Shown here one piece after another: positions 1 to 64,000 of a DNA stretch of 64,000 nt. Below the pieces are notes generated by a model, which saw nothing but the letters and a program-made list of their open reading frames with translations, was not told where the DNA came from and did no database searches. Within the stretch, counting starts at the first letter, position 1. Each line of letters opens with the position of its first letter. The position numbers and the translations under genes are program-made. Origin of the DNA: Alphaproteobacteria bacterium (GTDB taxonomy: Bacteria > Pseudomonadota > Alphaproteobacteria > UBA828); NCBI GenBank assembly GCA_963422645.2, contig CAXXVO010000018.1, forward strand, positions 32,001 through 96,000, in the 5' to 3' direction.

Positions 1-281
1 GTGGCGCTGATCGAGCGCCGATACGACGAGATCATCGCCGATGCGCTGGCCTTTCACGAGAGCCAACCACCGTTCTCGCCTGGCAAGAGGAAGAAGCGCC
101 GGAAGCGAAGGATCGGTCACAATCTGGCCTTGAGGCTGCGCGACCACAAATGCGCGGTGCTCCGGTTCCTGATCGACCTCGAGGTCGGGTTCACGAACAA
201 CGAGGCCGAGCGCGACCTTCGGATGATGAAGCTGCGCCAGAAGATCTCCGGGGGCTTCCGGTCCGCGCAGGGGGCCGAGAA
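1..281 (+). pseudogene. IS66-family transposase TnpC (variant A), C-terminal region, interrupted by the serine-recombinase element; gene begins upstream of the window
   Basis: Motifs GHNLALRL, FTNNEAERDLRMMKLRQKISGGFRS match the complete IS66 TnpCs at 12775 and 28755; similarity stops at 281 and resumes at 4284. Confidence 0.9.
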
Positions 282-1932
282 GACGCCCTGAACGCAAAAG
301 GCAACCTTCGCCTTCGGTGCTGTGGTTGCCGGGTTTCGACGGGTCTGGACCGCCGCCTGGCGATCCCGAGATTGGGATTGAATGGCGAATGGTGATTTTG
401 TCCTCGGTGACCAACACCTCCTTCACGATGAGCCGGACGATGCGCTGCCGTTCGGCGATGTCCAGGGTTTCGGCGGACGAGTGCAGCCGCGCCAGAAAGC
501 CGGTCAGCGTCTCGGCGAGCCGGAGATAGGTCTCGCGATCCTTCGCCCGATCGACGGTGGATTGCAGTTCGCGATTCAGAGCCTGATCCTGACGACGGAG
601 CTCGGGCGTTCTGTCGCGCAGTTCATCGATTGTAATCAACTCCTCCTGATAGGCGTTGACCAGGCGGTCGATGCTTTTTCGGACCCGGATCAGACGGTGC
701 CGCAGGTCGTTCTCGCGCTGCTGGTTTGGATCGGAAGCGCGGGCCGCCTGTAGTCGCCGGTCGATCTCGGCGCCGATCAGTGCTGGATCCTCGAGCAGGC
801 GGACCACTTCGCCCCAGACGACGTCATCGAGCAAGTCCTGGCGCACCGGCCGACTGTCGCACACCGGTCCGTTGAGATGGCGCCAAGAGTCAGAACCCAG
901 GCAGCGATAATAGGAGATCTTGCGGGCACTCGTCTGGGCCGATGTGCGAGACAGCGCGTAGCCGCATTTGCCGCACGAGACCAGTCCCTGGAGCACGCTG
1001 GGCGTCTTCGTGCGACGCGGCGCGTGGATCTTGTTCATCTCCAGCCGCTCTTCGGCCAGGGCGAAGGTCTCTTCGCTGACGATCGCCGGCACCGGGATCT
1101 CGATCCACTCCTCACGCGGTTTTTCGTGACCGCCGGTCGTGCCGCTGGCCACGCCGCGGCGCAGGCGCAGAGGACGTGTCACACATTTACGCGGCATCTG
1201 GCGGGTCTTGCCGAAACAGGCTTTCCCCTTGTACGCCGGATTGCGGAGCATCGCCCACACCGTCGAGCGTTCCCAGCGCGAGCGCCCGGTGGAGGTGGGT
1301 ACCGCGCGCTCATTGAGCCTGCAGGTGATCGCGCCGATGCTCATGTGATCGCAGGTGTAGCAGCGGTAAACCTCGCGAACCACCGACGCCTGCGGCTCGA
1401 CGATTTCGTAGAACGCATCGCTGTCCGGGGTTTTCTTGTGGTAGCGGTAGCCATAGGGCGCGCCGCCGAGGACGGCGATTTCGCCGCGTCGCGCCCGATG
1501 TCGCTTGCCGCGCCGGGAACGCTCCAGGATTTGCGCGCGCTCGTATTCCGCAATCATGCCCTGGAACTGGACGAGCAGATGATCTTCCGGGGTTTCCATC
1601 GACGGCGCTCTCAAGAACACGGTCTCGACGCCCTGACGGGCCAGCTCCTCGATGATCAGAACCTGGTAGGCATAGCGCCGGCTCATACGGTCCGGGGCAT
1701 GGACCAGCACCGTGTCGATGCGCCCTTCCGCGGCGAGATCCCTGACCCGCTCGAGCCCCGGGCGTTCGAGAACGGCGCCGGTATAGCCGTCATCTTCAAT
1801 GATCATGTCGGGCGCGACGCTGTAACCGTGGTCCTCGGCGTAGGCGATCAGGGCCTCGGTCTGGCTCGCTATCGTGTTGTCATCTCTCTGCCGCTCGCCG
1901 GAGACCCGCGCGTAAATGGCTGCGATCTTCAT
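282..1932 (-). CDS. Large serine recombinase (resolvase + recombinase + zinc-ribbon domains), about 550 aa inside the element; no stop codon before the window edge
   Basis: Hand translation from ATG 1932 (RBS AGGAG): MKIAAIYARVSGERQ (catalytic YARVS), ERPGLE, PDRMSR, QGMIAEYERAQILERSRRGK, GGAPYGY, LRNPAYKG, CGKCG...YYRC...C, ending ITIRHSIP...CLLRSGR at the element end. Absent from the ORF track because the frame stays open to position 1. Confidence 0.93.
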
Positions 1933-2130
1933 GGTCGTCTCCTATGTCCTGCGCTCGGACCGGGATTTGCCGTGAAACAGATTCTGGCGAGGGACGCGCG
2001 GTGACGCTCCAACCCCGAGGTCACGGCGTTGGCTGAGACCGCCAGGGTCGGCGCGGCGGAGACGAGCGGTGGACTTCCCCGATGTGGTCCGAAGCGGTCC
2101 CGCGTAGCCGGCTGACGAGATGCGGGCCGC

Positions 2131-3411
2131 TCAGGCGGCCTTGAGTTCCGCGCCTACGGGCTCGATGTAGCCGTAGCGGCGGAGCATGCGGATCCACCGA
2201 GGAGCGTTGCGCTTGACCATCAGAGCGTCGTAGTCGGCCGTGCGGTCGTAGTAGGGCCTGCCGGTCTTGAGCACCACATAGATGATGCGCAGCATCTTGT
2301 GAGCGCCGGCGACGATGGCGCGCTTGTAGCCGCGCCGGGCGGCGAGGGCGCGGTGATGAGCCTCGAACTGGCACCCCTTGGTTCGGGCCGCGCCGTGGGC
2401 ACACTCGACGAGGCAGGCGCGCAGGGTCTTGGAGCCCATGCGGGTGCGTGCGTTGCGGCGCTTGCCCCCGCTCTCGTTGTTGCCGGGGCAGAGCCCGGCC
2501 CAGGCGGCGAAGTGCTCCTTGGAGGCGAACACGCCGATGTCGGGGCCGATCTCGATGAGGATGGTCGAGGCGGCGGTGCGGTCGATGCCGGGGATGGTGG
2601 TCAGCAGACGGAGCTGCTCCTCCCACGGTGTCATCTGCCCGTCGATCTTCCTGGTGTAGGACGCGATGCGCGCCTCAAGCGCGTCATGCTCCTCCAGCAG
2701 GTCGTTGAGCATGAAGCGGTCGTTGTCGCCCAGGCTCAGGGTGAGCGCCTCGCCGAGCCCCTCCAGCTTGTTCGCAACGTGGCTGGTGAGCGAGGCGAGG
2801 ATGACCTCGCGCGCCGTCCCCTGCGCCAGGCCGTCGAGGATCTTCCGGCCGTTGACGCCGAAGACGTCGGAGAGGATGCCGCCGATGCGCGCACCGGCGC
2901 GGTCGATGATCTTCTGCACGCGGTTGCGCACGGCGGAGCGCTGCCTGACCAGGACGCGGCGCTGGCGGCTCAGTGCGCGCAGCTCCCGGAACGGCTCAGG
3001 CGGAACGTGGGAAGGCGTGCAGAGCCCGAACTGGCACACGCAGGCCAGCCACACGCTGTCCGCCACGTCGGTCTTGCGCCCCTTCAACTGCTTCACCTGA
3101 CGCGCATGCACCAGGATCGCCTCGAGCCCGGCCGCCTCCAGGGCCGCGAAGGGCGCCTGCCAGTAGACCCCGGTCCCTTCCATCACCGCAGCCTCGACGC
3201 CGTGACCGGTCAGCCACGCGACCATCTCCTCCAGACCGCTCGGCAGCGTGCCGAAGCAGCGCGTCTCCACCACCGGCTCACCCTCGCCCTCACAGAGGCG
3301 AACCGTCGCGGTGATCTCCATCTTGTGCACGTCCAGACCCGCCGCGCGCGGCCGGACGACGTGCAAGCCTTCCGTCTTCATCGCCTTCCTCCTCATTTGC
3401 GCTCTCGCCAC
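2131..3411 (-). CDS. IS110-family DEDD transposase/recombinase (start may be ATG 3381)
   Basis: GLDVHK, VMEGTGVYW, KTDVADS (DEDD tetrad), TIPGI, AWAGLCPGNNESGG (catalytic Ser region). Confidence 0.95.
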   Translation of the reverse strand: MARAQMRRKAMKTEGLHVVRPRAAGLDVHKMEITATVRLCEGEGEPVVETRCFGTLPSGLEEMVAWLTGHGVEAAVMEGTGVYWQAPFAALEAAGLEAILVHARQVKQLKGRKTDVADSVWLACVCQFGLCTPSHVPPEPFRELRALSRQRRVLVRQRSAVRNRVQKIIDRAGARIGGILSDVFGVNGRKILDGLAQGTAREVILASLTSHVANKLEGLGEALTLSLGDNDRFMLNDLLEEHDALEARIASYTRKIDGQMTPWEEQLRLLTTIPGIDRTAASTILIEIGPDIGVFASKEHFAAWAGLCPGNNESGGKRRNARTRMGSKTLRACLVECAHGAARTKGCQFEAHHRALAARRGYKRAIVAGAHKMLRIIYVVLKTGRPYYDRTADYDALMVKRNAPRWIRMLRRYGYIEPVGAELKAA

Positions 3412-3700
3412 GGCGGCGTACGATCACGCCGTGGCATCGCCACGGTGGAGGCGGGGACAGCGGTCGGAAGAACACGCATCCGACGAGCGGGTGCGGTGCA
3501 ATTTGCCGCGCGTCCACGGCCACGGGCCGGGTACAATACGGGGTGCGGAGCCGGCCGCCGGAAGCAGTTTTGTCATCGGGAACTACGTCACCGATATAAC
3601 GACGCTCACACGTCCCCACCTCCGCCAATACCCATCCTGACACGGCAAATGGGTGCAAGCGCAAGGAAAACGTCAGCCGAACCGCTCCTGTTTCATGCCA
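3412..3700 (-). ncRNA. Candidate IS110 bridge/seek RNA region
   Basis: About 290-bp non-coding end upstream of the transposase, with short matches to the element ends (CACGGCAAAT 3641-3650 = reverse complement of 1965-1974; GCCACGGG 3519-3526). Function inferred from the family. Confidence 0.45.
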
Positions 3701-3854
3701 CGGGGTGGCTCAGAACCGCGGGGACCATGACTGTTTTGTGAGTTTGATCGGGCACCAGGATCGCGTAGGCGTTGTGGAGTTTGGCGTCGAGCAGACGATC
3801 GAAGGCATAAGCGAGGTGAACCGTGGGCCGAGCGCCCAAGCGACGTTCAGCCAT
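3701..3854 (-). pseudogene. Small ORF (61 aa once the IS110 is removed) coupled to the LSR; possible directionality or accessory factor
   Basis: MAERRLGARPTVHLAYAFDRLLDAKLHNAYAILVPDQ...SHP, then the IS110, then GPSAGHRRRP*; the restored TGA overlaps the LSR ATG (ATGA at 1929-1932). Confidence 0.65.
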
Positions 3855-4176
3855 GCCGATCCGCGTCCGATAAAAAGCGTCTCAGCGCCCGCGCGACGAT
3901 CTCCCCGATGGAGTGGCCGCTGCTCCTGGCGTGGGCTCGCAAGGTCTCCGCCAGAGTGCCTGGAATCTTGATGGTGATCGGGATCAGCTCTTCGGTCGGC
4001 TCGGCCGGCTGGCCCATGGCGCGCGCGTCCTGGACGTAGCGATAGGACTGACGCTGCGACAGCCCGAAGCGCTGCGACAGCCGTGCCACGGCTTCGCTCG
4101 CCGTGGCGCCCTGGGCGAGCAGCGTGTAGGCGGCATTGAGCCGCTCGACCTTCTGGGATCTTGTTGACCGGATCAT
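3847..4176 (-). CDS. Small DNA-binding protein: N-terminal HTH-like and C-terminal ribbon-helix-helix-like
   Basis: 109 aa; LSQRFGLSQRQSYRYV (HTH-like) and ITIKIPGTLAETLRAHARSSGHSIGEIVARAL (RHH pattern); overlaps the next ORF by 8 nt. Confidence 0.7.
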   Translation of the reverse strand: MIRSTRSQKVERLNAAYTLLAQGATASEAVARLSQRFGLSQRQSYRYVQDARAMGQPAEPTEELIPITIKIPGTLAETLRAHARSSGHSIGEIVARALRRFLSDADRHG

Positions 4177-4184
4177 TTGCCATA

Positions 4185-4217
4185 AGAATATTACCGTTTG
4201 CGGCGCAAGTCAGTCAA
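4185..4217 (-). promoter_or_regulatory. Putative sigma70 promoter for the LSR operon, possibly leaderless
   Basis: Minus strand TTGACTGACT-N17-TATTCT, with the ATG at 4176 eight nt after the -10. Confidence 0.45.
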
Positions 4218-4283
4218 GGGACGGTCTCGCCATTCCACAATCTGACGTTCGAAGCGGAAGTTACCTTTTGCGTTCAGGGCGTC

Positions 4284-4397
4284 AGCTTCGCCATCCTGCG
4301 CAGCGTCATCACCACCGCCAGAAAGCAGGGCTGGAATATCATCGAAGCCCTGACCAGCCCATCGGATCGGCTCATCGCCACCGTCAAGTGCGCGTAA
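4284..4397 (+). pseudogene. IS66 TnpC (variant A) extreme C-terminus
   Basis: SFAILRSVITTARKQGWNIIEAL... matches the C-termini of the other IS66 TnpCs here. Confidence 0.88.
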
Positions 4398-4665
4398 GCT
4401 CACCTGGCACGGGTTCTCCAACAGCGGAGCCATTCTCATAAACGATCATGGTCGACGCCGTGCTGGACCACCCCATAGAATGAAAATCGGTGCCCGTCGC
4501 GCGGGCGGACTTCGGGCCACATCGGGGTAGCTTACCGGTCGCAGTCCGCAAGAGGGGCATCGTGAGCTGTGAAACCCGGCGACCCCAGAGGAGCACACGG
4601 GCGTCGCGTGGGTAGCGTTGTGCCGAATCCCAGAGAATTTTCACAGCAAGAACCTGGGCAGTTAC
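4398..4665 (+). mobile_element. IS66 variant A right end (TIR ACCTGGGCAGTTAC), inserted in the 5' end of res
   Basis: TIR at 4652-4665 (reverse complement GTAACTGCCCAGGT); 4481-4665 recurs near-identically at 14419-14602. Confidence 0.88.
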
Positions 4666-7649
4666 ATCCTTTGCAGCACTGGGAGCTTGACGAGAGCGGC
4701 CAGCCCACCAACCGCATCCTCGAGCTGCGGCGTCAGGTCTCGTTCATCACGCCGATCCCCAAGCCAAAGAAGAGCAAGGGGTCGCAACAGACGCTGATCT
4801 TCGACGAGGAAGCACAGCGGGTCGCGACCGAAGGCCAGCAATACGAGCTGGCGCAGACGATCAACAGCGTACGGAATGCCGTCGATCGCTGGCGGGAGCT
4901 GCCAGATCAAGGACAGTGGCGCGTGACACCGGAGACGGCCCGGCTGCTGCACCACTGGCGCCACCACAGGTTCAACGATATCCGCCCTTTCTTCTGCCAG
5001 GTCGAGGCGGTGGAGACGGCGATTTGGCTAACCGAGGTCGCACCCCAGATCGCCGCAGGACGCCGGTTCCTCGAACACCTGGACAACGCGAACAAGGAAG
5101 CCAATCCGGCGCTCTCCAGGTTGGCGCTGAAGCTCGCCACCGGCGCAGGCAAGACCACCGTGATGGCCATGCTCATCGCATGGCAGACGATCAACGCGGT
5201 GCGCCGCCCGAACAGCAGGCGCTTCACGCGGGGCTTCCTGATCGTCACTCCCGGCATCACCATCAAGGACCGGCTCCGGGTGCTCCAGCCCAACGACCCG
5301 GACAGCTACTACCAGAGCCGTGAGCTGGTACCGGGCGACATGCTGGGCGATCTCGAACGAGCGAAGATCGTCATCACCAACTTCCATGCCTTCAAGCGCC
5401 GCGAAACGATGGAGGTCTCCAAGGGCGGCCGGGCTCTGCTCCAGGGTCGCGGTCCCGATATAAGGTCGACCGAGAGCGAAGGACAGATGCTTCAGCGGGT
5501 CATGCCCGAGATCATGGGCATGAAGAACGTGCTCGCGCTGAACGACGAGGCGCACCACTGCTATCGCGAGAAGCCCGGCGAGGACGACGAAGGCAACCTG
5601 AAGGGCGAGGACCGCAAGGAAGCCGAGAAGAACCGCGAAGCCGCGAGGCTGTGGATTTCCGGGTTGGAGGCGGTGGGTCAGAAGCTCGGCCTCACCCGCG
5701 TGATCGACCTCTCGGCGACGCCCTTCTTCCTGCGCGGCTCGGGCTACGCGGAAGGGACGCTCTTCCCCTGGACGATGAGCGACTTCTCCCTCATGGACGC
5801 CATCGAGTGCGGAATCGTCAAGCTGCCCCGTGTGCCGGTGGCCGACAACATCCCCGGCGGCGACATGCCGAAGTTCCGCAACCTGTGGGAGCATATCCGC
5901 AAGGACATGCCGAGGAAGGGGCGCGGCAAGACCTCCAATCTCAATCCGCTGCAGATTCCCGTAACTCTGCAGACGGCGCTGGAGGCCCTCTACGGTCACT
6001 ACGAGAAGACCTTCGCTCTCTGGCACGAGGCCGGCATCGAGGTCCCGCCCTGCTTCATCGTGGTCTGCAACAACACCTCGACCTCGAAGCTCATCTACGA
6101 CTACATCGCGGGCTTCCAACGAGAAAACCCGGATGGCTCCACGACTCTGGTCAACGGTCGGCTCAAGCTGTTCCAAAATTTTGACGAGCATGGCACCCCG
6201 CTCGCGCGCCCGCGCACTCTCCTGATCGACAGCGAACAGCTCGAGTCCGGCGATGCGCTCGACAAGAACTTCCGCGCCATGGCGGCGGACGAGATCGAGC
6301 GCTTCCGCTGGGAGATCATCAAGCGCACGGGCGACAAGAAGCGGGCTGATAACCTCTCCGACCAGGACCTGCTGCGTGAGGCGATGAACACTGTTGGCAA
6401 GGAAGGCCGGCTCGGCGGCGCGACCCGCTGCGTCGTCTCGGTCTCGATGCTGACCGAGGGGTGGGACGCAAACACCGTCACCCACGTGCTCGGCGTGCGC
6501 GCCTTCGGCACGCAGCTCCTTTGCGAGCAGGCGGTGGGCCGGGCGCTGCGCCGGCAATCCTACGAGCTGAGCGACGACAACCTGTTTCCCGTCGAGTACG
6601 CCGACGTGCTCGGCATCCCCTTCGACTTCACAGCGAAGCCTGTGGTCGCCCCGCCGCAGAAGCCCACCAACGCGGTCCAGGTCAAAGCGATTACGCCGGA
6701 GCGCGACCGCTGCGAAATCCGTTTTCCGCGTGTCCAGGGTTACCGCGTCGAATTGCCGGAGGAACGATTACAGGCGACCTTCACTGCCGATGACACGCTG
6801 GTTCTGACGCCCGCGCTCGTCGGCCCCTCTCGCACTCGGGTTGAGGGGATTATCGGTGAGGGGGTCGATCTCAACCTGGTTCACACGGGCGATCTGCGCC
6901 GCTCGACCCTGCTGTTTCACCTCACCAAGCGTCTGCTGGAGACGAAGTGGTGCGATCCGGGAGAGGAGCCGAAGCTCCACCTGTTCGGCCAGCTCAAGCG
7001 GGTTGCACGGCAGTGGCTCGACGATCATCTCGTCTGCAAGGGCGGCACGTACCCGGCGCAGCTCATGTATCTGGAGTTGGCGGACATGGCCTGCGAGCGC
7101 ATCACGCGAGGGATCGTCGAGCGGCATGTGGACGAGCGCCCCGTGAAGGCGGTGCTCGATCCCTACAATCCCGCCGGCTCGACGATCCACGTGCGCCTCA
7201 CTACGTCGAAGAAGACGCTGAGGAAGACCGATGCCCGCTATTGCCACATCAACTATGTCGTCTGCGACAGCGACTGGGAGGACCAGTTCTGTTTCGTGGC
7301 CGAGGGGCATCCCCGCGTCCGCGCCTACGTCAAGAACCACGGACTGGGCCTCGAAGTGCCCTATCTGCGCGGTTCCGAGCCGCACAGATACATCCCCGAC
7401 TTCATCGTGCTGGTGGACGACGGCCGTGGCGAGGACGACCCGCTGCACCTGATTGTCGAAGTCAAGGGCTACCGCGGCGAAGACGCGAAGGTGAAGAAGG
7501 CGACCATGGAGACCTATTGGGTGCCGGGCGTGAATGCGCTCGGCACCTTCGGGCGCTGGGCCTTCGCCGAGTTCACGGATGTCTACGAGTTCGAGGCGGG
7601 GTTCGACGCGCTTGTCCGTGGCTTTCTTCTCAAAGATGCTGCCGAATGA
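4666..7649 (+). pseudogene. res: Type III restriction enzyme Res subunit, native start separated by IS66 (an IS-derived in-frame GTG lies at 4569)
   Basis: PFFCQVEA, LATGAGKT (Walker A), NDEAHHCY, DLSATP, MLTEGWDA, C-terminal YIPDF...EVKG PD-(D/E)xK nuclease; begins abruptly after the IS66 TIR. Confidence 0.88.
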
Positions 7650-7683
7650 AACCGACTCACTCGGGCACCGGAAGGAACCAGAT

Positions 7684-7923
7684 GTGAAGCTGCACTACTA
7701 TCCCGAGACCGACAGCCTCTATTATCCCGAGACCGACAGCCTCTATGTCGAGTTCAAGGCGGGGCCAGGCGTGGAGACGCGCGAGGTCTCGGACGGCCTG
7801 AACGTCGACCTCGACGGGGACGGCGAAGTCGTGGGCTTCGACATCGACCACGAGTCCCGGCGCCTCGATCTCTCGACGCTGGAGACCGAGGCGCTGCCGC
7901 TGCGCTCCACCAGGGTCGGATGA
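7684..7923 (+). CDS. DUF2283-like small protein (putative antitoxin) with an internal 8-aa duplication
   Basis: YYPETDSLY(x2)VEFK...GLNVDLDGDGEVVGFDI pattern; RBS AAGGA before the GTG. Confidence 0.7.
   Translation: MKLHYYPETDSLYYPETDSLYVEFKAGPGVETREVSDGLNVDLDGDGEVVGFDIDHESRRLDLSTLETEALPLRSTRVG
7695..7742 (+). repeat. 24-bp tandem duplication
   Basis: CTACTATCCCGAGACCGACAGCCT / CTATTATCCCGAGACCGACAGCCT. Confidence 0.95.
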
Positions 7924-7967
7924 TCCGTGGCACCTGAGATCAGGATGGCGAAGGCGAGGAAGGGCCG

Positions 7968-8258
7968 GTGAGCAGGGACGATGTTCTCGCGCTGCTACGG
8001 GCGCACAAGACGACGCTGGCGCAGCGCTTCGGCGTGACCGATCTCGCCCTGTTCGGCTCGTTCGCCCGCAACCGGGCCGACGATGACAGCGATGTCGACA
8101 TCCTGGTTCGTTTCGACGGCCCTGTGGACTGGCGGCGCTATTTCGGGGCGCAGTTCTATCTGGAGGACCTGTTCGGTCGCCCGGTCGACCTGGCGACCGA
8201 CGCGACGCTCCGGGCCGAGCTGCGGCCCTATGTGATGCGGGACGCCGTGAATGTCTGA
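7968..8258 (+). CDS. Minimal nucleotidyltransferase (MNT) antitoxin
   Basis: LFGSFARN...DSDVDILV (GSx10DxD) and LFGRPVDL; 96 aa; overlaps the HEPN gene. Confidence 0.9.
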   Translation: MSRDDVLALLRAHKTTLAQRFGVTDLALFGSFARNRADDDSDVDILVRFDGPVDWRRYFGAQFYLEDLFGRPVDLATDATLRAELRPYVMRDAVNV

Positions 8259-8622
8259 GGCGGGAGAGAGGAAGCGGGAATGGCGCTTCTACGTCTCGGA
8301 CATGATCGGTTTCTGCGAGAGGGTCCTGGACTATACCGCCGGGCTGGACCGGGCATCGTTCGTCGCCAGCGCGATGACGTATGACGCCGTCCTGCGCAAT
8401 CTTGAGTTGATTGGCGAAGCGGCGACCCATATCCCCGAAGCGGTCCGCGACGCTCATCCCGAAATTCCCTGGCGTGCGATCGTCGGAGCGCGCAACCGTC
8501 TCGCCCACAGCTACCTGCTGATCGACGACGAAATCATCTGGACCATGATCGAGGACGCCGTACCGAGCCTTCTTCCCGCGCTCCGGGCGCTCCTGGAGAC
8601 TTCCGGCGAGGACGGCGCGTAG
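8251..8622 (+). CDS. HEPN (DUF86/HepT-like) RNase toxin
   Basis: DAVLRNLELIGEA, IPW, RNRLAH (Rx4H HEPN motif). Confidence 0.9.
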   Translation: MSEAGERKREWRFYVSDMIGFCERVLDYTAGLDRASFVASAMTYDAVLRNLELIGEAATHIPEAVRDAHPEIPWRAIVGARNRLAHSYLLIDDEIIWTMIEDAVPSLLPALRALLETSGEDGA

Positions 8623-9383
8623 ATGGCGAAGCGAAAGAAGAAGTCGAAGTCCGTCGAGACGCTCACGCATGGCGAGGCGGCGCGGCGCAACATCCCGACC
8701 GCCGAATACCACCCCGTCATGGCCGACGAGGACAAGGCGCCGATCCGCGCGGCCTACGAGCGCCGTAACCGCGACCTCGACCCGCAGCTCGTCTGGCGCG
8801 GCAAGGACGAGCAGGACATGGCCGACCTCGTCGTCCAGGCGCCGCCGCTCTACATCCAGGAGAAGGTGCACCCAAAAGTCCTGATCGACGAACTGCTGCG
8901 GCAAACGAAGGAACGGCGGGAGGAGGAGGCGCCCACCGCGCCCGACCTCTTCGCCGATTTCAACGGCCTGCCTGACGGCGCTGCGCGCACCGAGTTCTAC
9001 CGTCACGACGCCAACTGGTCGAACCGCATGATCCTCGGCGACAGCCTGCAGGTCATGGCCTCGCTGGCGGAGCGCGAGGGCCTGCGCGGCAAGGTGCAGT
9101 GCATCTATATCGACCCGCCCTACGGCATCCGCTTCAACTCCAACTTCCAGTGGTCCACCACCAGCCGCGACGTGAAGGACGGCAAGGCCCAGCACATTAC
9201 CCGCGAGCCCGAGCAGGTGAAGGCCTTTCGCGACACCTGGCGCGACGGCATCCACTCCTACCTGAGCTACCTGCGCGACCGGCTGACCGTGGCGCGCGAC
9301 CTGTTGACCGAAAGCGGTTCGGTCTTCGTGCAGATCGGCGATGAGAACGTGCACCGCGTTCGCGCGTTGATGGACGAAATGTT
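8623..9383 (+). pseudogene. mod: Type III Mod subunit (adenine MTase), 5' part, disrupted by the IS66 composite
   Basis: NRMILGDSLQVM, CIYIDPPYG, SGSVFVQIGDENVH; frame broken at the GTAAC TIR at 9384. Confidence 0.9.
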
Positions 9384-9492
9384 GTAACTACCCAGGTACC
9401 CCGCCGCCAGTTCTGAGTGCGTGCTGATGTTGCTTGCCGTCGGTGCCGTTTCGCCGTCGGCGCGTCGTTGATCCCCGCTTGACTGTATAGGT

Positions 9493-12009
9493 TCAGACTT
9501 CCTGACCTCGTGATGCTGGCTGTTCTGGGCAGCGTGCCGGGAACTCCTTGAATTCTGATACATTTCGGTTGTTTCAGGCGGTTTTTCGCTGGGTGTCGCG
9601 CCCGAGGTCTGATATTATAATTTGATACCAATTGCACGGGGTCTCAACCATGCCCAGTACCCTCCCAATGTGCCCTCCAGAGGCGGTCTCGATCGGCAAC
9701 AGCTGCTTCGCCGTCCTGATCTCGGACGACACCTTCACCTACTTTTCCAACCTCATTCCCTTTGACAGCCACGCCGCCGATGACCGCACGGCCATGCTCT
9801 TGCGGATCGGCCGCCTCGCGGCGATCAGCGCGGTCTCGCCGCAGGAACTGGCTGACGCTTTCGCTGTCTCGCGCGCGACGGTGCAGCGCGCACGACGGCG
9901 CTACCTGGCCGAGGGCGAAGCGGGGTTCATGAAGCCCCGGCGCGGTCGCGGGCCGTCGGTGTTCACTCCGGAGTTGGCGGAGAAGGCGACGGCGTTGCTG
10001 GCATCGGGCCTGAGCGGCTCTGCGGCGGCCCGGGTTCTCGGCGTGTCAGCGCCATCGGTCAACAAGTGGCGCCGTCAGGGACTGATCGGCAACACGGAGG
10101 CGGATGGGGAGCCCGGACGCTCAGCGCTGGCTGCGCCGCCTGACGCGGGTGCGGCTCCTGAAGGCCGTGTCGATGAAGAGAGTACCGGTGCCCCGGGGCC
10201 GGAGACGGCGCCGGGGCTGGAAGCGCAGCCGCAAACGGATCGCAGCGCGCGCGATCGGCGGGACCGGCAGGCGCCGATGGGGCGTGCGACTTGCGATGTT
10301 CCGGCTCGGGTTCTGGCCAGTTGTGGACAGGCGGGGCCGGTCGAACCGCAGTTCGCCGCCGCCGCCCGCGGTGTCCGCTTCGGCGGCGTGCTCGCCGCCC
10401 TGCCGGCCCTGCTGAAGGAAGGTCTTCTCTCCGAGACCGGTCTCCTGCCATTGCTGCCGAAGGGCTATTACGGCTTGCCTACGATCCTGCTCTTCCTGGC
10501 CTTCATGACCTTGGCGCGGGTGCGCAACCCCGAGAGCCTGCGCTACCAGGCGCCGGGCGAATGGGGCGCCATTCTCGGCCTCGATCGCTGCCCCGAGGTC
10601 AAGACGCTGCGCCGCAAGATCGCTCTCATCGCCGACGACGAGGCCGGCGTGCGGGCGTGGCAGCTCGCCCTTGCCAGGCGCTGGCAGGCGCCGACGAGCC
10701 GGAGCTCTGGGCGACGCTGGCCATCGACGGGCACGTCAAGGTCTACTCCGGCCGCAAGGGGCGCTTGCCCAAGCACTTCGTCTCGCGCGAGAAGCTGTGC
10801 CTGCCGGCGAGCGCCAGCTACTGGATCAACGCTCTGGGCGGCAAGCCGCTGCTCTGTCTGCACAAGCCGCTGGACCCGAAGATGGTCGCGGCCATCGAAG
10901 CCGACGTGGTGCCGGCGCTGCAGGAGCTTGGGATCGTTGGCGCCGGGGCGCCGGACCTGACCGCCGAGCATCCCGGCCAGCCGGCGCTCACCCTGGTCTT
11001 CGACCGCGAGGGCTGGAGCCCGGATCTGTTCCGCCGGCTGGCGAGGCGCGGCGTCGCCTGCCTGACCTGGCACAAGAACTTCAGGGGCGAGGACTGGCCG
11101 GCCGAGGACTTCGGCGCGATGACCGTTCCCATTCACGGACCGGCGGCGGACGGCAGCGCCACCATGCGGCTGGCTGAGAAGCCGGTGACGTTGCCGAACG
11201 GCTTCAGGGTGCGCCAGATCCGCCGCCTGCTCGACAACGGCCGTCAGGTGCCGCTGATCACCACCGATCCGCACAAGCCGATGGCTGAGGTTGCGGGCGC
11301 CATGTTCTCGCGCTGGTCGCAGGAGAACTTCTTCAAGTACATGCGTGACGAGTTCAATCTCGACGCCCTGCCGACCCACGAGCTCGAGCCTCTCGATCCC
11401 GCCGCCATGGTCGTCAACCCGCTGCGGCGGGCCTATGACAAGGCAATCCATCGCCTCGACCGCCAGCTTGGCCGCCTGCGCAACCGCATCGCCGACACGG
11501 CCCGGAAGAAGCAGCCGACGGCGGAACTCAGGAGGGAAGTCAGGGACCTCCAGGATGTCCGCGACATCGTCAGGGCCAGCCGCAGGGAGACGCCCAAGCA
11601 CTGCCGGGCCGGCGACCTCGACGAAGCCGAGCAGCTCGATGCCTTGCCCGCGCGCGAGCGCCTCCTCCTCGACGTCATCCGGATGATCGCCTACCGCGCC
11701 GAAACCCGCATGATGCTTCCCGTCATGCAGGCGCAGGGCCACAAGCCCCATCCCCGGAAACTGCTTCAAGCGCTGCTCACCGCCGATGCCGACATCCTGC
11801 CGGATCCTGGCAATGGCCTCCTGCGGGTCCACATTCTTGGCCTCGCAAACGACGCCTGCGACCGTTGGATCGATGCGGTTCTGAGCGACCTGAACGCCAC
11901 CGAAACGGTCTTCCCCGGCACCCGTCTGCGCATAGTCTACGACATCGACGGGGCCTCGGAATCCGCGCGGCTCGTGTCACCTAAAATCAGCAGAGGTCAG
12001 GAAGTCTGA
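9493..12009 (+). mobile_element. Unclassified DDE insertion sequence (IS4-superfamily-like), copy 1, 17-bp TIR TCAGACTTCCTGACCTC
   Basis: Perfect 17-bp inverted termini; the same left end recurs at 14951, 17025 (inverted) and 50321. Confidence 0.88.
9650..12009 (+). pseudogene. About 785-aa transposase with N-terminal HTHs, frameshifted near 10690
   Basis: HTH-like LADAFAVSRATVQRARR and AARVLGVSAPSVNKW; second frame has IDGHVKVY, LVFDREG, RWSQENFFKY (D, D, E); the stop TGA is the last 3 nt of the TIR. Confidence 0.8.
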
Positions 12010-12729
12010 GTTTCAGCGTGGAGATGCCCTCCACGAAGTCCCGCACGTAGTCGTCGATCGGGTTTGTGACGATCTCTTCGGGCGTGCCGACCTGCACGAT
12101 CCGGCCGTCATTCATGATCGCGATGCGGCTGCCGATACGAATCGCCTCGTCCAGATCGTGCGTGATGAAGACCGTCGTCTTGTTCAGCTCGGCCGAGAGC
12201 GTCATGAACTGCTCTTGAAGCCGCCGCCGAATCAGAGGGTCCAGCGCTGAGAAGGGCTCATCCATCAAGAGGATCTCGGGATCCGACGCGAGAGCGCGGG
12301 CGAGCCCGACCCGTTGCTGCATGCCGCCCGACAGCTCGCTCGGAAATCGGTCCTCGTAACCGTCGAGATTGACGAGGCTGAGGCAGCGTTGGGAGACCTC
12401 CCAGCGCGTCGCTTTCGGCTGACCCTGTACCTGCAGCGGGAACGCCACGTTGTCGCGGACCGTGCGGTGCGGGAAGAGCGCCATGTGCTGGAACACCATG
12501 CCGATCTGGGCGGCGCGCAGTTTCCTCAACTCGCCTTCGCCAAGCGCAAGCACGTCCCGCCCCAGAACCTCGATGCGACCGGAGGTCGGCTCGATCAACC
12601 GGTTGATGTGGCGCACCATGGTCGACTTCCCCGAGCCGGATAGACCCATGACGCAAAAGATCTCGCCGCGCGGGACCTCGAACGAGCAATCCGCGATTCC
12701 AACCACGCATCCGAACTGCTCGAACGCCT
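12010..12729 (-). pseudogene. Glycine betaine/proline-type ABC ATP-binding subunit (ProV-like) internal fragment
   Basis: [48 protein letters not shown]; both ends replaced by IS sequence. Confidence 0.85.
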
Positions 12730-12778
12730 GGCGGTGCTGGCCGCGATCATGGCCGTCGAGGCCGACGAGGGTTCGTGA
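12722..12778 (+). pseudogene. C-terminal remnant of an IS66-associated methyltransferase
   Basis: ERLAVLAAIMAVEADEGS* versus ERLAVLAAMMAVEAEDT* of the MTase at 28093-28758; same GTGA overlap with tnpC. Confidence 0.8.
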
Positions 12779-14316
12779 CAGTGTCGCGCTGGCACGAGGA
12801 CCTCGCTGCCCACGACGAGGCCTTCGCGTGCCTGCAGGACCTTTTCACCCCACAATCCTTCGCAATGACCGCCGTCAAAGCCATTCGGGAATGGGGCCAG
12901 AGGTTGCTGCGCCTGAGCGCGGCCCTGGTCAAGGAGAACGACGCGCTGGAGCGGGAGAACGCCCGCTTGCGCGAGCGGATCGCCGAACTCGAGCGCAGCG
13001 CCGCGCTCGACAGCACCACCAGCTCCAAGCCGCCGGCCAGCGACGGTCTGAAGAAGAAGAGCGGTGACCGGGAGAAGCGCACCCGGAGCCAGCGCGGCAA
13101 GTCCGACAGGCCCAGTGGCGGCCAGCCGGGCCACAAGGGAACTACCCTGGAGCGGACCGCGACGCCCGACCATGTCGTCGATCATGATCCGTCCGCCTGT
13201 GAGGGCTGCGGCGCGCCGCTGTCGGACGCTGACCGTCACGGAGCCCCCGTCTGCCGGCAGGTCTTCGATGTGCCCGAGCCGCAGCCCCTCGAGGTCACCG
13301 AACATCGCGGCCATCGTTGCCTCTGCGCTGCCTGCGGCACCGTGACGACAGCCGTCTTCCCGAACGGCGTGAGCGCACCGGTCCAATACGGGCCGCGCAT
13401 CACCGCGTGGGTGACCTACCTGCTGCACGCTCAGTTCATTCCCGAGAAGCGGGTCGCCGAGGTCATGAGCGACCGCTTCGCGGTCAAGCTCTCAACAGCC
13501 ACCATCGTCGCCATGGGAAGGCGCACCGCCCGGCGCTTCGAGGGCTTCCTCGATCGCCTCGCGGAGATCATCCGCACCGCAGCCCCAGTCAAACACCTCG
13601 ACGAGACCGGCATCCGCATCGCCGCCCGGACCCATTGGCTCCATGTGCTGTGCACCCCGTTGCTCACCATCCTGCGCGTCGCCACCGGGCGCAGCCACAT
13701 CGACGAGAAGCTCAACGGCATCGTCATCCATGACGACTACGCCACCTACTTCGCTCTCGAGGGCGTGCGCCACGGGGCCTGCAACGCCCATCACCTGCGC
13801 GAGCTCCAAGCCCTCATCGAGATCGAGAAGGAAGACTGGGCAACGAGCACGCACCGGCTCCTCATCCGTGCCAACAGAGCCGCCCGCTTCGCCCACAAGA
13901 ACGACCGCGACGTGCCCGCCTCACTGGTGGCCCGCATCTCGCGAGCCTGGGACCGCATCCTCGAACGTGCCATCGCCTCTCACGAAGAAATGCCACCGCT
14001 CCAGACCGGAAAGCGCGGACGACAAAAGCGCCGCATCGGTCACAACCTCGCCCTCCGACTCCAGAAGTACAAGGAGGGGTGCCTGCGCTTCCTCACCGAT
14101 CCGCGAACCCCCTTCTCCAACAACGAGGCCGAGCGCGACCTCCGAATGGGCAAGCTGCGCCAGAAAATCTCAGGCGGCTTCCGCTCGATACAAGGCGCCC
14201 GCGACTTCGCAAACCTGCGATCCGTCATCGCCACCGCTCGAAAACAGCGCTGGAATGTCCTCGAAACCCTGGCGCACCCCGATCCAATCCAGCTGATCCC
14301 CGTATTGCGCTTCTGA
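12775..14316 (+). CDS. IS66-family transposase TnpC (variant B)
   Basis: Coiled coil, SSKPPASDG, GGQPGHKG, CxxC zinc finger, HLDETG, HDDY, CNAHHLREL, NNEAERDLR. Confidence 0.95.
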   Translation: MTVSRWHEDLAAHDEAFACLQDLFTPQSFAMTAVKAIREWGQRLLRLSAALVKENDALERENARLRERIAELERSAALDSTTSSKPPASDGLKKKSGDREKRTRSQRGKSDRPSGGQPGHKGTTLERTATPDHVVDHDPSACEGCGAPLSDADRHGAPVCRQVFDVPEPQPLEVTEHRGHRCLCAACGTVTTAVFPNGVSAPVQYGPRITAWVTYLLHAQFIPEKRVAEVMSDRFAVKLSTATIVAMGRRTARRFEGFLDRLAEIIRTAAPVKHLDETGIRIAARTHWLHVLCTPLLTILRVATGRSHIDEKLNGIVIHDDYATYFALEGVRHGACNAHHLRELQALIEIEKEDWATSTHRLLIRANRAARFAHKNDRDVPASLVARISRAWDRILERAIASHEEMPPLQTGKRGRQKRRIGHNLALRLQKYKEGCLRFLTDPRTPFSNNEAERDLRMGKLRQKISGGFRSIQGARDFANLRSVIATARKQRWNVLETLAHPDPIQLIPVLRF

Positions 14317-14418
14317 AATCCTGCGCTGCTCCGGGAAAGCGCCGCCTGACCCCTGGCTGGTCAGAACCATCAATCCATCACGTCCGAGTGCTCGGCAGAA
14401 TCAGACCTGGGCAGTTAC
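14317..14418 (+). mobile_element. IS66 variant B right end, inserted into the variant A right end
   Basis: TIR ACCTGGGCAGTTAC ends at 14418 and is followed directly by TGAAAATCGG..., the variant A right-end sequence seen at 4481. Confidence 0.8.
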
Positions 14419-14602
14419 TGAAAATCGGTGCCCGTCGCGCGGGCGGACTTCGGGCCACATCGGGGTAGCTTACCGGTCGCAGTCCGCAAGAGGGCATCGT
14501 GAGCTGTGAAACCCGGCGACCCCAGAGGAGCACACGGGCGTCGCGTGGGTAGCGTTGTGCCGAATCCCAGAGAATTTTCACAGCAAGAACCTGGGCAGTT
14601 AC

Positions 14603-14950
14603 GAAATGTTTGGGCCGGAGAACCTCTGCGCCCAACTAACCGTTCTCAAGACAGCCGGACAGAGTGCGGAGTTAATTGCTGGAACGGCAGACTTCGTGCT
14701 CTGGTATGCCAGAAAAAGACCAAGTGTGAAGTTTCGGACTCCTCTCATATACAAGTCCTTAGATACCGACAAAGCCGGCGTTTATCGTTGGGTTCGCAAG
14801 TTGGATGGATCCGTACGGCAACTCTCAAGAGAAGAACGCTTTAACGGCCGCACAGAAAACGTATTCAGGTACGATAACCTTACTTCCCAACGACCTCCCG
14901 GCGATTTCCCAGTGGAGGTCGATGGCAAGACTTACAGGTCGGGGAAAGGA
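14603..14950 (+). pseudogene. mod: Type III Mod subunit, continuation (lower-GC variable region), cut again by IS
   Basis: EMFGPENLCAQ...DFVLWYARK...FRYDNLTSQ continues the mod frame after the TSD and ends at the TIR at 14951. Confidence 0.85.
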
Positions 14951-17025
14951 TCAGACTTCCTGACCTCGTGATGCTGGCTGTTCTGGGCAGCGTGCCGGGA
15001 ACTCCTTGAATTCTGATACATTTCGGTTGTTTCAGGCGGTTTTTCGCTGGGTGTCGCGCCCGAGGTCTGATATTATAATTTGATACCAATTGCACGGTCT
15101 CAACCATGCCCAGTACCCTCCCAATGTGCCCTCCAGAGGCGGTCTCGATCGGCAACAGCTGCTTCGCCGTCCTGATCTCGGACGACACCTTCACCTACTT
15201 TTCCAACCTCATTCCCTTTGACAGCCACGCCGCCGATGACCGCACGGCCATGCTCTTGCGGATCGGCCGCCTCGCGGCGATCAGCGCGGTCTCGCCGCAG
15301 GAACTGGCTGACGCTTTCGCTGTCTCGCGCGCGACGGTGCAGCGCGCACGACGGCGCTACCTGGCCGAGGGCGAAGCGGGGTTCATGAAGCCCCGGCGCG
15401 GTCGCGGGCCGTCGGTGTTCACTCCGGAGTTGGCGGAGAAGGCGACGGCGTTGCTGGCATCGGGCCTGAGCGGCTCTGCGGCGGCCCGGGTTCTCGGCGT
15501 GTCAGCGCCATCGGTCAACAAGTGGCGCCGTCAGGGACTGATCGGCAACACGGAGGCGGATGGGGAGCCCGGACGCTCAGCGCTGGCTGCGCCGCCTGAC
15601 GCGGGTGCGGCTCCTGAAGGCCGTGTCGATGAAGAGAGTACCGGTGCCCCGGGGCCGGAGACGGCGCCGGGGCTGGAAGCGCAGCCGCAAACGGATCGCA
15701 GCGCGCGCGATCGGCGGGACCGGCAGGCGCCGATGGGGCGTGCGACTTGCGATGTTCCGGCTCGGGTTCTGGCCAGTTGTGGACAGGCGGGGCCGGTCGA
15801 ACCGCAGTTCGCCGCCGCCGCCCGCGGTGTCCGCTTCGGCGGCGTGCTCGCCGCCCTGCCGGCCCTGCTGAAGGAAGGTCTTCTCTCCGAGACCGGTCTC
15901 CTGCCATTGCTGCCGAAGGGCTATTACGGCTTGCCTACGATCCTGCTCTTCCTGGCCTTCATGACCTTGGCGCGGGTGCGCAACCCCGAGAGCCTGCGCT
16001 ACCAGGCGCCGGGCGAATGGGGCGCCATTCTCGGCCTCGATCGCTGCCCCGAGGTCAAGACGCTGCGCCGCAAGATCGCTCTCATCGCCGACGACGAGGC
16101 CGGCGTGCGGGCGTGGCAGCTCGCCCTTGCCAGGCGCTGGCAGGCGCCGACGAGCCGGAGCTCTGGGCGACGCTGGCCATCGACGGGCACGTCAAGGTCT
16201 ACTCCGGCCGCAAGGGGCGCTTGCCCAAGCACTTCGTCTCGCGCGAGAAGCTGTGCCTGCCGGCGAGCGCCAGCTACTGGATCAACGCTCTGGGCGGCAA
16301 GCCGCTGCTCTGTCTGCACAAGCCGCTGGACCCGAAGATGGTCGCGGCCATCGAAGCCGACGTGGTGCCGGCGCTGCAGGAGCTTGGGATCGTTGGCGCC
16401 GGGGCGCCGGACCTGACCGCCGAGCATCCCGGCCAGCCGGCGCTCACCCTGGTCTTCGACCGCGAGGGCTGGAGCCCGGATCTGTTCCGCCGGCTGGCGA
16501 GGCGCGGCGTCGCCTGCCTGACCTGGCACAAGAACTTCAGGGGCGAGGACTGGCCGGCCGAGGACTTCGGCGCGATGACCGTTCCCATTCACGGACCGGC
16601 GGCGGACGGCAGCGCCACCATGCGGCTGGCTGAGAAGCCGGTGACGTTGCCGAACGGCTTCAGGGTGCGCCAGATCCGCCGCCTGCTCGACAACGGCCGT
16701 CAGGTGCCGCTGATCACCACCGATCCGCACAAGCCGATGGCTGAGGTTGCGGGCGCCATGTTCTCGCGCTGGTCGCAGGAGAACTTCTTCAAGTACATGC
16801 GTGACGAGTTCAATCTCGACGCCCTGCCGACCCACGAGCTCGAGCCTCTCGATTGACAGGTACTGGGCATGGTTGAGACCGTGCAATTGGTATCAAATTA
16901 TAATATCAGACCTCGGGCGCGACACCCAGCGAAAAACCGCCTGAAACAACCGAAATGTATCAGAATTCAAGGAGTTCCCGGCACGCTGCCCAGAACAGCC
17001 AGCATCACGAGGTCAGGAAGTCTGA
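14951..17025 (+). mobile_element. Unclassified DDE IS copy 2: 3'-truncated at about 16853 and capped by an inverted copy of its own left end (about 16859-17025)
   Basis: Near-identical to copy 1 up to ...CTCGAT 16853, including the frameshift at about 16146; 16859-17025 is the reverse complement of 14951-15117. Confidence 0.88.
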
Positions 17026-17303
17026 TGTTTGGCGAAATCATCGTTGTCCCTGTCCTCTGGATTGATCGCGCCGGAGTCCTGGGGCATATAGGGGACCTCC
17101 TCAATGTGACGTCGAATTTGGAGGCGTGCCACAGAGCATCAGGCAATCCATCGAGGCCACAAAGGACATCAAGTGCGAGTATTGGAGAAGTCTTGTGATA
17201 AGTATTCGCCTTTGTTTCTCGCAGTAAGTTCTACAACTCCAAGACCATAATTGACAGTTTTAGTGATTTATTGGTAATATCGGAAGACAAGTGGGAGGAC
17301 CGC

Positions 17304-18356
17304 ATGAACACAGTTTTGCGTAAAGTCGTAATTGCGTCGGGCGCCGCCGTATTCGGTGTCGCAGGCGTCTTGCTAACGCAACCCGCTTCGGCGGAAGGCC
17401 AGCTCAACGTCTACAACTGGGGCGATTACATCAACCCAGAGGTGCTGACCCGGTTCACCGAGGACACCGGAATCGAGGTGACCCTCGACACCTACGGCAC
17501 CAATGAGGAAATGCTGGCGAAAATTCAGGCCGGCGCGACAGGTTACGACATCGTCTTCCCGTCGGTTCACATGCGCGACATCATGCAGAAGCTCGGGTTG
17601 CTACACGACGCAAAGGTCAACACGCTTCAGGGATTCGAGAACATCGACCCGGTCGCCAAGCGGTCCAGCGTCGACCCCGAGAGCTCATTTTGCTTGCCTT
17701 ATGCCTGGGGTGCGGTCGGCATCTTCTACAACAAGGAAGAAGCCGGCGAGCTCACCTCTTGGGAGGACTTCTTTGCGCTGCCTGACAGGGGCAAGAAGAT
17801 CACCATGCTCGACGACTTGCGCGAGACCATTGGTGTTGCCCTCATCAAGAATGGCCACTCCGTGAACACGGCGGATTCGGATGCTCTCAAGCAGGCCGAG
17901 GCCTGGCTGCTCGAGCGCAAGGACAAGATTTCGGCGTTTACCTACGACATCGTGCCGCTCGTTCAGGCCGGTGACATCGCGGCAGCGCACTGGTACGTGG
18001 GCGCGACCATCTACACGCTCCAGGAGCCCGACCGGCTCGGCTTCGTGATCCCGGAAGAAGGCGCGACGATGTACCAGGAGGACATTTGCGTTCTCAAGAC
18101 TGCGCCGAACAAGGAGAGCGCGATTCGCTTCTTCGAGTTCTACCTCCAGCCCGAGATTGCCGCTCTCAACACGCTCCAGCAGGTCAACGGCACGGCCAAT
18201 GTGCCTGCGCGCGATCTCCTGCCGCCTGAGCTGAAGGAAAATCCGAACACCAATCCTCCGCCCGAGGTGATGGCAAAGCTTCAGATCTTTACGGATCTCG
18301 GCAAGGATCTGCGCAAGTACAATCGCGTCTGGACCAAGGTGCGCACGGCCCAGTAG
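17304..18356 (+). CDS. Polyamine-type ABC transporter substrate-binding protein (PotD-like)
   Basis: LNVYNWGDYI, YGTNEEML, GYDIVFPS, PYAWG, IPEEGA; signal peptide; RBS GGAGG. Confidence 0.9.
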   Translation: MNTVLRKVVIASGAAVFGVAGVLLTQPASAEGQLNVYNWGDYINPEVLTRFTEDTGIEVTLDTYGTNEEMLAKIQAGATGYDIVFPSVHMRDIMQKLGLLHDAKVNTLQGFENIDPVAKRSSVDPESSFCLPYAWGAVGIFYNKEEAGELTSWEDFFALPDRGKKITMLDDLRETIGVALIKNGHSVNTADSDALKQAEAWLLERKDKISAFTYDIVPLVQAGDIAAAHWYVGATIYTLQEPDRLGFVIPEEGATMYQEDICVLKTAPNKESAIRFFEFYLQPEIAALNTLQQVNGTANVPARDLLPPELKENPNTNPPPEVMAKLQIFTDLGKDLRKYNRVWTKVRTAQ

Positions 18357-18379
18357 CAAGCCATTCAAATCGGCGCACG

Positions 18380-19543
18380 GTGGCGACAGGCCTGAGTCCG
18401 TCATCGGGAATGAGCGGCGCCGGATCGCCCACTTCGGGCGATCCGGTGGCCGAGGTGTTCGATGCCGTAAAGCGCTTCGCTGCGCCCGAAGGCGGCACGG
18501 TGACCGCGCTGGACGAGGTCTCCCTAGCGGTCAGCGCCGGTGAGTTCGTGACCCTGCTCGGCCCGTCGGGCTGTGGCAAGACGACCCTGCTGCGCTGCAT
18601 CAGCGGCTTTGAAGACCTCGATTCCGGCGAAGTGCGCATCGCTGGGGAGTTGATGACCGGGGTGCCGGCGCAGCACCGGCCGGTCAACACCGTATTTCAG
18701 ACCTACGCGCTCTTTCCACATCTACGCGTGGAAGCCAACGTCGCCTACGGCCTCGAGGTCACGGGCGTGCCACGGCGCGAGCGCACGCTACGCGTGGCCC
18801 AGGCCCTGGAGCAGGTCGGACTCCAGGGCCTGGAACGCCGCAAGCCGGACCAGTTGTCGGGCGGGCAGCGTCAGCGCGTCGCGCTGGCGCGCGCCATCAT
18901 CAACCGGCCCAAGCTTCTGCTGCTCGACGAGCCCTTGTCGGCGCTCGACCGCAACCTGCGGCATTCGATGCAGCTCGAGCTCAAGATCCTGCAGCACGAG
19001 CTCGGGATCTGCTTCCTCTTCGTCACCCATGACCAGGAGGAAGCGCTGACGATGTCGGACCGCATCGTCGTCCTGAACCACGGCAGGATCGAGCAGATCG
19101 GGACGCCAGAGCAGCTCTATCACACGCCGGCCACGACCTTCGTCGCCCAGTTCATCGGCGACGGGGCCCTTTTCACCGGCTCGGTCGAAGGCGGCCCGGA
19201 CCCGGCGCTCGTGACCGATGACGGTCTGCGACTCGCGGTTCGCGACGGCGTACCGGCCGGGTGCAGGATGACGATGCTGCTGCGCCCCGAGCAGCTCGGC
19301 GGAGCGCCTGCGGGCGCGGACCCCGCGTTCGGCGTCGTGGAGGCGACGCTCGAACAGTCGGTCTTTTACGGCGCGACGCGCCAGCTGGTTTGCCGGCTCG
19401 GCAACGGTGCCGCCATCACGGTCACGCCCAACCCGGGCGGCGCTGACGAAGAGCTCTTCCGGGCGCAACCCGGCGACCCGCTCAGGCTCGCCTACCTGCG
19501 CACGGAACCGCATCTGATCGAGGAAGCGCCCGATGGCGCTTAG
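18380..19543 (+). CDS. Polyamine-type ABC ATP-binding protein (PotA-like)
   Basis: [38 protein letters not shown]-like tail. Confidence 0.92.
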   Translation: MATGLSPSSGMSGAGSPTSGDPVAEVFDAVKRFAAPEGGTVTALDEVSLAVSAGEFVTLLGPSGCGKTTLLRCISGFEDLDSGEVRIAGELMTGVPAQHRPVNTVFQTYALFPHLRVEANVAYGLEVTGVPRRERTLRVAQALEQVGLQGLERRKPDQLSGGQRQRVALARAIINRPKLLLLDEPLSALDRNLRHSMQLELKILQHELGICFLFVTHDQEEALTMSDRIVVLNHGRIEQIGTPEQLYHTPATTFVAQFIGDGALFTGSVEGGPDPALVTDDGLRLAVRDGVPAGCRMTMLLRPEQLGGAPAGADPAFGVVEATLEQSVFYGATRQLVCRLGNGAAITVTPNPGGADEELFRAQPGDPLRLAYLRTEPHLIEEAPDGA

Positions 19544-20417
19544 GCGCGACAGGTCCCGGCTGGCATTTCTGCTCGGACCCGTCAGCCTGTTCCTCGGCAC
19601 ATGTTTCGTCGGCCCGCTCGCGGTGATGATTATCTTCAGTTTTCTGGAGCCCGGGCTCTACGGCGGCGTCGAATGGAACCTTTATCACTGGAATTTCGGA
19701 CGCATTCTCGGCTGGGCCGATGGCGAATGGGAGGATTTCGACTGGGTTTATGCCGAGATCTTTGCGCGTTCGGCCCGGCTCGCCCTGTTCAATGTGCTGA
19801 TCACTCTCGTGATCTGCTACCCCGCGGCGCTCTGGGTGCGCAGCCTGTCGCGGCGGTGGCGTCTGTTTGTCGTGTTCTTGATCACGCTGCCCTTCTTCAT
19901 CAGCCTGGTAATACGACTCTTTGCCTGGGTGCTGATTCTCCGCCCCACCGGGTTTCTCAATTCCAGCCTGCTCGGCCTCGGCCTGATTTCGGAGCCGTTC
20001 GACATCATCTTCACGGAGACAGCCGTGCTCATCGGCATGGCCTACATCTTGCTACCCTTCATGTTCCTGCCGGTCTATGCGTCCGTGGAGAAGCTGGATC
20101 GTTCGCTCGTCGAAGTTTCGTCGGACCTAGGCGCGAGCTCGTTCCAGACCTTCTGTCGAGTGACGGTGCCGCTGACGCTGCCGGGCATCGCGGCCGGTTC
20201 CGTCCTAGTGTTCATCCCCAGCCTCGGCAACTTCATCGTTCCCGACCTGCTGGGCGGCGCCAAGGTCATGATGATCGGCAACCTGATCGAGCAGCAATTC
20301 CTGTCCGCGCGCAACTGGCCCTTCGGTGCGGCGCTGTCGGTCATGATGATGGCCGTCATGTTTCTGCTTATTCTCATCTACTTGCGGCGCATCGGCCGGA
20401 TGCAGACCAGGCCATGA
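19533..20417 (+). CDS. ABC permease (PotB-like)
   Basis: TM helices, LPFMFLPVY...SDLGA, ARNWPFGAALS. Confidence 0.9.
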   Translation: MALRRDRSRLAFLLGPVSLFLGTCFVGPLAVMIIFSFLEPGLYGGVEWNLYHWNFGRILGWADGEWEDFDWVYAEIFARSARLALFNVLITLVICYPAALWVRSLSRRWRLFVVFLITLPFFISLVIRLFAWVLILRPTGFLNSSLLGLGLISEPFDIIFTETAVLIGMAYILLPFMFLPVYASVEKLDRSLVEVSSDLGASSFQTFCRVTVPLTLPGIAAGSVLVFIPSLGNFIVPDLLGGAKVMMIGNLIEQQFLSARNWPFGAALSVMMMAVMFLLILIYLRRIGRMQTRP

Positions 20418-21235
20418 AAGTGCGGCTGAGGCGGCGCCTTTTCAGCACGTATGGCGTGCTCTTCCTGGTGTTCGTTTACGCGCCGATCGTGATGATCGTC
20501 GCGTTCTCGTTCAATTCCAACCCGATCAACATGATGATTTGGTCGGGTTTCACGTTCGACTGGTACTGGACGATTTTCGGCTATCCGACGCAGTTGAACG
20601 AGCAGACGCTCTACGTCGAATCGACCGATCAGCTGCTTGCCGCGGTCAAGAACAGTCTCGTCGTCGCCGCCTTCACCACGTCGATTTCGACGGTGCTGGG
20701 CACCATGACCGCGCTGGCGCTCTATCGCTATCGCTTCCGTGCGCAGCGCTTTTATCAGGGCCTGCTCTACATGCCGATGGTGATGCCCGACATCGTTCTG
20801 GGGATCGCCCTGCTCGTATTCTTCGTCAGTATCGGCATGTCGCTCGGGCTGGTTTCGATCATCATCGGGCACTGCACCTTCCTGATCTCCTACGTCTTCG
20901 TCGTCGTCAGCGCCCGGCTTGCCGGCATGGACAACACGCTGGAGGAAGCGTCCGCGGACCTCGGCGCCAGCGAATGGGTCACCTTCCGCCGCGTCACACT
21001 GCCGCATATCCTGCCGGGCGTGGTCGGCGGTGCGTTGCTCGCCTTCATCATCTCCATGGACGATCTGGTGATCACCTACTTCATCGCCGGTGTGGATTCG
21101 ACCACGTTGCCCCTCTTTATCTACGGTATGCTGCGGCGCGGGGTGAAACCGCAGATCAATGCCATTGCAACACTGATGCTGTTGTTTACCTTCATTATCG
21201 CCTCGCTCGGCCTCTACCTGCGTCGGCGAAGCTGA
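20414..21235 (+). CDS. ABC permease (PotC-like)
   Basis: ATGA overlap; EEASADLGA EAA loop; ISMDD, TTLPLFIY, PQINAIAT. Confidence 0.9.
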   Translation: MKVRLRRRLFSTYGVLFLVFVYAPIVMIVAFSFNSNPINMMIWSGFTFDWYWTIFGYPTQLNEQTLYVESTDQLLAAVKNSLVVAAFTTSISTVLGTMTALALYRYRFRAQRFYQGLLYMPMVMPDIVLGIALLVFFVSIGMSLGLVSIIIGHCTFLISYVFVVVSARLAGMDNTLEEASADLGASEWVTFRRVTLPHILPGVVGGALLAFIISMDDLVITYFIAGVDSTTLPLFIYGMLRRGVKPQINAIATLMLLFTFIIASLGLYLRRRS

Positions 21236-21248
21236 AGGGGTGATCGAC

Positions 21249-22334
21249 ATGCCCAAGCCGCGCGGGCGCGATCTTGGCCTGCCCTTCCCCGGAGAGACCG
21301 GCCGCTACAACGCGATCACGGACGTTCCCGGCGTCGAGGTCGGTTTCACCACGAGGATCGAGGGCGAGGGACCGCTGATCAAAGGACAGGGCCCGGTCCG
21401 CACCGGCGTGACCGCCATCCTGCCCCTCGGCCGGCAGTCCACGCCCGAGCCGGTCTGGGCCGGCATGTACGCTCTCAACGGCAACGGCGAGATGACCGGA
21501 ACCCACTGGATCCGCGATGGCGGCTATCTCGTCGGTCCGGTCTGCATCACCAACACCCACAGTGTCGGGATCGTCCATCACGCGGCAACGAGATGGATGA
21601 TCCGGACCTATGCCGAGGCCTGGCGGAACGAGCACCTCTGGGCCATGCCCGTCGTTGCCGAGACCTATGACGGCGTCCTGAACGACATCAACGGCCAGCA
21701 TGTCACCGAAGCGGACGCCCTCGCGGCACTCGACAGCGCGACCTCCGGCGCCGTGCCTGAGGGCAATGTGGGCGGCGGCACCGGCATGATCTGCTACGAA
21801 TTCAAGGGTGGCACCGGCACGGCCTCACGGCGGCTCGAGATCGACGACACGGCGTTCCATGTTGGCGCCCTGGTGCAGGCCAATCACGGCATCAGGCCCT
21901 GGTTCACGGTGCTCGGCCGCCGGCTTGGCCCGCGCATGCCGGAAGGCCGCCTGCTCGACAAGGAGCAGGGCTCGATCATTGCGATTCTCGCGACCGACCT
22001 GCCCCTGGCACCGCACCAGCTCACGCGGCTGGCGAAGCGTGCGGCGATCGCTATCGGACGCGGCGGGACACCAGGCGGCAACAACTCGGGCGACATCTTT
22101 CTCGCGTTCAGCACGGCGAACCGCGGCCCGCTGCCTCAGCTTGCCGCCTTGCGGCGCGACTTCGTCATGATCAACGACGAAGCCTTCGATCCAATCTATC
22201 TCGCGGCCGTCGAGGCCATCGAGGAGGCTGTGGTGAACGCCATGCTCGCAGCCGACGACATGACCACGGTGCGCCCCGCCGGCCACGTCTGCCGCGCCCT
22301 CGACGGACACCGGCTGATGGCGCTCATGGCGTAG
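21249..22334 (+). CDS. DmpA/P1-family (S58) aminopeptidase
   Basis: NAITDVPGV, RTGVTAILP, NGNGEMTG, PVVAETYDG, EGNVGGGTGM, G/SII autoproteolysis site. Confidence 0.9.
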   Translation: MPKPRGRDLGLPFPGETGRYNAITDVPGVEVGFTTRIEGEGPLIKGQGPVRTGVTAILPLGRQSTPEPVWAGMYALNGNGEMTGTHWIRDGGYLVGPVCITNTHSVGIVHHAATRWMIRTYAEAWRNEHLWAMPVVAETYDGVLNDINGQHVTEADALAALDSATSGAVPEGNVGGGTGMICYEFKGGTGTASRRLEIDDTAFHVGALVQANHGIRPWFTVLGRRLGPRMPEGRLLDKEQGSIIAILATDLPLAPHQLTRLAKRAAIAIGRGGTPGGNNSGDIFLAFSTANRGPLPQLAALRRDFVMINDEAFDPIYLAAVEAIEEAVVNAMLAADDMTTVRPAGHVCRALDGHRLMALMA

Positions 22335-22366
22335 GCCGACCCGTCGCGTCGGCAGCTGAGCGTCCC

Positions 22367-23809
22367 CTACTGAATCAGTTCCGGGATTCGAGACGCGCGC
22401 GGCGCCCGCGCGACGGCGGGGCGCTCGCAGGCTTGAAACTCTCCGTGCCCGGCCTCTGCGCAGAGCGCGCCATCGCGCCACACCGGCCGACCGCGCGACA
22501 GCGTGATGCCAGGCCAAGCCCCGAGAGTCATCCCTTCGTAAGGCGTGTAGTCGCAGTCATGGTGCAGCCGATCGTTGGTGACGGTGACGGGCGTATCGGT
22601 GTCCCAGATCACCAGGTCGGCGTCGGCGCCGATCGCGATCGCGCCCTTGCGCGGGTAGAGCCCGTATAGCTTGGCGACGTTCGTCGACGTCATCCGGACG
22701 AACTGGTTGACGTCGATCCGGCCCTTGAGCACGCCCTCGGAGAACAGCAGCGGCATCCGCGTCTCCACGCCGGGGACGCCGTTCGGCACCTTGTGAAAGC
22801 CTGCGCTCGTTCCGGCGATCTGCTTGCCCTTGGGGTCCGCGTACCGGAAGGGCGAGTGATCAGAGGAGACGATGTCGAAGACGCCGCGTGCGAGCGCAGC
22901 CCAGATCGCCTCCTGGTCGTCGGCGCCGCGGGGCGGCGGCGTGCAGATGAACTTCGCCCCCTCGAAGCCCTCGACGTCGTAGGCATCCTCGGTCAGCAGC
23001 AGATACTGGGGGCAGGTCTCGGCATGGATCGCGAGGCCTCTGGCACGGGCCCAGTCGATCTGCTCCACTACCTCGCGCGCGGACACGTGCACGAGGACGA
23101 TGGGCACGCCCACGAGCTCGGACATGGACATGGCGCGGTGCGTGGCCTCGCGCTCGCCGATCACGGGATGCGCCTTGGTGTGGTACTTGGGCGCGGTGAG
23201 GCCCTTGTCCACCAGCCGCTCGGTCAACCACTCGATGAACTCGCTATTCTCGGCGTGCACCATGCTGATCGCCTGCTCCCGACGCATCGCGGTCAGCACG
23301 TCGAGCACCTGGCGGTCGGTGAGCTGCAGGCCTTCGTAGGTCATGTAGAGCTTGTAGGAGGTGTAGCCCTCACGTACGAGCGAGGGCAGCTCCTGGTTCA
23401 GCACCTGCGCGGTGGGATCGGTGATAATGGCGTGGAAAGCGTAGTCGATGAAGCAGCGCCCCTCGGCGCTCTCGCGGTAATCGGCGAGCACCCGGCTAAG
23501 CGATGCGCCGTGGTCCTGAAAGGCGAAGGGGATGATGGTCGTCGTGCCGCCGCAGGCGGCCGAACGCGAGCCGGTATAGAAGTTGTCGGCGATCTCGGCC
23601 CCGTCGGGCAGGCGCTGCTCCAGATGGATGTGCCCGTCGATACCGCCCGGGGTGATCGTCCGGCCCGCGGCGTCGATCTCCTCGCGTCCCCGGCCGAGGG
23701 AAGCGGCGATGGCCTCGATCCTCCCGGATTGGATGCCGATGTCGCCGTTGAAGACGTCCGCCGCTGTCGCGATCGTCCCGTTGCGGATCACCAGATCGAA
23801 GTCGGTCAC
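22367..23809 (-). CDS. hydA: Dihydropyrimidinase / D-hydantoinase
   Basis: PGGIDGHIH, GGTTT, SYKLYMTY, VHAEN, ETCPQY, SSDHSPF, PNGVPGVETR; GTG start at 23809. Confidence 0.88.
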   Translation of the reverse strand: MTDFDLVIRNGTIATAADVFNGDIGIQSGRIEAIAASLGRGREEIDAAGRTITPGGIDGHIHLEQRLPDGAEIADNFYTGSRSAACGGTTTIIPFAFQDHGASLSRVLADYRESAEGRCFIDYAFHAIITDPTAQVLNQELPSLVREGYTSYKLYMTYEGLQLTDRQVLDVLTAMRREQAISMVHAENSEFIEWLTERLVDKGLTAPKYHTKAHPVIGEREATHRAMSMSELVGVPIVLVHVSAREVVEQIDWARARGLAIHAETCPQYLLLTEDAYDVEGFEGAKFICTPPPRGADDQEAIWAALARGVFDIVSSDHSPFRYADPKGKQIAGTSAGFHKVPNGVPGVETRMPLLFSEGVLKGRIDVNQFVRMTSTNVAKLYGLYPRKGAIAIGADADLVIWDTDTPVTVTNDRLHHDCDYTPYEGMTLGAWPGITLSRGRPVWRDGALCAEAGHGEFQACERPAVARAPRASRIPELIQ

Positions 23810-23867
23810 AATGCCCTCACCCTGTTTTCTTGCCGCCGTCGATGGTTCGGCGCGCGCCGCGATTGCA

Positions 23868-24740
23868 TCAACCGTGAGCGACCACGCGCCCCGCCTGCGG
23901 CGTCCACTGCAGCAGTCGTCTCGATAGCCGATCGAAGATGGCATAGCTGATCGAGGCGTAGAACACGAAGATCAGCGCCACCACGAACATCCTGTCCAAG
24001 TAGGCGAACTGTTCGGAGTAAATGATCATGTAGCCGAGCCCGGATTGGGCGCCCAGATACTCTGCACCGAGCACCGCGGCCCAGCCGATGCCGAGGCTGA
24101 GCAGGATGGTTCCCCGCATCTCGGGAAAGATCGCCGGCAAGACGACAGTGCGGTAGATCTGCAGGCGCGAGGCGCCGAGCGTGCGGGCGTTGTCGATGTA
24201 GATCTGCGGGACGTTCTTCACCGCATTCACCACGCCGGCGAAGAAGATGACTCCGACGCCGTAGCCCACGAAGGCGATTTTGCCGACGAAGTCGATGCCG
24301 AACCAGAGCTGGAACATCGGCACCATGGCGAGCAGCGGCAGGGTGCGGAGGAGCTGAACCGGCAGGTCGACGATCCGGCGGGTCCACCGCGACCACGACA
24401 CCGCGAGGCCGAGAAGGGAGCCCACGACGCCGCCCATGGCGAGCCCGACGTAGAGCCGCACGATTGTGTCCGCCGAGTGGTCCAGGATGGACAGAAGCGC
24501 GGCGAGGTAGCTCTGCGGTGCGCCCTCGGCGACCGAAGGAACGCCCAAACCGCCCCGCCAATAGTCCGAGAGCGACAGCAGGGTGCGGCTGAACACGATC
24601 TGCCACCCCGGCACCATGGGCTCGCCAGGCACCGCCTCTGCCGTGTAGATCGTCGACAGGATTTGCCAGAGTCCGGCCATCGCGAGCAGGGCCAGGATCG
24701 AGACCCGGCGGCGGCGGAATTGCGCGATCAGCCACTTCAT
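23868..24740 (-). CDS. NitT/TauT-family ABC permease
   Basis: DNARTLGAS loop, GAEYLGAQSGLGY. Confidence 0.88.
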   Translation of the reverse strand: MKWLIAQFRRRRVSILALLAMAGLWQILSTIYTAEAVPGEPMVPGWQIVFSRTLLSLSDYWRGGLGVPSVAEGAPQSYLAALLSILDHSADTIVRLYVGLAMGGVVGSLLGLAVSWSRWTRRIVDLPVQLLRTLPLLAMVPMFQLWFGIDFVGKIAFVGYGVGVIFFAGVVNAVKNVPQIYIDNARTLGASRLQIYRTVVLPAIFPEMRGTILLSLGIGWAAVLGAEYLGAQSGLGYMIIYSEQFAYLDRMFVVALIFVFYASISYAIFDRLSRRLLQWTPQAGRVVAHG

Positions 24741-24743
24741 GGG

Positions 24744-25568
24744 TCAGCCTGCGCTCGCCGGCGCGGCGGCGGCGCCTTTCGAGTCTTCCAGTCCGAGGTG
24801 CGCAAGCAGGACATGCTTGTGCTGCACCATGGTGGGCTCCATGAGCCCGTCGGTGGTGCGCGGTCGCGGCGCTTCGACGGCGAGATCGTCGACAATCCGG
24901 CCGCTGTGCATCACCAGGATCCGGTCTGCCAGGATCAACGCCTCGTCCACGTCGTGGGTCACGAAGACGACGGTGCGCCGTTCGTTCGTCCCCGCCTCGG
25001 TCCACAGCGCGAGCAGCACATCGTGCAGGTTGCGTTTGGTGACGTAGTCGACGGCGCCGAAGGGCTCGTCGAGAAGCAGCACGTTCGCGCCGTTGGCGAA
25101 TACGGTGGCGACGGCGACGCGCTTCAGCATGCCGCCCGAGAGCTCGCGCGGCCACGCCCTCGCCACGTGCGAGAGGCCCACGCGCTCCAGGTAGAACTCT
25201 GCGCTCTTGCGCCGCTCGGCCCTGCCGACCCCCCGGCACTTCAGTCCGTACTCGACGTTGTCGATCACGCGCAGCCAGGGAAAGACGCTGTCCTGCTGGA
25301 ACACCATGCCGCGTTCCGGGCCGGGCCGGGTGACGCTCTCCCCTTCCACCTCAAGCGTACCGAACGACGGAAGCATGAGCCCGGCGGTGAGCTTGAGCAG
25401 CGTCGACTTGCCGCAACCGGACGGCCCGACCAGGCAAACGAACTGTCCCCGGTCGATCCGGAACGACACGTCGTCGAGCGCCGTCACCGTCTGCCGGTCC
25501 GCGCGCCGGAAGGTCCTGGACAGGCTACTTGCCACGATGACGCCCCGGCCCTCTGCCCTTCCCGCCAA
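24744..25568 (-). CDS. NitT/TauT-family ABC ATP-binding protein (start uncertain)
   Basis: VGPSGCGKST, VFQQDSVFPW, LSGGMLKR, LLDEPFG, VTHDVDEA. Confidence 0.88.
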   Translation of the reverse strand: MAGRAEGRGVIVASSLSRTFRRADRQTVTALDDVSFRIDRGQFVCLVGPSGCGKSTLLKLTAGLMLPSFGTLEVEGESVTRPGPERGMVFQQDSVFPWLRVIDNVEYGLKCRGVGRAERRKSAEFYLERVGLSHVARAWPRELSGGMLKRVAVATVFANGANVLLLDEPFGAVDYVTKRNLHDVLLALWTEAGTNERRTVVFVTHDVDEALILADRILVMHSGRIVDDLAVEAPRPRTTDGLMEPTMVQHKHVLLAHLGLEDSKGAAAAPASAG

Positions 25569-25572
25569 TGCA

Positions 25573-26403
25573 TCACCCTCCGCCGGTTCGGGCCTCGACG
25601 CTCCACGCCGAGATGTAGGAGAAGAATCGGGCGGTGAAGGCATCGAAGACAACCGCCAGAATGCCGAGCACGAGAAGAGCCGCGAAGATGCCTTCCATAT
25701 CGATCGAGCCCGCGAGGACCTGGACGATCTTTCCGATGCCCTGCTGCGCGCCGAGCAGCTCGGCGATGGCTTCCAGACCCCAGGCCCCGGCAAGCGCGAT
25801 CCGGATGCCGCCGAGGATCTGCGGTACGGTGCCCCTAATGAGAACGTCCCAGATGACGCGCCTGCGGCTCGCGCCGAGCGTGTAGGCGGCGTCCTCGAAA
25901 ACGGGATCCAGCGTGCTGGCTGCGCGCTGGGCATAGATGTAGAGGATGACGGCGACGTAGATGGACACCAGCAGCACGGCGCTGATCCTGCCGGTGCCGA
26001 ACCAGATCAGGAAGAAGGGCGCCAGGACGAGGATGGGGATTGTCCCCAGCACCAAGAGCACCGGATCGATGACGGAGCGGATGAGATCGAAGCGCGCCGT
26101 CACCAAGCCGCAGACGGTCCCGACAGTGGCCCCGAGGACGACCGCGATCAGGACATTCCCGGTCGTGTAGAGCATGCTGTCGAGAAGGCCCGTTTCGGGC
26201 AGCCCGTAGAAGAGCAGATAGTCCGCGACGACAAAGTCCTCGGCGATGCGCACCGCCACATGCGCCGGATGCGGCAGCGAGATGAGCGGGAGGGCCAGCG
26301 TCAGCAACTGCCAGACGGCCACCAGGAGCACGAGGCCGATCAGGCCCAGGACGTCAAATCGTCTCGCCATCAGCGCGAGAATACCGGCTGCACGATGCCC
26401 CAC
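25573..26403 (-). CDS. NitT/TauT-family ABC permease
   Basis: EDAAYTLGAS, AELLGAQQGIG, hydrophobic helices. Confidence 0.85.
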   Translation of the reverse strand: MGHRAAGILALMARRFDVLGLIGLVLLVAVWQLLTLALPLISLPHPAHVAVRIAEDFVVADYLLFYGLPETGLLDSMLYTTGNVLIAVVLGATVGTVCGLVTARFDLIRSVIDPVLLVLGTIPILVLAPFFLIWFGTGRISAVLLVSIYVAVILYIYAQRAASTLDPVFEDAAYTLGASRRRVIWDVLIRGTVPQILGGIRIALAGAWGLEAIAELLGAQQGIGKIVQVLAGSIDMEGIFAALLVLGILAVVFDAFTARFFSYISAWSVEARTGGG

Positions 26404-26533
26404 TTTGGCGCGTATGCCGCCCGCCTGGCAGCGGACGGCGCAACCGGCGCGCCGGTCATATCTGACGCCGCGCGCCGGCCGGCCCTATTCGCCTTCCTGA
26501 ACCCTTCGTCAGGCGAGGGACGAACGCCCGAGC

Positions 26534-27859
26534 CTATGACGATGCGGCAGTAGCCATGCGATAGGCATCCAGGAAGTTGAACCACTCGAAGTACTGCTTC
26601 GCGCGGTCGAGCAACCCTTGCTTGTCGGCATCGAGGGACTGGCCTTCGAGATCCGCGATCATCGCCGCCGACTTCGCCTGGTAGTCCTTCATCTGCTCCC
26701 AGATTGCAGCCCCCAAGACGAACGTTTCGGCCGTGACCGCATCGGCAGGCAGCAGACCCTTCTCGGCCCAGTCCGCTATGATCGCGGGCCACGCGTTCAA
26801 GTAGTAGAGCAGGCTCGACTCGTCACGGTAGTACTTCTCGTTGTACTCGAACGACGAGTAAGGATGCAGGATGGCGACCGTCTCCTCCACCCCCTTGGCA
26901 TCCAGGTCGGTTCCCGCGACGCTGTTCAGATAGGGCGCCTGGAGCTCGTAGAGCGAGGGATCCTCGTCGACAGCGGCGAGCGTGCGCCACGCCACGGAGA
27001 GAAAGCGCAGGATCGTGTTCTGGTTCTCGTTGATGTAGTTCGAGTTCGACGCGATACCGACGAAGGTCACCAGCTTCTGCATCGGCGAATCCAAGCCGCC
27101 GGGCCCGTAGTTGTAGAGATCGCCGACATCGATGAGGTTGGTCCATCCCGCCTTCATCAGGGTGTAGACGATCGGCGCGCCTTCGGGATTGACGAAGTCG
27201 ATGCGGCCGGCCTTGGCCAGCACGAGCGACTTGGCATCGTCCATCAGGTCGAGGTCCCAGGTCGCGCCCGAGAAAGCGGATACGGCCTCCTCGAAGGGCC
27301 GCTTGCTCAGTACCGGCGATCCGACGAGGGTCTTGCCGTTCATCGGTGCCAACGCGGCGGTGATGGCCTCCTCGAAGCCTATGCCCTCGGCGATGTAGTC
27401 CTTGAAGCTCTTCAGCCCGAGTTCCGGGTTGGCCAGGAGCGCGGTGCCGAGGAAGTTGTCGGTGAACGCGACGCACTTCAGCGTGTTCGCGCTTTTGTAG
27501 GTCGGCAGCATCAACGGGCAGTACTGACTCGAAATGTCGAGCTGGCCGTTGAGGAGCAGCGCGTTGACGTTGGTGTCGGTGACCTTCAGGCCGAGCTCTT
27601 CCGGCCCGATCGTGATGCCGGCGTCCGCGAACCAACCCTTCTTCATGGCGATGACGTAGAAGGTGTTGTCGGCATAGGGACGCATGCCGAAGTTGACCTC
27701 CGCCGTCGGAATGTCGGTTCCGGGTTCGGGTGGGGCCGGCGTATAGACGTCGGCCGCAGTCGCGGATGGCGACCCGGTCGTAAGCAATAGCGCCAATGCG
27801 CCGGCGAATGCCGCAGCGACGCCTGCGGAGCGTTTTGTATGTCTCAATTGTTGGATCAT
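26534..27859 (-). CDS. ABC substrate-binding protein (NitT/TauT-like, unusually long)
   Basis: Signal peptide, IAMKKGWFADAGI, ALLLNGQLDI; first gene of the operon; RBS GGGGAG. Confidence 0.75.
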   Translation of the reverse strand: MIQQLRHTKRSAGVAAAFAGALALLLTTGSPSATAADVYTPAPPEPGTDIPTAEVNFGMRPYADNTFYVIAMKKGWFADAGITIGPEELGLKVTDTNVNALLLNGQLDISSQYCPLMLPTYKSANTLKCVAFTDNFLGTALLANPELGLKSFKDYIAEGIGFEEAITAALAPMNGKTLVGSPVLSKRPFEEAVSAFSGATWDLDLMDDAKSLVLAKAGRIDFVNPEGAPIVYTLMKAGWTNLIDVGDLYNYGPGGLDSPMQKLVTFVGIASNSNYINENQNTILRFLSVAWRTLAAVDEDPSLYELQAPYLNSVAGTDLDAKGVEETVAILHPYSSFEYNEKYYRDESSLLYYLNAWPAIIADWAEKGLLPADAVTAETFVLGAAIWEQMKDYQAKSAAMIADLEGQSLDADKQGLLDRAKQYFEWFNFLDAYRMATAASS

Positions 27860-28092
27860 TTCTCCCCCTCCCCTGGGTGACGAGTCGATGGCGTCCGTAA
27901 CGGGTCGGGTGTTCTCGGCCCGCTTCGCAGCAAGGCATCGAATATTATTCGTAACTACCCAGGTACCCCAATCCTGAGTTGAGGACGGTGATTATGGCGG
28001 CGGCCGCGGCCTGGTTCTGCCACCGCGATTGGTTCTTGACCTCATAGAGTTGCGGGACTATGGACTGCTCTCTCGCGTGACGGGAGCGGTCC

Positions 28093-28758
28093 ATGGGGTA
28101 TTTCGGCTCGAAGGCGACAGCAGGTCTGTGCCAAGCGCTGATTGCGCTGATGCCGCCGCACTCCGTCTACATCGAAAGCCACCTTGGGGGCGGGGCGCTG
28201 ACGAAGCGCAAGCCGCCGGCCGTGCGTTCGATCGGCATCGACCGCGATGCGCAGGCGCTCGAGGCCTTCGTCTGCGACTACCCGGTCGATCTGGTTCACG
28301 GCTGTGCCCATGACTTCCTGGCCTCGTTCCCGTTCCTGGGCCCGGAGCTGGTTTACAGCGATCCGCCCTATCTGCACGCGACCCGCCGCTCGGCGCAGCG
28401 CTACCGCTTCGAGTACGAGGAGGCCGGCCACGTCGCGCTTCTCGCGCTGCTCAAGGCTCTGCCCTGCCAGGTCATGATCTCGGGCCATCCGTCGGCGCTC
28501 TATGACGAGGTGCTGGCGGGATGGCGCCGGCTGGCGCTGCAGGTCACGACCCAGGGTCTGGTGCGAACCGAGGTCGTCTGGTTCAACTACGCCCCCGACC
28601 GGATGCATTGGGCCAGCCACGCAGGCCGGAACTTCACCGACCGCCAGCGCATCAAGCGCAAGGCAGCCAACTGGGGCCGGCGCTACCAGGCCTTGCCGCC
28701 GGGCGAACGCCTCGCCGTGCTCGCCGCCATGATGGCCGTCGAGGCCGAAGACACGTGA
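28093..28758 (+). CDS. Dam/D12-like N6-adenine DNA methyltransferase (IS66 passenger)
   Basis: GYFGSK, YIESHLGGGA (motif I), LVYSDPPY (motif IV), VMISG, RTEVVWFNY; 221 aa. Confidence 0.85.
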   Translation: MGYFGSKATAGLCQALIALMPPHSVYIESHLGGGALTKRKPPAVRSIGIDRDAQALEAFVCDYPVDLVHGCAHDFLASFPFLGPELVYSDPPYLHATRRSAQRYRFEYEEAGHVALLALLKALPCQVMISGHPSALYDEVLAGWRRLALQVTTQGLVRTEVVWFNYAPDRMHWASHAGRNFTDRQRIKRKAANWGRRYQALPPGERLAVLAAMMAVEAEDT

Positions 28759-30296
28759 CGGTGTCGCACTGGCACGAAGACCTCGCCGCCCGTAACGAGG
28801 CCTTCTGCTGCCTGAAGGAGCTTCTCGAGCCATCATCCCTCGCAACCACTGTCGTCGTTGCCGTCCGGGAATGGGGGCAGGGGCTGCTGCGATCAGCCAC
28901 CGCGCTCGCCCGGGAAAATGCCGCACTCGAGCAGGAGAACGCGGCCCTGCGCGAGCGCATCGCCGAACTCGAGCGCAGCGCGGCCCTCAACAGCACCACA
29001 AGCAGCAAGCCCCCCGCCAGCGACGGGCTCAAGAAGAAAAGCGGAGCCCAGAGGCGCACCCAAAGCCAGCGCGGAAAGTCCGGCGGGCCCAGTGGCGGCC
29101 AGCCCGGCCACAAGGGAACCACCCTCGCGCGGAGCGACAGCCCGGACCGTGTCGTCGATCACCACCCCTCCACCTGTTCCGGCTGTGGCGTCGAGCTCTC
29201 GGACGCCGACCGGCAAGGCGCGCCCGCCTGTCGGCAGGTCTTCGACGTACCCGAGCCGCAGCCTCTCGAGGTCACCGAACACCGCGCCCATCGCTGCCTC
29301 TGCGGCGCATGCGGCACGCTGACACGAGCCGCCTTCCCGCCGGGCGTCACCGCCCCGGTCCAGTACGGCCCTCGCATCACCGCTTGGGTGAGTTACCTGC
29401 TGTACGCCCAGTTCGTGCCCGAGAAGCGTCTGGCCGAACTCATGAGCGACATCTTCGCGGTGTCCATCTCCACTGCCACGATCGCCGCCATGGGCCGGCG
29501 CACAGCGCAGCGCTTCGAGGGCTTCCTCGACCATGTCGCCGATCTGATCCGCACGCAGGCGCCGGTCAAGCACCTCGACGAGACCGGCCTGCGTATCGCC
29601 GCCCGTACCCGCTGGCTCCATGTGCTGTGCACCCCGTTGCTCACCGTCCTGCGCATCGGCGAGGGACGCGGCGATGTCGAAAAGAACCTGAAAGGCATCC
29701 TCGTCCACGACGACTTCGCCCCCTACTTCACCATCAAGGGCGTCCGCCACGGCGCCTGCAACGCACATCACCTGCGCGAACTCCAGGCCCTGATCGACAT
29801 CGAGAAGGAGGAATGGGCGGCGAGCATGCACCGCCTGCTTCAGCGCGCTCAGCGCAGGGCCGCCCGCTTCGCCCGTGAGAAAGACCGTCAAGTCCCCGCC
29901 TCCCTGGTGGCCCGCATCTCAAGGGCATGGGACCGTATCCTCGAAGAAGCCATCGCCTTCCATGAGGCCCAACCGCCGCTCCAGATCGCAAAGCGAGGGC
30001 GAAAGAAACGCCGCATCGGCCACAACCTCGCGCGCCGCCTTCAAAAGCATAAGGAGGGCTGCCTGCGCTTCCTCACCGACCTGCGCACGCCGTTCACGAA
30101 TAACGAGGCGGAGCGTGACATCCGTATGAACAAAGTGCATGAGAAGATCTCAGGCGGCTTCCGCTCCCTGCAAGGCGCCTGCAACTTCGCCGGAATGCGC
30201 AGCGTCATCGTCACCGCTCGAAAGCAAGGCTGGAACATCCTGCAAATCCTGGCGCACCCGGAACCGATGCAGCTGATCCCTATACTGCGCTCCTGA
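28755..30296 (+). CDS. IS66-family transposase TnpC (variant C)
   Basis: GTG start overlapping the MTase stop; same motif set as 12775-14316. Confidence 0.95.
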   Translation: MTVSHWHEDLAARNEAFCCLKELLEPSSLATTVVVAVREWGQGLLRSATALARENAALEQENAALRERIAELERSAALNSTTSSKPPASDGLKKKSGAQRRTQSQRGKSGGPSGGQPGHKGTTLARSDSPDRVVDHHPSTCSGCGVELSDADRQGAPACRQVFDVPEPQPLEVTEHRAHRCLCGACGTLTRAAFPPGVTAPVQYGPRITAWVSYLLYAQFVPEKRLAELMSDIFAVSISTATIAAMGRRTAQRFEGFLDHVADLIRTQAPVKHLDETGLRIAARTRWLHVLCTPLLTVLRIGEGRGDVEKNLKGILVHDDFAPYFTIKGVRHGACNAHHLRELQALIDIEKEEWAASMHRLLQRAQRRAARFAREKDRQVPASLVARISRAWDRILEEAIAFHEAQPPLQIAKRGRKKRRIGHNLARRLQKHKEGCLRFLTDLRTPFTNNEAERDIRMNKVHEKISGGFRSLQGACNFAGMRSVIVTARKQGWNILQILAHPEPMQLIPILRS

Positions 30297-30718
30297 ACTT
30301 CTCCGGCTCATCCTGAGTATCGCTGTCCTCTCATCTTGTTCGCGACGCGGCGTTCATCATCCTCTCGCGCTCAAGAGAGTAGGCACCCCCGCGGCGTGGG
30401 GGCGTTGACGCAAAAGGAACTGGCTTGTTCCATAAGAGAGAGGGGGTACCTGGGCAGTTACTATTATTCTTCTTGGTTGCCGACCTTCGAATGGCGGTGC
30501 GCATGAATCTTGTTTGGCGCCTGAGTGTGTGTCAAGCGCGCGTCCCGAGCACAGACGGCACCCGTCCGACCCAACCATCCAGCAGCGTCTCGCGCAAAGA
30601 TGAAGGTCGCGCCGGAGCCGGCGATACTGTTCGGAGTGGCTGCCGATCCACCTCGACGGGATTGGGGTGCTTTGCGATACTGGCTCTCCGTAGGCTCGAC
30701 TGCCGGGGAGGACGGGAC

Positions 30719-31921
30719 ATCAAGGTCGCGGAGCGCATGGGCGGCCTGCCGCGGATCGGCCTCGACATCATGGGCGATCTCGCCGACGAGCAGGACAGCA
30801 CGGGGGCCAGCGAGCCGTCCTTCCGGCTCGAGAATGCCGACAGCGACATCCCGCCGCCCGAGAACGCCGTCCGGGCGACGCGCGAAACGGTCGGCGAGGA
30901 TGCCTACAACAGCTGGCTGCCGCTGGTCGGCTTGCGGGAGCTGAGGCAGGCGGTCGCGAACAGCATCCGCCGCGATGACGGCCTCGATTACGACTGGTCG
31001 AGCGAAGTCATCATCACGAACGGGGTGCAGGAGGGGCTGCTCTCCACCCTGCTCGCGCTGCTCGACCCGGGCGACGGAGTGATCACGCCGGAGCCTGCCT
31101 ATTCCGGCATCATCAACCGCATTCGCCTCGCCCACGGCGTGCCGCTCTTCGTGCCGCTCCGCGAGGAAAGAGGCTGGCGCCTCGACCTCGACGCGCTCGA
31201 ACGGCAGGGGGCCGAGGCGAGCGCCAAGGCGATCGTCTTCAATGCCACCAACATGCCGACCGGCGTGCTCTACACGCAGGACGAGCTCGACGCCATCGCC
31301 GATCTCGCCAGGCGGCGCGATCTCTGGGTTGTCTATTCCGCGCCGACGTCGCGGCTCACCTTCGATGTCGAGCGCGCGCCCAACATCGCCACGTGGCCCG
31401 GTATGCGGGAGCGGACGATCATCCTCGACGGGGTCTCCAAGGACTTCAACATGACCGCCTGGCGGATCGGCTGGGCGGTGGCCGACAAGGCGGTGATCGA
31501 GCATGTCGGCAAGGCGCACATGTACAACGGGACCCTCACCAGCGCCTTCGCCCAGGCCGGCGTCATCGCCCTGCTGAACGACCATGAAGGCGCCAACGCC
31601 TATCTGCGCCGCTGCGCAGGCATCCTTGCCGAGCGCGGCCGGCTTGCCGCCGACGGTCTCAACGCGATGCCAGGGCTTAGCTGCGTGCCGCCCGAGGGTG
31701 GCTGGTGGTTCCTGCTGGACCATCGCCCGCTGGAAGCCGACGACGCGGCGTTCGCCCACGCCCTGATGGAGCAGGCCAATGTCGCGGTGACGCCCATGGG
31801 CACTTGGGGCCCATCGACCGCGATAGGTCATGTGCGCATCATCTTCGCCAACGAGCCCGTCGAGCGCCTTCGCGAGGCGGTCTCGCGCATAGGCCGGGTG
31901 GCGGCCGGGCTCGCGCGATAG
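30719..31921 (+). CDS. PLP-dependent aminotransferase class I/II (start ATC 30719 or ATG 30737)
   Basis: GLRELRQAVA, ITNGVQEGL, NMPTG, DGVSKDFNMTAWRIGW (PLP lysine). Confidence 0.88.
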   Translation: MKVAERMGGLPRIGLDIMGDLADEQDSTGASEPSFRLENADSDIPPPENAVRATRETVGEDAYNSWLPLVGLRELRQAVANSIRRDDGLDYDWSSEVIITNGVQEGLLSTLLALLDPGDGVITPEPAYSGIINRIRLAHGVPLFVPLREERGWRLDLDALERQGAEASAKAIVFNATNMPTGVLYTQDELDAIADLARRRDLWVVYSAPTSRLTFDVERAPNIATWPGMRERTIILDGVSKDFNMTAWRIGWAVADKAVIEHVGKAHMYNGTLTSAFAQAGVIALLNDHEGANAYLRRCAGILAERGRLAADGLNAMPGLSCVPPEGGWWFLLDHRPLEADDAAFAHALMEQANVAVTPMGTWGPSTAIGHVRIIFANEPVERLREAVSRIGRVAAGLAR

Positions 31922-32063
31922 CCTTTCCCGTTCCCGCAAGACGGTGCTCACCGAAAGAAGCACTGCGGGAATGGCGCCATGTCCGCATGGCACGCGCGCC
32001 GCCGTCGCGCTACGCTAGGGCATACGGCAACGAACAAGAGCAACGTCTCTCAGGGAGGAAGAC

Positions 32064-33638
32064 ATGAAAATGCGATTCGATCTATCACGGCGGGGCTTCG
32101 GCCGCCTTATGGGGGCGTGCCTGGCTGCCGGCGCGCTCACCTTTGCGACATCCGCAGTGCCACAAGACGCCCACGCTCAACAGGTCGGCGGCACGCTCAA
32201 GCTGGCCTTCGGTCACGATGCCGGCGACTTCGATCCGGCCAAGGCGGCCTACGGCATGTCCCACGCCGTGATCGAGCAGGTGTTCTCGGGCCTCACGGCG
32301 CTCGATGCGGACGCGAACCCCTACCCCGACGTCGCCGAATCCATCGACGTCTCCGACGACGGCCTGGTCTACACCTTCCATCTCAGGAAGGGCGTCGCCT
32401 TCCATGACGGCACGCCGTTCACGGCCGAAGACGTCAAGTTCACATTCGATCGTCTCAAGGACCCGGAGACGGGCTACCCCTACGCTGTCCAGCTCGCCTC
32501 GCTCGAGGAAACCGCCGTGATCGACGAGCACACGGTGCAGATGCGGCTCTCGGTGCCGACGGGGCCGCTCCTCGTCAATCTCGCCTTCCCCGGATCCGGG
32601 ATCGTTTCGAAATCGATCGTCGAGTCGGGCCACGACCTCGGCGCGACCCCGATCGGGACGGGACCCTTCAAGTTCGTGAGCTACCAGCCGGGCACGATGA
32701 CCAAGTTCGTACGAAACCCGGACTACTACGAGGGTGACAAGCCCTACTTCGAGGCAATGGAGTATCGGACCATCGCCGACGAGACGGCCATCACCAACGC
32801 GCTGCTCTCGGGCGTGGTCGACTTCTCGAACGCGATCGCGGCCAAGGACTGGGCCACCGTCGAGGCCAACCCCGATCTGACCAAGGTTCCGATCGAAGGC
32901 GGCCGCTGGTTCTGGGTCGGCGTCAATAACAATGCCGAGCCGCTGAACGACGCCAAGGTGCGCCAGGCCATCGCCCACGCGGTGGACCGCCAGGCGATCG
33001 TGGATGCGGTCTTCTACGGCCTCGCCAAGCCCATCCGCGGCGGCGTGGTGCCCGAGTGGAGCTGGGGCCACGCGGCGGATCTCGAGGTGTTCTCGACCGG
33101 CGCCGACCCCGAGAAGGCGAAAGCGCTGCTCGCAGAGGCCGGCCATCCGGACGGCCTCGACGTCACCTTCAAGATCGGCACCGAGTGGCCGCCCCTGATG
33201 GCGATGGGGCCGTTGATCCAGGCCAATCTGGCGGCGGTCGGCATCAATGCCCAAATCTCGACCATGGGCACGGCACAGTGGCTGGACGAGGTGTTCACGG
33301 CGCGCGACTACCACATCACCGACATGTACTGGTTGAGTCCGCTCGCCGATCCCGACGACTTCACGACCCTGAACTATCAGTGCGAGAACTCGATGAACTT
33401 CCAGGGGTCGTGCAGCGAGGAGATGGATGCCCTGCTGGACGAGGCCCGCTCGGCAACCACGCTGGAGGCGCGGAAGGACGCCTACCGGCGGATGCAGGAA
33501 CTGTCGATGGAGCAGATGACCCTGGTCCCGCTCGTCAGCGCCCTGATCCTCCACGCGCATACCGACAAGCTGAAAGGCTTCAAGCCCATGCGCACGGGCT
33601 TCCTGAAGACACTCAAGGACGCCTGGCTCGAAGAGTAG
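32064..33638 (+). CDS. Opp/Dpp-family ABC substrate-binding protein, Tat-like signal
   Basis: SRRGF twin-arginine, FHDGTPFTAEDVKFT, IGTGPFK, KVRQAIAHAVDR. Confidence 0.92.
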   Translation: MKMRFDLSRRGFGRLMGACLAAGALTFATSAVPQDAHAQQVGGTLKLAFGHDAGDFDPAKAAYGMSHAVIEQVFSGLTALDADANPYPDVAESIDVSDDGLVYTFHLRKGVAFHDGTPFTAEDVKFTFDRLKDPETGYPYAVQLASLEETAVIDEHTVQMRLSVPTGPLLVNLAFPGSGIVSKSIVESGHDLGATPIGTGPFKFVSYQPGTMTKFVRNPDYYEGDKPYFEAMEYRTIADETAITNALLSGVVDFSNAIAAKDWATVEANPDLTKVPIEGGRWFWVGVNNNAEPLNDAKVRQAIAHAVDRQAIVDAVFYGLAKPIRGGVVPEWSWGHAADLEVFSTGADPEKAKALLAEAGHPDGLDVTFKIGTEWPPLMAMGPLIQANLAAVGINAQISTMGTAQWLDEVFTARDYHITDMYWLSPLADPDDFTTLNYQCENSMNFQGSCSEEMDALLDEARSATTLEARKDAYRRMQELSMEQMTLVPLVSALILHAHTDKLKGFKPMRTGFLKTLKDAWLEE

Positions 33639-33659
33639 GTGCGCGTTTGGTAAGAGACG

Positions 33660-33716
33660 CCCCGGAGGGTTCTGCCCTCCGGGGATTTCCCCTCAAGCGG
33701 CGGGCGAAGCCCGCTG
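33660..33716 (+). terminator. Two intercistronic hairpins after the SBP gene (mRNA stabiliser or attenuator)
   Basis: CCCCGGAGGG-TTCTG-CCCTCCGGGG (33660-33684) and GCGGGC-GAA-GCCCGC (33700-33714); no long U-tract. Confidence 0.55.
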
Positions 33717-33732
33717 AAGGGGCGCGCACGGC

Positions 33733-34689
33733 ATGATCCGCTTCCTCGCCGCGCGGCTTGCGGCGTACTTGCCGACGCTCTTCGCGATCTCGATCATCCT
33801 GTTCGTGGCGATCAACGTCGCACCGGGCAGCCCCGCCCAGGTTTCCCTCGGGATCAACCAGACGCCCGAAGCGATCGAGCGCTTCGAGCGCGAGCACGGC
33901 CTCGACCGCCCGCTCTACGAGCAATACGTCGACTGGCTCTACGAGGTCCTGCGGGGGGACTTCGGCGAGTCACTGCAATCCGGTGCGCCGGTCGGGCCGG
34001 AGCTGCTCTCGCGACTCTATGTGACGCTGGAACTCGCGATGCTCGCCTTCATCATCGCCAATCTGATCGCGGTGCCGCTGGGCTGCCTCGCCGCCTACCA
34101 CCACCAGCGAACGGCCGACAACGCCTTCATCTTTCTCGCGACGCTCATGGGGTCTATGCCGAACTTCTGGCTGGCGACCCTGCTGATCCTGCTGCTCACG
34201 GTCACGCTCGGCTGGCTGCCGTCGGGCGGCTACGTGCCGCTGGCCGAGGCGCCGCTGGAGAACCTTCGCCTCATGATCATGCCGGCGCTCTCGCTGGGTG
34301 TCGTCTCGTCCGCGCTGCTGCTGCGCATCATGCGGACCGGCATGCTCGAGGTGTTCTCGTCGGACTACATCCGAACGGCGGTGGCCAAGGGCGCCGGCCA
34401 GCGCGTGGTGATCTGGCGTCACGCGCTGCGCAATGCGCTGATTCCCTACCTCACCGTCGGCGGCGTGGAGTTCAGCCTGCTCTTCGGCGGTGTGGTCATC
34501 GTCGAGAACATCTTCCTGCTGCCGGGCGTCGGCCAGCTCGCGCTCATCGGCATTACGCAGCGGGATTATCCCTATCTGCTCGCGAGCGTTCTCCTGATCG
34601 CCGTCGTGGTGCTCACCGCCAATCTGATCGTCGATGTCCTCGCCGCGTGGCTCGACCCGCGGATGGTGCGGACGGCGGGCGGGAGCTGA
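33733..34689 (+). CDS. Opp/Dpp ABC permease (B)
   Basis: GLDRPLYEQY, GDFGESL, DYIRTAVAKG, HALRNAL, LDPR. Confidence 0.92.
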   Translation: MIRFLAARLAAYLPTLFAISIILFVAINVAPGSPAQVSLGINQTPEAIERFEREHGLDRPLYEQYVDWLYEVLRGDFGESLQSGAPVGPELLSRLYVTLELAMLAFIIANLIAVPLGCLAAYHHQRTADNAFIFLATLMGSMPNFWLATLLILLLTVTLGWLPSGGYVPLAEAPLENLRLMIMPALSLGVVSSALLLRIMRTGMLEVFSSDYIRTAVAKGAGQRVVIWRHALRNALIPYLTVGGVEFSLLFGGVVIVENIFLLPGVGQLALIGITQRDYPYLLASVLLIAVVVLTANLIVDVLAAWLDPRMVRTAGGS

Positions 34690-34698
34690 GGCGCGCTC

Positions 34699-35526
34699 AT
34701 GGGCAAGCATCTTCCGTGGCGGCGTTACGGGCTGCTCATCATCGGCGCTACGCTGACGCTCGCCCTCATCCTGCTGACAGTGCTCGCACCCTGGATCACC
34801 CCCTTCTCGCCCTACGAGATCAACATCCCGGACCGCCTGCAGGGACCGAGCGCGGTTCATTGGCTGGGGACGGACGAGCTCGGCCGCGACACGTTCACGC
34901 GCACCGTCTATGCCGGCCGCATCTCGCTCATGGTGGGCGCCGTGGCCGTCGGCATCGGCATCTTCGGCGGCGTTCTGATCGGTCTTACCTCGGCTTACTT
35001 CGGCGGCGCGTACGACATGATCTTCATGCGCAACATGGACATGCTCTACGCCTTCCCGGCGATCCTGCTGGCGATCGTCATCATGGCCGGCCTCGGCACC
35101 AGCATGATCAACGCCATGATTGCGATCGGAATCATCTTCATACCCGGATTCGCGCGGCTGGCGCGCGCCACGACTCAGGTGGTGCTGCGCCAGCAATTTG
35201 TCGAGGCGGCGCTGACCACGGGCATGTCCACGCGGCGTCTCCTCTTCCGCGAGGTCCTACCGAACATCGCGACGCCGCTGATGGTGCAGGGCGCGATCGG
35301 CTTCGCCTATGCCGTGCTGATCGAGTCGGCGCTCAGCTTCTTGGGCCTCGGTGCGCAGCCGCCCGAGCCCAGCTGGGGCGAGATGATCAATTCGGGCCGC
35401 GGCCAGATGGCGCAGGCTCCCTGGCTCGGGATCGTGCCGGGCGCCGCCATCTTCCTCAGCGTGCTGGGCTTCAACACGCTGGGCGACGGGCTGCGCGACT
35501 TCTTCGACCCCCACCTCAGGGACTAG
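34699..35526 (+). CDS. Opp/Dpp ABC permease (C)
   Basis: HWLGTDELGRD, ESALSFLGLG, LGDGLRDFFDP. Confidence 0.92.
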   Translation: MGKHLPWRRYGLLIIGATLTLALILLTVLAPWITPFSPYEINIPDRLQGPSAVHWLGTDELGRDTFTRTVYAGRISLMVGAVAVGIGIFGGVLIGLTSAYFGGAYDMIFMRNMDMLYAFPAILLAIVIMAGLGTSMINAMIAIGIIFIPGFARLARATTQVVLRQQFVEAALTTGMSTRRLLFREVLPNIATPLMVQGAIGFAYAVLIESALSFLGLGAQPPEPSWGEMINSGRGQMAQAPWLGIVPGAAIFLSVLGFNTLGDGLRDFFDPHLRD

Positions 35527-35565
35527 ACTGGCCGTGGGGCATTAGACAGCAGCGGGAGGACGCTC

Positions 35566-36306
35566 ATGGAGATCAACACATTCTCGATCGTTGGCCGCTG
35601 CGCCCGCACCGGCCAGCTCGGCGGCGCGGTGGCCTCGGCGGGAACGGCGGTGGGCCCGATGTGCCTCTTCGCCCGCGCCGGCGTCGGCGCCGTCGCCTCG
35701 CAGTCCTGGTGCAATCCCTATCTCGCCCATGACGGCCTCGACCTGATGGCGCAGGGCATGGGTGCGCAGGCGGTGTGCGACAAGCTCGTGGCCGAAGACC
35801 CCGGCCGCGACATCAGGCAGGTCGCCTATGTCGATGCCAAGGGCGGCAGCGCGGCCTTCACCGGCAAGGACTGCGCGACATGGAACGGCGCCGTCACGGG
35901 CCAGGACTTCTCGTCGCAGGGAAACCTGCTCACCGGCCCGGAGACGGTGAGCGCCATGGCCGAAGCCTTTCAGCGGCTGGAGGCGCTCGACCTCGCCGAA
36001 CGGTTGATCGCCGCCCTGGAGGCGGGGGATGCAGCCGGCGGCGATGCCCGCGGCCGGCAGGGTGCGGCGGTCATCGTCATGCACGAGGAGCGTTATCCGC
36101 TGGTCGATCTGCGCGCCGACGAGCATCGCTACCCGATCGTCGAGCTGAGGCGCGTCTACGAGGTGGCCAAGTACCAGAGCCTGCCCTTCGTGGCGCAGAT
36201 GCCGACCCGCGACAACCCGCTCGGCAGCTTTGCCGAGGACATGCGCCGCAGCATGAGCGTCTCGCCGGCCTACCGGCCGGGCGGTGGCGGTGGCGAAAGC
36301 GCGTAA
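35566..36306 (+). CDS. DUF1028 Ntn-hydrolase-fold protein, paralog 1
   Basis: NTFSIVGRC, GVGAVASQS, SQGNLL, AGGDARGRQGAA, DLRADEH. Confidence 0.88.
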   Translation: MEINTFSIVGRCARTGQLGGAVASAGTAVGPMCLFARAGVGAVASQSWCNPYLAHDGLDLMAQGMGAQAVCDKLVAEDPGRDIRQVAYVDAKGGSAAFTGKDCATWNGAVTGQDFSSQGNLLTGPETVSAMAEAFQRLEALDLAERLIAALEAGDAAGGDARGRQGAAVIVMHEERYPLVDLRADEHRYPIVELRRVYEVAKYQSLPFVAQMPTRDNPLGSFAEDMRRSMSVSPAYRPGGGGGESA

Positions 36307-36317
36307 GGGAGGCAGCC

Positions 36318-37058
36318 ATGCAGTTCAATACATTCTCGATCGTCGGCCGCTGCGCCCGCACCGGCCAGCTCGGCGCCGCCGTGGCGACGGCCGCACCCGC
36401 CGTCGGCGCCTATTGCCCCTTCGCGAGGGCCGGCGTCGGCGCCGTCTCCTCGCAATCCTGGTGCAACCCCTACCTCGCCTACGACGGCCTCGACCTGATG
36501 GAACAAGGCATGAGCGCGGGCGCGGTGTGCGACAAGCTGCTGGCGGAGGATCCCGGTCGCGAGACACGGCAGATCGGCTACGTCGATGCGCAGGGCGGGA
36601 GCGCCGCCTTCACCGGCAATGAATGCCCGCACTGGTGCGGCCATGTTACCGGGCCGGACTTTTCCGCCCAGGGCAATTTGCTCATGGGCGGGGGCTGCGT
36701 GCCGGCGATGGCGGAGTCCTTCCAGCGCACCGAGACGCTGGATCTCGCCGAGCGCTTGATTGCGGCGCTGGAAGCGGGCCAGTCGGCTGGCGGCGATTCG
36801 CGCGGCAAGCAGTCGGCCGCCGTTTACGTGGTGCACACCGAAGTCTATCCGCTGGTCGACCTGCGCGCGGACGAGCACCACAACCCGATCGGCGAGCTTC
36901 GGCGGATCTACGCCGTCGCCAAGCAGGTGAGCCTACCCTTCATGGCCCAGATGCCGACCCGCGACAATCCGCTCGGCGCCTTCGGCGACGATATGCGCTG
37001 GGGCCTGAGCGTTGCGCCGATGGACCGCCCAGGCGGCGGCGGCAGCGGGGTCGGCTGA
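36318..37058 (+). CDS. DUF1028 Ntn-hydrolase-fold protein, paralog 2
   Basis: RBS GGAGG, ATG 36318; NTFSIVGRC, AQGNLL, GGDSRGKQSAA. Confidence 0.88.
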   Translation: MQFNTFSIVGRCARTGQLGAAVATAAPAVGAYCPFARAGVGAVSSQSWCNPYLAYDGLDLMEQGMSAGAVCDKLLAEDPGRETRQIGYVDAQGGSAAFTGNECPHWCGHVTGPDFSAQGNLLMGGGCVPAMAESFQRTETLDLAERLIAALEAGQSAGGDSRGKQSAAVYVVHTEVYPLVDLRADEHHNPIGELRRIYAVAKQVSLPFMAQMPTRDNPLGAFGDDMRWGLSVAPMDRPGGGGSGVG

Positions 37059-37079
37059 CGGCGCGGAGCAAGAGGGTCC

Positions 37080-37820
37080 ATGCAGCTCAACACCTTCACC
37101 ATCGTGGGCCGTTGCGCCCGCACCGGCATGCTGGGCGTTGCGGTGTGCACCGCAGCACCCGCGGTGGGCGGCTATTGCCCCTTCGTGCGCGCCAGGGCGG
37201 GCGCGGTCGCGACCATGTCGTGGGTCAACCCCTACCTCGCCATCGACGGCCTTGCGCTGATGGCGGACGGCGTCTCGGCAAGGGATGCGCTCGACAGGTT
37301 GATCGCGGAGGACCCGGGGCGCGCGGTGCGCCAGGTCGGCATGGTCGATGCGCAGGGCGGCAGCGCCGCGTTCACCGGCGAGGGCTGCGGCCCCTGGTGC
37401 GGCCACCGCCACGGCGAGAACTTCTCGGCCCAGGGCAACATCCTGGTGGGCGAAGGCACGGTGAAGGCGATGGCCGAGACCTTTGAGAAGACCGAGCCGC
37501 TGGCGCTGCCCGAACGCCTGCTGCTCGCGCTGGAGGCGGGCCAGGCCGCCGGCGGCGATGCCCGCGGCAAGCAGTCGGCGGCGCTGCTGGTCCACTGGAA
37601 GGAGGAATACCCCTATGTCGACCTGCGCGCGGACGAGAACCGCTATCCGGTGGCGGAGCTGCGGCGCGTCTACGAGGTGGCCAAGTATCAGAGCCTGCCC
37701 TTCGTCGCGCAGATGCCGACGCGGGACAATCCGCTCGGAAGCTTCAGCGAAGAGGTCGAAGCCAGCATGAGCGTGGCACCGGCCTATCGTCGGGGCGGCG
37801 GTGGCGGCGAGAGCGCCTGA
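37080..37820 (+). CDS. DUF1028 Ntn-hydrolase-fold protein, paralog 3
   Basis: NTFTIVGRC, AQGNIL, GGDARGKQSAA. Confidence 0.88.
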   Translation: MQLNTFTIVGRCARTGMLGVAVCTAAPAVGGYCPFVRARAGAVATMSWVNPYLAIDGLALMADGVSARDALDRLIAEDPGRAVRQVGMVDAQGGSAAFTGEGCGPWCGHRHGENFSAQGNILVGEGTVKAMAETFEKTEPLALPERLLLALEAGQAAGGDARGKQSAALLVHWKEEYPYVDLRADENRYPVAELRRVYEVAKYQSLPFVAQMPTRDNPLGSFSEEVEASMSVAPAYRRGGGGGESA

Positions 37821-37860
37821 TGGCGCCTCTGCGCCGGAGCCCCGCAACGGCAGGACCGGC

Positions 37861-38886
37861 ATGAACGCCGACCCTGACGACGGCCGCGACATTCGCCCGC
37901 ACGCGCGGGACGATCGTCCGGCGACGCTCCGGGTCGACAACTTGAGCATCGAGTTCTCGGGCGGGCGTGGCACGGCGCGCGTCGTGGACGGGGCGAGCCT
38001 CGAAGTCTGGCCGGGAGAGATCGTCGGCCTCACCGGCGAATCCGGCTCGGGCAAGACAATGACGGCGCTTTCCATCCTCGGCCTCCTGCCAAAGCGCGCA
38101 CGGATCGCCTCGGGCACCATCTCGCTGGCGAGCGAGACCTTGACCGGCAAGTCGGAGCGCGAGATGCGCGGCATCCGCGGCAACCGCGTCGCGCTGATTC
38201 CGCAGGATGCGCTGCGCGCGCTCAACCCCGTGCTCAGGGTGGGCCGCCAGGTGGGCGAGCCCTACGAGCTCCACCGCAAGTTGGGCCAGGCGCAGTCGCA
38301 CGAACGGGCTGTCGACCTCCTCGACTCGGTGCATCTCCCTGACGCCGGTGTGCGCGCGCGCGAGTACCCGCATCAGTACTCGGGCGGCATGCAGCAGCGG
38401 GCGATGATCGCGATGGGGCTCGCGCTCGAGCCCGAGCTGCTGATCGCGGACGAGCCGACCACGGCGCTCGACGTCACGGTGCAGGCCCAGGTGCTCAAGC
38501 TACTGCGCGAGATCCGGGACACCCACGGGACGGCGATCCTGTTCATCACCCACGACCTCGGGGTCATCGTCGAGCTGTGCGACTGGGTCTACGTCATGTA
38601 TGCGGGCGCCATCCTCGAACGGGCGCCGGTCGCGCGGCTCTTCCAGCGGCCGAGCCACCCCTACACGCGGGCGCTGCTGCGGGCGACGCCGACCGTGAGG
38701 ACGGTGCAGGAGGAGCTGCTCTCCATCCCGGGCCAGATCCCCTCGCCCTACGAGCTGCCGGAAGGCTGCCGCTTCGCGGACCGGTGCGAGCGCCGCTTCG
38801 AACGCTGCACGCGCGAGCCCGAAATCATGGAGGTCGAGGCCGGCCACGGTGCCCGCTGCTGGCTGTTGGACGAGGGCGGTGCCTGA
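37861..38886 (+). CDS. Opp/Dpp ABC ATP-binding protein (D)
   Basis: GESGSGKT, YPHQYSGGMQQR, ADEPTTALD, C-terminal GCRF..RC..C..C. Confidence 0.92.
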   Translation: MNADPDDGRDIRPHARDDRPATLRVDNLSIEFSGGRGTARVVDGASLEVWPGEIVGLTGESGSGKTMTALSILGLLPKRARIASGTISLASETLTGKSEREMRGIRGNRVALIPQDALRALNPVLRVGRQVGEPYELHRKLGQAQSHERAVDLLDSVHLPDAGVRAREYPHQYSGGMQQRAMIAMGLALEPELLIADEPTTALDVTVQAQVLKLLREIRDTHGTAILFITHDLGVIVELCDWVYVMYAGAILERAPVARLFQRPSHPYTRALLRATPTVRTVQEELLSIPGQIPSPYELPEGCRFADRCERRFERCTREPEIMEVEAGHGARCWLLDEGGA

Positions 38887-39691
38887 GCCTCTGGTTCGCT
38901 GCAAAGCGCTCTCCAAGCGCTTCGGCGCCCGCGGCCTGCTGCGCCGCCGCCACGTGGTCGATGCGGTCGCCGACGTCTCGATCGACGTGGCGCCGGGGGA
39001 GACCCTCGGAATTGTCGGTGAGTCGGGCTCGGGCAAGTCGACCCTGCTTCGCCTGATCCTGCGTCTATTGCGGCCGACCAGCGGACAGATCTGGTTCGAG
39101 GACAGCGACATCGCCACCCTCTCGCGGGGTCCGCTGCGCGCGATGCGGCGCCGCGTCCAGTGCGTGTTCCAGGACCCGACGTCTTCGTTCAACCCGCGCC
39201 AGTCGATCGGTGCCGCGCTGCGGACGCCTCTGGAAGTACACGGCATCGGCAGCCGCCGGGATCGCGACTCCCGCGTCGGCGAAGCGCTGGAGCTGGTTGG
39301 CTTGGGCGCAAGCTTCGCAAGCCGCTACCCGCACCAGCTCTCCGGCGGCCAGCGCCAGCGGGCGGCGATCGCGCGTGCGATCATCCTGCGCCCCGCTCTG
39401 GTGCTGGCCGACGAGCCGACGTCCGCGCTCGACGTCTCGGTCCAGGCGCAAATTCTCAACCTGTTCAAGCAGACCAAGAGCGAGCTGGGGCTCACCTACA
39501 TATTCGTGAGCCACGATCTCGGCGTGATCCGCTATATCAGCGACCGCGTGGCGGTGATGTATCTGGGACGGATCGTCGAGACCGGCAGCGCGGCCGAAGT
39601 CTTCACGAACCCCCGCCACGACTACACCAAGGCGCTGCTGGCCGCGGTCCCGGGCGCGAGCCTGCAGATCCCCGAATCCGGCATGGGTTAG
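38879..39691 (+). CDS. Opp/Dpp ABC ATP-binding protein (F)
   Basis: [41 protein letters not shown]. Confidence 0.92.
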
Positions 39692-39764
39692 CGCCACCGG
39701 TTTTCCCGCCTTGGCGGCGAACCTCACCAACAGTGGTTTGCGGCCCTCGTGGCCTCGGTCGCGG

Positions 39765-40259
39765 TCAAGTCTCCACGGTGTGGAGCATGACTCGGAGCGC
39801 TCGCGCGAGCTCCGCCTTTTCCTCCGTGGAGAGGTCGCGGGTGATCTCGCCTTCCAGGGCGTTGAAGCGGGGGAAGATCGCGCGCACGGCGGCACGCCCC
39901 GTCTCCGTCGCCTCGACCAGCACCCGCCGGCCGTCTGCGGCATGCGGGCGGCGGGCGGCGAAGCCCAACCCCTCCAGGGTCTTCACCACGCCGGTCAGCG
40001 TGCTCTTGGAGATTCCCGATTCCTCGGCGAGGACGTTGGATTCCTTCGGCCCCCACACCCACAGCACCCAGAGCACCGTGAAGCCTGAGAAGGAGAGGCG
40101 GTAGTCGGCGAGCAGGTTGCGCTCCATGTAGTTGCGCACCGCGTTGGCCACGCGAAAGACGTTCGAGACGGCCGCGAAGGCATCGATGTCGATACCCAGC
40201 CCCTCGACCCGTGCGCGCGCTTCGCGCTCCTCACGCGTGAGCGCAACCTCCCTGCTCAT
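39765..40259 (-). CDS. MarR-family transcriptional regulator
   Basis: LAEESGISKSTLTGVVKTLE...DGRRVLV...TETG; ATGA-coupled to the upstream gene. Confidence 0.88.
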   Translation of the reverse strand: MSREVALTREEREARARVEGLGIDIDAFAAVSNVFRVANAVRNYMERNLLADYRLSFSGFTVLWVLWVWGPKESNVLAEESGISKSTLTGVVKTLEGLGFAARRPHAADGRRVLVEATETGRAAVRAIFPRFNALEGEITRDLSTEEKAELARALRVMLHTVET

Positions 40260-41077
40260 TCGTCGGCGCTCCCGACTTCGGGGAGGTTGGTTCGCTCCAG
40301 TGTCGTGCCGCTGCGCCAAGACATGGCGACCTCGCGCCAGTAGCCCGCGATCAACTCGCGCGGCTCCAGCCGGGTGAGCTCCTCCACCGGGGAGTCGCCG
40401 ATCCAGAGCTCGAAGCTGCCGCGGAAGCAGCGGCCGACCTCGCTCTCGAAGGCGGACATGGTCACCAGCTCGTCCAGGCTGTCGCTGCCGTCGCCTTCGA
40501 TCGCGGGCATCCAGCGGTTGTGCACCATCGGCAGCGCGTTGACGAAGCCGGCGTGGTCGCTCTCGGCCTCGATCTCGAAGGTCGCGTGCAGCAGGCGGCG
40601 GTCGTTGGCCGCAAGGCTCGCGCCGAAGCGCCCGCCGGGCTCAAGGCGCGGACCGGCCCGGCCCACCGTGACCGGGCGCGTGAGATAGATCGAGCCGAGC
40701 TTCTTGGGGTAGCCCTGGTGATGGCCGCGCACCATGGCGTAATCGGTATCGACCCAGATGTAGGCGCAGCGCGAATAGTGCCGACCCCGGTACTTGCAGC
40801 GGATGACGACGAACATCTCCCGGTACTGCGCCCGGATGGGATCGAGCAGCTCCTCGAAGGTGTCGCAGCAGCTCTGCCACTCCGCCCAGATCAACGCCAC
40901 GGCGCCGGGGTCCTCGTCCGCCGGCGCGAGGCCGGGCGGGATCAGCTCCGCCACCGCCTCCGGATCGGTCCGGAATTCGAGGGTGAGCATCTGGCCGGAG
41001 TAATGCCACGGCACGGGCGGCAGCAGGGAAGCGCGTCCGCTGCGGGAGCGCGGGAACATGAAGCCTTTGAGGGACAA
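40256..41077 (-). CDS. Acetoacetate decarboxylase-family protein
   Basis: PPVPWHY, YIWVD, RGHHQGYPKKLG (Schiff-base Lys). Confidence 0.85.
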   Translation of the reverse strand: MSLKGFMFPRSRSGRASLLPPVPWHYSGQMLTLEFRTDPEAVAELIPPGLAPADEDPGAVALIWAEWQSCCDTFEELLDPIRAQYREMFVVIRCKYRGRHYSRCAYIWVDTDYAMVRGHHQGYPKKLGSIYLTRPVTVGRAGPRLEPGGRFGASLAANDRRLLHATFEIEAESDHAGFVNALPMVHNRWMPAIEGDGSDSLDELVTMSAFESEVGRCFRGSFELWIGDSPVEELTRLEPRELIAGYWREVAMSWRSGTTLERTNLPEVGSADE

Positions 41078-41171
41078 GACGAATCACTCCCGGAATCGCG
41101 ACGATTCCTTGTCTTTCGCAAGCCGCGATCCTATCGTCAGGGACCGAACGATTTCAAGCCGAGGGCTAGCC

Positions 41172-42020
41172 ATGAGGGAGCACAGGCGCATCCTGCTCGA
41201 CGGTTATCCCGTCATCGTGACCGGAGAGGGCGAGCGCCTGCACGCGAAGGACGGGCGCTCGGTCGCGCTGGCGGATGCGGTCCACCTGCCGCCGACGGAG
41301 CCGCGCAAGATCATCTGCGTGCACCTCAACTACAAGAGCCGGGTGGACGAGTTCATGGTGACGCTGCCCGCGACGCCCACCTACTTCCACAAGCCGGTGA
41401 GCGCGCTCTGCGGGCACCGTGCGCAGGTGGTGCGGCCCGAGCGCTGCCAGTGGCTCAACTACGAGGGCGAGATCGCCATCGTCATCGGCCGGCACTGCCG
41501 GAACATCGCCCGCGACGAGGCCGGCGACTACATCGCCGGCTACACCATCGCGAACGACTACGGCCTGCACGACTTCCGCGACACCGACGCGGGCTCCATG
41601 CTGCGGGTGAAGGGCTCGGACACGCTCTGCCCGGTGGGCCCCGCGCTGGTCAGCGGCTGGGATTTTCGGGGCAAGTCCGTCCGGACCTACGTCAACGGCG
41701 CCCTCGCCCAGGACGGGAACACAGACGAGATGGCGTGGGACATGCACTACCTCGTCGCCGACATCGCCCGCAACATCACCCTCGAGCCGGGGGACCTGCT
41801 GCTCTCCGGCACGCCCGCCAACAGCCGGCCCGTCGAGCCGGGCGACGTCGTGCGGGTGGAGGTGGAGGGGCTGGGTGCGCTGGAGAACGAGATCGTCCAG
41901 GGCCCGGCGCCCATTCGCGACGATGTCGGCGCCCAGCCCACGACTTCGGAGGAGGTCATGTCCACCGCGCTCGGCGGCGACTGGGAGTTCCGAGGCATTC
42001 GGGCACCGCGCAAGTCGTGA
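41172..42020 (+). CDS. Fumarylacetoacetate hydrolase-family protein
   Basis: KIICVHLNY, FHKP, NYEGEIAIVIG, GYTIAND, KGSDTLCPVGP, LSGTP. Confidence 0.92.
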   Translation: MREHRRILLDGYPVIVTGEGERLHAKDGRSVALADAVHLPPTEPRKIICVHLNYKSRVDEFMVTLPATPTYFHKPVSALCGHRAQVVRPERCQWLNYEGEIAIVIGRHCRNIARDEAGDYIAGYTIANDYGLHDFRDTDAGSMLRVKGSDTLCPVGPALVSGWDFRGKSVRTYVNGALAQDGNTDEMAWDMHYLVADIARNITLEPGDLLLSGTPANSRPVEPGDVVRVEVEGLGALENEIVQGPAPIRDDVGAQPTTSEEVMSTALGGDWEFRGIRAPRKS

Positions 42021-42074
42021 GGCCCTCCCGCTCTTCGTGACTCTATCTCTTGCGCGCGCGTCCCTATGTTGCGT

Positions 42075-42270
42075 GCGCGAGACCTTTCAGGCGCGCGCGA
42101 CCCGGACCATGGTGCGGTGCCCGGTACGAGGCGCGCCCGCCATACTCGCGCCATGACGTGTGACGACGAAGGGGCGCGGGCGAAGGGAGGGGATTGTCGA
42201 GGGCGGCCGTCTGTCCGGGAAACTCACGTTGTCTCAGGAAATCTCACTGTGTCTCGCGAAATTTACTTCC
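42075..42270. repeat. Dispersed intergenic element, copy A
   Basis: CCCGGACCATGGTGCGGTGC-N25-TCGCGCCATG shared with 61090-61144; roughly 10-bp periodic CTCA array at about 42218-42265. Confidence 0.6.
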
Positions 42271-42392
42271 CTTTCGACGCCCGCGCGGAGCCAGGCGGCA
42301 GAGCCCTCCAGGATCTGAAGAGTCTTCAGGTCGCTGTGGAAGTCGAGGGCGTAGGCGCGGAAGTTGCGCGCCGGGCGTATCGAGGCGCGGGG

Positions 42393-43679
42393 CTAGAGGA
42401 AGTTGAGGTAGCGCGACATTTCCCAGTCCGTCGTGCTGCCGAGGTAGTCGTCCCACTCCTTGCGCTTGATCCCGATGTGGTTCGCAACCAGCAGTTCGCC
42501 GATGGCGGAAACCAGCGCGCCGTCCTGTTCGAGCGCGTCGAGCGCCGCGCCCAGGTTCTCGGGCACGGTCACGTCGGTGTCGACGCTCTCCAGCCCGTCG
42601 CCGGTCTCCGCCGGCGGCAGTGGATAGCCCTTCTCCACCCCGAGCCGCGCCGCCTGCAGCATGGTCGCGGCGGCAACGTAGGGATTGGCGGCGCCGTCGG
42701 CGACACGATGTTCGATGCGCGTCCCCGGGCCGCGCTCGCCGGGCACCCGCACCGCGACGCCGCGGTGGTCGTAGCCCCAGTTCGCCCAGCAGCCGGCGAG
42801 GCTCGCCGGGCGGAGCCGGCGGTAGGAGTTCACGGTGGGTGCGATCAGCCCGGCCATGGAGCGGTGGTGGTGCATGAGCCCCGCGATGCAGTGCCGGGCG
42901 AGTTGGGAGAGACCGTCTTCCTGCGCAGGATCGGCGAGGGCATTGTCCCCGCCCTGATCGGCAAGGCTGAGGTTGAGGTGGACCCCACTGCCGCCGCGAT
43001 CCGAGAGCGGCTTCGGCATGAAGGTGAGCAGGTAGCCCCGCTTCGCCGCGACCTCGCGCGCCATCAGTCTGAAGAGAAAAATGTCGTCGATGGCGCCGAG
43101 CGCGTCCCGATAGCGCAGCGTGAACTCGAACTGCGGCCAGTCGAACTCGCTGTTGATCGCCTCCAGCGGGAAGCCGCAGGCCTGCGCCTGCGACCAGATA
43201 TCGTCGACCAGGCCGGCGGGGTCGACCGCAGTGCCGGTGCCGTAGACGTAGGCGCCGGGAGTGTCGTAGGGCACCCAGTTGCCGGAGGAATCGCGCTCGA
43301 AGACGAAGGCCTCAAGCTCGATACCGAGGAAGGGGGCGAGGTCGGCCTGCTGCCATGCGGCGATCGCGCGGGCGAGCGCGCCCCTGGCGCAGAGCCCGAG
43401 CGGCTGCCCCTCCTTCTCCAGGTCCGCCACCACCACGCCGGTGCCGGGCTCCCAGCCGGGCCGGACCTCTTCGAGGTCGAACGCCGCCTCCATGTCCGGC
43501 AGCCCCTCGGGTACCCCGGAGCCCGGGGCGGGGATCAGGGCACGCTCGTAGTCCACCGCGTAGACCCCGACGCAATGCCGGAGCGTGCCGGACTCGGCCA
43601 GGGCGCGCGGGACGTACTTGCCGCGTGCGAGGTTCAGGTGGTCGCAGAACAGGACCCGAATGCGTTCGTAGTCGCTCAT
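42393..43679 (-). CDS. Glutamine synthetase-like (gamma-glutamyl-amine ligase, PuuA-type) protein
   Basis: RGK, GIELEAF, EFDWPQFE, TFMPKP, GSGVHLNLSL, PTVNSYRRL, RIEHR, ANPY. Confidence 0.88.
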   Translation of the reverse strand: MSDYERIRVLFCDHLNLARGKYVPRALAESGTLRHCVGVYAVDYERALIPAPGSGVPEGLPDMEAAFDLEEVRPGWEPGTGVVVADLEKEGQPLGLCARGALARAIAAWQQADLAPFLGIELEAFVFERDSSGNWVPYDTPGAYVYGTGTAVDPAGLVDDIWSQAQACGFPLEAINSEFDWPQFEFTLRYRDALGAIDDIFLFRLMAREVAAKRGYLLTFMPKPLSDRGGSGVHLNLSLADQGGDNALADPAQEDGLSQLARHCIAGLMHHHRSMAGLIAPTVNSYRRLRPASLAGCWANWGYDHRGVAVRVPGERGPGTRIEHRVADGAANPYVAAATMLQAARLGVEKGYPLPPAETGDGLESVDTDVTVPENLGAALDALEQDGALVSAIGELLVANHIGIKRKEWDDYLGSTTDWEMSRYLNFL

Positions 43680-43709
43680 GCCAAGCGCCCCATGAAGCGG
43701 CCGCGCCGG

Positions 43710-44969
43710 TTAGCAGGTCACCGACACCGGCAGAGACTTGATGCCGTTGATGAAGTTGGAGCGGAGCCGGAGCGCCTGACCGGCCGGCCGGATCGTGCGC
43801 ACCCGCCGCGTCAGCTCCTCCAGCACGATGCGCAGCTCGAGCCGTGCCAGCCAGAGGCCCAGGCAGAGGTGATGCCCGCCCCGCCCGAAGGCCATTTGCG
43901 GGTTGGGATCGCGCGCGAAATCGGCGCTGTAGGGTTCGTCGAAGACCCGCTCGTCGAAGTTGCCGGAGATGAACCACAGGATCAACTTGTCGCCCGCCGC
44001 GATGGTGCGCCCGTGCATCTCGCAGTCCTCCACAGCGGTCCGGCGAAAGTGCATGGTCGGCGACGAGATGCGCAGCAGCTCCTCCACCGCCGTGGCCCAG
44101 AGCGCCTCATCGGCGCCCTGAAGCTGCTCGAAGAGCCGGGGTTCACGCGCAAGCAGATCGACGGCAGAGGCGACCGCATAGCGCGTGGTGTCGTTGCCCG
44201 CCACCACCAGCAGCGTGAAGAAATTCTTGAACTCGTGGTCGGTGAGCGGCTCGCCGTCCCGATCGGGCTCGAGCAGAAGGCTGATGACGTCGCCGCTCGG
44301 CTTCCCGCGTCGGAGCGCGGCCTGGCGCTCGGCGTACTCGAAGACCTCCGCGCCTGCCGGCGAGCGGAAGGGCATGAGGCGGAAGGCATCGGTGTCGACC
44401 TGGTCGACCACGTGGTCGGTGAAGTCCGGGTCGCTGTTCGCCATCATTTCATCGCCCTTGTCGGCGAGCCAGGCGCCGTCCTCCTCCGACACCCCGAGCA
44501 CGCCCGCCAGCATCAGCATGGGCAGGGGCTTCGCGATCGCGTCGACGCAATCGAACTCGTCCTGCTTCAGGGCCTCGTCGAGCACGTGGGAGACGATGGC
44601 GCGGACCCGGTCCCGGTAGGTCTCGATGAAGCGGCGCGAGAAGGTGCGGTTGACCAGGCGGCGCAGGCGGGTGTGCTCGGGCGGGTCCTGCTCCATCATG
44701 GTCAGGCGCGCGCTCCGCTCCTCCTCCGACATCTCTTCCAGCCGAATCCCTCGCCGGGTCGTGAACTGCCGGAAGTTCTTGCTGATCTCCGTGATGTCCT
44801 CGTGGCGCGTGATGGCCCAGAACCCGGAGGCATCGCGTTCGTCGAACCACGCAACCGGGTCATCGCGCCGCAGCGCCTCGAAGGTCTTGTGAGGCACGCA
44901 ATTGACGAACGAGTCGTGAGAGGAGAGGTCGGCGATGCCCTCCGGCTCAGGAGAAAGAAGCTCGGACAT
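43710..44969 (-). CDS. Cytochrome P450
   Basis: DPPEHTRLR, VAGNDTT (I helix), EELLR (ExxR), FGRGGHHLCLG (heme Cys). Confidence 0.95.
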   Translation of the reverse strand: MSELLSPEPEGIADLSSHDSFVNCVPHKTFEALRRDDPVAWFDERDASGFWAITRHEDITEISKNFRQFTTRRGIRLEEMSEEERSARLTMMEQDPPEHTRLRRLVNRTFSRRFIETYRDRVRAIVSHVLDEALKQDEFDCVDAIAKPLPMLMLAGVLGVSEEDGAWLADKGDEMMANSDPDFTDHVVDQVDTDAFRLMPFRSPAGAEVFEYAERQAALRRGKPSGDVISLLLEPDRDGEPLTDHEFKNFFTLLVVAGNDTTRYAVASAVDLLAREPRLFEQLQGADEALWATAVEELLRISSPTMHFRRTAVEDCEMHGRTIAAGDKLILWFISGNFDERVFDEPYSADFARDPNPQMAFGRGGHHLCLGLWLARLELRIVLEELTRRVRTIRPAGQALRLRSNFINGIKSLPVSVTC

Positions 44970-45112
44970 GGCGGTCTCGTTTGGTTGCGAACCGGTTGGC
45001 GTCATGATAGTTCGGATACGAACGATCTGTCCACAGAAGTCCTTTGCCGCGCGCAGGAGCCGGAGCCAACGCGTGGGCTCCGGGGCGCAGGCAAGGCGAT
45101 AGGAGAGGAGAC

Positions 45113-45991
45113 GTGGGAGACATCGCGGGCGCCGGTTTCTTGTCGCATGTGCCTACGATCATGCTGCCGAAGGAGGTCCGGCTGGAGCTGAACGAGGGCC
45201 GTGAGCTCAGCCTCGTGACCGGCCTCGAGCGGCTGCGCAGCGAGGTCTTGGGCGACCTCAGGCCCGACACCTTCGTGGTGTTCGACACCCACTGGTTCAC
45301 CACCGTGGAGTTCATCGTGAACGCCCACGAGCGCCGCCGGGGCCTCTATACGTCGGGCGAGCTTCCCCGGGGCATCCACGGCCTTCCCTTCGACCTTGCC
45401 GGCAGCCCGGCGCTGGCCGCGAGCATGGCGGCGGCGGTACGCGAGCATGCAGGCGTGCCCTGCATCGCCAACGACGATGCGCACCTGCCGATCCATTACC
45501 CCACCCTCAACCTCGCCCACTACCTGAACCGCGGCGAGCGCTGGGTCTCCGTCAGCATCTGCCAGACCGCGCGCGACGAGGATTTTCTCGCGGTGGGAGC
45601 GGCGCTGGGGCGGGCGATCGCGGCCTCGGAGGAGCGCGTGGTGCTGCTCGCAAGCGGGGGAATGAGCCACCGCTTCTGGCCGCTCTCGGAGTTCGACCGG
45701 CACGAGGCCTCGGACCCGATTCACATCCGCACGCCCGAAGCGCGCGCCGCGGACCTGGAGCGCCTGGCCTGGTGGGCAGAGGGCGACCACGCGGCGGTCA
45801 TTGACTCGATGGACGCCTTCCGCGCCCACAAGCCGGAAGGCCTGTTCGGGCACTACCTGATGATGGTCGCCGCGCTGGGCGGACGCGAATGCACCGCAAC
45901 CGGGACGCCGTTCAGCGACTACGAGAACGCGGCCGGCACCGGACAGGTGCACGTCTGGTTCGCCCGCCCGCCACAGGGCTGGAGCGGCTGA
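45113..45991 (+). CDS. LigB/HpaD-like class III extradiol ring-cleavage dioxygenase
   Basis: SHVPT, VFDTHW, ASGGMSHRFW, YENAAGTGQ; RBS GAGGAG before the GTG. Confidence 0.85.
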   Translation: MGDIAGAGFLSHVPTIMLPKEVRLELNEGRELSLVTGLERLRSEVLGDLRPDTFVVFDTHWFTTVEFIVNAHERRRGLYTSGELPRGIHGLPFDLAGSPALAASMAAAVREHAGVPCIANDDAHLPIHYPTLNLAHYLNRGERWVSVSICQTARDEDFLAVGAALGRAIAASEERVVLLASGGMSHRFWPLSEFDRHEASDPIHIRTPEARAADLERLAWWAEGDHAAVIDSMDAFRAHKPEGLFGHYLMMVAALGGRECTATGTPFSDYENAAGTGQVHVWFARPPQGWSG

Positions 45992-45992
45992 G

Positions 45993-47669
45993 CTAACTCA
46001 GGAAGCGGTCGAGCACGTGGCCGGGGGGCGGCACGTCGCGGTAGCCGTCCTCGTCGTAGACGCGGGTGCCATTGACCCAGACCCGCTGCACCCCGCTCGC
46101 GTCGCGCACCAGCCGGCTTTCGCCGCCGGGTAGATCGTAGACCCGCCTGATCGCGCCGCGCCCGACCGTTGCCGGATCGAAGAGCAGCAAGTCCGCAAAC
46201 TTGCCGGGTGCGATCTCGCCGCGATCGGCGATGCCGTAGAGCTGCGCCGGCATGCTGGTCACCCGGCGGATGCCGTCCGCCAGATCGAAGAGGCCCTTGT
46301 CGCGTACCCAATGGCCGAGCAGGTGCAGGCCGTAGCCGGCATCGCAGAGGTAGCAGAGATGGGCGCCGGCATCGGAGAGGCTGATGAGGCCCGCGTCGTG
46401 GCGCAGCAGCTCTTCCACCGCCGCCTCGTCGGCATTCAGCAGCGCGGCGTTGAAGGTGGTGCCCAGCCTCTCGTCCACGACGAGGTCGAACATGACGTCG
46501 ACCGGATCGCGACCCTCGCGCCCGGCGATGGCCTCGATGGTCTCGCCCTCCAGTGGCCGGTGCGCCGGCGTCGCCGCCATCGCCACCTCGACGCGCCGCC
46601 AATCGCCGTAGAAGATCTTGCCCTGCTTCGGCTTCTCCAGGTCCTCCCGGAACCTGTTGCGGAAATCCTGGCTTGCGACGATCGCCAGGAAATCGTCGTC
46701 AGATGCCGTGTGCAGCGGCTCCCAGGCATCGAGGCTCTGGAGCGGGAAGGCGGTCCGCATGGAGAAATCCATGCGGAGCGGCTGACACGAGACCTGGGCC
46801 CACACCCCGTTGCCGCGGCTCTGCGCGGCGGCCGCATCTTCGAGCATGCCGATGGCGCGGTCGGGGAAGGTCTCGTTGTGCAGGGCCGCGGTCATGAAGA
46901 TGGGCCGGCCGGTTTCCGCCGCCATGCTCTCCAGGCGCTCAACCGTCATGCTGGGGCCGACGGTGAGCTGGAAGATTCCCCGGCCGAGCTCGCCAAGCAC
47001 GCCGACCAGCGCGCGCAACTCGTCGTCTTCGGCGAGCCGCGACGGCATGGGCACGCCGCCGTCGCCGTTGTGGTTGATCGAAGTGGAGGTGGCGAAGCCG
47101 ATGGCGCCGGCCTCCATCGCCTCCGTCACGATGCCGCGCATGGCGGCGATCTCGTCATCGGTCGCCGCGCGGTCCGAGGCTTCGGCGCCGAGCACGGTGG
47201 TGCGTACCGCGGAGTGGCCGACGAAGACGCCGGCGTTGGGGTAGCAGCCCTTGCGCCGGAGCAAATCCAGATACTCCGGGAAGCTCTCGAAGCCCCAGTC
47301 GATCCCTGCCTCCAGCGCGGCGATGGACATGCCCTCGACCTCGGCCAGGTTGCGCGCCATCTGCTCGCGCCGATCCGGCGGGCAGGGCGCGATGCTGAAG
47401 CCGCAGTTGCCCATGACCACCGTGGTGACGCCGAGCGAGGGGGAGGGAGTCGCCTGGCTCTCCCAGGTGATCTGGGCGTCGTAGTGGGTGTGCACGTCGA
47501 CGATGCCGGGCGCCAGCACGAGGCCTTCGGCGTCGACCGTCTCCCGCGCGCTCTCGGTCACGTCGCCCACCTCGACGATGCGCTCACCGCTGACGGCGAC
47601 GTCGGTCTCGATCAGTGGGTTGCCCACGCCGTCGGCGACCATGGCGCCGCGAATCACCAGATCATGCAT
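45993..47669 (-). CDS. N-acyl-D-amino-acid deacylase-family amidohydrolase
   Basis: APGIVDVHTHYD, GVTTVVMGNCG, SDAGAH, DRGEIAPGKFADL. Confidence 0.9.
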   Translation of the reverse strand: MHDLVIRGAMVADGVGNPLIETDVAVSGERIVEVGDVTESARETVDAEGLVLAPGIVDVHTHYDAQITWESQATPSPSLGVTTVVMGNCGFSIAPCPPDRREQMARNLAEVEGMSIAALEAGIDWGFESFPEYLDLLRRKGCYPNAGVFVGHSAVRTTVLGAEASDRAATDDEIAAMRGIVTEAMEAGAIGFATSTSINHNGDGGVPMPSRLAEDDELRALVGVLGELGRGIFQLTVGPSMTVERLESMAAETGRPIFMTAALHNETFPDRAIGMLEDAAAAQSRGNGVWAQVSCQPLRMDFSMRTAFPLQSLDAWEPLHTASDDDFLAIVASQDFRNRFREDLEKPKQGKIFYGDWRRVEVAMAATPAHRPLEGETIEAIAGREGRDPVDVMFDLVVDERLGTTFNAALLNADEAAVEELLRHDAGLISLSDAGAHLCYLCDAGYGLHLLGHWVRDKGLFDLADGIRRVTSMPAQLYGIADRGEIAPGKFADLLLFDPATVGRGAIRRVYDLPGGESRLVRDASGVQRVWVNGTRVYDEDGYRDVPPPGHVLDRFLS

Positions 47670-47734
47670 GGTCCAACTCAGTCCTTCTCACGATAAGGCC
47701 GCCCGGCGCCCGAACGCGCCCGGCAAGGCCGGCG

Positions 47735-48364
47735 TCAGGGGGTCTTCGGAACCGTCACACCGATCATGCAGTCGCGGGTGACGAGCGCGGCGAGGCGCGC
47801 TTGCTCCCAACCCTCGGTGCCGGCGGGCCGCTGCGGCACGACAATGTAGCGCATGTCGGCGGTGGAATCGTGTACCCGCACGGTCGTGTCGCCGGGCACC
47901 TCGGTGCCGAACTCGCGCAGCACGGCGCGGGGCTCGCGCACCACCCGCGAGCGGTAGGCTTTCGCCTTGTACCAGTCCGGCGGGAGGCCCAGGAGGTTGC
48001 GCGGATAACAGGAGCAGAGCGTGCAGACGATCACGTTGTGCACGCTCGCCGTGTTCTCGACGGCGATCAGCCGGGTCGGCCCGAGTTCGACGCCGAGCTG
48101 CGCACACGCCTCGGTGCCGTCCGCCAGCAGCGCCTCCCTGAAGGCCGGGTCGGTCCAGGCGCGGGCCACGACCTCGGCCCCCTTCGCGGGGCTGCGGGCG
48201 TCCATCGCCTCGATCGCGGCGCGCACGTCGTCGGCGCCGAAGACCCCCTTCTCGATCAGGAGCTCGCGCACGGCGATCTCCATGGTCTCGTAGTAGCCGA
48301 GAGGGCCGTCCTCGTCGGGCGGCGGCCGGTGGTCGTGGGTGTGGTCGTGGCTATGGGTCGCCAT
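47735..48364 (-). CDS. nthA: Nitrile hydratase alpha subunit (Co-type motif) / thiocyanate hydrolase gamma-like
   Basis: VCTLCSCYP metal site, GLPPDWYK, YRSRVVREPR, His-rich N-terminus. Confidence 0.9.
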   Translation of the reverse strand: MATHSHDHTHDHRPPPDEDGPLGYYETMEIAVRELLIEKGVFGADDVRAAIEAMDARSPAKGAEVVARAWTDPAFREALLADGTEACAQLGVELGPTRLIAVENTASVHNVIVCTLCSCYPRNLLGLPPDWYKAKAYRSRVVREPRAVLREFGTEVPGDTTVRVHDSTADMRYIVVPQRPAGTEGWEQARLAALVTRDCMIGVTVPKTP

Positions 48365-48367
48365 CTT

Positions 48368-48661
48368 TCACTCCGTCGCGGGCTCGAGCCAGTGCTCGTA
48401 GAGCTCGATGTCGATGGTATCGCCGGGCGGCCCGTCGTAGTCCGGCCAGAGCGCGGTCTGGGCGAAACGCACGCGATAGAGGGTCTGCTTGGGGCGGTCC
48501 CTGCGCCCGAACGCAAGCTCCTCGGGGTTGCCGAAATCGCCGCAGATGCGCTCCACATCGCCGACGGCGCCGCGCGCATAGTGGGGCGTGCGGATATGGC
48601 CGAGCGGGAAGGCCCGGCGCACCGCCACCCGGTCGCCCACGGCAAAGCGGGCCGCCATCAT
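48368..48661 (-). CDS. Nitrile hydratase beta C-terminal (SH3-like) subunit
   Basis: FAVGDRV, GHIRTPHYARG, YRVRF..LW, LYEHWLEPA. Confidence 0.85.
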   Translation of the reverse strand: MMAARFAVGDRVAVRRAFPLGHIRTPHYARGAVGDVERICGDFGNPEELAFGRRDRPKQTLYRVRFAQTALWPDYDGPPGDTIDIELYEHWLEPATE

Positions 48662-48987
48662 CCGGCGCCCTCGTCGCGTTTCTCGACCTCGGCCATGCGG
48701 CGGCCGAGCTCGTCGGAGGAGATGACCCCTTGGGCGAGCAGGGTGTTGGTGATGGAGGCGATCCAGCGCTCGTAGTAGCTCATCGCCTCGTAGGCCTCGG
48801 CGCCGAGCTGCTCGATACCGCGGCGGAGCTGGTCCACGGTGATCACGCCGCGCTCGGGACTCCCAAGAAGCACCATCAGCGCGTCGACCCGCTTCTCCCA
48901 GAGCGCGTGCGCGTGCTCGGCCCGCTCGATGGGTCCGGCGGTCAGCCCGCCGATGTCGTGGCAACCGCGCCCCGAATCGTCGCTCAC
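48658..48987 (-). CDS. Nitrile hydratase beta N-terminal subunit
   Basis: HDIGG, WEKRVDAL, RRGIE, SYYERW; RBS GGAGG before GTG 48987. Confidence 0.85.
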   Translation of the reverse strand: MSDDSGRGCHDIGGLTAGPIERAEHAHALWEKRVDALMVLLGSPERGVITVDQLRRGIEQLGAEAYEAMSYYERWIASITNTLLAQGVISSDELGRRMAEVEKRDEGAG

Positions 48988-49125
48988 GCCGGCTCCTCCC
49001 CTACTCTCCCGCTGCGGGGCCACGATAGAATCGGGGCGCGCGAGGGACAAGACCGGCTCCGCCCGAGACACGGATGGCGGGTCTCACCCGGCCCCGCGCC
49101 TGAGGCCTGAGAGGGAACGCGGGAG

Positions 49126-50121
49126 TCAGGCGTTGACGTCGACCACGACCCGGCCGCGCACGCCGCCGTCGAGGATGTCGTTGCTCCGCGCCACCACCTC
49201 GTCGAGAGGCACCACCTCGGTGATCGCGTCGAGCGCATCGCGCGGCAGGTCGCGCGCGAGCCGCTGCCAGGCCTCGCGGCGCGGCGCGGACGGGCAGTAG
49301 ACCGACTCGATGCCGATCAGGCTCACCCCACGCAGGATGAAGGGCATGACCGTGGTCTTGAGCCCCGGCCCGGCGGCAAGACCGCAGCAGGCCACCACCC
49401 CGCCGTAGCGGGTCTCCGCCAGGATGTGGGCCAGCATCGCGCCCCCCACGGCGTCGACGGCGCCGGCCCAATGCTCGGAGAGCAGCGGCTTGTCGGGCGC
49501 CTCCGCCCGCTTGCCGCGGGGCAGCACGTCGCTGGCGCCCAGGCTCTTCAGATAGTCGCGGCACTCGGGCCGGCCGGAGATGGCGACGGTCTCGTAGCCG
49601 AGGCCTGCGAGCAAGGCCACCGCCACGCTGCCGACACCGCCCGCAGCGCCCGTCACCGCGACGGGGCCCGCGTCCTTGGCAACACCCGCGCGCTCCAGCG
49701 CGATTACGCAGAGCATCGCCGTGAAGCCCGCCGTGCCGATGGCCATCGCCCATTTCGTGTCACAGCCCTCGGGCAAGGGCTCCAACCAACCGGCCTTGAC
49801 CCGTGCCCGCTGGGCCAACCCCCCGGGGTGCCGCTCGCCCACGCCCCAGCCGGTGAGCACCACCGCCTGACCCGGCACGAACGCCGGCGAGTCGCTTTGC
49901 TCGACCGTGCCGGCGAAGTCGATGCCGGCAGTCATCGGGGGCCTTCTGATGATCGGCGCGCGCCCGGTAAGCGCCAGGCCGTCCTTGTAGTTGAGGCACG
50001 AATAGTCGACCCGCACCGTGACCTCGCCCTCGGGCAGGTCGGCCTCGGTGAGTGTCCTGATCTCGGCGCCAACCTTGTCTTCCTGCCGGTCGACGACGAG
50101 TGCTCTGTAACTGTCTGACAT
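49126..50121 (-). CDS. acuI: MDR oxidoreductase, AcuI/YhdH (acrylyl-CoA reductase) family
   Basis: SCLNYKDGLA, GIDFAG, AMAIGTAGFTAML, GAAGGVGS, PFILRGV, RGRVVV. Confidence 0.85.
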   Translation of the reverse strand: MSDSYRALVVDRQEDKVGAEIRTLTEADLPEGEVTVRVDYSCLNYKDGLALTGRAPIIRRPPMTAGIDFAGTVEQSDSPAFVPGQAVVLTGWGVGERHPGGLAQRARVKAGWLEPLPEGCDTKWAMAIGTAGFTAMLCVIALERAGVAKDAGPVAVTGAAGGVGSVAVALLAGLGYETVAISGRPECRDYLKSLGASDVLPRGKRAEAPDKPLLSEHWAGAVDAVGGAMLAHILAETRYGGVVACCGLAAGPGLKTTVMPFILRGVSLIGIESVYCPSAPRREAWQRLARDLPRDALDAITEVVPLDEVVARSNDILDGGVRGRVVVDVNA

Positions 50122-50211
50122 CGTGCGTTCCCATCCCTCTCGCTTGACCGCCGTCTCATATCTGCCCGGACCGGGTCAGGCAACCGCTGCGCGCGTGCCC
50201 CTTGTCTTGAC

Positions 50212-50588
50212 GTAACTACCCAGGTACCCCGCCGCCAGTTCTGAGTGCGTGCTGATGTTGCTTGCCGTCGGTGCCGTTTCGCCGTCGGCGCGTCGTTGAT
50301 CCCCGCTTGACTGTATAGGTTCAGACTTCCTGACCTCGTGATGCTGGCTGTTCTGGGCAGCGTGCCGGGAACTCCTTGAATTCTGATACATTTCGGTTGT
50401 TTCAGGCGGTTTTTCGCTGGGTGTCGCGCCCGAGGTCTGATATTATAATTTGATACCAATTGCACGGTCTCAACCATGCCCAGTACCCTCCCAATGTGCC
50501 CTCCAGAGGCGGTCTCGATCGGCAACAGCTGCTTCGCCGTCCTGATCTCGGACGACACCTTCACCTACTTTTCCAACCTCATTCCCTT
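50212..50588 (+). mobile_element. Second copy of the IS66 left end with the nested unclassified-IS left end, truncated by IS66 variant C
   Basis: 50212-50320 is identical to 9384-9492; TCAGACTTCC TIR at 50321; ends at the GTAACTGCCC TIR at 50589. Confidence 0.9.
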
Positions 50589-51316
50589 GTAACTGCCCAG
50601 GTACCCCCTCTCTCTTATGGAACAAGCCAGTTCCTTTTGCGTCAACGCCCCCACGCCGCGGGGGTGCCTACTCTCTTGAGCGCGAGAGGATGATGAACGC
50701 CGCGTCGCGAACAAGATGAGAGGACAGCGATACTCAGGATGAGCCGGAGAAGTTCAGGAGCGCAGTATAGGGATCAGCTGCATCGGTTCCGGGTGCGCCA
50801 GGATTTGCAGGATGTTCCAGCCTTGCTTTCGAGCGGTGACGATGACGCTGCGCATTCCGGCGAAGTTGCAGGCGCCTTGCAGGGAGCGGAAGCCGCCTGA
50901 GATCTTCTCATGCACTTTGTTCATACGGATGTCACGCTCCGCCTCGTTATTCGTGAACGGCGTGCGCAGGTCGGTGAGGAAGCGCAGGCAGCCCTCCTTA
51001 TGCTTTTGAAGGCGGCGCGCGAGGTTGTGGCCGATGCGGCGTTTCTTTCGCCCTCGCTTTGCGATCTGGAGCGGCGGTTGGGCCTCATGGAAGGCGATGG
51101 CTTCTTCGAGGATACGGTCCCATGCCCTTGAGATGCGGGCCACCAGGGAGGCGGGGACTTGACGGTCTTTCTCACGGGCGAAGCGGGCGGCCCTGCGCTG
51201 AGCGCGCTGAAGCAGGCGGTGCATGCTCGCCGCCCATTCCTCCTTCTCGATGTCGATCAGGGCCTGGAGTTCGCGCAGGTGATGTGCGTTGCAGGCGCCG
51301 TGGCGGACGCCCTTGA
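50589..51316 (-). mobile_element. IS66 variant C, 3' fragment (tnpC C-terminus + right end), cut by IS21
   Basis: Reverse complement of about 29734-30461. Confidence 0.92.
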
Positions 51317-51518
51317 TGTCAATCGGCTTTCAATACTGACCCCCGATCGGCGTGCAAAATTGACCCCCCTGAGTGGCACGGCGGAGGTTGTCCCGGTAGC
51401 CAATAGGGGGGACCCGCGCGGCTTCGTGTGGCGCCCTGCGCTACGCGGAGCGAAGCCGCGTGGGGGGTCCCTGTTGGCCCACCGGGGCAACCGGGCCGCA
51501 AGGGAGGCCGGCGGCGGG

Positions 51519-52247
51519 TCAGGAGCGGTTCTTGAAGCGCCAGCTCTCGTTGCCGGTCTCGATGATCTCGCAATGATGGGTGAGGCGATCGAGCAGCGCT
51601 GTGGTCATCTTGGGGTCGCCGAAGACGGATGGCCATTCGCCGAAGGCGAGGTTTGTGGTGATGACGATCGAGGTGCGCTCGTAGAGCCGGCTCATCAGAT
51701 GGAAGAGCAGCTGCCCACCGGCCTGGGCGAAGGGCAGGTAGCCGAGCTCGTCGAGGATGACGAAGTCGCGGCGGACGAGCTGGTCTGCAGTGCGGCCCTG
51801 GCGTCCGGCGCGAAGCTCGGCCTCGAGGAGGTTGACCAGGTCGACGACGTTGTAGCACCGGCCGCGCGCGCCCTTGCGGATGCAGGACCGCGCGATGGCG
51901 ACGGCGAGATGGGTCTTGCCGGTACCGGTGCCGCCGACCAGCACGATGTTGCGTTTGCCCTCGAGGAAGCCGCCGCCGGCGAGCTCCTGGATCAGGGGCT
52001 CGTTGACCGGCGAGGCGGCGAAGTCGAAGTCGGCCAGCTCCTTGACCGTCGGCAGCTTGGCGGAGGCCATCTGGTACTTGATCGAGCGGGCCCTCTTGTC
52101 GGCGATCTCGACCTGCAGCAGCGTACCGATGATCTGTTGCACCGGATGGCGGCGCTTGAGCCCGTCGGCAAGGATGTCGTCGTAAGCGGCGCGCATACCT
52201 GCGAGCTTCAGCTGGGTCATCATCTCCAGCACATCATGACGCTCCAT
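51519..52247 (-). CDS. istB: IS21 helper ATPase IstB
   Basis: [37 protein letters not shown]. Confidence 0.95.
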
Positions 52248-53748
52248 GACCGGCCTCCCTCAGGCTGTCGTAGCGCTGACAGTCGGCTACCGGCTTGTGG
52301 CGAAGCTGCAGGCCCTCGGGCGTCGGGATGATTGCCGGCGGTGCCGGCTGGCGCTGCCGGGCGAGGATGTTGAGCACCACGTCGGCGCTGCAGGCACCGC
52401 AGTCGAGCGTCTCGGCACAGGCCGCCTCAACCGCCTCCAGTCCGTCCTCCAGCACCGCCGCGAGCACCTTGACGAACTGCCGGTCGCCGTCGTCGTGGCC
52501 CGCGAGCCGGGTTCGCAGGCGGCCGAGCGCGTTGGGCAACTGCCAGTCCTTGAAGGGCGCGCCATTGCGTAGCGCGCCGGGCTTCCGCGTCAGGATCGGC
52601 ACGTAATGCCACGGATCGTAGACGAACCGGCCGCGCCCGAAGCTGCGGGGGTGCTCGGCAACGGTCTCGCCGTCCTGGCGGATGACGATCCGATCGGCAT
52701 AGGCCCGCACGTCCACCGGCCGGCCGACGGCGCGGGCCGCGACGCTGTACTGGTTGTTGTCGAAGCGCACCAGACAGGTCTTCGAGACCGACACCTCGCT
52801 GGCATGGAAGCCGTCGAAGGGGCCGCGATACGCCATCAGGAAGGGCTGCTCCTCCTCGAACACCTGCCACACCGTCTTGCCCGGGATTGTCGGATGCGGA
52901 TGCTTCTTGGCGTCCTCGATGCACCGATCCATCAGCCACTCGTTGATCTCGGCGTAGGAGCGGCCCCGCGGGATGGGCACGAACAGGCGGCCGCGAAGGT
53001 CACCCACCTGCTTCTCGACCTGCCCCTTCTCCCAGCCAGCCCCTGGCGTGCACGCCACAGGCTCCACCAGATGGTGCGAGCACAGCTCCTGGAAGCGGCG
53101 GTTGTAGTCCCGCTTCTTGCCCACGAAGATCGTGCTCACCGCCGTCTTCATGTTGTCGTAGATGCCCCGCCGGCAGACCCCGCCGAAGAAGCGGAAGGCA
53201 CGCTCGTGCGCCTCGAAGACCATCTCCTGGCTCTCGCGGGGAAAGATCTGGACCAGATACATCCGGCTGTGGCACAGCCGCATGTGCGCCGCCTTCACCC
53301 TGGTCGTCGCGCCCGACAGACGCGCGTACTCGTGGCTCCAGTCGAACTGGTAGGCCTCGCCGGGATCGAAGATCAGCGGCACATAGGCCTGCGCCGGCGA
53401 CAACAGCCGCCACCGGCGCCGCCAGGCCCTGGCATAGCGGCGAACCGCGTCATAGCCGCCCTTGTAGCCCAGCGACACAAGGTCTTCATGAATCCGCAGA
53501 AGAGACAGCCGATCCTTGCGTGCCTTCTTCTCGTTGGCCTTCAGCTGGCGCTCAAGCTCCTCCACCCACAGCCCAAGCTTCGGCATCGGCTGGATCTTGC
53601 GCTCGTAGCTGTGCGAGGTCGCATCGCCCCGCACCACCTTGCGTATCGTGTTCTTGGAAACCCTCAAATCCCGGGCGAGCTTCTTGATCGGAACGCCCTT
53701 CACCAGATGATCCCGACGGATCTTCGCGATCGTTTCCACAACCAGCAT
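52234..53748 (-). CDS. istA: IS21 transposase IstA
   Basis: N-terminal [36 protein letters not shown]. Confidence 0.95.
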
Positions 53749-53951
53749 CTCCCCCACCACCCCGTCCGTCCAAACGACGAGGTGTGTTCATGGACACAAA
53801 TCCAAGGGGGTCAATTTTGGACGCCGATCACCCCCAATAGGGGGTCACTTTTCCACGCTTAACAACACCCCTGAACGGCCCGTGCATGGCCGATGCAGAG
53901 GCCGTTTTTCCAGCCCGAATCAGCCCCGAAAATCAGCCTGTTTTCCAGGCC

Positions 53952-53995
53952 ATTCGCAAAGACTTCTGGCCGCGATTCGCAAAGACTTCTGGCCG
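53952..53995 (+). repeat. 21-bp direct repeat, possibly the duplicated end of another IS remnant
   Basis: ATTCGCAAAGACTTCTGGCCG at 53952 and 53975. Confidence 0.7.
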
Positions 53996-54111
53996 GCTAC
54001 ACTCAGGAGCTGATGGAGGCGGACAACGCGATCCGGCGTTTCAAGGTCGAGGGGACCAAGGCGGTCGGCCGCGCGCGCATGAAGGTGTGAAGGGCCGCGC
54101 GGGGCCTCGTC

Positions 54112-55017
54112 TCACAGAGGGTCCCAGCTGAACACGTCGCCGGAGCGGTCCAGCGCGGCGAAGTGCGCCTGCAGCGCCGGCACGGCATGGTCGGCGATCG
54201 CCTGCAGGTCCCAGCCCTCGCTGCGGTGGACGCTGCGGGCGGGCCGGAAGGGATCGAAGAGGAAGATCTCGTTGTGGCGCGTCCCGAAGACCTGGCCCGA
54301 GATGCCGCGCGCCGCGTCGGACGCGAGAAAGACCGCGAGCGGGGCGTTCTTCTCGGGCGTCATCCGCTTGAGGCGCGCGATCCGCTCCCGCTGCTCGTCG
54401 GTGTCGGCCGGGATTTCGCTGGTCATCCGGCTCCAGGCGAAGGGCGCGATGCAGTTGGAGCGCACGTTGAAGCGCCGCATGTCGAGCGCGATCGACTTCG
54501 ACAGCGCGCAGATGCCGAGCTTGGCCGCCGCGTAGTTGGCCTGCCCGAAGTTTCCGATCAGCCCCGACGTGCTGGTCATGTGCACGAAGGCGCCCGACTC
54601 CTGACGCCGGAAGTGCTCGGCCGCCGCGCGGCTCAGGAAGAAGCTGCCGTTGAGATGCACGCCGACGACCGAGAGCCACTGCTCGGCGCTCATCTTGTGG
54701 AAGATCGTGTCGCGCAGGATGCCGGCGTTGTTCACCACGATGTCGATGCGCCCGAACGCGTCGAGCGCCGTTGCGACGATGGCGCGCGCGCTCTCCCAAC
54801 CGTCCACGCTGTGCGTGTCGACGGCGGCGCTCCCGCCGGCCTCCTCGATCAGCCGCATGGTCTCCTCGGCCGGGGTCGCCGAGCCGCCCTCGCCCGTGAC
54901 CGAGACGCCGATGTCGTTGACGACGACGGCGGCCCCGGTCCGCGCGAGCGCCAGCGCGATCTCGCGCCCGATGCCGCCGCCAGCGCCGGAGACGATTGCC
55001 ACCTTTCCCTGATTCAC
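54112..55017 (-). CDS. SDR oxidoreductase (MFE-2-like 3-hydroxyacyl-CoA dehydrogenase)
   Basis: SGAGGGIG, VVNDIG, NNAGILRD, GQANYAAAK. Confidence 0.9.
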   Translation of the reverse strand: MNQGKVAIVSGAGGGIGREIALALARTGAAVVVNDIGVSVTGEGGSATPAEETMRLIEEAGGSAAVDTHSVDGWESARAIVATALDAFGRIDIVVNNAGILRDTIFHKMSAEQWLSVVGVHLNGSFFLSRAAAEHFRRQESGAFVHMTSTSGLIGNFGQANYAAAKLGICALSKSIALDMRRFNVRSNCIAPFAWSRMTSEIPADTDEQRERIARLKRMTPEKNAPLAVFLASDAARGISGQVFGTRHNEIFLFDPFRPARSVHRSEGWDLQAIADHAVPALQAHFAALDRSGDVFSWDPL

Positions 55018-55098
55018 CCTTCATCTCCCGTCATTGCTGGTGTGCGTCACCGCCCACAACGTCAGGGCCGCCCGCCGCAACCCAATCGTGTGCGCGCA

Positions 55099-55944
55099 TC
55101 AACCGAAGGTCGCAAGTCCGTTGCGCAGGACGAAGACATTGCGGTCTGCGGCCCGCGCGCGAAAGGCGCCGTTCCGCCACATCTCTACCTCGACGGTCTC
55201 GCCCGGAAAGACCGGCGCCGAGAAGCGCGCGGACATGCTGCGGAGCGCTTCGGGATCGTCGGCCGCGAACGCGCGCAAGATGGCGTGGCAGGCGATACCG
55301 AAGGTGCAGAGCCCGTGGAGAATCGGCCGCTCGAAGCCCGCCTCCCGCGCGACCGCAGGGTCGAGATGGAGCGGGTTGGGGTCGCCGTTGAGGCGATAGA
55401 GGAGGGCCTGTTCCGGACGGGTCGCGACGGCGAGGGTACGGTCGGGATCGTCGCCGGGCTCCGCCGGCGCGGGGCGCGGCGTGCCGGAGGGTCCGTCGTA
55501 GCCGCCGTCGCCCCGGAGCATGAGCGTGCGGGTCTCGGTCGCGATCGCTTCGCCCGTGTCGGTGTCGCGAAGGCTCTTCTCGAGGTAGAGCAGCGCGCCC
55601 TTCGCGGCGCCCTTGTCGACGATATCGGCAATCCGGGTTTCGCCGACGACCGTGCCGGCGGCGGGGATGGGTTTTTGCAAGGAGAACCCCTGCTCGGCGT
55701 GAACGAGCCGGCCCGCGTCGACGGTCGTGCGCGGATCGGCCAGCCAGAAGCCGGGATGGCCGAGCACCGAGCAGAACGACGGCACGATGCGCGGCCCCTT
55801 GTGATCGTCCACGAATTGCAATTGCCACGGGTCGAGAGGGTCGTGACCGAGCCCGATCGAGAGCGCGTAACGCACCGCGTCGAGGGGGCCGAAGGTCTGC
55901 CGGACCTCGGGGATCTCGAAGCCCATGAGCGCGTCGTAGTTCAC
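55099..55944 (-). CDS. MaoC-family (R)-hydratase 2 / dehydratase
   Basis: YALSIG, VHAEQ, YRLNGDPNPLHLDP, PILHGLCT. Confidence 0.92.
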   Translation of the reverse strand: MNYDALMGFEIPEVRQTFGPLDAVRYALSIGLGHDPLDPWQLQFVDDHKGPRIVPSFCSVLGHPGFWLADPRTTVDAGRLVHAEQGFSLQKPIPAAGTVVGETRIADIVDKGAAKGALLYLEKSLRDTDTGEAIATETRTLMLRGDGGYDGPSGTPRPAPAEPGDDPDRTLAVATRPEQALLYRLNGDPNPLHLDPAVAREAGFERPILHGLCTFGIACHAILRAFAADDPEALRSMSARFSAPVFPGETVEVEMWRNGAFRARAADRNVFVLRNGLATFG

Positions 55945-56037
55945 GGCCCGGGATCCTCAGGGCGCGGCGCGCGGATCACAGCCGTCGCAACAGAGCAGGG
56001 GGACTGATGCAGATGGGGGCCCGGCGCGGCGGGTCGT

Positions 56038-57240
56038 TCAGCCGTCGTAGTGTCCGACGATCGCCACGCTGCAGACGTTCTGCACGGGGTGGCCGCCCAG
56101 GTTGTGAGTCAAGCCGTAGCGCATGGAATCGATCTGGCGCTCCTCGGCGCGGCCGAGGAACTGCAGATAGATCTCGTAGAGCATCCGCAGGCCGGAGGCC
56201 CCGATGGGGTGTCCGAAGCACTTCAGGCCGCCGTCGATCTGGCAGGGCATCTCGCCATCGGCGTCGAAGCGGCCGTCGAGCACCGCCTTCCAGGCCTCGC
56301 CCTCGTCGGCGAGGCCGAGGTCCTCCATGGTGACAAGCTCCGTGATCGAGAAGCAGTCGTGGACTTCGGTCGCGCTGATCTCCTTGCGCGGATCGTCGAT
56401 GCCGGCTTCCTCGTAGGCGCGCTGGGCTGCGATGCGCGTGGTCTTGAAGTGGGCGCCGTTCCAGGCGTTGAAACCGATCTCCTCGCCGTTCGAGACGCTG
56501 AGCTGCAAGCCCTTGACCGTCACGACATTGGTCTTGCCCAGCGTCATGGCGATCTCCGGCGTGGTGACGATTGCGCAGGCCGCGCCGTCGCTGACGCCGC
56601 AGCAATCGAAGAGCCCGATGGGCTCCGCCACCATCGGCGCGCCGATGGCTTGCTCGTGCGTGATTTCGCGCCTGAGGTGCGCCTTGGGATTGCGCGCCCC
56701 GTTCGCGTGGCTCTTGACCGAGACGTGGGCCATGGCGCGCTTGAGGTCGTCCCCGTCGATGCCGTGGGCGCTGCGATAGCCGGCCGCGAGCTGCGCGAAG
56801 GCGCCGGGGGCGGAGACGTTCGGGGAGAAAAGGTCGGTGGTCACCCCGCGGCTCCGGGCCGGCAGGCCGCCATAACCGGTGTCCTTCAGCTTCTCCACGC
56901 CGAGCGTGAGCGCGAAGACCGCGGCGCCCGAGGCCACCGCGTAGCACGCGCCGCGGAAGGCTTCCGTTCCGCTGGCGCACATGTTCTCGACGTGCGTGAC
57001 GGGGATGTAGCCGAGCCGCAGCGCGGTCGCGAGCGGAAGCGCGCTCGGCCCGACGTTGACGGAGTCGAAGGCCGTGCTCAGCCACGCCGCATCGATCTGC
57101 GAGCGTTCGATGCCGGCGTCGGCGATGCACTCCTCGAACGCCTCGGCCATCAGGTCCGAAGGCTCGGCATCCCACCGCTCGCCGAACTTCGAGCAGCCCA
57201 TCCCGAGGATCGCGACCTTGTCTCGAATTCCGCTGGCCAT
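56038..57240 (-). CDS. SCP2/PhlC-type thiolase-family protein
   Basis: ENMCASG, NPKAH, CCGVSDGAA, EVHDCFS, DGGLKCFGHPIGASG, HNLGG. Confidence 0.9.
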   Translation of the reverse strand: MASGIRDKVAILGMGCSKFGERWDAEPSDLMAEAFEECIADAGIERSQIDAAWLSTAFDSVNVGPSALPLATALRLGYIPVTHVENMCASGTEAFRGACYAVASGAAVFALTLGVEKLKDTGYGGLPARSRGVTTDLFSPNVSAPGAFAQLAAGYRSAHGIDGDDLKRAMAHVSVKSHANGARNPKAHLRREITHEQAIGAPMVAEPIGLFDCCGVSDGAACAIVTTPEIAMTLGKTNVVTVKGLQLSVSNGEEIGFNAWNGAHFKTTRIAAQRAYEEAGIDDPRKEISATEVHDCFSITELVTMEDLGLADEGEAWKAVLDGRFDADGEMPCQIDGGLKCFGHPIGASGLRMLYEIYLQFLGRAEERQIDSMRYGLTHNLGGHPVQNVCSVAIVGHYDG

Positions 57241-57266
57241 GTCCCTTCCCCTCGCGTCGCGGAGCC

Positions 57267-58697
57267 CTAGTCGGGCGCCGCCTTCCAGAAATACTGCCGC
57301 ATACCGCGCCGTTCATCCACATGCTTGATCCTGAAGCGCATGCTCGCCCGCGTGCCGACGTCGAAGCTCTCGGGGTCCACCTCCGTGAACTCCACCATGG
57401 TCCGGCCGCCGCCTTCGAACTCGACGAGGCCCAGGTAAGCGGGCGGATCCATGGAGAAGACGAGATGGTCGGCGGTGAAGGTCTTAACCCTGGCCGGCAC
57501 GTCCGCCATGGGATGGGGTTCCTGCGTGTCCCTGGCGCCGCAGTTGGGGTTCACGCAGTAGATCGCCTTCGGGTACTGCACCGTGCCGCAGCGCTCGCAG
57601 CGGCCGCCGACGAATCCGGTCACGCCCTCCCGGTTGCGGTACTGCGCGGTGAGCGCCGGCGAACGGTCGAGCTCGGCGCGCTTGCCGTACTCGCGCTCGA
57701 CCACGCCGCAATAGGTCAGGAACTTGCTGTAGTTGGTTTCCTCGACCCCGCGTTCCAGCCACCCGGCGACGCCCCGGTTGGGCCGGGCCGCGCCGAGCGC
57801 GTCCGTCACGCGGAACACCAGCGCGTCGCAGCCCTGCCCGAACCCAGTGACGACGATCGTCTGCCCTGGCTCTGCACTCGCCAGCTCGGCCGCCAGCATG
57901 AGCAGAGGCTGTGCCGTGCCGCATTGGCCGACCGTGCTCATCATCGGGTCGGCGACGGCGTTGGCGGCGATGCCGCACGCCTTGGTGACGCTCTCCGGCA
58001 CCCGCCTCAAGTGGCAGGGTACGATCAGGCGATCGACGTCCGAGGGCTCGACATTGGCCCTTGCGAGAGCCCGTGCGACCGCCTGCGGCACCAGCTTCAG
58101 CCAGCCTTCGTCGCGAATCCAGCGGTCTTCCCAGCCGTAGTCGAAGTCGTCTCCGCTCGCGCGGAAATGGTCGATGAAGTCTGCCGCGACGGTGGCCGAC
58201 CCCAGCAACGTCGCAATCTCTCCCGCGCAGCCCACCTGGAGAGCGGCTGCACCATCGCCGGAGAGCATCTCCATCGGGCTGCCGGCGCGGGCCTTGCGCC
58301 GGTCGGCCGTGACCACGATCGCCTGCGCTCCCGCCGCCGCAGCGTCGAGCGCGCTCATCAGCGCTGTGGTCGAAGCGCGGAGCGAGCCCGCCACATCCAT
58401 GGTGCGGAGCTCGCTCCCGAGGTTCAGCGCTTCGGCGACGATGCCGGCATTCTGGCGGACGGCAAAGGGGTGTGTCGTCGAGGCGAGGAAGAGCGCCTGG
58501 GTCTGCGCGGCCGCGCCCATGTCGCGCGCGGCTTCGACCGCCATCGTCACCGTGTCCTCGTCCCAGCTGCACATGGTGCGCTCGCCGCGGGCCAGGCCGC
58601 GGAGCGATGCGTCGAACCAGGTATTGGCGGCTGCGATTGCCGATCGCTGGAGGCGCCGGCGCGGCAGATAGGCGCCATACGCGGTAATGCCGGGCAC
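57267..58697 (-). CDS. HMG-CoA-synthase-like domain fused to DUF35 (Zn ribbon + OB fold)
   Basis: GITAYGAYLPR, DEDTVTMAVEAA, GDGAAA; C-terminal CERCG..YP...CVNPNC and YFWKA. Confidence 0.85.
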   Translation of the reverse strand: MPGITAYGAYLPRRRLQRSAIAAANTWFDASLRGLARGERTMCSWDEDTVTMAVEAARDMGAAAQTQALFLASTTHPFAVRQNAGIVAEALNLGSELRTMDVAGSLRASTTALMSALDAAAAGAQAIVVTADRRKARAGSPMEMLSGDGAAALQVGCAGEIATLLGSATVAADFIDHFRASGDDFDYGWEDRWIRDEGWLKLVPQAVARALARANVEPSDVDRLIVPCHLRRVPESVTKACGIAANAVADPMMSTVGQCGTAQPLLMLAAELASAEPGQTIVVTGFGQGCDALVFRVTDALGAARPNRGVAGWLERGVEETNYSKFLTYCGVVEREYGKRAELDRSPALTAQYRNREGVTGFVGGRCERCGTVQYPKAIYCVNPNCGARDTQEPHPMADVPARVKTFTADHLVFSMDPPAYLGLVEFEGGGRTMVEFTEVDPESFDVGTRASMRFRIKHVDERRGMRQYFWKAAPD

Positions 58698-58803
58698 GCT
58701 AGAACTCCGGAGAAGTGGGGGTGCGCAACCGAAGGGTCGGCCATACTACACAGTTGCATCCGCAAGGCTAAGCGACCGGCACCGCATCGTCCGGGGGAGG
58801 GGC

Positions 58804-59565
58804 ATGTCAAAGATCATGATCGTCACAGGCGGCAGCCGCGGGATCGGCGCCGCCGTCGCGCGGCTCGCCGGAGCCAAGGGCTACGATGTCGCGGTCAACT
58901 ACGCCCAGGCCGGGGATCGTGCGGAGGAGGTCGCGGCCGATATCCGGAAGGCCGGCCAGCGCGCCATCGCCGTCCAGGCCGATATGGGCAGGGAAGACGA
59001 CATCCTGCGGATGCTGGAGACGGTCGACCACCAGCTCGGGCCGGTCTCGGCGATCGTCAACAATGCCGCGATCGACTACGAGACCCTGATCCCGGACATG
59101 ACGTTGGAGGGGCTTGAGCGCGTCTTCGCCATCAATGTCTTCGGCCTCTTCATCATGGCCCGCGAAGTCGTCACGCGCATGTCCACCAAGCAGGGCGGCC
59201 AGGGCGGCTCCATCGTGAACGTGGGCTCGATCTCGGCCCGCTATGGCGGGTTGCCGAGCGATGTCCCCTACGCAGCGTCAAAGGGCGCCGTGGACTCGTT
59301 TACCAAGGGCCTCGCCCACGAATATGCCGAGCACGGCATTCGGGTGAATTGCGTGCGCCCCGGCCTCATCCTCACCGACATGTGGGAGCATTCCATCGGG
59401 GCCGAGGCCGCGGTCGCGCTCGGCAAGACCGGCTCGATGCTGAAGCGCATCGGCCAGCCCGAGGAAATCGCCACCATGGTACTGTGGCTCTGTTCCGACG
59501 AAGCCTCCTACGTCACCGCGGCGATCTACGATGTCGACGGGGGGCGGGGAAACAGGCCGGCGTGA
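58804..59565 (+). CDS. SDR oxidoreductase
   Basis: TGGSRGIG, NNAA, YAASK, NCVRPG. Confidence 0.92.
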   Translation: MSKIMIVTGGSRGIGAAVARLAGAKGYDVAVNYAQAGDRAEEVAADIRKAGQRAIAVQADMGREDDILRMLETVDHQLGPVSAIVNNAAIDYETLIPDMTLEGLERVFAINVFGLFIMAREVVTRMSTKQGGQGGSIVNVGSISARYGGLPSDVPYAASKGAVDSFTKGLAHEYAEHGIRVNCVRPGLILTDMWEHSIGAEAAVALGKTGSMLKRIGQPEEIATMVLWLCSDEASYVTAAIYDVDGGRGNRPA

Positions 59566-59651
59566 GCGAATGGACCCATTGGCGCGACTGGGTAATGCTG
59601 GAGCTCACGCCGACCCGCATCCGCTCATGCTGAGGACTTGAGGAGCATCGG

Positions 59652-60422
59652 TTGAAGATCGAAGGCAAGTCCGTGGTCGTCACCGGCGGCGCGAGCGGGA
59701 TCGGGCTCGCGCTCGCGCGCCGCTTCCGGGCGGAAGGCGCACGGGGCATCGCCCTGGCCGATCTGCAGGAGGACGCCCTGTTGGAGGCCGCCGGCGAGAT
59801 CGACGCCCTGGCGGTGCCCTGCGATGTCAGGGACGAAGCCGACATCAAGCGCCTCGTTGCCGCAGCCGAGGATGCCTTCGGCCCCATCGACGTGTTCGTC
59901 TCCAACGCCGGGATCGCGCGCATGGGCGGCGTCGATGCCCCGGACGAGGAGTGGCGGCAGAACTGGGACATCCACATCATGGCCCACGTCTACGCGGCGC
60001 GGGCGGTGGCGCCCAAGATGGCGGCGCGCGGCAGCGGCTATCTGGTCAACACGGCCTCGGCCGCAGGACTGCTCAGCCACGTTGAATCGGCGACCTATTC
60101 GGTGACCAAGCATGCTGCCGTGGCTTTCGCCGAGTGGCTCTCGATCGTTTACGGCGACCAGGGCGTCCGGATCTCGGTGCTCTGCCCGCAGGCGGTCCGC
60201 ACCGCGATGCTCACGGGCAGCGAGGAGAGCGTCGCCAGCCTGGACGGCGTGCTGGAGTCGGAACAGGTGGCCGACAGCGTGATCGCGGCGATGGAGCGGG
60301 AGGAGTTCCTGATCCTCCCGCACCCCGCGGTGCAGGACTACGTCGAGCGCAAGGCCTCGGATCGAGAGCGCTGGCTCCGGGGGATGCGCAAGCTGCGCGC
60401 GGCGCACGGAGGAGCCCTCTAA
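59652..60422 (+). CDS. SDR oxidoreductase
   Basis: [23 protein letters not shown]. Confidence 0.92.
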
Positions 60423-60501
60423 TTCATAGGCCGACGCCTTCGGCCGCCAGGAGGGGCTGGAACCAATCGAGTAGATAAGGCGCGATGGACCCGCAAGGAG
60501 A

Positions 60502-60975
60502 ATGACGATGGCTGAATTGACCCTTGAGCAACAGGTGGCGCGGCTCACCGCGATCGAGGACATCAAGCGGATGAAGGCGCAGTACTGCTACTACGCCGAT
60601 CACGGCTACGACCCGGACGGTCTGGCGAGCCTCTTCGTCGAAGACGCCATCTGGGATGGCGGCGACTTCGGTCTCTACGAGGGCAAGGCGGCGATCCGGG
60701 AGTTCTTCGTCGGCATCAAGGACGACATCGTTTTCGCGATCCATCCGGTGATGAACCCGATCATCACGGTGGACGGCGACAGGGCGAACGCGAAGTGGTG
60801 GCTCATCATGTGGTGCACCATGATGGTCGACGGCGAGAAGAAGGCCCGCTGGTTCGCTGCCGAGTACGACGACGACCTGGAGAAGCGCGACGGCCAGTGG
60901 CTCTTCACCCACATCAAGGTCACGGGCAAGTTCTTGGCGGAGCACAGCGAGGGCTGGGCGAACCAGACCGGATAG
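60502..60975 (+). CDS. SnoaL/NTF2-like protein (LinA/BaiE-like)
   Basis: EDIKRMKAQYCYYAD, LFVEDAIW, HPVMNP, YDDDLEKRDGQW. Confidence 0.8.
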   Translation: MTMAELTLEQQVARLTAIEDIKRMKAQYCYYADHGYDPDGLASLFVEDAIWDGGDFGLYEGKAAIREFFVGIKDDIVFAIHPVMNPIITVDGDRANAKWWLIMWCTMMVDGEKKARWFAAEYDDDLEKRDGQWLFTHIKVTGKFLAEHSEGWANQTG

Positions 60976-61074
60976 GCGAAGAGCGCGCCGCCGCCTCCGC
61001 GCGAGGAGTGGCAGCCTCCAGCGGAGTCCGCCAAGCCGAAGCGTGCGGTCAAATCCAGTCACTGACACGCGCCG

Positions 61075-61350
61075 TCACGCCCGGGCATGCCCGGACCATG
61101 GTGCGGTGCACGAGGTGCGGTTCCTGCGTCAAAATCGCGCCATGCGCTGGGGAAGCGAGGCGGTATCGAAGGTGAACGCGGCGAGTCTCAGGCCCGCACG
61201 ACACCATAGCGTGGGCGGGCCTCTCGATTCCACGCGCACAACCCTTCAGGGGTGCGCGACTCAGGCTCGCGTGCGGGACATCCCACTTATCCCACTTAAT
61301 CCCACTTATCCCGGCGAATCCCGCCAAATTAATTTCAGCCTTGTCTCACC
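61075..61350. repeat. Dispersed intergenic element, copy B, with an ATCCCACTT tandem array
   Basis: Shares the 20-mer and 10-mer with 42101-42155; ATCCCACTT x3 at 61280-61307. Confidence 0.6.
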
Positions 61351-61421
61351 GCGGGGAGACAGTGCGGGAGGCGCGGGGTGATTCCTGATTTGGCGCCCGC
61401 GACCCTGCAGGCGCGGGCGAC

Positions 61422-61646
61422 CTAGTTCAGGCCGAAATCTCCGAAGCGCTTGTTGAAGCGCGAGACCTGGCCGCCGCGATCGACGAGGCGCTGGGCGCCG
61501 CCGGTCCACACCGGGTGCGAGAGCGGGTCGATATCGAGGGTGAGCGTGTCGCCCGCCTTGCCCCATGTGGAGCGCGTGGTAAAGGTGCTGCCGTCGGTCC
61601 GAACCACGGTGATCTCGTGATAGTCCGGATGAGTGTCTTTCTTCAT
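61422..61646 (-). CDS. rpmE: 50S ribosomal protein L31
   Basis: [10 protein letters not shown]...TRST...[13 protein letters not shown]...[10 protein letters not shown]; Cys-free alphaproteobacterial type. Confidence 0.97.
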
Positions 61647-61762
61647 GGCGGGCCCCGCTTGCCGAGCGGCTTTCATATAGCCGAGGGGCGCAGGGCGCAA
61701 GCGGCTATTGGTTTCGGCACGACTCGGATATCGTCGCGCCATCCGTGCGGGGAGCGGCATCG

Positions 61763-63652
61763 ATGAGCATCTTCAGGCCGGGCGCCGGTCGTCGGCGCGC
61801 CGGCGATTCTTCGGCATCGTCCGCTCTGCCGCCCCGGAGCGAGATCCGCCGCATCCGCTACCTGTTCCGCTTCCTCCGGCCCTACCGCGGGGTGATCGTG
61901 GCGGCGATCGTCGCTCTTTGCGTCAGTGCCGCCGCGGTGCTGGCGATGGGCCAGGGGTTGCGGGTGCTGATCGACGACGGCCTCAGCGCGGAGGAGGTCT
62001 CGCGGCTCCACGAGGCGCTGATCTACATGGCGGGCATGGTGGTGCTGCTGGCGGGCGGCTCCTTCGCGCGCTTCTACCTCGTCTCCTGGCTCGGCGAGCG
62101 GGTGGTAGCCGACATCAGGCGGGCGGTCTTCCGCCGCCTGGTCGGGCTGAGCCCGGCCTTCTTCGAGATCAACAAGGTTGGGGAGCTGCTCTCGCGCGTC
62201 ACCACCGACACCACCCTGCTGCAGACCGTGATCGGCCAGCAGGCATCGTCGGCGCTGCGCAACCTGCTGCTTTTCCTCGGCGCGAGCGCGATGCTGGTGG
62301 TGACAAGCCCGACGCTCACCGGCTTCGTGGTGCTGATGGTGCCCGTGGTGGTGATCCCCATCGTCGTGCTCGGCCGGCGCGTGCGCCGCTACTCGCGCGT
62401 CGCCCAGGACCGTGTCGGCGATGTCGGCGGCCACCTGGAGGAAGCGCTCGGCGGCATCCGTACCGTGCAGGCCTTCGGTCAGGAGGAGCGGAGCGGCGAG
62501 CGTTTCGGGGATCACGTGGAGGCGGCGTTCCGCGCGGCGCTCCATCGCGTGCGTGCGCGCGCGCTGCTGACGGCGATCGTCATCCTGCTGGTCTTCTGCG
62601 GCATCGGCCTCGTGCTCTGGATCGCCGGCACCACCGTGCTCCAGGGCGAGATGACCGGCGGCGAGATGACCGCCTTCATGTTCTACGCCGTGGTGGTCGC
62701 GGGCTCGGTGGGCTCGCTCAGCGAGGTCTACGGCGATATGCAGCACGCCGCCGGCGCCGCCGAGCGGTTGGCGGAGCTCCTGAACGAGGAGCCCGCGCTC
62801 GCGCCTGCGCCCGCCCTGACCAAAGAGCTGCCGGAGCCGCAGCCAGGCGCGGTGGAGCTGGACCGGGCCACCTTTCACTACCCCGCGCGGCCGGATGCGC
62901 CGGCGCTTGAGGGGTTCTCGCTCGCCGTGGCGCCGGGCGAGACGGTCGCCCTGGTCGGCCCCTCGGGCGCGGGCAAGTCGACCGTCTTCAACCTCCTGCT
63001 CCGCTTCTACGACCCGGAGGACGGGCGCGTCATGCTCGACGGCGTGGACCTGCGGGAGGTCTCGCTCAAGGCGGTGCGACGCTCCTTCGCGCTGGTGCCG
63101 CAGGACGCGGTGATCTTCGCCGCGAGCGCGCGGGAGAACATCCGCTTCGGCCGGCCGGAGGCGAGTGACGGCGAGGTCCGCGCCGCGGCGGAGGCGGCGG
63201 GCGCGGCGGCCTTCCTCGACAGCCTGCCCGAGGGCTTCGACACCTTCCTCGGCGAGAAGGGAACCAGGCTCTCGGGCGGGCAGAAGCAGCGCCTGGCGAT
63301 CGCCCGCGCCGTGCTGCGCAACCCGGCGGTGCTGCTGCTCGACGAGGCGACCAGCGCGCTGGATGCCGAGAGCGAGCGCGCCGTGCAGCTCGCGCTGGAG
63401 CAGCTCATGGCGGGGCGGACCACCATCGTCATCGCGCACCGATTGGCCACCGTGCAGAAGGCGGACCGGATCGTGGTGATGGACGAGGGCCGCGTCATTG
63501 CCGAGGGCACGCACCAGTCGCTGATGGCGCGCGGCGGGCTCTACGCCAGGCTCGCCGCGCTCCAGTTCGACGACGGGCGGGAACAGGCCGCGGCCCAGGA
63601 CGAGGCATCGGTGGAGGCCCTCGGCGAGGCGCCGCGCAGCGCGGCCGGTTAA
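61763..63652 (+). CDS. ABC exporter, fused permease + ATPase (MsbA-like)
   Basis: Six TM helices, [31 protein letters not shown]. Confidence 0.92.
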
Positions 63653-63655
63653 CCT

Positions 63656-64000
63656 CTAGCGCTGGGTCAGCTTGAGCTCGATGCGGCGGTTGCGGCGATA
63701 GGCGATTTCGTCCTCGCGGTCGTCGAGGGGCTGGAACTCGCCGTAGCCGGTGGCGCTCAGGCGCTCGGGCGGGATGCCGAGGGCGATAAGGAAGTTCACC
63801 ACCGAGATCGCGCGTGCCGACGAGAGCTCCCAATTCGAGGGGAAGCGGGCCGTCTGAATCGGGCGGCTGTCAGTGTGGCCGTCGACCTGCAGGATCCACG
63901 GCAGTTCCGTCGGGATCTGGACCATGACTTCCCTGAGGACCTGCGTAAACTTCGCCAGCTTGTCGTGGCCCGCCGCCTCCAACTGGTCGGAGGCGGAGGC
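63656..64000 (-). CDS. MotB/OmpA-like peptidoglycan-binding protein, C-terminal part (start outside the window)
   Basis: VDGHTD, SNWELSSARA, GYGEFQP, RRNRRIE. Confidence 0.88.
   Translation of the reverse strand, partial: ASASDQLEAAGHDKLAKFTQVLREVMVQIPTELPWILQVDGHTDSRPIQTARFPSNWELSSARAISVVNFLIALGIPPERLSATGYGEFQPLDDREDEIAYRRNRRIELKLTQR

Follow-up and report, generated by a model that had tools for sequence, protein, structure and literature searches.

An insertion-sequence-sized element with a large serine recombinase gene that is likely completed only across its joined ends

The window analyzed here (the whole stretch of 64,000 nt) begins within an IS66 transposase gene (tnpC) that is interrupted by an element encoding a large serine recombinase (LSR). 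The locus raises the question of whether an LSR moves a unit no larger than an insertion sequence, and of where its gene ends, since no stop codon lies within the LSR body. The insertion and its target are made up as follows.

1–281, plus strand: left-hand piece of tnpC, the IS66 transposase gene split by the insertion (Pfam DDE_Tnp_IS66, E 7.8e-11)
282–4283, minus strand: whole LSR element, 2,234 bp when the nested IS110 is discounted; five copies with identical ends
282–301, no strand: IRR, terminal inverted repeat of the LSR end, which at the same time encodes the final residues of the LSR body
1969–3736, minus strand: nested IS110-family element of 1,768 bp (Pfam DEDD_Tnp_IS110 and Transposase_20), inside the small ORF
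4264–4283, no strand: IRL, terminal inverted repeat of the HTH end
4284–4285, no strand: AG, arrived with the element and absent from all empty sites
4286–4397, plus strand: right-hand piece of the split tnpC gene; in 104 uninterrupted copies it joins directly onto the left-hand piece

The limits 282–4283 proposed in the initial annotation were confirmed, as were the 20-bp perfect inverted ends (GACGCCCTGAACGCAAAAGG at 282–301, its complement at 4264–4283). Over 39 nt the two arms are 82% complementary, and joining the ends yields a dyad centred on 2 nt. The terminal 20-mer was found five times in forward and five times in reverse orientation in the whole genome, and the reversed control pattern 0 + 0 times, indicating that the genome holds five element copies. 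The two intact copies are identical but for 2 of their 2,234 bases. The size without the IS110, previously put at ∼2.26 kb, was measured as 2,234 bp. With this length, five copies, 20-bp perfect repeats and three genes only, none of them cargo, the element falls within the general definition of an insertion sequence, and the view that an LSR moves it as a phage-free unit of IS size was supported.

The nested IS110 carries its transposase gene at 2131–3411 and is present in 47 full copies in the genome; its borders are ambiguous by a 3-nt TTT, with the target at about TTT/TGT. It lies 34 nt upstream of the LSR start, and in the window copy it cuts the LSR off from the left-end promoter.

All genes of the element are on the minus strand, in an order common to the family (HTH/RHH, small ORF, LSR).

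283–1932 (read from 1932 to 283), minus strand: LSR body, a stop-free run of 550 codons; a junction codon begins with base 282
3737–3854, minus strand: native part of the small ORF (orf2), start at 3854, cut by the IS110; 68 aa in intact copies
3847–4176, minus strand: HTH/RHH DNA-binding protein of 109 aa, with an N-terminal three-helix HTH and a C-terminal ribbon-helix-helix
4188–4217, minus strand: TTGACT-18-TAATAT, a promoter-like sequence lying upstream of the RHH gene; the TAA stop of the tail falls within its −10 box
4194–4283, minus strand: tail, 30 codons (DALNAKGNFRFERQIVEWRDRPLTDLRRKR), stop at 4191–4193; in the LSR frame only across the joined ends

The predicted LSR of ∼550 aa with a zinc ribbon was borne out. 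Its catalytic domain, with the active-site serine, matched Resolvase (PF00239, E 7.4e-32, residues 4–151), followed by a recombinase domain (PF07508, E 3.4e-20) and a zinc ribbon (Zn_ribbon_recom, PF13408, E 4.3e-10) with a coiled-coil insert, as is characteristic of LSRs. Residues Y7, A8, R9, V10 and S11 were invariant in 52 relatives, as were C320, C323, C344 and C358 of the zinc ribbon among relatives, and a modelled relative showed long helices at 383–489. The HTH/RHH protein matched RHH_1 just under the cut-off (E 6e-4), and its AlphaFold2 model (pLDDT 89) resembled the Arc repressor (TM 0.73 on target). A gene for it occupies the corresponding position in 42 distinct related sequences. 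The small ORF was present and overlapping as described, although it encodes 68 aa in intact copies rather than 61 and overlaps the RHH stop by 8 nt (ATGGCTGA) rather than by ATGA; its motif ..FDRLL..KL.Q.Y.ILVP.. is conserved across the family. The expectation that both small genes are conserved beside homologous LSRs was thus upheld.

The precision of the insertion was read from the uninterrupted IS66 copies. All 104 of them in the genome read GCCGAG-AA-CTTCGCC (protein ..GAENFAILRS..), and the window copy is the sole occupied one of 105. The junctions of the window element are AA on the left and AG on the right with no target-site duplication, as had been claimed. Positions 280–281 (AA), the last two bases of the left part of tnpC, are the target's own core dinucleotide. 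Because the 104 empty copies carry AA and match the reconstructed junction, deletion of the element together with AG restores the IS66 frame exactly, the insertion is exact, and AA (target) versus AG (element) is a real core mismatch. The earlier proposals of exchange over 2 nt and of a tolerated core mismatch were both supported.

Unequal cores were also seen elsewhere. The AG at the HTH end is shared by copies C6 and C10. The permease gene occupied by C6 was empty in run X4, where a contig joined across a 2,236-nt skip with 0 mismatches and read GG (depth 5.56, compared with 51.2 for the element's contig). A Na/Pi-cotransporter site was continuous in three genomes of the genus and read TG. 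In all three cases (IS66, permease and Na/Pi cotransporter) the LSR end bore the target dinucleotide and the HTH end bore AG or AT. Hence the identical cores expected of LSRs were found in none of them (AA vs. AG, GG vs. AG, TG vs. AT), and the double mismatch does not sit easily with an overhang of 2 nt that has to base-pair.

Family-wide, 26 of 51 well-defined sites had unequal junction dinucleotides, a count that may partly reflect flank swapping rather than mismatched insertion, since two of the five genome copies have flanks from different genes. We considered whether swapping of flanks between element copies, or later point mutation, accounts for the unequal junctions altogether, without any mismatch-tolerant exchange. 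The halves of the Na/Pi-cotransporter gene flank different copies (contigs C10 and C8), consistent with a flank swap or an assembly mis-join, and several foreign loci are flanked by two like halves of a reverse transcriptase (RT) gene. However, the window copy has a single IS66 gene on both sides, and the other 104 copies of that gene are unoccupied; both flanks of C6 belong to one permease gene whose empty form is present in run X4; and the AG of the HTH end is common to three copies beside three different target dinucleotides. Such an explanation is therefore very unlikely, and mismatch-tolerant exchange is preferred.

Relatives of the LSR were found in 519 of 561 candidate stretches. These at least 519 relatives come from many phyla and have the same ends and size, and the best 80 of the 519 were kept for comparison. 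That homologous LSR loci carry the same inverted ends, a point on which the initial annotation had staked its reading, came out in its favour. Relatives with both ends found were mostly 2,216–2,260 bp long, with seven of 2,271–2,319 bp. The inverted ends, the ∼2.2-kb size, the gene order, an LSR frame open at the end in phase 1 and the tail were shared by the window element and 60–73 related loci. Other genomes also hold several copies, such as five loci in one metagenome-assembled genome. A search of the literature did not find a published description of the family.

The target of the family is narrow. Among 60 distinct sites, 49 lay in the DNA for the PQGG-x-x/SP-LLAN motif of group II intron RTs, 28 in one orientation and 21 in the other. 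At these RT-motif sites one dinucleotide, mostly AT, stood on both sides of the element; canonical sites had AT on both sides, and keeping one AT restored the RT frame. At the sequence level, AT on both sides and the dyad of the joined ends point to 2-nt-core exchange between dyad sites. Insertion in the RT motif was found for copy C8a, which splits RVT_1 between profile positions 124 and 125 with the GIIM domain downstream, for one side of C8b and for the G004 copy; the window copy lies in IS66 tnpC instead.

Does the IS66 insertion then point to a promiscuous mini-transposon whose LSR is truly relaxed in its choice of target, so that IS66 would be an ordinary one? Three of the five genome copies are outside RT genes, and the unequal junctions counted above would also fit this reading. 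We built a weight matrix from the 49 RT sites (training median 43) and scored 11.8 million genome positions. The third off-target site (the right flank of C10) scored −47.6, like background, again in favour of relaxed choice. In contrast, the IS66 site, which resembles the left half of the canonical site, scored −0.2, a value reached by 4.0e-5 of the positions, and the permease site −5.3, reached by 1.8e-4. No vacant canonical RT site was found, as 0 of the 11.8 million positions reached 20, and the only RVT_1 matches in the genome were three fragments flanking copies C8a and C8b. With the same RT motif holding most sites in other genomes, and only 1 of 105 IS66 copies hit, truly relaxed choice is distinctly improbable, although a little less so than flank swapping. 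The earlier wording of a relaxed attB choice was not supported as written, the family being site-specific for one RT motif. As judged from motif likeness, the IS66 and permease insertions are rare look-alike off-target sites in a genome without a free canonical site.

The end of the LSR gene was analyzed across the family. In 64 of 66 loci the LSR stop was located past the end of the element, the remaining two having early stops, and the phase of the LSR frame at the element end was 1 in 68 of 69 loci. Starting from the first base of the left end, frame 1 was open for 29–31 codons in 71 of 73 loci. When the ends are joined, one base plus the 2-nt core makes a junction codon, and the frame then runs through 30–31 conserved codons to a conserved stop. 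The claim that the LSR reads through its own att site thus proved to be a family-wide rule, with the frame entering a conserved tail at the other end. Because the LSR frame exits in a fixed phase and continues in the far-end tail, the full protein would be encoded only by a circle or a tandem. Such a joined form occurs naturally in metagenome contig L133, where two 80%-identical units lie head to tail and one LSR ORF of 609 aa runs unbroken over the junction as far as the stop of the tail. For the organism studied here, no circle junction was seen in four runs of assembled contigs, which drop rare forms.

The conserved 90 nt of the left end might instead be non-coding, serving as the outer arm of the att site and the operon promoter, with the LSR stop supplied by the flank and the tail a frame accident. 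The TTGA (nt 72–75) and TAATAT (nt 91–96), conserved in 42 related left ends, fit a sigma-70-type promoter. Because the TAA stop lies within the −10-like TAATAT, with TTGA 17–18 nt upstream, part of the tail conservation, including the fixed stop, could be promoter rather than coding. The inverted repeat itself accounts for the first 25 nt, and a word-based protein search with the tail matched the query protein only (1 of 9 candidates). Past the repeat core, however, pairwise differences per codon position were 0.348, 0.275 and 0.55, so that between repeat and promoter third positions varied ∼2-fold more than second positions, and information per tail codon position was 1.04, 1.23 and 0.65 bits. 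Length changes, at three different places, were all of whole codons; the other two frames had early stops; and the ORF is continuous in the natural tandem. Only read-across explains the fixed phase and the absence of any member that keeps an internal stop.

Structure prediction bears on the tail from both sides. When the natural joined protein was modelled with AlphaFold2, the tail came out mostly at low confidence, as a non-coding tail would have it (strand 587–595, pLDDT about 65; linker 521–588, <50). Folded as a separate chain with the LSR body, the tail gave an ipSAE of 0.41 (runs 0.41, 0.43 and 0.35), whereas the best of 3 controls was 0.00. The runs agreed in at least 75% of contacts, with a partner pLDDT of at least 51. 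In calibration, 58 of 80 solved complexes and 2 of 110 mismatched pairs reached the mark; at ≤0.60 it was reached by only 7 of the 80 solved complexes and by both passing mismatches, so the value weakly favours body-tail contact. Taking both sides together, a non-coding tail is unlikely, although less so than the two alternatives weighed above, and a coding tail is preferred.

These data suggest that (i) the locus is likely a 2,234-bp, LSR-only, IS-like element of an RT-motif family, inserted off-target in IS66, with an LSR gene completed by its joined ends; and (ii) its cycle would run as follows. The LSR is predicted to excise the element as a 2,236-bp circle, whose joined ends (attP) would re-insert into the target by 2-nt staggered exchange. 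Core mismatches, of a single base and once of two, would be tolerated and then fixed by replication or repair. The full 581-aa LSR would be made only from the circle or a tandem, and an integrated copy would make a tail-less LSR with a random extension, a difference that may bias the reaction toward insertion or excision. The promoter that lies immediately inside the left end is probably under the control of the HTH/RHH protein, and the small ORF was put forward in the initial annotation as a possible directionality factor. More tentatively, directionality could lie in gene topology: a circle-only 31-residue tail would make the LSR insertion-competent or block re-excision, and the tail-less form would favour excision, replacing a directionality factor wholly or partly, with exchange proceeding without matching cores. 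We regard this as possible but doubtful.

We know of no IS families moved by a serine recombinase besides IS607, which uses a small serine recombinase. The element would thus be a second serine-recombinase insertion-sequence design, built around an LSR. It would also be a parasite of another selfish element, its target being DNA for a protein motif that is hard for group II introns to alter. The off-target insertions with exact empty sites (104 for IS66) show LSR behaviour at imperfect sites with unequal cores, which is relevant to genome engineering with LSRs, a field that treats identical cores as strictly required. The split gene also points to a means of controlling direction without a separate factor.

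The clostridial transposons Tn4451/Tn4453 (TnpX) and Tn5397 (TndX) are moved by one LSR and excised as a circle, with 2-nt core exchange and no real target duplication; the circle junction of Tn4451 forms the tnpX promoter. They are 6–21 kb long, carry cargo and have a GA core. To our knowledge, in the Tn4451/Tn5397 group the recombinase gene is not split by the att site and RT genes are not targeted. The window element would share with them an LSR that both excises and inserts, a 2-nt core and joined ends that matter for recombinase expression, but it is 2,234 bp long without cargo, its LSR gene is split by the att site and its family targets RT genes. The catalytic domain of TnpX is a distant sequence match (2mhc_A, E 3.2e-5). 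DUF4368, described as common in the TnpX-like multi-targeting LSR clade (63% of its LSRs) in the survey of Durrant et al. (2022; PMC10083194), had no match in the LSR at E up to 0.01 in a domain search.

IS607 elements are described as IS-sized, moved by a serine recombinase without target duplication and with 2-bp exchange (PMC6188088). As far as that account goes, TnpA belongs to the small serine recombinases and carries its DNA-binding domain at the N-terminus, terminal inverted repeats are lacking, and the target has an invariant GG and otherwise little specificity (PMC6188088). Membership in IS607 was rejected: the protein scored 34.7 bits against NF033518, the NCBIfam model for IS607 (cut-off 110), has LSR architecture and comes with inverted ends. 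Unlike IS607, the window element combines 20-bp inverted ends with a long-motif target.

An att site inside a gene, so that integration changes the product, occurs in Myxococcus phage Mx8 (IntP/IntX) and in the integrase of Sulfolobus SSV1. Mycobacteriophage BPs is described as having integration-dependent immunity, the split gene being the repressor (PMC4557955). Common to all of these and to the window element is an attP within coding sequence, with free and integrated forms differing at the C-terminus. Those systems have tyrosine integrases in phages or viruses, whereas here a serine recombinase in an IS-sized element exchanges its last 31 residues.

The phage and ICE integrases SPbeta SprA, TP901-1, A118, Bxb1 and phiC31 have the same domain order as the LSR (resolvase, recombinase, zinc ribbon plus coiled-coil insert), and SprA/YokA is the closest solved relative by sequence (9dxh_A, E 5.6e-12). 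Phage and ICE large serine integrases serve large elements, use one attB and need a separate directionality factor for excision. Identical core dinucleotides are given as a requirement of these integrases in textbook accounts and where modular cores are treated in PMC10083194. In contrast, the window element is 2.2 kb long, multi-copy and tolerant of unequal cores.

The element occupies window positions 282-4283 and has a perfect 20-bp inverted repeat at its borders; taken as 39-nt arms, its ends are 82% complementary. It carries, and is flanked by, the following features.

Features of the element in the window
3847-4176, - strand: RHH/HTH gene (DNA-binding protein, 109 aa), matching RHH_1 with E 6e-4 and 20.1 bits (cut-off 20.5)
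Start 8 nt ahead of the stop of the RHH/HTH gene (ATGGCTGA), - strand: small ORF, an open frame
1969-3736, between the small ORF and the LSR start: IS110-family element of 1,768 bp
1932-283, - strand: large serine recombinase (LSR) gene with Resolvase, Recombinase and Zn_ribbon_recom domains
Both flanks of the element: IS66 transposase gene, in two parts

The LSR frame showed no stop up to the element end and continued into the flank. The element described in the initial annotation, with inverted ends, three genes, IS66 flanks and a stop-free LSR frame, was borne out. A 1,026-aa ORF with helicase-like ATP-binding motifs, recognized by eye, lies just right of the IS66 remnant (4569-7649, + strand).

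The terminal 20-mer was found five times forward and five times reverse in the 5.9-Mb assembly, and a reversed control pattern was not found there, giving five element copies, named by contig.

Element copies in the genome
C6: 2,234 bp, no IS110 unit inside
C8a: 2,234 bp, no IS110 unit inside
C19 (the window): 4,002 bp, one IS110 unit inside
C8b: 5,771 bp, two IS110 units inside
C10: 7,539 bp, three IS110 units inside

The LSR frame was intact in all five copies, and the two intact copies (C6 and C8a) differed at 2 bases. In element coordinates, an intact copy carries the RHH gene (111-437) and the small ORF (430-636, 68 aa); its LSR begins at 584, and the element end falls after 550 LSR codons plus one base. 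Contigs of the RNA run X17 covered most of the element at 90-99% likeness, a coverage that is not proof of transcription. Joined ends (a circle junction) were not listed in the Logan contigs of sequencing runs X1, X4, X5 and X17, a result uninformative on absence. The copy in the related genome G004 (L031:4665 onwards, G004:C1; 95% identical) matched the LSR in two overlapping pieces, which suggests a frameshift, and stopped on the HTH side at element position 1,961 of 2,234, with unrelated DNA beyond.

The IS110-family element is present in 47 full-length 1,768-bp copies (noted in the window and on contigs C5, C8, C10, C11 and C16), with a target of approximately (A/C)TTT-TGT, and has struck the same spot in three of the five LSR elements. 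Tandem head-to-tail arrays of this element, 2 to 5 units long, also occur (five on C11, three each on C10 and C16), likely because its end (..CTGTTT) followed by its own start recreates the target. The genome carries the IS66 element in at least 105 copies, without a difference across the 300 bases compared, a very large recent expansion.

All 104 uninterrupted IS66 sites in the whole genome read ...GCCGAG-AA-CTTCGCC... (protein ..GAENFAILRS..), in agreement with the junction reconstructed initially, and the occupied copy reads AA, element, AG. Since all empty sites read AA, the IS66 target neither lost nor duplicated bases and the AG came with the element; an AG footprint was absent from every IS66 copy in the genome. 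The core mismatch proposed for this site was thus confirmed, with AA in the empty sites versus AG at the right junction. Copy C6 splits a Xan_ur_permease gene, and in run X4 this site is empty: a contig of depth 5.56 joins the flanks over a 2,236-nt skip with no mismatch, and the element contig has a depth of 51.2. When empty, the permease site reads GG; when occupied, it reads GG, element, AG. Run X4 (on L021:1400-3833) is an older run with the same organism label, in which the element is at about nine times the flank depth and one further HTH-end flank, absent from this assembly, is seen.

The two halves of one Na/Pi-cotransporter gene are the left flank of C10 (C10:43073) and the HTH-side flank of C8b (C8:727380), on different contigs. 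In three genomes of the genus this gene is uninterrupted and has TG at the site; here, TG is found at the LSR-end junction and AT at the HTH-end junction. The split arose either by recombination between copies of the element or by mis-joining of the assembly at the repeat. In all three cases checked, the LSR end kept the dinucleotide of the target and the HTH end that of the element, and the two dinucleotides differed at one or both bases. Mismatch position was considered as the rule for which junction keeps the target dinucleotide, and was rejected, since the mismatch positions at the IS66 and permease sites differ and the layout is the same.

A family scan with one genome per species yielded 561 candidate stretches, 519 of which encoded relatives, and the best 80 of the 519 (61-88% identity) were kept. 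Record labels included Alpha- and Gammaproteobacteria, Acidobacteriota, Binatia, Gemmatimonadota, Udaeobacter and a Spirochaetia MAG, among others; many contigs with relatives were just 2.2-2.6 kb long, and several genomes carried multiple copies. Among these best 80 of 519, the same inverted ends were found, and most two-ended elements measured 2,216-2,260 bp (seven, 2,271-2,319 bp). Of the 60 distinct sites in the same best 80, 49 could be oriented on DNA encoding the reverse transcriptase (RT) motif PQGG-x-x / SP-LLAN, with 28 insertions facing one way and 21 the opposite way. No family-wide layout bias was detected: among the 27 of the 60 sites with unequal dinucleotides, AT was upstream only at 10 and downstream only at 9 (best 80 of 519; unequal sites counted by hand from the listing, before a stricter filter).

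Copy C8a splits RVT_1 between profile positions 124 and 125, with a maturase domain downstream, C8b adjoins the N-terminal half of a second RT, and the G004 copy also lies within an RT gene; an IS66-like reading of the G004 flank was rejected, its translation being a canonical RT site. On a Bradyrhizobium elkanii RefSeq plasmid the generic annotation runs RT fragment, CopG-family protein, 'recombinase family protein', RT fragment. No NCBIfam model reached its cut-off for the element proteins, and no NCBIfam family was found for the small ORF. Two like RT halves, inverted, flank the foreign copies at L043, L072, L074 and L086 (PQGG side) and at L051 and L060 (SP side), a pattern that inversion between two oppositely inserted copies would produce.

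Sites in this genome were scored with a weight matrix trained on the 49 RT sites, which themselves had a median score of 43.3 and a minimum of -1.9. The canonical C8a site scored 43.5. The IS66 site (C19) scored -0.2, a value reached by 4.0e-5 of 11.8 million positions (475 positions, the 104 IS66 copies presumably among them), and the permease site (C6) scored -5.3, reached by 1.8e-4 of the 11.8 million. The C10 flank pair scored -47.6, which is background and uninformative because this pair is a chimera. No position among the 11.8 million scanned reached a score of 20, and RVT_1 matches in the genome were confined to three fragments, all beside C8a and C8b; hence no free canonical site is left. 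The element has moved to rare look-alike sites, with the 105 identical IS66 copies offering many chances. The initial interpretation stood in its main lines, except for target choice: in place of the 'relaxed attB choice' then proposed, 49 of the 60 sites fall in the RT motif, and the enzyme appears to be site-specific with measurable off-target activity.

The recombinase gene was then analyzed across the joined ends, with the LSR and the tail, the 30-31 codons inside the HTH end, aligned apart (alignments A2 to A4). In the best 80 of the 519 relatives, (i) the LSR stop lay 5 to 1,121 nt past the element in 64 of 66 loci, the other two having early stops; (ii) in 68 of 69 loci one base of the LSR frame remained at the element end, which together with the 2-nt core makes one codon; and (iii) in 71 of 73 loci the frame from the first base of the other end stayed open over 29-31 codons. 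The remaining two frames at that end closed early. Read-through by the LSR of its own att site, as initially annotated, is upheld by this fixed phase.

The tail consensus is HAPxAKGNFxFERxIxGWRxxxVLDLRRKx, and the tail of the window element is DALNAKGNFRFERQIVEWRDRPLTDLRRKR. In the best 80 of 519, R19, D25 and R27 were invariant in 57 distinct tail sequences, with six more positions nearly so, and the information by codon position was 1.04, 1.23 and 0.65 bits. Beyond the inverted-repeat core, pairwise differences by codon position in these best 80 were 0.348, 0.275 and 0.55, and length changes were of whole codons in every case. The stop codon of the tail falls inside TAATAT, which is conserved, as is a TTGA 17-18 nt ahead of it; together they resemble a promoter for the RHH operon, and this portion of the tail conservation may serve transcription.

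The joined-end pattern matched 29 metagenome stretches, 4 from family members and 25 from unrelated palindromes. At L133:1-3119, two units that share 80% identity follow one another head to tail, separated by a GC core, and a single 609-aa LSR ORF runs through the junction and ends at the stop of the tail; an element already in place can apparently be targeted, at its end, by another copy. The frame passes the junction before the contig ends at L115, is broken at L123, and at L128 the junction lies upstream of a unit.

In the AlphaFold2 model of the natural joined protein, only strand 587-595 within the tail reached a pLDDT of ~65. A two-chain fold of the LSR body with the tail was weakly supported by an ipSAE of 0.41 (best of 3 controls, 0.00), with at least 75% of the contacts agreeing between runs and a partner pLDDT of at least 51. 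In the calibration of this fold mark, 58 of the 80 solved complexes passed, as did 2 of the 110 mismatched pairs; values of 0.60 or below comprised 7 of the 80 and both passing mismatches. A word-indexed protein search with residues 560-609 of the joined protein returned the query only (1 of 9 candidates), from an index that is coarse for a variable 50-aa piece.

Conservation of both small genes beside homologous LSRs, also expected initially, was observed in the best 80 of 519: the RHH gene was at the same offset in 42 distinct sequences, and the small ORF (46-106 aa, mostly ~90-105) kept the core ..FDRLL..KL.Q.Y.ILVP... The RHH/HTH model (pLDDT 89) combines a three-helix HTH with an RHH, and Foldseek returned no PDB match at E up to 0.001; likeness is at the domain level only. 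The protein is the likely regulator. For the small ORF, a candidate directionality factor in the initial annotation, the ESM Atlas returned unnamed clusters only.

Building on the observed anatomy, exact empty sites, family-wide target, fixed phase and conserved tail, we propose that the LSR would excise the element as a 2,236-bp circle, whose joined ends would form a dyad with a 2-nt centre and act as attP, and that attP and an RT-motif site would undergo strand exchange with the usual 2-nt stagger. The common AT core is self-complementary, which fits insertion in both orientations. With unequal cores, each junction would begin as a heteroduplex and then be fixed by replication or repair, and the junction layout observed matches the product of one strand. 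In an integrated copy, a left-end promoter would yield the RHH protein, the small-ORF product and an LSR that lacks the tail and ends in a random extension, and a circle or tandem would yield a 581-aa LSR with its stop 15-18 nt ahead of the RHH start. The tail might conceivably set the direction of the reaction, a role that we regard as rather doubtful.

The element is an LSR-driven transposable element. Among solved structures, SPbeta SprA is the nearest to its LSR in sequence (E 5.6e-12). Tn4451 and Tn5397 are clostridial LSR transposons, and the element is closest to them in mechanism but lacks the defining features of those systems. An attP inside a gene is known for the tyrosine integrases of Mx8 and SSV1. 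An attP within the repressor gene is described for mycobacteriophage BPs (PMC4557955). Multi-targeting LSRs were reported by Durrant et al. 2022 (PMC10083194), where the main text covered here does not mention reverse transcriptase and the supplements may list such sites. A published description of this RT-motif LSR family was not found by full-text literature searches. In size the element is closest to IS607, as portrayed in PMC6188088, but it lacks the defining features of IS607, and two of its properties are unusual: a recombinase gene that spans the junction of its own ends, and tolerance of unequal cores.
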